This document shows positions 1 through 64,000 of a DNA stretch of 64,000 bases, piece after piece. The position numbers and the translations under genes are program-made. How positions within the stretch are numbered: position 1 is the stretch's first letter; the number at the start of each line of letters is the position of its first letter. The stretch is from NCBI RefSeq assembly GCF_054482595.1, contig NZ_CM137008.1; one strand, written 5' to 3'. The notes beneath the pieces are model-generated. The model searched no databases. It was not told the origin of the DNA and saw only the letters and a program-made list of their open reading frames with translations.

Positions 1-30441: not shown

Positions 30442-32431
30442 ACAACTGGTATTACATAATTTTCGGGTATTTAACGGTACTCACACGATTGATCTGGCTC
30501 CAAGAAAGCGACCACATGAAGTAAACCCTCGTCCGATTGTGCTGTTTGGCGGTTTAAATGGTGCAGGTAAAACGTCTATTCTGTCGGCTATCCGGCTGGC
30601 ATTGTATGGGCGGCTGGCATTTGGGCTCGCGACTCAGCAACAGGATTATATTGAGCATCTTAGTTCGTTGATTCACAAAGGTGCGTACTATATTGAGCAA
30701 CCGGAAGAGGCGGCTGTTGAACTGACCTTTACCTATAATAAGGGTGGGCAGGAATCAGAGTTTACTGTTACGCGAACTTGGAAAAAGGGCAAGAAAGATC
30801 GCCTTTCTTTACAAAAGGATGGCCAACCACTCAGTGAACTGGATTATGATCAGTGCCAGGGGTTTCTTAATGAATTAATTCCTCATGGTATTGCTGATTT
30901 GTTCTTTTTTGATGGCGAAAAAATTGCGGAACTGGCAGAAGATGAATCTGGCAATATTTTGCGCACCGCTGTACGCCGTTTATTGGGCCTGGATCTGATA
31001 TCCAAACTGCGTAATGACTTAATGATTTTCGTTAAGCGCCAACAATCCAGCCAGTTAGCGGAAACTCAGCAACAGCAGATTGAAGTGCTGGAAAAACAAA
31101 GTAGAGACTTAGCTTGTCAGACAGAAGCATTGCTGGAAAAAGCTGATTTTGCCAAATCTAGAATCGAGTTTCTGTCTAAAGACATTATTCGCTATGAAGG
31201 CTTGTTGAATGCGCAGGGCGGTGCATTTGCGCAGACAAAAGCGCAGGAGAAGCAGAAAGTTGAAACACTGCTAAAAGATAAGGAGCGCCTGGAAAAAGCA
31301 CTGCGTCAGGAATGTGATGGATCATTACCTTATGCACTAGCTCCCAATATTTTATCCGAGTTGCTGGAAAAAATTGCTGATGAAACGCAGATCAAACAAG
31401 CTCAAAGCTTTGAAAAAGAGTTAAGGCTATTTTTGGCCCAGCTCAGAAACGATATTGCATTACGCTCTCGTACTACCAGTAAAATTGCAGCCGAGGCGAT
31501 TACTGATAATCTGAACGAATATATGGCAACTAAGCCGAAGGGCGATTTGTTGTTTGATATTTCTGAACGTGAAGCCGGCATGCTCCAGCAATCAATAGAG
31601 CAGGACAGTAAAAAGGCATGGCAGCGCTTCGAGCTTTACCGTATTCAGTTAGCAGAAATTGAACAGCAACTAGAGCAAGCCGCTGCCAATATTGCCCGCG
31701 CTCCGGAAGATGAGCAGTTAATGGATCTTTTTGAAAAGCTGCGCGATCTTGATAAGCAGCGTGAAAATCAGCGGCAAAAATATCTTTCATTGCTGGAAGA
31801 CGCTAAACGGGTTAAGCAACAGCAACTGGATTGTGTCCGTCAGGTGCAAAAACTGCATGATGCGGCCCGCAGTCAGCATGGCTTTAGTAGCGCCTTCAAA
31901 AATGCGCAGGAAACAATTAATTTACTCGATCGGTATAGCGACGTATTAACTCAGGCGAGAGTAAAGACGCTATCTGCTAACTTTGAAGTTGCCTATCGCA
32001 AACTGGCTCGTAAAGAAGATATGCAACTGAGTGCTCATATTAACCCAGAGACATTTGACGTTGAGTTAATTGATGAGAAGGGATCTGTCATTAATCGTAA
32101 GTTACTATCTGCCGGTGAAAAGCAGATTTATGCCATTGCTATTCTTGAGGCGCTAGCAAAAACTTCTGGTCGTGATTTGCCGGTGATTATTGATACGCCA
32201 TTAGGACGTCTGGATTCACAACATCGGGATAAACTAATTAACCATTATTTCCCATTTGCCAGCCATCAAGTGGTGCTATTGTCTACCGATACGGAAGTGG
32301 ATGAACGTTATTTTGTTGACCAATTACGTGATGATATTTCTCATGCTTACGAGATAGTATTTAACACGCATACTAAATCATCAGCGTTGAAGCCCGGTTA
32401 TTTCTGGGAATTAACTAAGGAGGCTATCTGA
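30383..32431 (+). CDS. dndD: DndD, SMC/ABC-like ATPase
   Basis: 682 aa; Walker A GGLNGAGKTS, long coiled coil, C-terminal signature and Walker B (LSAGEKQ...VIIDTPLGRLD). True start may be GTG 30431 rather than ATG 30383. Confidence 0.85.
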   Translation: MSMPANPLYWSARKTNVLIKQLVLHNFRVFNGTHTIDLAPRKRPHEVNPRPIVLFGGLNGAGKTSILSAIRLALYGRLAFGLATQQQDYIEHLSSLIHKGAYYIEQPEEAAVELTFTYNKGGQESEFTVTRTWKKGKKDRLSLQKDGQPLSELDYDQCQGFLNELIPHGIADLFFFDGEKIAELAEDESGNILRTAVRRLLGLDLISKLRNDLMIFVKRQQSSQLAETQQQQIEVLEKQSRDLACQTEALLEKADFAKSRIEFLSKDIIRYEGLLNAQGGAFAQTKAQEKQKVETLLKDKERLEKALRQECDGSLPYALAPNILSELLEKIADETQIKQAQSFEKELRLFLAQLRNDIALRSRTTSKIAAEAITDNLNEYMATKPKGDLLFDISEREAGMLQQSIEQDSKKAWQRFELYRIQLAEIEQQLEQAAANIARAPEDEQLMDLFEKLRDLDKQRENQRQKYLSLLEDAKRVKQQQLDCVRQVQKLHDAARSQHGFSSAFKNAQETINLLDRYSDVLTQARVKTLSANFEVAYRKLARKEDMQLSAHINPETFDVELIDEKGSVINRKLLSAGEKQIYAIAILEALAKTSGRDLPVIIDTPLGRLDSQHRDKLINHYFPFASHQVVLLSTDTEVDERYFVDQLRDDISHAYEIVFNTHTKSSALKPGYFWELTKEAI

Positions 32432-32787
32432 TGCTCCCGAATCGAATGGTGCTGAATCGTCAGACTGAAGAGCAGCTTAAAAGATTGAAAGGGTATACAG
32501 GGATCACACCTAATGTCGCTGCCCGATTGGCATTTTTCCGCTCGGTGGAGAGTGAGTTTCGCTATTCATCAGAACGGGATAATCGGAAACTAGATGGTTC
32601 GCTGGTGTTGGATAAGATTACGTGGCTGGGGGAGACATTACAGACTACGGAATTGGTATTGAAGATGCTTTATCCGCAGTTAGCTCAGAAGGATATGGTT
32701 AAAGCATGGGCTGCGCATGTGGAGGATGGGATTGCGGCGTTAAGGAATCATAAGAGTCTATTAAACTTTATTAAATCAATAGATTAA
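32431..32787 (+). CDS. dndE: DndE
   Basis: 118 aa small protein, 1-nt TGATG overlap with dndD; size and position fit DndE. Confidence 0.7.
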   Translation: MLPNRMVLNRQTEEQLKRLKGYTGITPNVAARLAFFRSVESEFRYSSERDNRKLDGSLVLDKITWLGETLQTTELVLKMLYPQLAQKDMVKAWAAHVEDGIAALRNHKSLLNFIKSID

Positions 32788-32795
32788 GAATTTTT

Positions 32796-32826
32796 AGGCC
32801 ATCCAAATTAACAATATGGATGGCCT
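32796..32826. terminator. Candidate hairpin terminator between convergent dndE and the DGQHR gene
   Basis: 10-bp perfect stem AGGCCATCCA...TGGATGGCCT with 11-nt loop; weak U-tract, so uncertain. Confidence 0.35.
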
Positions 32827-32845
32827 GAACAAAATTTAGTCAATT

Positions 32846-33439
32846 TTAAAAATCTGTTTTGACATTTTCGTTTAAATAATCATATATTTTTCGCTGACCC
32901 ACAGTTGTTGATGTATACTCTGTATTTTTTGTAAACTCCTCAGGATTCACAGTTTTCAATGCAGAGCACAGCTTTTCAATATTTTCTTTGTTAATTTTAG
33001 GCATGTCCATCAATTTTTTACGTAGAAACTGAAATAATGCAGAAATACCGACAGATCTAACTAACACTGTGCCTTTCTCAATACATACATTAGCCCAAAA
33101 ATGATCTTTTATCGCTGAAAAATAAATTTTCAATATTTGCTCTATCGCCTTATCATTGCCTTTTATATAAAACCATCGCAATGGGCTTTTATCCTTGCTG
33201 TTTTTATTATCAAGCCTGCCCCTTCCTTTTTCTTTTTCATCCGAATCAATTGCATTGATGGTATATCTATCAGCACGAGGGTTTTTAGATATTAGTGATA
33301 ATACACCATCAATAAATACAGACGATGATATAGACCAGTCATTTTCAGTAATTTCATTCAATACTCTATTTTTTAATCGTCTGTAGAAAGGATATTCATC
33401 TGTTTTATTAAATTTCTCACTAAAATATACAGCAAGCAA
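32846..33439 (-). CDS. DndB-like DGQHR protein, C-terminal ORF of a gene split by an in-frame TGA
   Basis: Same frame as 33701..34006; the open frame upstream of this ORF contains IIDGQHRLLGF; low-GC region. Confidence 0.6.
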   Translation of the reverse strand: MLAVYFSEKFNKTDEYPFYRRLKNRVLNEITENDWSISSSVFIDGVLSLISKNPRADRYTINAIDSDEKEKGRGRLDNKNSKDKSPLRWFYIKGNDKAIEQILKIYFSAIKDHFWANVCIEKGTVLVRSVGISALFQFLRKKLMDMPKINKENIEKLCSALKTVNPEEFTKNTEYTSTTVGQRKIYDYLNENVKTDF

Positions 33440-33700
33440 ATCAGGAGGCCAATACTCTCTGGATATATCATCAAGAGAGTATCCAAAGAGTCTATATGCT
33501 AAACTTTTAGGAACTTTTTGTTGGTTAAAATTAATTGTTGAAAATATAGTTGCTTGATTGGATGGTGGTAATGAGTTATAAATTGAACAAGGTAATTGAA
33601 TATCTTTATTCTTAGCATACTTAAATCCTAATAATCTGTGCTGTCCATCGATAATAGAACATAATCTTAGATTTATATTCGGTATTATTATCTTATATAA

Positions 33701-34006
33701 TCAATTCTCACTTTTTTTAAACTCCCATTTGTCATCTTCCTTTGCAGGTGTACCATCTTCATTATGATTGACAGAGAGTATGATTGAGTTTGGAAATGCA
33801 GCCTCATCGGAGTCTATGAATTTTGCTATGTCTAAGGCTCTTGGCATAGACTCTTTCCTCTGCACACCTGATATTTCCCCATCATCCATTTCCGCCTGAT
33901 TCACATAAATACATTTCAATAAATCTTCGGCAGACATAACCGTCTGAAAGAATTCGCCGTATGGTTGGGTGACCTTAATTGCATGGATCTCAATAGAATT
34001 AGACAT
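33701..34006 (-). CDS. DndB-like DGQHR protein, N-terminal ORF (ends at in-frame TGA 33701..33703)
   Basis: 101 aa aligning by eye to the DndB N-terminal region; start ATG directly abuts the stop of the upstream membrane gene (TAAATG). Confidence 0.6.
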   Translation of the reverse strand: MSNSIEIHAIKVTQPYGEFFQTVMSAEDLLKCIYVNQAEMDDGEISGVQRKESMPRALDIAKFIDSDEAAFPNSIILSVNHNEDGTPAKEDDKWEFKKSEN

Positions 34007-34525
34007 TTATAGCCCCTCACCTGGCTCATCATTAGAACTCATATTCCTTAATTCATCAGACACTAATGAATCTGGAGTTACAGGGATTTTAAAATCAGGC
34101 TTAACAACGGTAATGGAAAACCATAATATTATAGTTATAATAAGTGATGAAATTAACATGAAATTGACGTCATTTTTTAATCCAAAAAATAAAAAAACAA
34201 ATGATATGAACCATAAAAATATTGAACAAGATATTCTAACTTGTTTACGGTGCCTTTCAGATAAAGAAATAGGATTTTCGTTCTCGTCATCTCTGGATAA
34301 ACACTCCGCGGCTAATACGCCCAATGTGGTAATAATAAATGAAAAAATAGAAAAACCCAACTGCGTATTATCTTTTAAAAATAATGGGCCAATCCATATT
34401 CCGCAGGTTGATACAAATAATGTCACCAAAGATATAAAAATAAATTTTGGCTGAATAATTCTTGGATATAATCCTAAGATATCTTTCCACAAGTTCACCC
34501 AATGTATCATATCATTTCTCGACAT
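34007..34525 (-). CDS. Small 4-TM membrane protein of unknown function
   Basis: 172 aa with four hydrophobic helices and acidic C-terminus; 37 bp downstream of dptH on the same strand; low-GC. Confidence 0.55.
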   Translation of the reverse strand: MSRNDMIHWVNLWKDILGLYPRIIQPKFIFISLVTLFVSTCGIWIGPLFLKDNTQLGFSIFSFIITTLGVLAAECLSRDDENENPISLSERHRKQVRISCSIFLWFISFVFLFFGLKNDVNFMLISSLIITIILWFSITVVKPDFKIPVTPDSLVSDELRNMSSNDEPGEGL

Positions 34526-34562
34526 GCTTTTTACCCTAACCTTGTACTATCTACAAAAATAA

Positions 34563-37500
34563 TCAAAAAACAAGCTCCCAAAACGCTCTATCTCGCATCT
34601 TGCTAACCCGCTTATCCCCATCAACATACAGACTGAAATGTTTTTCAAGCTGCCGAATCTGCCCCATTAACGACTCCTGTTCGCCCTTATCATCCACGTT
34701 GAATACAGCCTTGATATCCGCATTTTTAATTTCGGACACACGATGAATAACCCAGGTTAGAATATATGAAGCGTAATTGTTCTCTCCAGTTTTGAAGTGG
34801 GTAATTTCCTGCGTTGACAGGATCGCTCCAACACCATATTCACGACCTTCCTTAAGGATCTTCCTCAGACTGGAAAAGTCCTGGCGCATAAAGTTATCTG
34901 CCTCATCCACCAGAATCATCTTGGTGAGCTGACGATAATCCCCCTGAATCACTGGCTTGCCGCGTTTTTGCATTTGTGCATAAAACAGATCCAGGGTTAG
35001 CGCAACCACCAGGTTTTGAATCTCTGATGAGTAGCCAGCCAATTCGATAACTGTGACACCATCCACCAGATCATACAGACTCGTCATTTTCTCTGGGTCT
35101 GTTTCAAATATCTGAAACCCAGCTAAGTTATAAAGCGCGGCGTACAATGAGTCTTCTTCTACTTTTTCCTGAGCCAGATATCGCTGCCACACATCTTCTA
35201 TGGTCGGTGCAACACGGTTCCAGGTTGAGCGATCATGAGGCACTATTCCTGCTAATTCATAGCACTCCATGATTAGCGTAACCAGTTTCATACGCTGTTT
35301 CACACCCAGGTTATAGGCTTTCCCCATTGTTTCAGAAAATGCGATTGCGGTATGTCTGGGTAACATGGGCATATCACCAAACAGTGACAAAGGGTTATAA
35401 GGTAGTAACGATAATTGATATTTCTTACCGCCAGTAGCCTTCAGAAAAGCCTCGTCCACATAGTCAGATTTATAATCAAAGATCAGTAAACCAATCGATT
35501 TTCCATCAACGTTACAGGATTGGTTACGCATTAATTGTGTCACCAGCGATTTGGTAAATTGCGTTTTCCCGGTCCCCATCGTACCGATGATGCCTGTGTT
35601 GGTATTCATAAACTTCGTGGTGTTGGTCGGTTCCCAGAATAACGGGGTTTGCCGTGTAGCGTCATGACCAAATAATACTTGTAAGGGTACAGTGCTGACC
35701 TCTGGTGTCGGCTTTGGAATATCAGGTCGTGTGTCTGGCGGTGTCGTTACCTGCACTCCCGATGCTGATGGAGATGGGTGCTCATCACTCTCTGGCTTCA
35801 GACGGTATTTATCTGGTACCCGGTAGCGTTCAGCCAATGGCAATTTACCTTCACGGGTAGTGATTAACGAGGATAGTAATGAATAAGGAATTTCGATCTG
35901 TAAGATATTCGCTGTCGTCTCTTTATAGGAGAGATCGAAGCAAGATCCGCTGTCTACATGTGCAACAACAAAGCCATTAGCATAGTCTTTTAACTCACCC
36001 AACTGATAGTCACCGGTCAACCACCATTCGCGGCGATCCAACAGGGGAGCCAGCTTATCACTGTCCAGCACACCGTACAGCTGAAGTTTCTCTACCTGCA
36101 TCAGCACCTGTCGAATAAAGAGCGCGCGATAAAGTTGCGATGCCAGTGTATGCGGCTCCAGAATATCCTGCTGTAAATAACGTTTAAGCTCAGCAGCCTG
36201 CTGGCCCGCATAGTTGTAATCTGGTCGAGCGCCGGTTTTGACTTCCAGCGGCAGTAAATAGAGACGGTTTTCTTTAAAACCAACAAAGAGCACATCATCA
36301 GAGATTGCGCCTTTACGGTACCCCTGTAGATTTCTTGATAAATCGCTTTCCTTCATCTTTAGCCCGACGTTACCAGATACGCGAATCATTTCGGCTACAG
36401 ATAGCGGTACCCAGCAGATATCAGACTCACTCAGCATGGACTGTACAAATTTATACGCGCCAATGATGCCATATTTCTCTTTGCGCTCTTTTTCACTGGA
36501 GCGCAACATCTTCAGCAACCACTCACCGTTAAAAGCATTAAATTCGGCAAGTAGATGCTGGCTATCAACGGCAGATTGCCCGGACTGGCTTTCGGTCTGG
36601 AGCAGGCGGAGGAATAGATCGACCTGCTTCGTTACCGTCACTGCATCGTAGCCTGCACAACTAGTGTACTGATCGGAATAGTGGATCAGCACAACATCTT
36701 TCTGGCTAGTAAAGAAGTCAAGAGTAACTTTAGGGTCAATAATGGTGGTCCAGAGTGCACTGTTGTAAGAATAATTGAGTAGCTGTTTAAAATTGCCGCT
36801 TACGGCCAATCCAATCCCTTGTCCGTGGTATTGACTGTTGCTCTGACGCGCTGGCTGCCACAGGCAGCCCACTAACCGGGCAAGTCGTAGAGCGCAGTAA
36901 GATTCAGTATCAACATTCCGCAGGCCAAACGCGGTAAAGTAAGCATCCCCCTGTGTTTCAGCTCCTTCTCCGGAAATCAGCCCATGACACAGTACACCGC
37001 TGGCAGCATCCTCAATGCGGATCTGGCGGCAATCCACCGGAGCTGTATTGGTGAAAAACGCCAAATGTGCATAGGCCAATTTGTCGCTTTCTGACGGCAG
37101 GACAAATTTGCTGAACGTTAACCGACTGCGTAACAGGTCAATCAGCATATCGGCCTCAGCTCGCCACGCACCGCGGTTCAGGTCAAGGTCGTTTTTAAGC
37201 TGTTCATAGCTGCCACTCTCGGCAAAGCGATCAAACATATTTGGCAGCAGGCGTTCATCGTAGCAATTTACATGCACCGAAATAGCATGCTCTTTTTCCT
37301 GCTTAAAATATTCCACTAACCCCAGAAACAGTTCTTTCGCTGTTCCCTGATTAATAGCATTAATAATCAATGCATTGTTTCCGGGACTCTGAAATAGCCG
37401 GGCGTAGGCTTCGGTAAATTCATTGAGCTTGTCTTTTACCAAACGTTTTACGTAATCGTGGCTCACCTGGCGCTGGGGAACGACATCGATCCAGAAGCGA

Positions 37501-39638
37501 TTTTCTTCCACCGGCTGCAACTGTGCGTATTCGTGTTCACTGTGGTAAACGAATGGCATCAAGCCGGACACCACCAGACGATCAAGCGTAATGGTCGGTA
37601 GTGTGGCAAATGACGCTGAGTCGTATTGTTCCTGCTCTGCGCAGATAGTTTGTACCAGTTGTAAATGGTAGGCCAACACTAGGGGATGCAACGGGGAGAG
37701 ACGTTCATGACTGTCGACATTACAAATACCCAGATGCAGCAGGCGCTTTTCCTGCGCTGTTAACGCTCTGCTCAACTCGATTTGTTGAAGCGCCTGTTCA
37801 AAGGTCGTCACTATATGGCTTACCAGCGCGCAGTATTCTGCTGACCACGATACTAGGCTAGGTAAAGTACCGCAGCGCTGGTAGTAGAGGAATAATTGGT
37901 CGTAGGCGTTATAGAGATCGGGGTGGATGGCAACGAGTTCATCCAGCGCAAACGCGCTATCGTCATCTCCTGTCCCCAAAAGACGTTGATCAACTAATGA
38001 GGCTTCCAGCGCCAGTAACTGCTGGCGAACACCGACAACCTTGTGTTCGGTATTATCAAGAATGATACGACCCTTCAATCGGTTCCAGGACGCATTCCCG
38101 TCTTCTTTGAACAGTTTATTGAAACGACTCTGGTCAAAAAGTAGCGGTAAGGTTAACCCTTCTTCGGCTCCCGGCCCTTCGATATTGAATGCCAGACAAG
38201 AATCACCTGAAACAAGCTTAAATTGGATCAGATCGCTTTGATTTGCCAGTGTTTCAAAATTCACCAATGCATAATGCTGGCAGTCAATATCACCATTTTC
38301 TTCATCCAGTATACAGACTTGGCTACCCGACTCAGCGATTCGTAGTTCGTTGTCTTCGCGTTGGAGTGTGATTTGTGGTTTACCTGGCTCGATACGGAAA
38401 CAATGCTGAATATCGTCTAGCCAGAATTGTCCTTGTCTGACCAGTAACAGGCGGAACTTGTACTCTTCGGCTGAATTATTGCGATTAGTCAGTTCGAGGC
38501 TAAAGAAGCAGGGATTCCCATCGAAAGGAACCGACGCCATAATACGGGAGCTTTTACCCCCTGCACGACTAATTCGCCAGAAACGCTCTTTTTTTAACTG
38601 ACGATGATGCGCAATTTTTATCTGGTTATCCTGAAGATCGTTGCCCTGAAAGCAAAACTCCAGCTCAGTTTGCGATTGTTCGGGTGGTACCTGTACCAGT
38701 AGGCTGATATCGCGCTTGCCTGCTTTACTTGCGCTTTTCGCCCGTTGCCAAATCACGCCATTTTCGACCGTGATATCATCCAGTACCAGTTTTTGTTCGC
38801 GGTTCTGTTCTTTTTCGTTTAGATAAACAGCGAAATCAAGCTCGCGCCAGTCGTCTTTATCATTGAAATGTTCCTGAATAAATTTGGCGCTGAATTCAGT
38901 TAATACGTTCTCCAGTTGCCCACTGTAGCGTTCAACGCTGTCCTCGATTTGACGAAATAACTTCCTGTTTTCATTCAGTCGGGTATGGAGCTGTTTCTGG
39001 CTAAAATTCAGTAGTTCATCATCTTTAAACAGCGATAGCTCGGAGAAATCCAGATTGCCGTCATCCAGCAGGCGATACAACGACGAGAAGCCAAATACGG
39101 TCGCACCTTCATCCAGTACCGTTGTTCGTTGATCCTTTAATAAGCAACGCGACAACTCTGAACGGTTGTTGTCCGTCGTGATCAACTTTTCCAATTCATG
39201 ACTGAAGGTTTCGGGGTGCCAGATAGCTCCCGGTGCCGCGACGTCTTTTGTGCTGTTAATCAGGGTGTCCAGCATGCTGTTATGAATAATCAGCAGTGCA
39301 GTTTTGGCAAACACCCCGCTGCGGCCAGCAACTTCATCGCGTAAATGGGATATGTAGTTTTCCGTGAATGCTGGCGCTGCGGCTCCGTGCAGCACCGGAA
39401 TAAGCTGAATACCATTACAGGAGAGACAGGCAAGGCGCTGCTCTGGCGCAATTTCCAGATGATTGTCACCTGCCAGGTCAACAAAAGCCTGCCAGAGTTG
39501 TAGAGCATTGTCAGGGTCAGGAGATTTAAACTGGTAACGCTCACCAGGTTGAATAATGCCACTAACCCATTCAATAAAGGTTTCCGCCAGATAGGTTTCA
39601 TACTGTTTTACGGACATACACGGCGTCTCCACTGTCAC
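34563..39638 (-). CDS. dptH: DptH/DndH-like large restriction component with C-terminal HerA/FtsK-type ATPase
   Basis: 1691 aa; C-terminal Walker A GTMGTGKT and Walker B ILVDEADN; third gene of a co-oriented set of three whose sizes match DptF/G/H as I recall them. Alternative start ATG 39617. Confidence 0.65.
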   Translation of the reverse strand: MTVETPCMSVKQYETYLAETFIEWVSGIIQPGERYQFKSPDPDNALQLWQAFVDLAGDNHLEIAPEQRLACLSCNGIQLIPVLHGAAAPAFTENYISHLRDEVAGRSGVFAKTALLIIHNSMLDTLINSTKDVAAPGAIWHPETFSHELEKLITTDNNRSELSRCLLKDQRTTVLDEGATVFGFSSLYRLLDDGNLDFSELSLFKDDELLNFSQKQLHTRLNENRKLFRQIEDSVERYSGQLENVLTEFSAKFIQEHFNDKDDWRELDFAVYLNEKEQNREQKLVLDDITVENGVIWQRAKSASKAGKRDISLLVQVPPEQSQTELEFCFQGNDLQDNQIKIAHHRQLKKERFWRISRAGGKSSRIMASVPFDGNPCFFSLELTNRNNSAEEYKFRLLLVRQGQFWLDDIQHCFRIEPGKPQITLQREDNELRIAESGSQVCILDEENGDIDCQHYALVNFETLANQSDLIQFKLVSGDSCLAFNIEGPGAEEGLTLPLLFDQSRFNKLFKEDGNASWNRLKGRIILDNTEHKVVGVRQQLLALEASLVDQRLLGTGDDDSAFALDELVAIHPDLYNAYDQLFLYYQRCGTLPSLVSWSAEYCALVSHIVTTFEQALQQIELSRALTAQEKRLLHLGICNVDSHERLSPLHPLVLAYHLQLVQTICAEQEQYDSASFATLPTITLDRLVVSGLMPFVYHSEHEYAQLQPVEENRFWIDVVPQRQVSHDYVKRLVKDKLNEFTEAYARLFQSPGNNALIINAINQGTAKELFLGLVEYFKQEKEHAISVHVNCYDERLLPNMFDRFAESGSYEQLKNDLDLNRGAWRAEADMLIDLLRSRLTFSKFVLPSESDKLAYAHLAFFTNTAPVDCRQIRIEDAASGVLCHGLISGEGAETQGDAYFTAFGLRNVDTESYCALRLARLVGCLWQPARQSNSQYHGQGIGLAVSGNFKQLLNYSYNSALWTTIIDPKVTLDFFTSQKDVVLIHYSDQYTSCAGYDAVTVTKQVDLFLRLLQTESQSGQSAVDSQHLLAEFNAFNGEWLLKMLRSSEKERKEKYGIIGAYKFVQSMLSESDICWVPLSVAEMIRVSGNVGLKMKESDLSRNLQGYRKGAISDDVLFVGFKENRLYLLPLEVKTGARPDYNYAGQQAAELKRYLQQDILEPHTLASQLYRALFIRQVLMQVEKLQLYGVLDSDKLAPLLDRREWWLTGDYQLGELKDYANGFVVAHVDSGSCFDLSYKETTANILQIEIPYSLLSSLITTREGKLPLAERYRVPDKYRLKPESDEHPSPSASGVQVTTPPDTRPDIPKPTPEVSTVPLQVLFGHDATRQTPLFWEPTNTTKFMNTNTGIIGTMGTGKTQFTKSLVTQLMRNQSCNVDGKSIGLLIFDYKSDYVDEAFLKATGGKKYQLSLLPYNPLSLFGDMPMLPRHTAIAFSETMGKAYNLGVKQRMKLVTLIMECYELAGIVPHDRSTWNRVAPTIEDVWQRYLAQEKVEEDSLYAALYNLAGFQIFETDPEKMTSLYDLVDGVTVIELAGYSSEIQNLVVALTLDLFYAQMQKRGKPVIQGDYRQLTKMILVDEADNFMRQDFSSLRKILKEGREYGVGAILSTQEITHFKTGENNYASYILTWVIHRVSEIKNADIKAVFNVDDKGEQESLMGQIRQLEKHFSLYVDGDKRVSKMRDRAFWELVF

Positions 39639-40923
39639 TCATTCGCTCCACATTTCCCATACGTTCATAAAACGCTACCAGCGTTTGTGCCGACTGGTTA
39701 TCCAGATAAAATCCGCGCTGTTCAAAGCCGCGCAGCAACTCATGCAGGCGTAGTTTGTCATTTTTACCCACAGTGAGATTGGTCAGCAGCAGCAGACGAT
39801 CCTGATTCAGTACCAGTACTTTTCCCGCCCGACCACGTACCTGAATGAAATCGGTGCAGATCTGGGTTTCAAGCTCGTTGATGTATTTCCGGTTAACTGT
39901 CGCACGATCAGATTTCTTATCCTGAAACTGTTCAACAGCAACGGTTAATAATTGTTTAAAAGCTTCTTCCAGCGTAACGGCTTGCGTATACTTCGATGCC
40001 GAAAGCTCGCGTTTTTCGATAAACTCCTGCAAATAATTATTGAGATCTTGCAGTAATTGAGATGAGTTATCAGAAAAATTTAAGCAATCCTGATAGACCT
40101 GCCAGAGTGGACGCTTCTTATCTCCTTTTATTTGTAGAACTTCCAGCGCGGAGAGTATTGGGAAAAGTTTTTCACTTTGACGAGCGAACCACTTATAACC
40201 AAAGCGTTTTATTTGATCCCGTTCAGAACTGGCTTTTTCAGTGTCGAGAATAAAGAAAAGCGACTTACTTTGTGGCTCGCCGTCCTGCCAGTTGTCCAGA
40301 TTGAGCGCTAGCTGGGCACACCAGCTAAAGGCATATAAACGCAGAGTATTAGTCAGTTCTTGTAACAAATATTGAGGGTGTTCTGCCAAAAACGCCAGAT
40401 CAGACTGAAAACAAGTCACCAGATAGGGAAGGTAGGGTTGTTCTTCAGAGAATGGGCCTTTTCCCAATAACTTTATTTTTTCATTGAGCTTATTTAGCAT
40501 TTGCTGCTCAATGAAGTTCAGCTTATCCTGGATAGGATATTCCAAGCTGAAATCTCCCATTAGATTAGCAAACAGAGTGCCAAGGCGTTTATCGGCCATT
40601 GAAGCGCCACTTATTTTTTCGCCATCAAACTGAGCATGAAATAGTAAAAAAAGCGGAGATACACGAAAGATATCTTCACTGGAAAAATACATCCGTTCCA
40701 GTACAGTCCAGAATGCTGGTTCATCAAGCAATTCTTGCAAATGAGCCTTGCAATCATCGCGAAATTGACTGGGAGTATAGGCATCAATTTTACGCTTCAG
40801 GGCGTAACTAAGCACCAATCCGGTGACAAATTGCCAGTTAATATCATTGTTTTTGTTACGTATCGGCAGATAACTATCCAGTTGATTATTACCTACTTTT
40901 AACGTCGTTGCGATAGGGTACAT
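39598..40923 (-). CDS. dptG: DptG/DndG-like protein
   Basis: 441 aa, no recognisable motif; assigned from position between the DptF-like and DptH-like genes. Confidence 0.55.
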   Translation of the reverse strand: MYPIATTLKVGNNQLDSYLPIRNKNNDINWQFVTGLVLSYALKRKIDAYTPSQFRDDCKAHLQELLDEPAFWTVLERMYFSSEDIFRVSPLFLLFHAQFDGEKISGASMADKRLGTLFANLMGDFSLEYPIQDKLNFIEQQMLNKLNEKIKLLGKGPFSEEQPYLPYLVTCFQSDLAFLAEHPQYLLQELTNTLRLYAFSWCAQLALNLDNWQDGEPQSKSLFFILDTEKASSERDQIKRFGYKWFARQSEKLFPILSALEVLQIKGDKKRPLWQVYQDCLNFSDNSSQLLQDLNNYLQEFIEKRELSASKYTQAVTLEEAFKQLLTVAVEQFQDKKSDRATVNRKYINELETQICTDFIQVRGRAGKVLVLNQDRLLLLTNLTVGKNDKLRLHELLRGFEQRGFYLDNQSAQTLVAFYERMGNVERMSDSGDAVYVRKTV

Positions 40924-40927
40924 TCCA

Positions 40928-42577
40928 CTAACCCTCCATACCGCTAATGGTGATCATGTCGTCGTCCGCTTTAGCGCGATAAACTCGCCGCCCACCAGCA
41001 TAAAACTTGATTTCGCTGCTGGATTTGGCCTGTTCAGTAATCAAATCAACGATTTCGTCCAGTAGAACAATGGCATTTTTATCGTATTTATTGGGGCGAT
41101 AGCCATTGTTTAATTTGTTCAAAAGTTCAAATAAATTAAGTCCGATACGAACTGGTAACAGAGAGTTTTGCCCAACTTTTAAATGCACGTCGAAGCCAGT
41201 AGGGTGGGCCGTATTTTTATTGCGGATGGCCTCCCAGTCAGGTTTCAATTCGACTGGCGCGGTTATTTTTACCCCACCATATTCACCTAAAAAGAACTCT
41301 TCTTTTTGCATACTCAATTCCGGCGCTTTGCGGTTTGCATAGCGCTGAATACCAGCAATAAGTTCGGATGTATAAAACCGGTTCAGTGCTTTTTTCTGCT
41401 CTGAGTCAGCGATGTAATTTTTGTGCAGATGCCAGATTTCTGAATAATGCTCAAATAAAGATTCATTGAAGAATACGGAAAATTTCTGATGATAATTATT
41501 CCCCAGAGATTCATCCTGCAGCAACCAGAAGAGCCGAATTAATGAAGCCGCATCACCCGGATTAACGCACTGGCGATCAAATCTAATGTGTAATGGCGCG
41601 AGTGCAGCTAAAAAATCATCCAGTTCAGGGTCAACCAGGCCCAATTCGTAGCGCAAAATAAACTGATCGATTTCATAGGTGTGCAGCCTAGCAGGATCAA
41701 AATCAGAAACTTTTTTAATCAGGTCGTTTTCTGCCCCAGTGAAAAGATTATCAAATAAATACCCCGGCCCCATAAGCAAATGATGCAGAAAATCCAATAG
41801 AGTTCGGGTTGTCACAAACTGATCTTTAATCAGGCGGGCCTTAAAGAGCTGAGTGATGAGAACATCCTGAACACCCGGCAGACAAAGTAATTTATAGTTA
41901 GCAACTTCTTTCAGCTCAGGGTTAACGGTCTCATCATGTCGAAAAATAAACTGAAACAAATTACTATCATCATTACGGGTTAAATTATCCAGTAATGTTT
42001 TAATAAACGATGAATACTGTTTTTTTTCATTAAACTGGAATTTAGGGTAATGCTCAAAGTCAAAAAAAGAACAATGCCCACTGCGGTATGGGCGGCTTTC
42101 TTCCTGATCTGCTGACAAGAAAGAATCGATCGCAGTGCGGATCGCCAGATGGCATTCAGCACCTTCTCTGGCAAAATTGGCGAGCATCCCGGTATTGATG
42201 CCTATAAGCAAAGGAGATGAGTATTGGTGATGATTGCTAAATAAATCATTTAAAGCATCAATAGCTGATTGCCGGGGAGCAAAGCTGTGTGTTGCATCCA
42301 GATGAAAACTAAAGCGCTGCTGATAACGAGGGTTTGACTTACAACGGGTCAAAATTTCGGACTTTCCATCACCACTACTGCCACACAAAAAGATGATTTC
42401 ACCGGGCTTAGCAACATCCAGATAACGTTGCAGCTCAGTTTCAATTTCTTGTTTAACAAAGAGTTGTTCTTTTAACTGATCGAACTCATCCTTTTGACGA
42501 TGCGTTACCGTGGTTACGGAAAACGAAGATGACTTCGCAAGTACACCCAACGCTTTACGTAATGTGATTGCGCTCAT
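40928..42577 (-). CDS. dptF: DptF/DndF-like P-loop ATPase
   Basis: 549 aa; Walker A LCGSSGDGKSE near the N-terminus; first gene of the three-gene operon. Confidence 0.6.
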   Translation of the reverse strand: MSAITLRKALGVLAKSSSFSVTTVTHRQKDEFDQLKEQLFVKQEIETELQRYLDVAKPGEIIFLCGSSGDGKSEILTRCKSNPRYQQRFSFHLDATHSFAPRQSAIDALNDLFSNHHQYSSPLLIGINTGMLANFAREGAECHLAIRTAIDSFLSADQEESRPYRSGHCSFFDFEHYPKFQFNEKKQYSSFIKTLLDNLTRNDDSNLFQFIFRHDETVNPELKEVANYKLLCLPGVQDVLITQLFKARLIKDQFVTTRTLLDFLHHLLMGPGYLFDNLFTGAENDLIKKVSDFDPARLHTYEIDQFILRYELGLVDPELDDFLAALAPLHIRFDRQCVNPGDAASLIRLFWLLQDESLGNNYHQKFSVFFNESLFEHYSEIWHLHKNYIADSEQKKALNRFYTSELIAGIQRYANRKAPELSMQKEEFFLGEYGGVKITAPVELKPDWEAIRNKNTAHPTGFDVHLKVGQNSLLPVRIGLNLFELLNKLNNGYRPNKYDKNAIVLLDEIVDLITEQAKSSSEIKFYAGGRRVYRAKADDDMITISGMEG

Positions 42578-42814
42578 AACTTCATGTTCTCAAAAGTAGG
42601 ATTATACCTATTCTATAAAAGCTATCCGCTGATATCTATAGGCACTTTGAGACATTTATTACGGGCAATTTTAAAATTGTATCTTTTCCATCCGTACACA
42701 AAACACATCCAGAGATGGCGGGGAAAATCCATCTATCAACCAGTTCCACTTTGGAAATTGCTTGATTAGTAGTATCTTAATCAAACACATACGCTAAATA
42801 TTACCCCCGATTGA

Positions 42815-42966
42815 TTTTCGCATAGTCAAACAGCGTAATCGATCTCTCCCTATTCGCATCCAGAAAATCAGCCCACCATACTGCAAATCAGCTCGCGCTC
42901 ATCCAGATGTTCTGCCTTATGGATATACGCCCCCTTACCGATGTGACTCATCTGACGTTCAGCCGC
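42815..42966 (-). pseudogene. Degenerate 3' fragment of a second P4-type integrase gene
   Basis: About 110-150 bp of nucleotide similarity to the 3' region of the intact integrase (45990..46100), e.g. GCATCCAGAAAATC.GCCCACCAT and CTCATCTGACGTTCA; frame broken. Confidence 0.55.
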
Positions 42967-43072
42967 TTTATCTCATGTTGTTCTGGTCTCAATACTTCCA
43001 TGCCGTTGCAATTACCTCTTAAACCAGCCCTTACCATTTTTATGGGTACGATAAGAAAACTTTATCGGGCAC

Positions 43073-43098
43073 GATCGATTTTATCGATCGATTCGATC
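43073..43098. promoter_or_regulatory. Cluster of three GATC sites upstream of the outer-membrane protein gene
   Basis: GATC at 43073, 43086 and 43095 within overlapping ATCGAT/TCGATCGA palindromes, about 90-120 bp upstream of the start at 43190. Confidence 0.35.
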
Positions 43099-43189
43099 GA
43101 AAACATTCCTTTTACCTTATCTTTTTCATGGTCTTAGAATGAGCAACCCCATTTATCGTTCGGGGAAAGTGATAGCGGAGATGATTGAA

Positions 43190-43930
43190 ATGAATAAGGT
43201 TATTGCGGTTTCAGCGCTTGCCATGGCAGGCATGTTTTCGACCCAGGCTCTGGCTGATGAAAGCAAAACAGGCTTTTATGTGACCGGTAAAGCAGGTGCT
43301 TCTGTTATGTCACTTGCAGACCAGCGTTTCCTGTCGGGGGATGGAGAGGAAACATCAAAATATAAAGGCGGTGATGGCCATGATACGGTATTCAGTGGCG
43401 GTATCGCGGCCGGTTATGATTTTTACCCGCAGTTCAGTATTCCGGTTCGTACGGAACTGGAGTTTTACGCTCGTGGAAAAGCTGATTCGAAGTATAACGT
43501 AGATAAAGACAGCTGGTCAGGCGGTTACTGGCGTGATGACCTGAAGAATGAGGTGTCAGTCAACACACTGATGCTGAATGCGTACTATGACTTCCGGAAT
43601 GACAGTGCATTCACACCATGGGTATCTGCAGGGATTGGCTACGCCAGAATTCACCAGAAAACAACCGGTATCAGTACCTGGGATTATGGGTACGGAAGCA
43701 GTGGTCGCGAATCGTTGTCACGTTCAGGCTCTGCTGACAACTTCGCATGGAGCCTTGGCGCGGGTGTCCGCTATGACGTAACCCCGGATATCGCTCTGGA
43801 CCTCAGCTATCGCTATCTTGATGCAGGTGATAGCAGTGTGAGTTACAAGGACGAGTGGGGCGATAAATATAAGTCAGAAGTTGATGTTAAAAGTCATGAC
43901 ATCCTGCTTGGTGTGACTTATAACTTCTGA
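43190..43930 (+). CDS. Outer-membrane beta-barrel protein (OmpA-like/opacity family)
   Basis: Signal peptide MNKVIAVSALAMAGMFSTQALA, alternating amphipathic strands, C-terminal ...LLGVTYNF. ORF track start 43139; 43190 preferred. Confidence 0.7.
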   Translation: MNKVIAVSALAMAGMFSTQALADESKTGFYVTGKAGASVMSLADQRFLSGDGEETSKYKGGDGHDTVFSGGIAAGYDFYPQFSIPVRTELEFYARGKADSKYNVDKDSWSGGYWRDDLKNEVSVNTLMLNAYYDFRNDSAFTPWVSAGIGYARIHQKTTGISTWDYGYGSSGRESLSRSGSADNFAWSLGAGVRYDVTPDIALDLSYRYLDAGDSSVSYKDEWGDKYKSEVDVKSHDILLGVTYNF

Positions 43931-44103
43931 CGACACTGCTCCTGAACGATAATACGTATATTTAGCAATTAAGATAATTGCGTATCTTCTGCAATTAAAC
44001 AGAAATACCCTGCAGTCTATTACTGCAGGGTTATCTGTTTCACAGATAATTTCTGATTTTTATTATCCTGTTCTCTTCATCATAATGTTGTCGATATACT
44101 CCG

Positions 44104-45603
44104 ATGAATATCAGAAAACTGTTTTGTCCGGGAAACACACCCCGGATTTTATTGTTTTTATTCTTTTTTGTTGTTTCTGCAATAACCACAATTGCATGCG
44201 GATACACTGAGAAGAATGCCACAGGAAATGTGCTGCTTCTGTTTCTCCTTCTTCTCCTTGCACACAGAAATACCCTCACATCCATTACAGCGCTGTTATT
44301 TCTGTTCTGTTGTGCACTGTATGCGCCTGCGGGTATGACGTACGGTAAAATCAACAACAGTTTTATTGTCGCGTTGCTGCAGACCACGGCTGATGAGGCT
44401 GCAGAGTTTACCGGGATGATTCCTGTTTATCATTTTCTGGTCAGTGCCGCGATTCTGGTATTCATGGTGATTTTCTGGCGGACACACCACCGCGGTCACC
44501 GTAACTGGCTGGCACTGCTGCTATTCGTATTATGCTCTGTAAACAGCTGGCCGTTGCGGATGGTTAAAGGAACTGTTGTGGGGACAACTGACACATTGCG
44601 TGAAATGCAGCGTTATAAACAACTGAGTCAGCACGGGGCTGATAACTGGAAAATCCTGCCGGGTGTGCCGTTGTATGACACGATTGTTATCGTTACTGGT
44701 GAGAGTGTGCGCAGGGATTATATGTCGGTATATGGCTATCCCGTGCCAACCACGCCGTGGCTGAATACTGCTCCCGGTTTATTTATTGACGGCTATACAT
44801 CGACAGCAGCCAGTACCGTACCTTCCCTGAGCCGGACACTGATTTATGACTATGAGCAGAACCCTGACTCCGGCAACAACGTGGTGGCGCTGGCAGCAAA
44901 AGCAGGATACAGCACATGGTGGATATCCAATCAGGGAAAACTGGGAGAGCATGACACACGCATCTCTGTTATTGCTTCTGATGCGGAGCATACCGTTTTC
45001 CTCAAGAAAGGCAGCTTCGCTTCCCGTAAAACGGATGACATGTTGTTGTTACAGGAAACAGAACGTGCGCTGGCGGATAAATCCTCGCCGAAGGTGATTT
45101 TCCTGCACATGATTGGCTCTCATCCGAATCCGTGTGACCGACTTAACTCCTGGCCGAATTATTACCTGGAGCAGTATCCCCGAAAGATTGCCTGTTACCT
45201 CGCCAGCATCAGTAAACTGGATAACTTTCTCGGTCAGCTTGATGGTATCCTTCGCCGGCATTCCCGTCACTTTGCAATGCTTTACTTTTCTGACCATGGG
45301 CTGTCGGTCAGCGACAGTGCTAATCCTGTTCATCATGATGGTCATGTGCAGGGGGGCTACAGCGTTCCCCTGATTATTACCGCCAGTGACATCACGTCTC
45401 ATCAGTCCGTCAGCAGGAAAATCAGTGCCCGTAATTTCGCAGGCATTTTTCAGTGGCTGACCGGTATTCGTACCGAAAATATAACGCCATTCAATCCGCT
45501 GACAGACGAAGATAATGAACCCGTTATGGTTTTTAACGGAGAGAAAAATGTGCCGGCAGACAGTCTGAAACCGCAGCCACTTATTCTTCCGGACCACAGG
45601 TAA
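44104..45603 (+). CDS. Phosphoethanolamine transferase (EptA/OpgE-like; sulfatase domain with N-terminal TM segments)
   Basis: 499 aa; N-terminal hydrophobic helices then a sulfatase-like catalytic region; corresponds in position to the yjgX-type gene of leuX islands. Confidence 0.7.
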   Translation: MNIRKLFCPGNTPRILLFLFFFVVSAITTIACGYTEKNATGNVLLLFLLLLLAHRNTLTSITALLFLFCCALYAPAGMTYGKINNSFIVALLQTTADEAAEFTGMIPVYHFLVSAAILVFMVIFWRTHHRGHRNWLALLLFVLCSVNSWPLRMVKGTVVGTTDTLREMQRYKQLSQHGADNWKILPGVPLYDTIVIVTGESVRRDYMSVYGYPVPTTPWLNTAPGLFIDGYTSTAASTVPSLSRTLIYDYEQNPDSGNNVVALAAKAGYSTWWISNQGKLGEHDTRISVIASDAEHTVFLKKGSFASRKTDDMLLLQETERALADKSSPKVIFLHMIGSHPNPCDRLNSWPNYYLEQYPRKIACYLASISKLDNFLGQLDGILRRHSRHFAMLYFSDHGLSVSDSANPVHHDGHVQGGYSVPLIITASDITSHQSVSRKISARNFAGIFQWLTGIRTENITPFNPLTDEDNEPVMVFNGEKNVPADSLKPQPLILPDHR

Positions 45604-45721
45604 TCATATATGGCAAACTGTAATACAGTCTCTTGTACTGAAAAGGATTCTGTATAGAATAGAACCTGTATTCATATCAGCACAAGGGACCACCAAATCC
45701 CGGCAACATTCCTTACGTCAG

Positions 45722-45756
45722 TTATCCCGCATCACCCTGTGGGTGCGGGATTTTTT
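45722..45756 (+). terminator. Rho-independent terminator after the phosphoethanolamine transferase gene
   Basis: ATCCCGCA...TGCGGGAT stem followed by TTTTTT. Confidence 0.55.
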
Positions 45757-45926
45757 ATGATGTTTCTTTTTATTGAATATATATAAATAACGAATAACTG
45801 CGGATTCTGATAATCCACCTGCAGGGAGCAATCCGGTAAACATTTAATACATCAGTTAATATCGTTTTGCCTTTTTAACAAAGAAAATATTCATGGAGTA
45901 AGTTCCCGGGCATTTGCCCGGGATGA

Positions 45927-47192
45927 TTACTGTTTTAATGGATTATTAATCTTTGCATATTCAAATGGACTGATAAATTTTTCTCTGTTTGCATCCAGAA
46001 AATCGGCCCACCATTGTAGCATCAAGCGGCGTTCTTCCAGATGCTCTGCTTTATGGATATACGCGGCCCTCACTGAATTTCGCTCCATGTGGCTCATCTG
46101 ACGTTCAACAGCATCACGAGACCACAAACCTGATTCGACCAATGAACTACAGGCCATTGTTCGAAAGCCATGACCACAAACCTCTACTTTTGTATCATAC
46201 CCCATGACCCGTAACGCACTATTTACCGTATTCTCACTCATGGGTTTGTGCGAATCGTGATCACCAATAAATATCAAGTCATGGGCCCCACAAAACTGTT
46301 TTATCTGCTTTAAAATTGCAAGAGCTTGCGTTGAAAGAGGCACTAGATGCGTTGTACGCATTTTTGAGCCTCTATGGGAATGTTTCACTCCAGGAATAGG
46401 CTCCCGCTCCGGTGGGATAGTCCATATAGACGCTTCGAAATCGATCTCTGACCAACGAGCAAAACGCAGCTCACTGGACCGAATAAAGATCAGCAAAGAG
46501 AGTTCTGTCGCCCATCGGGTTAGCGGCCTACCAGTATAGCTATCTATTTTTGTAAGCAACTCAGGGATGCGCTTTAATTCAAGCGCGGGACGATGTTGTC
46601 GATTACAGGAAGCAACCGCCCCAGCCATCTCTTGTGCCGGGTTATAATCAATTAACCCACTTTGCACTGCATAGCGCATGATGGCTGTAGTGCGCTGCTG
46701 AAGACGAGCGGCCACTTCAAGACGTCCAGACATTTCTACGGCCTTAATGGGTGCTAATAAATCTCGAGTTTTTAACTCAGCGATATTACGTTCACCAAGC
46801 GCTGCAAAAAGATTATCTTCCAGACTTTTTAGCACACGATGGGCGTGATCTTCAGACCACTTTTTATTGGTGCCATGCCACTCAATCGCGACTTCTTTAA
46901 AGGTTCGTGCTTTACTCTGTTCAACCTTATCATTTTTCTTTTTGTCTCCCGGATCGACGCCATTCGCAAGCAGCTTACGCGCCTCGTCACGACGTACTCT
47001 GGCATCCGCTAGTGTGATTTCAGGATAAACCCCAAGTGCCAGCATTTTTTGCTTTCCCTCATAACGGTACTGCAAACGCCAGTACTTAGAACCATTTGGA
47101 TGGACAAGCAGATGCATACCGCCACCATCAGTCAGCTTATATTGCTTATCCGTTGGCTTGGCTGCTCTGACTTTGATATCTGTTAATGCCAT
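45927..47192 (-). CDS. intB: P4-type tyrosine integrase next to leuX
   Basis: 421 aa; N-terminal AP2-like DNA-binding region and C-terminal catalytic region with conserved R...HGFR...Y; immediately 3' of tRNA-Leu. Confidence 0.9.
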   Translation of the reverse strand: MALTDIKVRAAKPTDKQYKLTDGGGMHLLVHPNGSKYWRLQYRYEGKQKMLALGVYPEITLADARVRRDEARKLLANGVDPGDKKKNDKVEQSKARTFKEVAIEWHGTNKKWSEDHAHRVLKSLEDNLFAALGERNIAELKTRDLLAPIKAVEMSGRLEVAARLQQRTTAIMRYAVQSGLIDYNPAQEMAGAVASCNRQHRPALELKRIPELLTKIDSYTGRPLTRWATELSLLIFIRSSELRFARWSEIDFEASIWTIPPEREPIPGVKHSHRGSKMRTTHLVPLSTQALAILKQIKQFCGAHDLIFIGDHDSHKPMSENTVNSALRVMGYDTKVEVCGHGFRTMACSSLVESGLWSRDAVERQMSHMERNSVRAAYIHKAEHLEERRLMLQWWADFLDANREKFISPFEYAKINNPLKQ

Positions 47193-47341
47193 GCGTATTC
47201 CCTCCCTGTTGGTACAAGCATTATCGAACCGGAAATACCATCATCTGTACCAACATATGTTGGTAGATGTACGTTGATATCGGTTGACCTTGAGAGAGTT
47301 AATATAGCGGGAAAGGTAGATAAACACTGGATTTCAGGCAT

Positions 47342-47372
47342 AAAAAAAGACCTCAGTTGAGGTCTATTTACA
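47342..47372 (-). terminator. leuX terminator
   Basis: GACCTCAGTTGAGGTC hairpin followed by a T-run on the tRNA strand. Confidence 0.6.
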
Positions 47373-47378
47373 TACTTT

Positions 47379-47463
47379 TGGTGCCGAAGGCCGGACTCGA
47401 ACCGGCACGTATTTCTACGGTTGATTTTGAATCAACTGCGTCTACCGATTTCGCCACTTCGGC
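47379..47463 (-). tRNA. leuX: tRNA-Leu (anticodon CAA)
   Basis: Reverse complement reads GCCGAAGTGGCGAAATCGGTAGACGCAGTTGATTCAAAATCAACCGTAGAAATACGTGCCGGTTCGAGTCCGGCCTTCGGCACCA; CAA anticodon loop, long variable arm, encoded CCA. Confidence 0.95.
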
Positions 47464-47658
47464 ACTGAAGAGGTATGCGGAAAACGTTGTGGATTATACC
47501 TGTCGCACGCCACCATGCAAGCGCCAGCTTGCTCGCACCTCGCTAAGTGCTGAAATTTTCAGCATTGCATACAGCGATGTGTAACCTTTGTCACACTCCA
47601 GGCACCCCGCCCTGCCATGCTCTACACTTCCCAGACAACACCAGAGAAGGACCAAAAA

Positions 47659-48678
47659 ATGTCGATGATAAAAAGCTATGCCGCAAAAGAAGCAGGCGGC
47701 GAATTGGAAGTTTATGAGTACGATCCCGGTGAACTGAAGCCATAAGATGTTGAAGTGCAGGTGGATTACTGCGGGATCTGCCATTCCGATCTGTCGATGA
47801 TCGATAACGAATGGGGATTTTCACAATATCCGCTGGTTGCCGGGCATGAGGTGATTGGGCGCGTGGTGGCACTCGGGAGCGCCGCGCAGGATAAAGGTTT
47901 GCAGGTCGGTCAGCGTGTCGGGATTGGCTGGACGGCGCGTAGCTGTGGTCACTGCGACGCCTGTATTAGCGGTAATCAGATCAACTGCGAGCAAGGTGCG
48001 GTGCCGACGATTATGAATCGCGGTGGCTTTGCCGAGAAGTTACGTGCGGACTGGCAATGGGTGATTCCACTGCCAGAAAATATTGATATCGAGTCCGCCG
48101 GGCCGCTGTTGTGCGGCGGTATCACGGTCTTTAAACCACTGTTGATGCACCATATCACTGCTACCAGCCGCGTTGGGGTAATTGGTATTGGCGGGCTGGG
48201 GCATATCGCTATAAAACTTCTGCACGCAATGGGATGCGAGGTGACGGCCTTTAGTTCTAATCCGGCGAAAGAGCAGGAAGTACTGGCGATGGGTGCCGAT
48301 AAAGTGGTGAATAGCCGCGATCCGCAGGCACTGAAAGCCCTGTCGGGGCAGTTTGATCTCATTATCAATACTGTGAACGTCAGCCTCGACTGGCAGCCTT
48401 ATTTTGAGGCGCTGACCTATGGCGGTAATTTCCATACAGTCGGTGCGGTTCTCACGCCGTTGCCGGTTCCGGCCTTTACGCTGATTGCGGGCGATCGCAG
48501 TGTCTCTGGCTCTGCTACCGGTACACCTTATGAGTTGCGTAAGCTGATGCGCTTTGCCGCCCGCAGCAAGGTTGCGCCGACTACCGAACTGTTCCCGATG
48601 TCGAAAATTAACGACGCCATCCAGCATGTGCGCGACGGTAAGGCGCGTTACCGCGTGGTTCTGAAAGCTGACTTCTGA
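47659..48678 (+). pseudogene. ahr: NADPH-dependent aldehyde reductase Ahr (YjgB) with premature in-frame TAA at codon 29
   Basis: ATG 47659 encodes [28 protein letters not shown] then TAA (47743..47745); same frame continues through the zinc-ADH body (ORF 47755..48678 from GTG). Confidence 0.75.
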
Positions 48679-48807
48679 TCTCTTTGCCGGGTGCCTGTCG
48701 CCCGGCACTTAAATCTCTTTGGAAGGCGTCTCGCAATCTGCTGAATTTAGCGGTGAAGAGTGCGCAGCCGTTGCCTATACTCCAGGCAGGAAACTGGAGG
48801 AAATCTC

Positions 48808-50310
48808 ATGAGCGAACCCCTGTTAATTGCCCGTACGCCGGACACAGAACTGTTTTTACTACCCGCTATGGCTAACCGTCACGGACTGATTACTGGCGCA
48901 ACGGGGACGGGTAAAACCGTTACGCTGCAAAAACTGGCAGAGTCATTGTCGGAAATCGGCGTGCCGGTGTTTATGGCTGATGTGAAAGGCGATCTGACCG
49001 GTATCGCGCAGGCAGGAACGGCGTCGGAAAAACTGCTCACAAGGCTTAAAAATATCGGCGTCAATGACTGGCAACCGCATGCCAATCCGGTGGTGGTGTG
49101 GGATATCTTTGGCGAGAAAGGCCATCCGGTGCGGGCGACGGTCTCGGATCTGGGGCCGCTGTTGCTGGCGCGGCTGTTGAATCTCAACGATGTGCAATCT
49201 GGCGTGCTGAATATCATTTTCCGCATTGCTGACGATCAGGGGCTGTTACTGCTCGACTTTAAAGATCTACGGGCAATTACCCAGTACATCGGCGATAACG
49301 CCAAATCTTTCCAGAATCAGTACGGTAATATCAGTAGCGCATCGGTTGGTGCCATCCAGCGCGGGCTGTTGTCGCTGGAACAGCAAGGCGCAGCACACTT
49401 CTTTGGTGAGCCGATGCTGGATATCAAAGACTGGATGCGCACCGATGCCAACGGTAAAGGCGTTATTAATATCCTCAGCGCCGAGAAGCTTTATCAGATG
49501 CCGAAACTGTACGCCGCCAGCCTGCTGTGGATGATTTCAGAGTTGTATGAACAATTGCCGGAAGCGGGCGATCTGGAGAAGCCAAAACTGGTGTTTTTCT
49601 TCGACGAAGCACATCTGCTGTTTAACGATGCACCGCAGGTACTGCTGGATAAGATTGAGCAGGTGATAAGGCTTATTCGCTCAAAAGGCGTGGGCGTCTG
49701 GTTCGTTTCGCAAAACCCGTCTGATATTCCAGATAATGTGCTCGGCCAGCTCGGTAATCGCGTTCAGCACGCTTTGCGGGCTTTTACGCCAAAAGATCAG
49801 AAAGCAGTGAAGGCAGCGGCGCAAACCATGCGGGCTAATCCGGCGTTTGATATCGAAAAGGCAATCCAGGAACTGGGGACGGGCGAAGCGTTGATCTCGT
49901 TTCTCGATGCAAAAGGAAGTCCTTCTGTGGTGGAACGGGCGATGGTGATTGCGCCTTGTTCGCGGATGGGACCGGTGACGGAAGATGAGCGCAATGGCTT
50001 GATTAATCACTCTCCGGTGTATGGCAAGTACGAGGATGACGTGGACCGGGAATCCGCCTATGAGATGTTGCAAAAAGGCTTTCAGGCCAGTACCGAGCAG
50101 CAAAATAATCCCCCCGCGAAAGGGAAAGAGGTAGCGGTAGATGACGGCATTCTTGGTGGATTGAAGGATATTTTGTTCGGCACTACCGGACCACGCGGCG
50201 GGAAGAAAGATGGTGTGGTGCAAACAATGGCCAAAAGCGCCGCTCGCCAAGTGACGAATCAGATTGTACGCGGGATGTTGGGGAGTTTGCTGGGGGGGAG
50301 AAGAAGGTAA
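48808..50310 (+). CDS. yjgR: YjgR, P-loop ATPase of unknown function (DUF853)
   Basis: Starts [16 protein letters not shown]...; Walker A GATGTGKT. Confidence 0.9.
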
Positions 50311-50360
50311 GTCAGGCGAGATTTGTCTTTGCCTGATGCGACGCTGGCGCGTCTTATCAT
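50311..50360. repeat. REP element
   Basis: GCCTGATGCGACGCTGGCGCGTCTTATCA-type palindromic unit. Confidence 0.5.
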
Positions 50361-50434
50361 GCCCACCCCACTGCAATATATTGAATTTTAATTATTTTTC
50401 AGGAATGAACGAAGCACACTTTGCTAACAATAAT

Positions 50435-50456
50435 AAAGGGAGCTTTCGCTCCCTTT
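50435..50456. terminator. Bidirectional hairpin terminator between yjgR and lptG
   Basis: AAAGGGAGC-TTT-CGCTCCCTTT stem-loop with flanking T/A runs. Confidence 0.5.
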
Positions 50457-50470
50457 ATTCGTTCATTTGG

Positions 50471-64000: not shown

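Follow-up and report, generated by a model that had tools for sequence, protein, structure and literature searches.

A conserved membrane protein-DGQHR protein cassette between dptH and dndE, with a nonsense-split copy in Escherichia coli

Layout and composition of the insert

The window analyzed here, the whole stretch of 64,000 nucleotides from contig NZ_CM137008.1, carries a dnd island in which two small genes lie between dptH and dndE, one of them interrupted by a stop codon. The locus raises the question of what these genes are, whether they belong to the Dnd system or simply lodge beside it, and what the stop codon means for this copy. A preliminary description had read them as a low-GC insert encoding a four-transmembrane protein and a broken DGQHR paralog of DndB. 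The features, by window position, are as follows.

32431..32787, plus strand: dndE, the convergent downstream neighbor and end of the dndBCDE operon (TIGR03184, 77.9 bits)
32796..32826, no strand assigned: stable hairpin in the gap where the DGQHR gene and dndE converge, between their stop codons (inverted repeat, RNA fold)
32846..34006, minus strand: DGQHR-1 gene (TIGR04172, 386 codons), a pseudogene split by one nonsense codon
33635..33649, minus strand: codons of the DGQHR pentapeptide (residues 120-124), 3' of the stop codon
33701..33703, minus strand: in-frame TGA, codon 102, derived from GGA (Gly) through a coding-strand G-to-T substitution (window position 33703)
34007..34525, minus strand: membrane gene, encoding a 172-aa four-helix protein of an unnamed family, intact in the window
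34013..34018, minus strand: GAGGGG, a Shine-Dalgarno-like element for the DGQHR gene, within the final codons of the membrane gene (G-E-G-L)
34526..34562, minus strand: 37-nt spacer from the dptH stop to the membrane-gene start, with no terminator-like site
34563..39638, minus strand: dptH (dndH), the upstream neighbor (PADLOC DndH, 2854 bits)

The ORF list and the sequence confirm the described layout. ORFs 33701..34006 (101 aa) and 32846..33439 share one frame and are separated by the TGA, and reading through 32846-34006 gives 386 codons with a single stop, at codon 102, and the peptide IIDGQHRLLGF. The TAA of the 172-aa gene is followed with zero gap by the ATG of the DGQHR gene (TAAATG; gggctaTAAATGtct), and the membrane-gene ATG lies 37 nt past the dptH stop, both being on the minus strand. 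The C terminus of DptH, immediately upstream, gives HerA matches at residues ~1320-1690 (PADLOC), a HerA/FtsK-type ATPase domain.

The insert is much more AT-rich than its flanks, as had been said: the GC content of 32846-34525 is 0.321, compared with 0.457 for dndBCDE and 0.453 for dptFGH (32% versus 45-46%). The GC3 of the cassette is 0.27-0.28, compared with 0.40-0.49 in dndD, dptH, and dndC, and the segment is the lowest-GC 1.68-kb stretch within the 64-kb window. Separate acquisition, as proposed, fits this composition, the cassette swapping at this site among other E. coli strains, and the weak co-variation with dndC/D described below.

The hairpin at 32796..32826, a 17-nt inverted repeat with a predicted RNA fold of -19.6 kcal/mol (z = -4.3), is probably a bidirectional transcript end. 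It escaped a scan for consensus terminators, as the predicted loop of 11 nt exceeds the allowed length and the T-run after the hairpin is weak. The terminator scan also gave no terminator-like site in the 37-nt spacer between dptH and the membrane gene. The suggestion that dptFGH, the membrane gene, and the DGQHR gene form one transcript is plausible given this short spacer and the co-transcription of dndI with dndFGH in Salmonella (PMC4198939). An ORF antisense to the conserved membrane gene (33969..34454; 161 aa) was treated as spurious because of this position and the AT-rich DNA there.

The DGQHR protein

When the TGA is treated as a sense codon, the repaired protein scores 472.3 bits against TIGR04172 (cutoff, 450), with residues 7-383 covering positions 1-381 of the 381 in the model. 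Judged by this profile, it is a full-length member of the family "DNA phosphorothioation-associated DGQHR protein 1" (DGQHR-1), the name that the intact E. coli allele carries in RefSeq. The DGQHR domain model TIGR03187 was matched at 163 bits (cutoff, 58.85), and the sole Pfam family matched was DndB (PF14072), at 8.8e-9. The preliminary reading of a second DndB-like DGQHR protein is correct in that there is a second DGQHR protein besides DndB, but the likeness to DndB is only remote: the BLASTP alignment with the DndB of the window is limited to the DGQHR motif, and TIGR03233, against which the window dndB scores 462 bits, is absent among the NCBIfam matches of DGQHR-1 at E <= 0.01. On these profile and alignment comparisons the TIGR04172 protein is distinct from DndB.

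Among 23 diverse family members aligned, Q49 R50, D120 G121 Q122 H123 R124, and F155...N159 are invariant. The QR, DGQHR, and FxxxN motifs have been defined previously, and their DUF262/GmrS equivalents have been assigned to NTP binding and hydrolysis (PMC4619093). The AlphaFold model of DGQHR-1 (pLDDT 87) found as structural relatives solely weak ParB, Noc, KorB, and sulfiredoxin matches, and we predict a cytoplasmic protein with an N-terminal domain of the ParB/sulfiredoxin type. No HNH or DUF1524 domain was found in NCBIfam or PADLOC, and the C-terminal domain gave no nuclease-like fold match. More generally, neither DGQHR-1 nor the membrane protein bears a nuclease or pore signature recognizable by NCBIfam, PADLOC, or Pfam, and neither is matched by a defense-system model in PADLOC or a phage family in PHROGs, save for weak DpdB and ParB matches. 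Domain fusions were considered as a guide to function and set aside: the extensions of long DGQHR-1 variants (509-656 aa) carry no Pfam domain among those scanned, one repetitive (pentapeptide-like) tail falling outside the scan, and members of the membrane family carry none either.

The names given to these genes are misleading. RefSeq annotates the split gene of the window type as two coding sequences, and the fragments appear as "DndB," "ParB N-terminal domain," or "DGQHR domain" proteins.

The membrane protein

The 172-aa protein has four hydrophobic segments by hydropathy and four helices in the AlphaFold model (residues 26-49, 54-77, 88-117, and 121-140), as the four-transmembrane assignment had it. 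Lysine and arginine residues number 11 on the N terminus, central loop, and C-terminal tail and 2 on the short loops, a distribution that suggests an N-in/C-in topology. The protein has no match in NCBIfam, PADLOC, or PHROG. In a profile search with the membrane family, all matches above ~70 bits are 143-195 aa long, the few shorter ones being fragments, and no Pfam domain was found on any of them.

The preliminary description knew neither gene from described Dnd clusters. That is accurate for the membrane partner, for which no description was found in the literature, but not for the DGQHR gene, which has the curated family TIGR04172 and was listed in Serratia in 2011, between DptH and DptE (PMC3226654). 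Between the dpt and dnd genes of E. coli islands, one to three hypothetical genes have been reported (PMC4373003), and the "dndBCDE-FGH" fragment cloned from E. coli B7A, at 16.6 kb, is long enough to include the insert (PMC10470545).

Conservation and linkage of the pair

The insert represents a two-gene cassette, conserved and mobile, that pairs a small four-helix inner-membrane protein with DGQHR-1 and is tied to Dnd systems in many phyla. The comparative set consisted of 83 related loci outside the window, and the co-occurrence that the preliminary description proposed to examine is complete in it: a homologous four-transmembrane gene lies immediately upstream of DGQHR-1 in 83/83 loci. A jackhmmer search started from the window membrane protein recovered exactly one ORF per locus from the 8545 six-frame ORFs of these loci, always next to DGQHR-1, and one further example of the pair is on a plasmid. 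The two genes overlap by 4 nt (ATGA) in 34/83 loci, nearly all others lie within ~20 nt of each other, and a GGAG-rich junction recurs in related loci with the ATGA overlap; the pair is usually translationally coupled. A conserved C-terminal GxGL in proteobacterial membrane proteins was considered as a docking motif and rejected, since the GGAG-type ribosome-binding site of the following gene probably gives rise to it.

The membrane protein and DGQHR proteins co-evolve (r = 0.79-0.92), whereas the co-variation of DGQHR is weaker with DndC (r = 0.43) and DndD (r = 0.18). In the DptH-type loci the correlation of the cassette with the HerA domain is r = 0.25, which argues against tight physical adaptation to that domain. 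Purifying selection is evident between E. coli and Enterobacter, with a dN/dS of 0.06 in the DGQHR gene and of 0.09 in the membrane gene.

Genes for DndC/D lie within 10 kb of the pair in 76/83 loci. Several of the seven other loci are limited by the contig, and a Pedobacter locus (L034) has the pair with no dnd genes within 10 kb. The TIGR04172 family was found by ProPhylo in 7/7 dnd-positive genomes (PMC3226654). The cassette is located at the 3' end of dnd-associated operons, preceded by DptH, a DndE::HerA/FtsK fusion, or PbeD; a HerA/FtsK-type domain is encoded upstream of the membrane gene in 41/73 loci and is the commonest preceding domain. Operons of the form dndC-dndD-dndE::HerA in Bacteroidota and Betaproteobacteria end with the pair in the same orientation. 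In 52/83 loci no DGQHR-domain ORF other than DGQHR-1 lies within 10 kb, and in 31/83 DGQHR-1 co-exists with DndB. In other E. coli strains the slot from dptH to dndE is filled by a DUF262 protein and an OLD/GajA-like ATPase, and a plasmid devoid of dnd genes carries a distant membrane-DGQHR pair beside a type II restriction-modification system.

The in-frame stop codon

Comparison with an intact E. coli allele shows that codon 102 has changed from GGA (Gly102) to TGA, a plain nonsense change. The intact, sense-codon allele that was to be sought in homologous dnd islands exists in E. coli RM8082, where the DGQHR allele differs from that of the window at 3/1161 bases. The TGA is real and not a sequencing error, since, of the 124 cassette-bearing complete E. 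coli genomes, 106 have the identical 61-mer around it. The family alignment shows a variable loop at codon 102, with Gly, Asp, Ser, Asn, or a gap in relatives. Selenocysteine insertion or other programmed recoding was rejected because relatives have no conserved TGA, the intact allele has GGA, and no RNA structure was found 3' of the TGA (fold z = -0.6), nor any SECIS-like element.

Several strains annotated as split by the stop carry secondary lesions, namely, an 11-bp insertion in the membrane gene or copies of ISEc23, IS1, or ISKpn26; in another copy annotated as split, the match at the TGA site is 1 base shorter. Because of these lesions, the window DGQHR copy is a decaying remnant, one of the outcomes foreseen in the preliminary description, and the window cassette yields at most the membrane protein. 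The stop allele is very recent, with no more than 0.4% divergence from the intact allele, so that decay is read from the stop codon and scattered lesions and not from accumulated substitutions. As E. coli offers a natural knockout and a natural intact allele six bases apart, the function of the pair is a directly testable question.

Proposed role and alternatives

We put at even odds the reading that the pair, a membrane-anchored NTPase of the ParB fold, serves Dnd systems as an accessory reader or effector. The intact proteins would form a membrane-anchored complex in which the DGQHR protein may bind NTP and DNA, by analogy with its relatives DndB, DpdB, SspE, and DndI, and would read whether DNA bears phosphorothioates. 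Its membrane partner might hold this reader at the inner membrane, near the HerA/FtsK-type DNA motor, where foreign DNA enters; alternatively, the partner might be the output and disturb the membrane, much as RexB acts for RexA, an arrangement close to the sensor-like DGQHR protein with membrane effector that the preliminary description had suggested. On this reading, Dnd defense would have in the cassette an accessory effector arm that is optional and can be exchanged, functionally equivalent to DndI but using a membrane protein instead of a nuclease. The same slot holds the DUF262 and OLD/GajA-like pair in other E. coli strains and DndI in Salmonella, in favor of an effector. An AlphaFold model of the two proteins fused through a (GGGGS)6 linker, with a paired alignment of 27 sequences, gave a pTM of 0.46, a tail pLDDT below 50, and no sign of docking.

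A bolder version, possible but doubtful, makes the pair a self-contained defense module that reads phosphorothioates and works at or through the membrane, by depolarization of the abortive-infection type or by blocking or capturing entering DNA. Such a module could be plugged in behind DndFGH, PbeABCD, or DndI/SspE and, in its distant form, behind methylation-based restriction-modification. If so, the pair would add another class to the phosphorothioate-dependent effectors DndFGH, PbeABCD, and DndI/SspE, and the repeated inactivation in E. coli would reflect an autoimmune cost under partial phosphorothioate modification.

Dnd systems are puzzling in that only ~12% of sites are modified, yet the host is spared by restriction, and many dnd clusters have no dptFGH. 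Located at the end of three kinds of phosphorothioate system, the pair could explain where in the cell phosphorothioate discrimination occurs and how systems with no obvious nuclease act.

A role on the modification side is rather unlikely. DGQHR-1 would in that case be a regulator of the DndB type that acts by binding at dnd promoters or by restricting the ATP available to DndCDE, the membrane partner would sequester or release it, and the protein would be redundant with true DndB in E. coli and therefore lost. The related DpdB is the ATPase of a modification machine. The 52/83 loci with no other DGQHR or DndB ORF within 10 kb suit a regulator equally well. The co-orientation at the end of the dndC-dndD-dndE::HerA operons and the tolerance of loss in a genome that keeps dndB also speak for it, and DndB itself is an ATP-modulated repressor of dndBCDE (PMC4507180). 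However, DGQHR-1 and DndB have the motif alone in common, DndB co-exists with DGQHR-1 in 31/83 loci, obligate coupling to a polytopic membrane protein (83/83) is unusual for a repressor, and the cassette is swappable, correlates poorly with dndC/D, and occupies a slot that otherwise holds effectors (PMC11662687). An improbable alternative is a selfish, addiction-type or dnd-independent cassette that lodges in defense-island hotspots, its association with dnd being positional and not functional. Mobility, low GC, swapping within one slot, plasmid occurrences, the locus with no nearby dnd genes, and the distant pair beside a type II system on a dnd-free plasmid all fit such an element; against it stand the proximity to dndC/D in 76/83 loci from many phyla, with several of the seven exceptions contig limited, the 7/7 ProPhylo result (PMC3226654), and the steady position at the 3' end of dnd-associated operons.

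The stop allele might also be functional in itself, as a tuned or attenuated state reached through low-level UGA read-through or through a 101-aa N-terminal fragment and a re-initiated C-terminal one. This is very improbable, even though the allele occurs in 106/124 carriers of diverse strain background, both halves of the frame are open, and RefSeq annotates two coding sequences; with divergence at or below 0.4%, the open halves are uninformative. The ancestral GGA is in a variable loop with no structure downstream, and the TGA lies upstream of the DGQHR motif, breaking the single ParB-like domain. No in-frame ATG, GTG, or TTG occurs between it and the TTG at 33439, which is already past that motif, and IS insertions and indels pile up in the copies annotated as stop split. 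The base right after the TGA is T, a combination that makes a strong stop signal in E. coli and further counts against function. Hardly credible is the idea that the membrane protein is an AgrB-type peptidase and the pair a peptide-signaling unit. It derives from a Pfam match (PF04647; E = 3.6e-5, residues 34-137) and the RefSeq name "AgrB family," a misleading one; the RM8082 copy, two residues different, is called "hypothetical protein." The family-wide comparison in effect refutes the idea: AgrB is matched by only 2/69 members, the others matching unrelated membrane families at similar scores. There is also no NCBIfam match, and the alignment is restricted to model positions 80-182, so that the N-terminal half is missed. 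The catalytic His and Cys of AgrB are in that N-terminal half.

Comparison with known systems

The closest known relative is TIGR04172 itself, and the window gene lies between dptH and dndE like the DGQHR gene of Serratia odorifera (PMC3226654); it differs in having a nonsense codon where the ORF of a functional member is intact. The family definition, a "hypothetical equivalog," is silent on function and on the obligate membrane partner. DndB (TIGR03233) shares with DGQHR-1 the DGQHR domain (TIGR03187), with its QR, DGQHR, and FxxxN motifs, and the linkage to dnd but differs in position and strand, whereas DGQHR-1 always comes with the four-transmembrane partner gene. DpdB (NF041060) has the DGQHR N-terminal domain in common, with DGQHR-1 scoring 77.1 bits over residues 6-217 (70.7 bits with the PADLOC DpdB model), but the cutoff of 300 bits is far above this score, and DpdB belongs to a 7-deazaguanine DNA modification system with no membrane partner. 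RexB of phage lambda is a four-transmembrane protein of ~144 aa driven by a cytoplasmic sensor of DNA state, and Noc, an NTPase with the ParB fold, anchors DNA at the membrane. Although ParB, Noc, and KorB are the best fold matches of DGQHR-1, RexA/RexB and the Noc/ParB CTPases are architectural analogies only.

DndI of Salmonella Cerro 87 and SspE consist of a DUF262 domain, a ParB-like NTPase and phosphorothioate sensor, fused to a DUF1524 HNH nuclease. DGQHR-1 differs in having no HNH or other nuclease domain, a different, helical C-terminal domain, and a membrane partner, whereas DndI has been established by experiment as a phosphorothioate-sensing effector that defends alone with dndBCDE (PMC11662687). 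These proteins share with DGQHR-1 the ParB/Srx superfamily and a DGQ(H/Q)R motif, and dndI, an accessory to dndFGH, occupies the same slot as the cassette, downstream of dndH, co-oriented with it, and adjoining dndE.

Organization of the island

The window corresponds to an E. coli genomic island with its insertion site at tRNA-Leu(CAA); its boundary agrees with that reported for the dnd islands at leu-tRNA in strains 55989 and B7A (PMC4373003). Between the restriction gene dptH and the phosphorothioation gene dndE lies a pair of genes that encode a small membrane protein and a DGQHR protein.

Features of the island (window positions)
27725-32787, plus strand: dndBCDE
32796-32826: stable hairpin with a 10-bp G+C-rich stem, between the convergent DGQHR-1 and dndE stops (-19.6 kcal/mol, z = -4.3)
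32846-34006, minus strand: DGQHR-1 gene, 386 codons with one interruption, a TGA
33701-33703, minus strand: in-frame TGA of the DGQHR-1 gene
34007-34525, minus strand, as dptFGH: membrane gene, a 172-aa ORF between dptH and dndE
42577-34563, minus strand: dptFGH
45930-47192: integrase gene, which adjoins the tRNA gene and marks the island boundary
47379-47463: tRNA-Leu(CAA)

The layout given in the preliminary description, including the ORFs, the TAAATG junction, the 37-bp spacer, and the single TGA, was borne out by the sequence in all of its factual statements. Between the dptH stop and the start of the membrane gene lie 37 nt, in which a consensus terminator scan found no terminator-like site; the TAAATG that joins the membrane gene to the DGQHR-1 gene is preceded by a ribosome-binding-like element, GAGGGG, within the last codons of the former. 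The scan also missed the hairpin at 32796-32826 because of its long loop and weak T-run. The low GC content claimed for the insert was likewise recovered when computed (0.321 versus 0.457 and 0.453 in the flanks; GC3 of about 0.27), and the pair is the lowest-GC 1.68-kb stretch of the 64-kb window. A second very low-GC patch (61600-63511; GC of about 0.33) includes a 598-aa minus-strand ORF (61715-63511) that NCBIfam profiles did not match. DptF (40928-42577) matched the PADLOC "Type II restriction enzyme" model PDLC03556 over its full length with 1192 bits, versus 785 bits for the DndF models, which looks like redundancy in the PADLOC model library.

Identity of the two proteins

When the TGA was translated as a sense codon, the resulting DGQHR-1 protein matched TIGR04172, "DNA phosphorothioation-associated DGQHR protein 1," end to end in the NCBIfam profile search (472 bits; curated cutoff, 450 bits), in addition to the generic DGQHR domain model and, weakly, the DpdB model. 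The DndB equivalog TIGR03233 was not matched, whereas the true dndB of the window scored 462 bits in the same search, and BLASTP of the two DGQHR proteins of the island aligned the pentapeptide alone. The earlier reading of a second DndB-like protein thus stands for the shared domain but not for the DndB family itself. The QR, DGQHR, and FxxxN motifs are invariant in the family alignment, and their equivalents in the related DUF262/GmrS domain have been assigned to NTP binding and hydrolysis (PMC4619093). The family comprises 493 representatives at 50% identity (E <= 1e-30); no functional study of it was found in the literature on DGQHR, DndI/dndFGHI, or pbeABCD.

The DGQHR-1 gene is already catalogued: phylogenetic profiling drew attention to the family in 2011 through a Serratia odorifera DGQHR gene flanked by DptH and DptE (PMC3226654), and the dnd islands of E. 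coli are reported to carry one to three hypothetical genes between their dpt and dnd genes (PMC4373003). The impression that both genes were absent from described Dnd/Dpt clusters therefore holds, in the literature found, for the membrane partner but not for the DGQHR gene; a comparative-genomics reappraisal of Dnd pools the DndB-superfamily proteins and leaves the membrane partner unmentioned (PMC10853773). The DGQHR-1 family is catalogued yet uncharacterized, and the pair belongs among the phosphorothioation-associated ParB/Srx-superfamily proteins. RefSeq naming of this locus (L001, 9176-10855, and other records) is inconsistent: the N-terminal fragment goes by either "DNA sulfur modification protein DndB" or "ParB N-terminal domain-containing protein," and the C-terminal fragment, given a noncanonical start 9 nt past the TGA, by "DGQHR domain-containing protein."

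The membrane protein had been credited with four transmembrane segments, and hydropathy and an AlphaFold model both predicted four hydrophobic helices; from the distribution of lysine and arginine, the cytoplasmic portion is predicted to comprise the N terminus, the central loop, and the acidic tail at the C terminus. It had no match in NCBIfam, PADLOC, or PHROG. RefSeq calls it "accessory gene regulator B family protein" in split-annotated strains and "hypothetical protein" in intact-allele strains. Members of the family diverge strongly, with a mean identity of 14%, yet share GxxG(I/V)W in helix 1, an acidic residue ending helix 2, WWxxN after helix 4, and, in the tail, a hydrophobic-G-G motif. 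In proteobacterial members, the GxGL at the extreme C terminus overlaps the ribosome-binding site of the next gene and may therefore be no protein motif.

A paired and exchangeable cassette

One genome was scanned per species, which yielded 80 loci with DGQHR-1 relatives in Gamma-, Beta-, Alpha-, and Deltaproteobacteria, Campylobacterota, Bacteroidota, Acidobacteriota, Nitrospirota, Gemmatimonadota, Verrucomicrobiota, Lentisphaerota, Chloroflexota, and Saccharibacteria; three more brought the set to 83. The co-occurrence proposed for the pair was found without exception, with an ORF of 140 to 210 aa and 3 to 5 hydrophobic segments directly upstream of DGQHR-1 on the same strand in 83/83 loci. 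An iterative search from the 172-aa protein against all 8545 six-frame ORFs returned exactly one ORF per locus, always that one. An ATGA overlap joins the two genes in 34 loci, and in nearly all others the distance between them is about 20 nt or less. Pairwise distances of the two proteins are correlated (r = 0.79; 0.84 to 0.92 in subsets), values reached in 0/500 permutations, compared with r = 0.43 for DGQHR-1 and DndC and r = 0.18 for DGQHR-1 and DndD. The pair is shown to be a strictly paired, translationally coupled, coevolving, dnd-linked cassette.

Genes for DndC or DndD occurred within 10 kb in 76 of the 83 loci, several of the seven exceptions being limited by contig ends, whereas the full set of dptF, dptG, and dptH was detected within this distance in about one-quarter to one-third of loci; the pair therefore tracks the modification genes rather than dptFGH. 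Among the 73 loci with an assignable upstream gene, 41 had a HerA/FtsK-type ATPase domain homologous to the DptH C-terminal domain encoded there, in either full-length DptH or a DndE::HerA/FtsK fusion of about 510 aa, a class already noted (PMC10853773). The PbeD-like dnd_assoc_4 gene of a pbeABCD-like set precedes the pair in seven loci. Several dptFGH loci have a phosphorothioate-DNA-binding SBD-HNH endonuclease between DptH and the pair. In Vibrio panuliri (L006, 8449-9318; NF045808, 373 bits), it is inserted directly between DptH and the membrane gene, and about five loci besides this one, with dptFGH genes upstream, have a similar 290- to 300-aa gene at that place.

Other arrangements were also seen. 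In Prevotella sp. oral taxon 376 (L042, 7965-12695), the operon consists of dndC, dndD, a 536-aa DndE::HerA/FtsK protein matching DndE and CedB/TraC-type ATPases, and the pair, membrane gene first, followed by a 509-aa pAgo/Aga-like protein (PADLOC pAgo, 1e-34). In Pedobacter ginsenosidimutans (L034, 9528-13535), the pair, with no dndC/D within 10 kb, precedes a 730-aa protein with a BbrUII/HgiDII-like N terminus and a GHKL/histidine-kinase-type ATPase C terminus. On the 15-kb Acinetobacter sp. TR3 plasmid pTR3_1, devoid of dnd genes, a distant DGQHR protein (L092, 3277-5051; 210 bits to the DGQHR-1 profile) follows a 207-aa protein with 3 or 4 hydrophobic segments that the membrane-family profile did not match, directly downstream of a BglII/BstYI endonuclease, a C protein, and a Dam-type methylase, a hint that membrane-DGQHR pairs also attach to methylation-based restriction-modification systems.

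The content of the dptH-to-dndE slot is exchangeable. In E. coli strain 135 (L004, 4137-5830), a pair about 35% identical (membrane protein, 179 aa; DGQHR protein, 383 aa) lies behind a dptH 3' end that is 91% identical (91 to 98% across swapped E. coli loci), which is direct evidence of cassette replacement. In E. coli S51 and CFSAN061770 (L003 and L005, both 4146-6879), the pair is absent and the slot encodes a 396-aa DUF262 protein (PADLOC NsnA-like) and a 512-aa ABC/OLD/GajA-like ATPase (NsnB/HEC-04-like). The slot is a hot spot for ParB-superfamily defense cassettes. The DGQHR-1 family is also plasmid borne; the mobilizable 35-kb Aureimonas sp. AU20 plasmid pAU20f (L091, 2865-10248) carries a compact dnd system with dndC, a small protein, dndD, a "DNA translocase FtsK" (DndE::HerA-type, 507 aa), and TusA on one strand and the pair divergent.

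Interruption of the DGQHR-1 gene

A sense-codon allele, named DGQHR protein 1 in RefSeq, was present in E. coli RM8082 and several other strains; RM8082 differs from the window at 6/1680 bases, one of which changes codon 102 from GGA (Gly) to TGA, in a loop that is variable and rich in gaps across the family. Among 124 complete E. coli genomes having the stretch, 106 carry an identical 61-mer with the TGA and the remaining 18 have one difference each, at least 7 of these being annotated as intact. Among the carriers are O157:H7 strains, 55989, and numerous isolates from animals and humans. Split-annotated strains bear further lesions: an 11-bp insertion destroying the membrane gene in AR436, ISEc23 in the DGQHR-1 gene of EC5 and others, and IS1 and ISKpn26 insertions; the match at the TGA site is 1 base shorter in strain 537-20, where the copy is still annotated as split. 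Between E. coli and Enterobacter, dN/dS was 0.06 for the DGQHR-1 gene and 0.09 for the membrane gene, and by this measure both are under strong purifying selection across species. The window DGQHR-1 gene was concluded to be a recently inactivated, decaying pseudogene. Decay, entertained earlier for the pair, thus applies to the DGQHR-1 gene through its stop and the lesions scattered among split-annotated strains; the membrane gene of the window is intact, with two derived amino acid changes.

Possible roles of the pair

We give about an even chance to the pair being an exchangeable, Dnd-associated accessory effector built on a membrane-anchored ParB-fold NTPase. DGQHR-1 would be held at the inner membrane, where it may read DNA or its phosphorothioate status beside the HerA/FtsK-type motor, with the membrane protein serving as a tether (Noc-like logic) or as the output (RexB-like logic). 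When the two proteins were modeled by AlphaFold as a linker fusion, from a paired alignment, no docking was seen (pTM, 0.46; tail pLDDT, <50), so that physical interaction is inferred from genetics only.

The main rival, a DndB-like modification regulator redundant with DndB in E. coli, is about half as probable; in 52/83 loci, no DGQHR-domain ORF other than DGQHR-1 was detected within 10 kb, which would fit such a role, but DGQHR-1 and the true DndB align in the pentapeptide alone. Plasmid carriage and deviant base composition would suit a selfish cassette independent of dnd, which is improbable beside the near-constant company of modification genes. That the split allele still functions, as two fragments or by readthrough, is a little less probable again: the TGA is widespread in E. 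coli, but the break falls within the only ParB-like domain that AlphaFold modeled, the TTG at 33439, which is the next canonical start in frame, lies past the DGQHR motif, and fold analysis found no RNA structure downstream of the stop. AgrB-type peptide processing, suggested by the RefSeq name, is scarcely credible; that name rests on a weak Pfam match to the AgrB C-terminal half, found in 2/69 family members while others match unrelated membrane families at similar scores, and the AgrB identity was rejected as spurious. Near-isogenic intact and broken alleles in E. coli make the role of the pair readily testable.

No description was found, in the literature or libraries searched, of the universal coupling of DGQHR-1 to a dedicated four-helix membrane family, of its placement behind HerA/FtsK-type, Pbe, and Dpt modules, or of its positional equivalence with DndI. 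As an accessory effector of Dnd defense, the pair would be analogous to DndI and SspE. In Salmonella Cerro 87, dndI encodes a DUF262 (ParB-like) and HNH protein cotranscribed with dndFGH, which senses phosphorothioate through its N-terminal domain and defends with dndBCDE alone (PMC4198939, PMC11662687), and it occupies the slot equivalent to that of the pair in the window.

Follow-up and report, generated by a model that had tools for sequence, protein, structure and literature searches.

Within the genomic island at leuX lies a short piece of DNA that resembles the end of the island's own integrase gene, and it raises the question of whether a second integrative element once inserted at this tRNA gene beside the first. 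The window analyzed here, 64,000 nucleotides of the E. coli chromosome around leuX, contains the following features in this part of the island.

40928–42577, minus strand: dptF, the first dnd/dpt cargo gene at the stop-codon side of the fragment.
42786–42961, minus strand: int', remains of a P4-family tyrosine integrase gene, decayed and reduced to the last ~60 codons at the 3' end.
42962–43011, minus strand: junction-proximal segment, nearly identical in all module copies.
43012–43189, plus strand: upstream region of the outer membrane protein (OMP) gene, conserved with the module and containing three GATC sites and a promoter-like site.
43190–43930, plus strand: gene for an Hra/Tia/Hek-family OMP of 246 aa, 68% identical to a protein named Tia by PGAP.
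44104–45603, plus strand: phosphoethanolamine transferase gene (ept; 499 aa), the intact counterpart of the K-12 pseudogene yjgX (91% DNA identity).
45927–47192, minus strand: intact P4-family integrase gene (421 aa), immediately downstream of the leuX 3' end.
47379–47463, minus strand: leuX, tRNA-Leu(CAA), the integration site and the single tRNA found by ARAGORN.

A blastn search of 42700–43140 against the whole window returned one non-self match, in which 42810–42961 aligned on the same strand with 45945–46107 (119 of 165 columns identical, or 72%, with 15 gap columns; E = 3e-19). The correspondence of int' to the 3' end of the intact integrase gene was also evident in a MAFFT alignment. 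The preliminary description of this DNA had noted a same-orientation similarity with frame-breaking differences, and the pairwise comparison it proposed bore this out: the similarity is significant, and the differences comprise a deletion and several indels. The matching part of the intact gene extends beyond the 45990–46100 noted earlier, and the integrase-derived stretch, ~42786–42961, is slightly wider than the 42815–42966 given there. The location of the fragment between the dnd/dpt module and the OMP/phosphoethanolamine transferase module was likewise confirmed, with dptF on one side and the OMP and ept genes on the other.

On the minus strand, int' translates as …AERQMSH..GKGAYIHKAEHLDERE… (the same first-frame stretch, before the frameshift, can be rendered …AERQMSH…AYIHKAEHLDERE…) and continues after the frameshift as …WWADFLDANRE…YAKIN…. 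This translation aligns with approximately the last 60 residues of the 421-aa integrase, which ends in …AVERQMSHMERNSVRAAYIHKAEHLEERRLMLQWWADFLDANREKFISPFEYAKINNPLKQ and the stop codon, and the region includes the box with the presumed catalytic tyrosine. The intact protein contains Arm-DNA-bind_3 (residues 3–87), Phage_int_M (98–192), and Phage_integrase (207–383) domains. The fragment covers only residues ~360–421, against a catalytic domain at residues 207–383, and is frameshifted, so it offers no complete open reading frame with arm-binding, central, and catalytic domains. Set against its sister copies, int' of the window has lost 12 nt and gained a single nucleotide, an additional C, and a short insertion close to where the gene originally stopped; less decayed sisters gave 61-aa alignments with 90–95% identity to residues 361–421. 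Its homology to the family is clear at the DNA level, both to the adjacent integrase and to another leuX integrase allele (see below). Judged by these features, int' is a pseudogene remnant and not a working member of the integrase family. It is also a known feature, an ordinary decayed integrase remnant already annotated in RefSeq: in strain W2-5, on identical DNA, PGAP labels window positions 42801–42966 as an "integrase; frameshifted; incomplete; missing N-terminus" pseudogene. The adjoining segment at 42962–43011 is weakly integrase-like (…QRHGSIETRTARDKAA… vs. …GHGFRTMACSSLVESGLWSRDAV…), and BLASTP extended the alignment beyond the junction by nine residues with one integrase allele only. 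This segment may be an older and more decayed continuation of int', an assignment that is uncertain.

The intact integrase is the ortholog of K-12 intB, with 97.5% DNA identity over 45682–47600 (leuX and flanks included), and the transferase matches CptA/EptA-type models below their curated cut-offs. The fragment region is identical in W2-5 and near-identical in many other strains, including 55989 and O157:H7 86-24. The RefSeq gene order in W2-5 is dndBCDE, three small genes, dptH-dptG-dptF, the "integrase" pseudogene, the OMP gene, the phosphoethanolamine transferase gene, the intact integrase gene, leuX, ahr, yjgR, lptGF, and pepA. Several differences were observed among these flanks. The ahr (yjgB) gene adjoining leuX (window 47659–48678) has a premature stop at codon 29 (~47743–47745), where the protein reads …GELKP followed by the stop and the K-12 protein reads …GELRPQ…; the remaining frame is intact and nearly identical to K-12, and ahr in W2-5 is a shorter, frameshifted remnant. 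The idnK-idnDOTR cluster found between ahr and yjgR in K-12 (L020 11737–16782) is absent at window ~48680–48760 and also from W2-5 and TBU0218. The distal part of the island (window 1–22000) contains many IS fragments and autotransporter genes, and a block with dcuC, malic enzyme, and fumarase genes, adjoining IS1 copies, has opposite orientations in W2-5 and the window, which suggests an IS-mediated inversion between the strains.

The preliminary description took int' as a sign of tandem accretion at leuX. In such a history, a second element would have inserted at leuX beside the dnd/dpt island, and the integrase gene of the dnd island would have been truncated in place. Part of this account stands. 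A second P4-family integrase remnant does lie exactly on a module boundary, in the orientation of the intact integrase, and separates distinct cargo modules as in a tandem array. Its stop-codon side abuts the dnd/dpt genes, as an integrase would in a simple integrase-cargo island such as that of TBU0218. The parts of Ho et al. (2015, PMC4373003) that concern leuX dnd islands, including that of strain 55989, describe them as tRNA-Leu-associated and mosaic and propose multiple integration or recombination events. The internal att sites that tandem accretion would predict were not found, however: when the window was searched with the 3' end of leuX, allowing at most 3 mismatches in 16–25 nt or 6 in 30 nt, the tRNA gene itself was the only match, and no leuX 3'-end repeat lies between remnant and integrase in the other leuX carriers examined. 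The closest intact relative of int' is the leuX integrase allele of TBU0218 (87.5% identity) and not the adjacent integrase (72%).

The comparison of module content across islands bears most directly on this question. Distribution was assessed in 5,426 complete E. coli genomes using counts from BLAST coverage thresholds. The fragment plus the next 50 bp (42790–43010) was covered to at least 80% in 592 genomes. The stretch from the truncation point into the OMP upstream region (42940–43200) reached the same coverage in 1,106, a count that may include copies without integrase-derived bases. Exact window-type copies of int' occur in 132 genomes. Base-by-base reading was confined to nine copies, namely the window and eight others: EM10-18-28 (EM10) and strain 142 at leuX, EC052 and E-1246 at pheV, GN02050 at pheU, FDAARGOS_1262 at selC, and two whose tRNA site lies outside the fetched stretch (EC18, with the module as in EC052, and DETEC-P649, with remnant and cargo as in GN02050). 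The junction, …CTCATCTGACGTTCA followed directly by GCCGCTTTATCTC…, is identical in all nine, and the ~230 bp from the junction to the OMP gene are common to them. Every copy read has the same order of tRNA, integrase, sometimes extra genes, phosphoethanolamine transferase, Hra/Tia-family OMP, remnant, and variable cargo. The window module therefore has the makeup of an integrase-proximal cassette of Hra/Tia OMP and YjgX-type transferase genes found in E. coli tRNA islands, and it aligned with the cassettes of E-1246, GN02050, EM10, and UTI89 at 89.8%, 86.5%, 85.2%, and 94.5% identity, respectively. A search with the exact junction 19-mer in one genome per GTDB species, which is a weak test, gave no match in enterobacteria and four chance matches in unrelated bacteria. 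Within E. coli, the junction is a precise and widely shared landmark, present in up to a fifth of complete genomes.

Since the junction is shared with pheV, pheU, and selC islands, the truncation predates the island in the window. The junction is specific to neither locus nor lineage; together with the ~230 bp to its right, it recurs at leuX, pheV, pheU, and selC beside unrelated cargo. The linkage of int' is with the OMP/ept cassette and not with dnd/dpt: other dpt clusters examined have sodC/IS elements or HTH/AbiE genes as neighbors and no integrase remnant. Accretion local to the dnd island is very unlikely on this evidence, and the shared junction already largely refutes it. A tandem array of integrase-transferase elements stays plausible as the ultimate origin of the truncation, but not as an event at this locus, given one truncation junction across four tRNA loci with different cargo. 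The fragment is an old scar traveling with a common OMP cassette, not the sign of a recent second insertion here. Taken alone, int' matters little, and integrase remnants at the module boundaries of mosaic islands are commonplace; the lesson is that not every internal integrase fragment is evidence of local tandem insertion.

How the scar came to lie beside different cargo was addressed by comparing alleles. The stop-proximal 181 bp of the remnants fall into at least three allele types that are 72–80% alike. Type A, carried by the window and the majority of the other copies, is similar to the intact TBU0218 leuX integrase; type B (EM10) occurs at ≥99% identity in 21 genomes and type C (E-1246) at ≥99% identity in 268. 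In thousands of genomes, the match between intact integrases and the fragments ends at position 180–181, which is the junction. The junction-proximal ~60 bp differs among the three types, so more than one layer of recombination or conversion must be assumed.

Two pairs of leuX islands can be compared as empty and filled sites. TBU0218 has the order leuX-int-SBD/HNH nuclease, and strain 142 has leuX-int-…ept-OMP-int'-SBD/HNH nuclease; the 1.15 kb that they share is 95.3% identical and ends at the junction. K-12 has leuX-intB-(IS2)-yjgX-…nanXY, and EM10 has leuX-int-ept-tia-int'-yjgX-…nanXY, with a remnant that runs on into a K-12 KpLE2-like intB-3'/yjgX segment. Divergence between EM10 and K-12 is 0.4% in the 241-bp intergenic region and 0%, 6.7%, and 21.3% in successive thirds of the remnant from stop to junction. 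Between strain 142 and TBU0218 it is 2.6% in the cargo, 4.9% in the intergenic region, and 5.0%, 11.7%, and 21.2% in successive parts of the remnant. The remnants are hybrids, in which the stop-proximal part goes with the neighboring cargo and the junction-proximal part is another allele; the non-uniform divergence in both pairs places crossovers inside the fragment, at different positions.

A similar mosaic is seen on the other side of the cassette. Over their last ~130 bp, the leuX integrase of the window and the pheV integrase of E-1246 agree at ~96% of positions; the switch comes at ~46055, and identity falls below 60% in the 5' half, which presumably determines site choice. In the selC island, a further partial integrase of P4 type (453 bp) stands between the island's own integrase and the cassette. 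Every carrier has the cassette flanked by a direct repeat, made up of int' on one side and the 3' end of the integrase on the other (72–80% over ~160–200 bp); in EM10 the repeat is ~90% identical over 1.7 kb and the transferase gene is duplicated too. Judged by this arrangement, int' is the outer copy of a diverged integrase-3'-end direct repeat that brackets a ~3-kb OMP and transferase cassette, with 45945–46107 as its partner in the window. The two window repeats share identical runs of at most 15 nt at 72% overall identity, so recombination between them now would be inefficient.

Collectively, these comparisons make it very probable that int' is the non-functional relic of one ancient truncation, after which scar and cassette spread by homologous recombination. 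An integrase gene would have been truncated once, long ago, probably on the collapse of a tandem array of two int-ept elements, and the EM10/K-12 comparison resembles such a two-element state. The scar and cassette would then have moved among leuX, pheV, pheU, and selC islands through recombination of either the scar or the cassette-side integrase 3' end with resident integrase genes, each move leaving the resident cargo attached to the scar. Two routes could give this same product: new tandem arrays collapsing through scar-integrase recombination, or a double crossover of incoming DNA. In the lineage of the window, the cargo is dnd/dpt, and the scar would have decayed further by the 12-nt deletion and frameshifts, as expected of neutral DNA. 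We infer this mechanism as history, not as observed activity. The single shared junction points to a single origin of the Hra/Tia and transferase cassette, and it indicates that islands at the four tRNA sites exchange segments via homology in their integrase genes. A bolder version, possible but doubtful, makes the remnant and its fixed junction one arm of the cassette, which would have no recombinase of its own and would hitch-hike among these islands by recombining homologously with the conserved 3' ends of resident P4-type integrase genes. The resident integrase would stay intact while the resident cargo, mostly defense systems, would be pushed behind the hybrid scar. If true, integrase 3' ends would be a general portable homology arm for island remodeling in E. 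coli.

A different explanation of the common endpoint treats the OMP-ept cassette as a discrete mobile unit with one target, a position lying 181 bp ahead of the stop codon of P4-type integrase genes. The incoming unit would supply a replacement 3' end and displace the resident one, much as tRNA-targeting elements do with the tRNA 3' end. At least three divergent integrase 3' alleles do end at the same nucleotide and are followed by the same right-hand sequence, the fragment matches in intact integrases stop at that position, and the final ~130 bp of the cassette-side integrase recur in integrases that accompany the cassette at another tRNA site. Insertion at a fixed point is nevertheless highly unlikely. 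In two independent pairs, the divergence between fragment and resident allele rises from 0–5% to ~21% well before the junction, and the switch points on the integrase side vary, being ~130 bp from the end in one pair and gradual over a few hundred bp in others. The partial integrase of the selC island also counts against the model, and apart from the flanking integrase the cassette has no recombinase. Fixed-site insertion was rejected as the main model on the divergence gradients, which put the crossovers inside the fragment.

The homologous spread of a decayed scar can also be set against retention of int' for a present function, as a regulatory region of the divergent OMP gene, a small RNA, or a short peptide. 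In favor of such a role, int' lies divergently upstream of the OMP gene, and the window and EC052 are more alike over the fragment and junction-proximal segment (85.7%) than over the OMP-containing block (74%). The role is nevertheless extremely unlikely: an OMP gene can be expected to be less conserved because of its surface loops (Montero et al., PMC5539235), copies of int' gather frameshifts, internal stops, and the 12-nt deletion, their alleles are only 72–80% alike, and UTI89-type modules have lost int' but retain both the OMP gene and ept. Rfam gave no match at E ≤ 1 for 42400–43300, a scan of the same region located no promoter- or terminator-like site inside 42786–42961, and no minus-strand open reading frame of at least 40 aa spans int'. 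Near the OMP gene, a single promoter-like site was seen, at 43111–43140, ~150 bp beyond int'. The fragment thus lacks the RNA-family match and the internal promoter or terminator signals expected of a functional non-coding RNA or regulatory element, and no sign of a present function was found in these scans.

The cargo abutting the stop codon of the remnant varies, and is given here under PGAP names. In the window it is dnd/dpt. Elsewhere it is a type I restriction-modification system with an AAA ATPase; a NotI-like restriction-modification pair (GN02050 and DETEC-P649); a phosphorothioate-binding HNH nuclease (strain 142); SIR2 with a type I system; a TerB-N/ATPase/helicase trio; or, in EM10, K-12-like yjgX and nanXY. 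Going by these names, six of the seven contexts are anti-phage or restriction systems. In several of them the cargo starts a few bases past the original stop (window ~42773–42800; L004 ~28900; L010 ~5840; also L006, L012, and L013), and the site right after the P4-type integrase stop codon behaves like a defense-gene hotspot. In GN02050 (L006 8580–8745) and DETEC-P649 (L012 2429–2594), another integrase 3' remnant, 166 bp long and inverted relative to the first, follows beyond the NotI-like pair, so that the cargo of these pheU-type islands is bracketed by two inverted integrase remnants. An intact integrase followed directly by dptF, which would be the empty site for the dnd cargo, did not occur among the other dpt clusters examined.

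The closest known arrangement at the same tRNA site is K-12 KpLE2, which shares with the window the order of integrase then transferase. KpLE2 has a single integrase, lacks both an Hra/Tia gene and an integrase remnant, and is effectively the unfilled state, whereas the window has the complete cassette and a second integrase 3' end after it. At other sites, the layout is that of LAA module I, the subtilase-encoding island, and the tia islands, in which ~3.3 kb separates a P4-type integrase beside a tRNA gene from a gene for an Hra/Tia/Hek/Hes-family OMP; in LAA, Montero et al. (PMC5539235) place hes 3.3 kb from the pheV integrase (pheV-int-…-hes). This layout of Hra modules was found here at pheV, pheU, selC, and leuX. 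Unlike the Hra-family modules of pathogenicity islands, the window has dnd/dpt rather than virulence genes as downstream cargo. YjgX/YhbX-type transferases are reported at all of the pheU, pheV, and selC insertions studied by Saile et al. (PMC6174562). The mentions of integrases in PMC5539235 and PMC6174562 describe no remnant beyond the OMP gene.

For dnd islands, passages of PMC4373003 give the integrase as the first gene and dptFGH beside dndBCDE. The dnd island of strain 55989 carries the identical fragment junction (99.8%), and those passages do not single out the remnant or its spread outside dnd islands. In a non-exhaustive survey of relevant passages in PMC4373003, PMC5539235, and PMC6174562, the single shared junction and the mosaic pattern were not found stated, which is a modest point. 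The int' repeat also invites comparison with the tRNA 3'-end duplications at att sites, where likewise an intact gene 3' end lies on one side and a partial copy on the other. Here the repeated gene is the integrase itself, the repeat is 160–200 bp long and 72–80% identical instead of a short exact att core, and the crossover positions vary, which argues for homologous rather than site-specific recombination.

A separate observation concerns the region upstream of the OMP gene. Three GATC sites at 43073, 43086, and 43095 (spacing 13 and 9 nt) lie in a near-palindrome, cGATCGATTTTATCGATCGATTCGATCg, at 43073–43098, just upstream of the promoter-like TTTACC-18-TAGAAT at 43111–43140 and ~95 nt before the start of the Hra/Tia-family OMP gene. 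Only one other such cluster exists in the 64 kb, and each of the seven further cassettes checked (L004, L005, L006, L008, L009, L010, and L013) has these sites at the same position and with the same spacing. In our own comparison, ATCGATTTTATCGAT agrees with the consensus for an OxyR half-site at 9 of the 11 positions specified. In phase-variable gtr operons (PMC2909390), two GATC sites 13 nt apart likewise fall within an OxyR half-site, which by analogy suggests Dam/OxyR phase variation of Hra/Tia-family adhesins. A limited literature search found no paper describing such phase variation for this OMP family, and the GATC/OxyR-like arrangement may be worth more than int' itself.

Follow-up and report, generated by a model that had tools for sequence, protein, structure and literature searches.

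A conserved GATC-containing candidate operator upstream of the adhesin gene hra1 of Escherichia coli resembles the Dam-controlled std site of Salmonella

The hra1 locus and its GATC block

The DNA analysed here, called the window below, is a stretch of 64,000 nucleotides (contig NZ_CM137008.1 of RefSeq assembly GCF_054482595.1). It is E. coli DNA, being 100% identical to strain W2-5 across the region tested. The site under study is located at the tRNA-proximal end of a leuX island, upstream of the outer-membrane protein (OMP) gene hra1, and the features around it are collected in Table 1. By amino acid identity, the hra1 product belongs to the Hra family of adhesins (Hra1, Hek, Tia, Hra2 and Hes). 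It is 99.2% identical to its homologue in EAEC 042, the gene of which we take to be hra1, a name absent from the annotation; the identity is 91% to the hek locus of UTI89, and 66-70% to the genes named tia by PGAP. The start codon at 43190 follows the annotation of the 100%-identical strain W2-5, with a GGAG 8-12 nt 5' of this ATG. In EAEC, ETEC, LEE-negative STEC and the E. coli that cause neonatal meningitis or urinary tract infection, Hra1, Hek, Tia and Hes are described as adhesins, invasins and autoagglutinins (PMC5539235). The neighbours of hra1 are dptF, the integrase fragment, the phosphoethanolamine transferase gene and an integrase gene, and no regulator gene was found among the neighbours of the hra1 module. 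In some other islands an HTH or WYL gene lies 3' of the corresponding promoter region and OMP gene.

Table 1. Features at the hra1 locus, in window coordinates
Feature	Position	Strand	Remarks
dndBCD and dptHGF	first in gene order before the integrase fragment		phosphorothioation system
Integrase pseudogene fragment	42801..42966	-	5' of the cassette, outside the proposed switch
Conserved upstream part of the cassette	43033..43070	+	holds imperfect palindrome GATAAGAAAACTTTATC at 43050-43066
Candidate core operator ACGATCGATTTTATCGATCGATTCGATC	43071..43098	+	GATC-1 43073, GATC-2 43086, GATC-3 43095; proposed methylation-sensitive site for a LysR-type regulator
LTTR box (ATC-N9-GAT) GATCGATTTTATCGATC	43073..43089	+	8/10 against the OxyR half-site consensus; GATC at both ends
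Imperfect 29-bp dyad ATTTTATCGATCGA-T-TCGATCGAAAACAT	43078..43106	+	centre 43092; 14-nt arms, 86% complementary
Predicted sigma-70 promoter	43111..43140	+	-35 TTTACC, 18-bp spacer, -10 TAGAAT
hra1, Hra1/Hek/Tia family outer-membrane adhesin	43190..43930	+	246 aa; heat-resistant agglutinin 1; annotation of W2-5
Terminator-like hairpin ACCCTGCAG-loop-CTGCAGGGT	44007..44040	+	stem-loop 44007-44031, T-rich tail; 3' of hra1
Promoter-like TTCACA-16-TATTAT	44039-44066	+	5' of the transferase gene
Phosphoethanolamine transferase, CptA/EptA superfamily	44104..45603	+	all family scores below curated cut-offs
P4-type integrase	45927-47192	-	
tRNA-Leu(CAA)	47379-47463		

An earlier, sequence-only reading had placed three GATC sites within ATCGAT and TCGATCGA palindromes about 100 bp upstream of the OMP start, and both statements are borne out. 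By reading of the sequence and a regex count, the sites occupy 43073-43076, 43086-43089 and 43095-43098, that is 92-117 bp 5' of the ATG, and a regex search of the window gives ATCGAT at 43074, 43083 and 43087 and TCGATCGA at 43084 and 43093. A repeat search reveals nested dyads, namely CGATCGAT/ATCGATCG, 3 nt apart, and, the largest of them, ATTTTATCGATCGA/TCGATCGAAAACAT, centred at 43092, as well as a 13-bp direct repeat CGATCGATTTTAT/CGATCGATTCGAT in the GATC block. The 29-bp dyad sets GATC-2 and GATC-3, 9 bp apart, symmetrically about its centre. An OxyR-like half-site at 43051, with a score of 6/10, lies in the palindrome 5' of the block.

The GATC block adjoins a conserved -35/-10 pair on its 5' side. 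The two hexamers match the promoter consensus at 9 of 12 positions, a match no commoner than in shuffles, so the promoter is assigned not by its scan score but because the hexamers are suitably placed and conserved, TTTA(C/T)C and TA(G/A)AAT being present in all aligned cassettes. Transcription is predicted to start near 43147; the GATC block would therefore span about -74 to -49, and the dyad centres, those of the ATC-N9-GAT boxes, would fall near -66 and -55. Positions such as these are the customary activating location for LysR-type regulators.

The sequence-only reading had also suggested that the downstream transferase may vary in phase together with the OMP. That the switch extends so far is doubtful, because a terminator-like hairpin and a promoter-like site separate the two genes and because the downstream genes vary between islands. 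The hairpin (also written CCCTGCAG-loop-CTGCAGGG) lies in a region folding with -24 kcal/mol over the surrounding 61 nt, and it is retained, with small changes, in 7 of the 7 loci carrying the transferase next to an hra1-type OMP gene. In other islands the cassette and its OMP gene are followed by leoC or an HTH regulator gene, not by the transferase. The transferase gene is probably a separate transcription unit, and judging from this arrangement its co-regulation by read-through would not be the default expectation.

Conservation of the GATC block and its likeness to the std site

Clustered Dam sites in the promoter of a surface protein had been taken as the hallmark of methylation-dependent phase variation. 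Clustering by itself is no such hallmark, because chance yields it within the same window. The window has slightly fewer GATCs than expected (207 against 248); when the sites are placed at random, 38% of trials contain a triple within 22 bp, and a comparable triple occurs within a coding sequence (47775-47799). The clustering alone thus does not exceed chance. What exceeds chance is the conservation of the sites and their exact architecture.

Homologues of the 281 bp around the site occur in about 31% of complete E. coli genomes (1685 of 5426, with roughly 2,060 cassette copies), with identities from 100% down to about 71%. We retrieved and aligned 13 further loci spanning this range and compared 13 distinct cassette sequences, the OMPs of which range in amino acid identity from 99% down to 65%. 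In all versions the homology starts near 43033 and extends to the start codon, giving a cassette of about 160 bp, and 5' of about 43033 the sequences are unrelated, belonging to differing islands with or without the integrase fragment. The fragment is placed outside the proposed switch because the cassettes without it (L009 and L012-L015) still keep the GATC block. Among the 13 distinct cassettes, 11 of 12 GATC columns are invariant, compared with 63 of 145 other columns (Fisher p=0.0012, Mann-Whitney p=0.0008). This shows that the GATCs are under purifying selection in the cassette, the best-conserved part of which is TGATCG(A/G)TTTT(A/G)(T/C)CGATCGAT...TCGATCG. As for the variants, allele L008 has lost GATC-3, alleles L012 and L013 carry a 9-bp insertion with a further GATC, the fourth, which keeps the 9-bp phase, and allele L011 carries a 9-bp insertion without GATC, its OMP gene being truncated. 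The 43-bp motif block alone is detected in 1598 genomes, every time in an intergenic position. A search of Rfam with 42580-44110 gave no match. Taken together, the GATC block is very probably a functional operator. In hek loci a 122-aa ORF follows the cassette; it was considered as the original cargo and rejected, because homologues occur without the cassette in Klebsiella aerogenes and Enterobacterales 8AC. It belongs to no family and has a narrow distribution.

The closest counterpart of the block is the upstream activating sequence (UAS) of the std operon in Salmonella, in which 25 bp hold three GATCs, at -242, -229 and -220 (PMC6735912). There the LysR-type regulator HdfR binds only the unmethylated UAS; it depends on GATC-2 and GATC-3, can do without GATC-1, and shields the former two from Dam, so that StdON and StdOFF lineages result. 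HdfR also depends on StdE and StdF, two co-activators encoded in the std operon, which set up a positive feedback loop (PMC6735912). In a base-by-base comparison, the std UAS ACGATCataatcATCGATCGtaTCGATC (L142 16491-16518, GATCs at 16493, 16506 and 16515) and window positions 43071-43098, ACGATCgattttATCGATCGatTCGATC (GATCs at 43073, 43086 and 43095), are identical at 20 of 28 bases. Read toward the gene, the GATC spacing is 13 and then 9 bp in both, and both follow the pattern ACGATC-N6-ATCGATCG-N2-TCGATC at 20 of its 20 bases. In shuffles of either source no match to this 20-base pattern was found, even at 3 or fewer mismatches. The core with GATC-2 and GATC-3, ATCGATCGatTCGATC in the window and ATCGATCGtaTCGATC in std, agrees at 14 of 16 bases; this is the part which HdfR binding requires at std, and its counterpart in the window is the dyad at 43078..43106. 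Across the 215 kb of DNA examined, enterobacterial and phage, a 13/9 triple is present only in the Hra cassettes and the std UAS, with constant orientation. A general local alignment of the cassette with the std intergenic region is marginal (14 of 500 shuffles reached its score), since the repeated ATCGAT units allow several registers; the in-register comparison is the informative one. A contig scan with GATCGNNNNNNNCGATCGNNNCGATCG gave chance matches in high-GC genomes, with no Enterobacteriaceae among the matches listed, and neither the std UAS nor the hra1 motif was found printed in papers.

The likeness extends to the product, since in both cases a horizontally acquired adhesin is controlled, although that of hra1 is a monomeric beta-barrel and that of std a fimbria. 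There are also clear differences between the two systems. The std sites are located 218-240 bp 5' of the stdA start codon, whereas those of hra1 adjoin the -35; std encodes StdE and StdF, which close the feedback loop, whereas the hra1 module is without a regulator gene. The spacer between GATC-1 and GATC-2 is ATAATC in std and GATTTT in the window, with an invariant TTTT run present in the hra1 cassettes and missing in std, and GATC-1, dispensable at std, is invariant in the hra1 cassettes. On the whole, the idea that the three GATCs form a candidate Dam-dependent switch gains strength from the conservation of the cassette and from the match to a site with proven Dam control.

Proposed control of hra1 and its alternatives

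Based on these results, we suggest that a Dam-sensitive LysR-type operator lies 5' of the hra1 -35 and that HdfR and Dam switch it in a manner analogous to std, making hra1 expression bistable. We hold this as a serious possibility, somewhat short of a probable one. Among its parts, an effect of Dam methylation on the operator is rather likely, while the naming of HdfR as the regulator is tentative. In this model, the three GATCs would form the core of a LysR-type dyad operator of about 28 bp (T-N11-A / ATC-N9-GAT), with the regulator contacts including the GATC adenines. After replication, Dam methylase would compete for the operator with a LysR-type regulator, most likely HdfR, the product of a core E. 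coli gene. Full methylation would keep the regulator away, with the weak promoter OFF or giving basal expression; a regulator that bound first would activate from near -55 to -66 and shield the GATCs from Dam. The unmethylated ON state would then be inherited, giving Hra1-ON and Hra1-OFF lineages. Given the near match to the std site, hra1 and its widespread family would probably be ON in no more than a fraction of the cells, and phase variation is offered here as a prediction.

Several observations bear on this proposal. In favour of a switch, hra1 encodes a self-associating adhesin, and genes of this class are those that known Dam switches control. The hdfR gene of K-12 is absent from the window itself, and is matched in 5425 of 5426 complete E. 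coli genomes with at least 95% identity. An autoregulating HdfR would be expected to act in the hdfR-maoP intergenic region, which has no GATC and no ATCGAT motif. The HdfR model is weakened by the need of std for StdE and StdF, since the hra1 module encodes no regulator. Mutants of hra1, hek and tia reportedly have phenotypes in bulk culture; hra1 would therefore, unlike std, not be almost always OFF. In the literature on Hra, Hek and Tia promoters we found no report of regulation, phase variation or methylation, and for the hra1 promoter no methylation, binding or single-cell expression data were found.

Besides HdfR, other regulators were considered by comparison with the K-12 agn43 regulatory region, P22 gtr, Mu mom and Salmonella std. 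The sequence-only reading had proposed a switch of the Ag43 or pap type; in our comparison the pap boxes are absent, the agn43-type OxyR site is half present, and the best match is the std UAS bound by HdfR. HdfR is thus put first because of the std match, and OxyR second because of its half-site match, so that on sequence HdfR is favoured over OxyR as the best reading. The Pap system resembles hra1 in controlling an adhesin in a Dam-dependent way, and the pap GATC boxes may loosely resemble ACGATC followed by T-rich sequence. A pap-type Lrp/Dam/PapI switch is rejected because no second GATC box lies 102 bp away: within 42500-44500 the only GATCs are those of the block and one at 42841, the nearest other, 232 bp upstream. 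No papI- or papB-like ORF was found near hra1. A Fur/Dam reading of the sci1 type was likewise rejected, GATAAGAAAACTTTATCGG agreeing by eye at only 9 of 19 positions with the Fur box consensus.

Control by OxyR of the agn43, gtr and opvAB type, where OxyR would bind the unmethylated block and Dam methylation would abolish the binding, is an alternative which we consider unlikely. The OxyR half-site consensus is ATAGxTxxxAxCTAT (PMC2909390), and 43074-43088 agrees with it at 8 of 10 positions with a GATC at both ends, as in agn43 and in gtr A and C. The architecture of such methylatable half-sites is GATCG-N-T-NNN-A-N-CGATC. The box GATCGATTTTATCGATC (43073-43089) is an exact match to GATCGNTNNNANCGATC (expected 0.16), an architecture common to the proven methylation-sensitive half-sites of agn43, GATCGTTTATATCGATC, and of P22 gtr, OxyR(A) GATCGGTAACAACGATC and OxyR(C) GATCGCTTGTATCGATC, with Mu mom one mismatch away. 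As in hra1, agn43 has three GATCs (in about 35 bp), a 13-bp GATC pair, GATC-II/III, flanking a half-site of this architecture, the 13-mer ATTTTATCGATCG in its regulatory region, and a self-associating outer-membrane adhesin as product; gtr and opvAB share GATCG-N7-CGATC half-sites and have a regulator site directly 5' of the -35, from which transcription is activated. However, OxyR needs two half-sites, 32 bp apart in agn43, gtr and opvAB. In agn43 the second one, ATAGAATAAAACGAT, lies 32 bp upstream, whereas the window is without a good partner: at tetramer spacing, which is 32 bp for reduced and 22 bp for oxidised OxyR, the candidates score 5/10 at each of -32, +32 and +22 and 6/10 at -23, while the half-sites cited as functional in papers score 7-10/10. 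Half-sites of 8/10 number 28 in the window, and the consensus A10 position (43083) is A or G among the cassettes. The GATC spacing, 13 and then 9, is that of std and not that of agn43 (19, 13) or mom (18, 13). Moreover, the agn43 site is 3' of the start site and OxyR represses there, whereas the window site is 5' of the predicted -35; gtr and opvAB have three or four half-sites with 32-bp (or 41-bp) spacing and alternative occupancy, unlike the overlapping dyads of hra1 in one compact 28-bp block.

The remaining alternatives give methylation a smaller part or none. Rather unlikely, although less so than OxyR control, is an operator indifferent to methylation, in which the ATCGAT and TCGATCGA palindromes would bind a LysR-type or other regulator, possibly encoded in the island, with the GATCs conserved only as parts of these palindromes and always methylated, and with expression unimodal and controlled by a signal. 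Conservation beyond the GATC tetramers (GATCG, the TTTT run and GATCGATT) would be expected of any protein-binding site, palindromic operators often contain GATC by chance, and the module has no regulator for positive feedback; the bulk phenotypes mentioned above would also suggest substantial expression. Against this, methylation altered binding in each experimental case consulted of a LysR-type site with GATCs so placed, namely agn43, gtr, opvAB and std, and the extra GATC which the insertions of L012 and L013 brought in phase suggests selection on GATC itself. Timing by SeqA, which would bind the hemimethylated GATCs after fork passage and cause a transient repression coupled to the cell cycle and not heritable, is very unlikely. 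The 22 bp from GATC-1 to GATC-3 amount to about two turns of the helix, an arrangement which favours cooperative SeqA binding, and at std and opvAB SeqA takes part as an ancillary repressor; but it is an accessory and not a primary factor at known loci, and since it needs only helically phased GATCs, the conservation of the flanking dyad and the match to the HdfR site would be left unexplained. As to a chance cluster without function, random placement and the triple in the coding sequence show how easily such a cluster arises, but the conservation of the sites across cassettes with coding regions diverged to 65% amino acid identity effectively refutes it, and the exact 13/9 match to the std UAS speaks against it as well; its probability is negligible.

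Implications for the Hra adhesin family

If the HdfR/Dam reading is true, an adhesin family would be phase-variable in roughly one third of E. coli, including EAEC, UPEC/NMEC, ETEC and LEE-negative STEC. It would be the first HdfR/Dam switch beyond Salmonella std, and the first to work without operon-encoded co-activators and from a promoter-proximal position, giving a compact natural system in which a LysR-type regulator and Dam generate heritable states. A wider and more doubtful extension, possible although less likely than not, is that a portable promoter cassette of about 160 bp with a std-like HdfR/Dam operator has spread over many pathogenicity islands together with the Hra1, Hek, Tia and Hes genes, the whole family being phase-variable and the natural 9-bp indels, which add or remove a GATC, tuning the switching rate.

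If hra1 is bistable, the bulk phenotypes and mutant comparisons of these adhesins would need to be re-read, and how useful they are as antigens or diagnostic markers would vary with the ON fraction. One paper on EAEC 042 describes an unexplained phase-variable autoaggregation in a strain without Hra1-mediated aggregation; bistability of hra1 would supply a mechanistic precedent for the switching in this 042 derivative, the strain itself having no direct bearing on hra1. Should the prediction fail, the site would still be a strongly conserved, uncharacterised operator of a widespread virulence-associated gene. If real, the switch would matter in practice, since about one third of E. coli genomes carry the cassette next to a gene of this virulence-associated adhesin family.

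Gene order at the hek loci

At the hek loci (UTI89, L015, and also L014 and L010), the GATC cassette, which is the conserved promoter region upstream of the outer-membrane protein (OMP) gene, and its promoter lead into a degenerate duplicate of the OMP start, in which ATG has become CTT. Next comes a 122-aa ORF without assigned family, hydrophobic in its C-terminal half. The RBS and ATG occur a second time ~690 bp farther downstream, and hek itself starts there. By this order, the small ORF would be the first gene driven by the cassette, ahead of hek. Klebsiella aerogenes and Enterobacterales 8AC have homologues of the 122-aa ORF, but without the cassette.

Coordinates of the features discussed
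Feature	Location	Remark
hek locus	L015 (UTI89) 640-1430	
dndB, dndC, dndD and dptH, dptG, dptF	window 27725-32431 (+) and 34563-42577 (-)	all equivalog-level NCBIfam hits
AIDA-I/ECSE_1600-like autotransporter ORF	window 7595-11092 (-)	1165 aa
Autotransporter ORF	window 24187-26874 (-)	895 aa; domain match to beta-barrel only
Conserved terminator-like hairpin and sigma-70-like promoter (10/12)	window 44007-44066	separates hra1 from phosphoethanolamine transferase gene
Alcohol dehydrogenase gene	window 47755-48678; L001 annotation 11058-11293	adjoins tRNA-Leu
GATC triple within alcohol dehydrogenase CDS	window 47775-47799	
std GATCs	L142 16493-16518	called stdA start codon at 16732
Operator variants	L012 1502-1545; L013 1455-1498; L011 1541-1580; L008 about 1595-1625	
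H-NS-family paralogue gene	L012 836-1309; L008 1083-1454	divergent from cassette

Surroundings of hra1 in the window

The hra1 module is directly preceded by a DNA phosphorothioation system, which looks complete and in which dptH, dptG and dptF are assigned by NCBIfam as the PT-dependent restriction genes. Two autotransporter ORFs also share the island with hra1. Neither of them has a GATC triple upstream (0/2), and therefore no agn43-type regulatory region, as of the OxyR/Dam phase-variable adhesin gene, is found with them. The triple lying inside the alcohol dehydrogenase gene, a frameshifted partial pseudogene according to the annotation of an identical strain (L001), was used as a chance control. 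On the other side of the hairpin from hra1, the phosphoethanolamine transferase has family scores that fall well short of the curated thresholds for CptA, EptA, EptB and MCR.

The std region of Salmonella

In the Salmonella contig L142, the std GATCs precede the called start codon of stdA by 218-240 bp, and thus the published numbering of -220 to -242 closely fits the distance from the ATG, not from a transcription start lying far upstream. The std upstream activating sequence is itself closely preceded by two genes, one for an Ail/Lom-family OMP and the other a yfdX gene.

Natural variants of the GATC operator

Among the other cassette loci, L012 and L013 have gained a fourth GATC from a 9-bp insertion (ATGATCACA), by which the spacing becomes 13, 9, 9. 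The same 9-bp insertion is present in L011 but is GATC-free (ATCATCGCA), and the OMP gene there is truncated. In the L008 allele GATC-3 is lost (TTGATAAAA), with the -35 altered too. In L012 and L008, an H-NS-family paralogue gene lies immediately upstream of the cassette; the L012 copy is intact, the L008 copy a pseudogene. This gene may bear on how the adhesin is silenced or anti-silenced. These natural operator variants are existing alleles suited to probing the predicted switching behaviour.

Follow-up and report, generated by a model that had tools for sequence, protein, structure and literature searches.

In the window analysed here, a stretch of 64,000 nucleotides from contig NZ_CM137008.1 of the NCBI RefSeq assembly GCF_054482595.1, the Escherichia coli gene ahr (yjgB) is interrupted by an in-frame stop codon close to its start, beside the insertion site of a genomic island. 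This raises the question of whether the stop codon is a real allele or an error of sequencing, and whether a gene broken in this way could still provide its product, an NADPH-dependent aldehyde reductase.

An ochre codon at position 29 of ahr

By sequence reading, a Shine-Dalgarno (SD)-like GAAGGA was located at 47646..47651 on the plus strand (pairing with the 3' end of 16S rRNA, -5.4 kcal/mol), followed by the ahr start codon, ATG 47659-47661. The translated remnant of the gene (47659..47745, plus strand) comprises 28 sense codons and a premature TAA at 47743..47745 (plus strand), in which T47743 stands in place of the C of CAA (Gln29). A preliminary description of this DNA, made from the letters alone, had given the coordinates, the codon number and the frame of this stop correctly. 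The 28 N-terminal codons, which it had called conserved, indeed encode residues identical to 1-28 of Ahr in XH990, Santai and further close relatives with an intact gene, and the zinc alcohol dehydrogenase body continues in the same frame downstream of the TAA, as it had stated. This untranslated remainder (47746..48678, plus strand), consisting of the 310 codons 30-339 and the native TGA (48676-48678), is open and undamaged, with no second lesion; in-frame stops occur at codons 29 and 340 only.

Ahr/YjgB is a zinc-containing medium-chain dehydrogenase of the cinnamyl-alcohol-dehydrogenase branch. Its catalytic zinc is bound by Cys41, His63, Glu64 and Cys152, and its substrate-binding domain was defined in the crystal structure as residues 1-164 and 287-338 (PMC7287880). 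When Gln29 was restored, the translation of the window gene scored 554.3 bits on NF047908, the Ahr equivalog of NCBIfam, whose curated cut-off is 470, and the 307-residue remainder from GTG 47755 scored 510.2 bits. The restored protein matched the E. coli YjgB structure 7BU2_A over residues 1-339 (E = 2.2e-231) with 4 substitutions, so that it differs from the crystallized K-12 YjgB at 4 of 339 residues. All four zinc ligands and the NADPH motif GIGGLG (GxGxxG) are encoded 3' of the stop, and synteny with relatives places the gene in its conserved position between leuX and yjgR (or idnK). Thus, compared with E. coli Ahr/YjgB (NF047908; PDB 7BU2/7BU3), the leuX-ahr-yjgR locus and the length of the frame are alike, but the frame required for the full-length enzyme is broken by the TAA at codon 29, which makes a full-length protein impossible from the window allele. 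On sequence grounds, the locus is ahr by descent, yet it is predicted to be a pseudogene rather than a functional member of the family.

A single C-to-T transition

The 1,501 bp around ahr were compared with 5,426 RefSeq complete E. coli genomes, among which no perfect match to this region was found. The 15 best matches each differ from the window at one base of the 1,501 bp, carrying C, and hence CAA (Gln), where the window has T47743. Likewise, the closest complete genome, that of XH990, differs from window positions 47379-64000 (16,622 bp) at T47743 and nowhere else. Since T47743 is the sole difference in both comparisons, the lesion amounts to one C-to-T transition in surroundings that show no other change.

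The site was also searched with 55-nt queries centred on 47743, for which each 28-nt megablast word was forced to include the mutated base. The query with T gave no match in the 5,426 RefSeq complete E. coli genomes, with two local haplotypes tried, whereas the control query with C found 4,220 complete genomes sharing a word of at least 28 nt across the site, 1,134 of which are identical over the 55 nt. A comparison with other E. coli ahr alleles, which the preliminary description had proposed, gave CAA at codon 29, both in these 4,220 genomes and in 9 of 9 haplotypes inspected. Taken alone, the complete genomes pointed at first to an error or to a change private to this genome, an idea that was overturned by carriers in the wider collection.

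The stop codon is present in independent assemblies

The leftover ORF of 293 amino acids that starts at ATG 47797 (Met47; 47797..48678, plus strand) is the one chosen by gene callers in carriers of the stop. Its exact sequence was found on 24 contigs or more, distributed over 45 index blocks, and it has no NCBI protein accession, consistent with annotation of the gene as a pseudogene. Fourteen loci with this ORF (L009-L015 and L024-L030) were retrieved, representing 11 separate samples: eight NCBI drafts (GCA_958334905.1, GCA_017593805.1, GCA_965257005.1, GCA_016785725.1, GCA_905397305.1, GCA_009822715.1, GCA_040048275.1 and GCA_021915125.1), two ENA metagenomes (SPAdes contigs of ERZ15808064 and ERZ2916219, with coverage of 9x and 13x) and one Logan assembly of an SRA run (ERR1623392). 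The identical TAA at codon 29 was found in 14 of 14 loci, with zero mismatches across ahr, and the flanks around it are identical for at least 4.3 kb in the 11 samples. Carriers of the TAA thus come from draft, metagenome and SRA assemblies, with none among the 5,426 RefSeq complete genomes. Moreover, the window and its nearest sister strain, SM107, differ over 46 kb by 6 substitutions only and by no indel, indicating that both assemblies are of high quality.

If the T were an error of sequencing or assembly, the true codon being CAA and ahr intact, the absence of the T 55-mer from the complete genomes, 4,220 of which match the C 55-mer, would be expected, and so would the fact that the closest genomes differ from the window at base 47743 only. 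However, an error does not readily produce the same T, in identical context, in 11 samples from differing submitters and methods, nor is an error-prone assembly suggested by the zero indels between the window and SM107, and we regard this explanation as extremely improbable. The TAA is a genuine heritable allele, common to a small sub-lineage within a single, highly uniform clone of E. coli. Of the two alternatives in the preliminary description, the sequencing error is accordingly contradicted by the 11 samples with their matching flanks, and the "strain-specific loss" of the aldehyde reductase is upheld as a loss but not as strain-specific, as the allele is found on many contigs.

Restart signals downstream of the stop are weak

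Three in-frame start codons follow the TAA, namely GTG 47755 (codon 33), GTG 47761 (codon 35) and ATG 47797 (codon 47). The first opens an ORF of 307 amino acids beginning at Val33 (47755..48678, plus strand), which keeps all the zinc ligands and lacks residues 1-32. The preliminary description, which held that translation could restart "only at GTG 47755", had identified the first in-frame start but had passed over the other two. Pairing with the anti-SD sequence amounts to -1.5 kcal/mol at GTG 47755, -1.5 kcal/mol at GTG 47761 and +0.3 kcal/mol at ATG 47797, against -5.4 kcal/mol at the native start. The 307-residue ORF is not on record in a collection of 15 billion proteins searched by exact look-up, and exact look-ups of the 305-residue ORF from GTG 47761 and of the 28- and 42-residue N-terminal peptides found none on record either. 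That the 293-residue ORF alone is on record, among the restart ORFs looked up, is explained by the preference of gene callers for ATG 47797.

We propose that the C-to-T change at 47743, by turning Gln29 (CAA) into an ochre codon, would cause ribosomes starting at ATG 47659 to release a 28-residue peptide, so that the 339-residue NADPH-dependent zinc aldehyde reductase would not be made. Restart at GTG 47755, GTG 47761 or ATG 47797 would probably be inefficient and would yield a product short of 32-46 residues. The weak SD sequences at the restart sites, together with the missing 32-46 N-terminal residues and, for the product from ATG 47797, the missing zinc ligand Cys41, suggest that the ahr allele is most likely null or nearly so.

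A working enzyme might nevertheless still be made, either as a shortened Ahr through reinitiation at GTG 47755 or GTG 47761, or through read-through or suppression of the UAA. Reinitiation would be helped by the position of GTG 47755, which is in frame and just 10 nt past the stop, and the 307-residue product retains the four zinc ligands and the GIGGLG motif and reaches 510 bits on the Ahr model. On the other hand, its SD pairing is weak (-1.5 versus -5.4 kcal/mol), it is without the first 32 residues, which the crystal structure assigns to the substrate-binding domain, and the full N-terminus is kept in all members of the 339-residue cluster and in 9 of 9 reference alleles examined. Read-through is disfavoured by the stop codon itself, UAA being the most efficiently terminated of the stops in E. 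coli. As to suppression, no suppressor tRNA or recoding signal was found within the window, whose only tRNA is leuX; with its wild-type CAA anticodon, this tRNA does not suppress UAA. Continued production of a working enzyme therefore appears very unlikely, and the reading of the allele as null or nearly so is preferred.

A consensus scan found a terminator-like hairpin at 48689..48710 (plus strand), in the interval between ahr and yjgR, and yjgR is preceded by a strong SD sequence of its own. These two features suggest that ahr is transcribed alone and that polarity of the nonsense codon on yjgR is unlikely.

The neighbouring leuX island is incidental to the stop

The attachment site of the island, the tRNA-Leu gene leuX (47379..47463, minus strand), was detected by ARAGORN with the wild-type anticodon CAA, and the annotations of all relatives agree on tRNA-Leu. 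An ORF for a P4-type tyrosine integrase (45927..47192, minus strand) forms the leuX end of a dnd/dpt island, in line with the annotation of SM107. The integrase gene is identical in the carrier locus L009, with matches to Pfam Arm-DNA-bind_3, Phage_int_M and Phage_integrase; the integrase also matches NCBIfam NF007246, with a score below the model cut-off. The integrase gene abuts the 3' end of leuX and, according to synteny with SM107, is followed by genes for a phosphoethanolamine transferase, for dptFGH restriction and for dndBCDE phosphorothioation.

The preliminary description had placed the stop "next to the island insertion site". This adjacency is real, but a link to the stop is not borne out, as the TAA occurs beside three different islands and the intact codon occurs beside the same one. 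Specifically, the TAA lies beside the dnd/dpt island in the window and in the carrier loci L024, L026 and L028; beside the unrelated SNF2/methyltransferase/helicase island of XH990 in L025, which is 1 base from XH990 in 20,882 bp, this sole difference being the TAA site; and beside a divergent form of the integrase island in L030 (98.3% identity in the island part). Conversely, intact CAA is found beside the same integrase island in SM107, L019 and L022. The island joins the 3' end of the tRNA gene, on the side facing away from ahr, and strains with intact ahr have exactly the same sequence upstream of it (47464-47658). Given the TAA on at least three island backgrounds, the CAA beside the same island and the unchanged upstream region, the adjacency of the nonsense allele to the leuX island is incidental.

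We infer that the TAA most likely arose once and was followed by turnover of islands at leuX. No SNPs informative on the number of origins were found, since XH990, L025 and the window are identical across the right flank apart from the TAA site.

A comparison of XH990, L025, L030 and the window showed that leuX carries at least three islands within one near-identical clone, and it thus behaves as a hotspot for defence islands. The XH990-type island is an SNF2/methyltransferase/DEAD helicase island that also encodes an endonuclease that binds phosphorothioated DNA, and the island in L030 encodes a PDDEXK_4 protein. In the window, the phosphorothioation module is complete by synteny with SM107 (27725-42577), with dndB/C/D/E on the plus strand and dptH/G/F on the minus strand, and it is adjoined by genes for an outer-membrane protein and the phosphoethanolamine transferase (43139-45603). 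Within this stretch, the gene for DGQHR protein 1 (associated with DNA phosphorothioation; 32846-34006, minus strand) is split by a stop within its frame, at codon 102 (33701-33703), into pieces of 101 and 282 amino acids. The split is also present in SM107 and in 22 of the 25 listed genomes, out of 124 complete genomes with the gene; the gene is intact in RM8082, 5264 and CAVP761.

A second substitution in codon 30 of a sister strain

SM107 has CAA at codon 29 and AAT at codon 30 (D30N, G47746A; position 31178 of its locus L003), and D30N is also present in GCA_033341015.1, the substitution occupying 2 index blocks. The dnd/dpt island is common to SM107 and the window, which differ there by 4 substitutions in 43 kb; to the right of leuX, the two differ over 16.6 kb at just two bases, G47746A and T47743, which lie 3 bp apart. 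We considered SM107 as a revertant of the TAA, an assumption that is unneeded, as CAA and GAT are intact beside the same integrase island in the more remote relatives L019 and L022.

The proximity of the two changes raises the possibility that the loss was not neutral and that codons 29-30 are a repeated target in one very young clone, either through selection in the niche of this clone to abolish or change Ahr function or through a local, lineage-specific mutational hotspot. Two independent transitions 3 bp apart in sister strains would be expected by chance with a probability of about 1e-3 by our own estimate, both changes are C:G to T:A transitions, and the TAA on three island backgrounds could mean recurrence. 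A general hotspot, however, is hard to reconcile with zero T at the site in the 4,220 complete genomes, including the 1,134 that are identical over 55 nt, and with zero Q29 TAA among 30 informative loci with N-terminal disruptions from six other haplotypes (described below). Inspection by eye found the site to lie in no CCWGG (Dcm), CCWWGG or GAAC/GTTC motif, the nearest GAAC being at 47731-47734. The several island backgrounds are accounted for by integrase-mediated turnover at leuX instead of recurrence, and carriers make up only a small part of the haplotype, the TAA allele occupying 45 index blocks versus 1,052 for the intact protein. An adaptive or hotspot-driven loss is thus considered unlikely.

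Other losses of ahr

Natural disruptions of ahr are not confined to the window allele. An internal deletion in strain N50 leaves 228 nt of the gene, and 163 of the 5,426 complete genomes (~3%) cover less than 80% of a 1.5-kb query that takes in leuX, ahr and the beginning of yjgR. The ORF from Met47 to the end of the gene was also built for eight other ahr haplotypes, six of which are present in the large protein collection in this form, and 37 loci of these haplotypes were fetched, of which 30 were informative. In these 30, the lesions in codons 1-46 comprise 1-bp indels at a dozen positions, Q34*, C38* and deletions spanning the start codon; Q34* (CAG to TAG, ahr nt 100) occurs in two haplotypes (L053 and L077), and Q29 TAA in none of the 30. 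Errors of assembly may account for some of the 1-bp indels in homopolymers. These cases resemble the window allele in that the same gene was lost independently and the same 293-residue ORF from Met47 is called, whereas their lesions differ from the Q29 TAA, which is replicated across many assemblies. Together, they indicate that ahr is a dispensable gene that is lost sporadically and in varied ways, and that Q29* is no general hotspot.

Engineered losses are also on record. In Keio-derived strains built for aldehyde production, deletion of yjgB had little phenotype alone, its function overlapping with those of YqhD, AdhP, EutG, FucO and others; there was only a marginal shift in isobutanol output on single deletion of yjgB or of other reductase genes, and growth was normal in strains that lacked four further reductase genes besides yjgB (PMC3439341). 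Those losses are laboratory deletions in K-12, whereas the window allele arose naturally, by point mutation, in a wild clone. With several overlapping aldehyde reductases in E. coli, loss of Ahr would be tolerated, and we infer that it carries no fitness cost in the carriers.

Taking these lines of evidence together, we assign a probability of roughly 90% to the reading that ahr in the window is a young nonsense pseudogene, null or nearly so, which is a real allele of a sub-lineage and is tolerated through redundancy. Its youth is indicated by the absence of a second lesion and by the identity of all carriers.

Consequences for annotation and use

As an ordinary recent pseudogene of a well-characterized, redundant enzyme, the allele matters little beyond bookkeeping. 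In annotation, ahr should be flagged as a pseudogene with an internal stop and not "corrected" as an error, and neither the 293- nor the 307-residue ORF should bear the name of a functional dehydrogenase. Carriers are predicted to be without one of several overlapping NADPH-dependent aldehyde reductases, and a carrier employed as a production host could differ slightly in its detoxification of aldehydes or its spectrum of products. The TAA also provides a handy single-base marker of the small sub-lineage.

Several further features of the window were recorded. Window positions 1-7597 are inverted relative to SM107, in which copies of IS1 lie at the junctions, and SM107 carries in addition an IS3 element of 1.3 kb, inserted at the equivalent of window position ~20640. 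Between pepA and holC lies a 96-bp tandem array of 3.1 copies (54437-54731), which appears to be about one unit shorter in the carrier locus L026, and an 18-bp array of 11.9 copies (62746-62959) lies within an ORF of 598 amino acids (61715-63511, minus strand).
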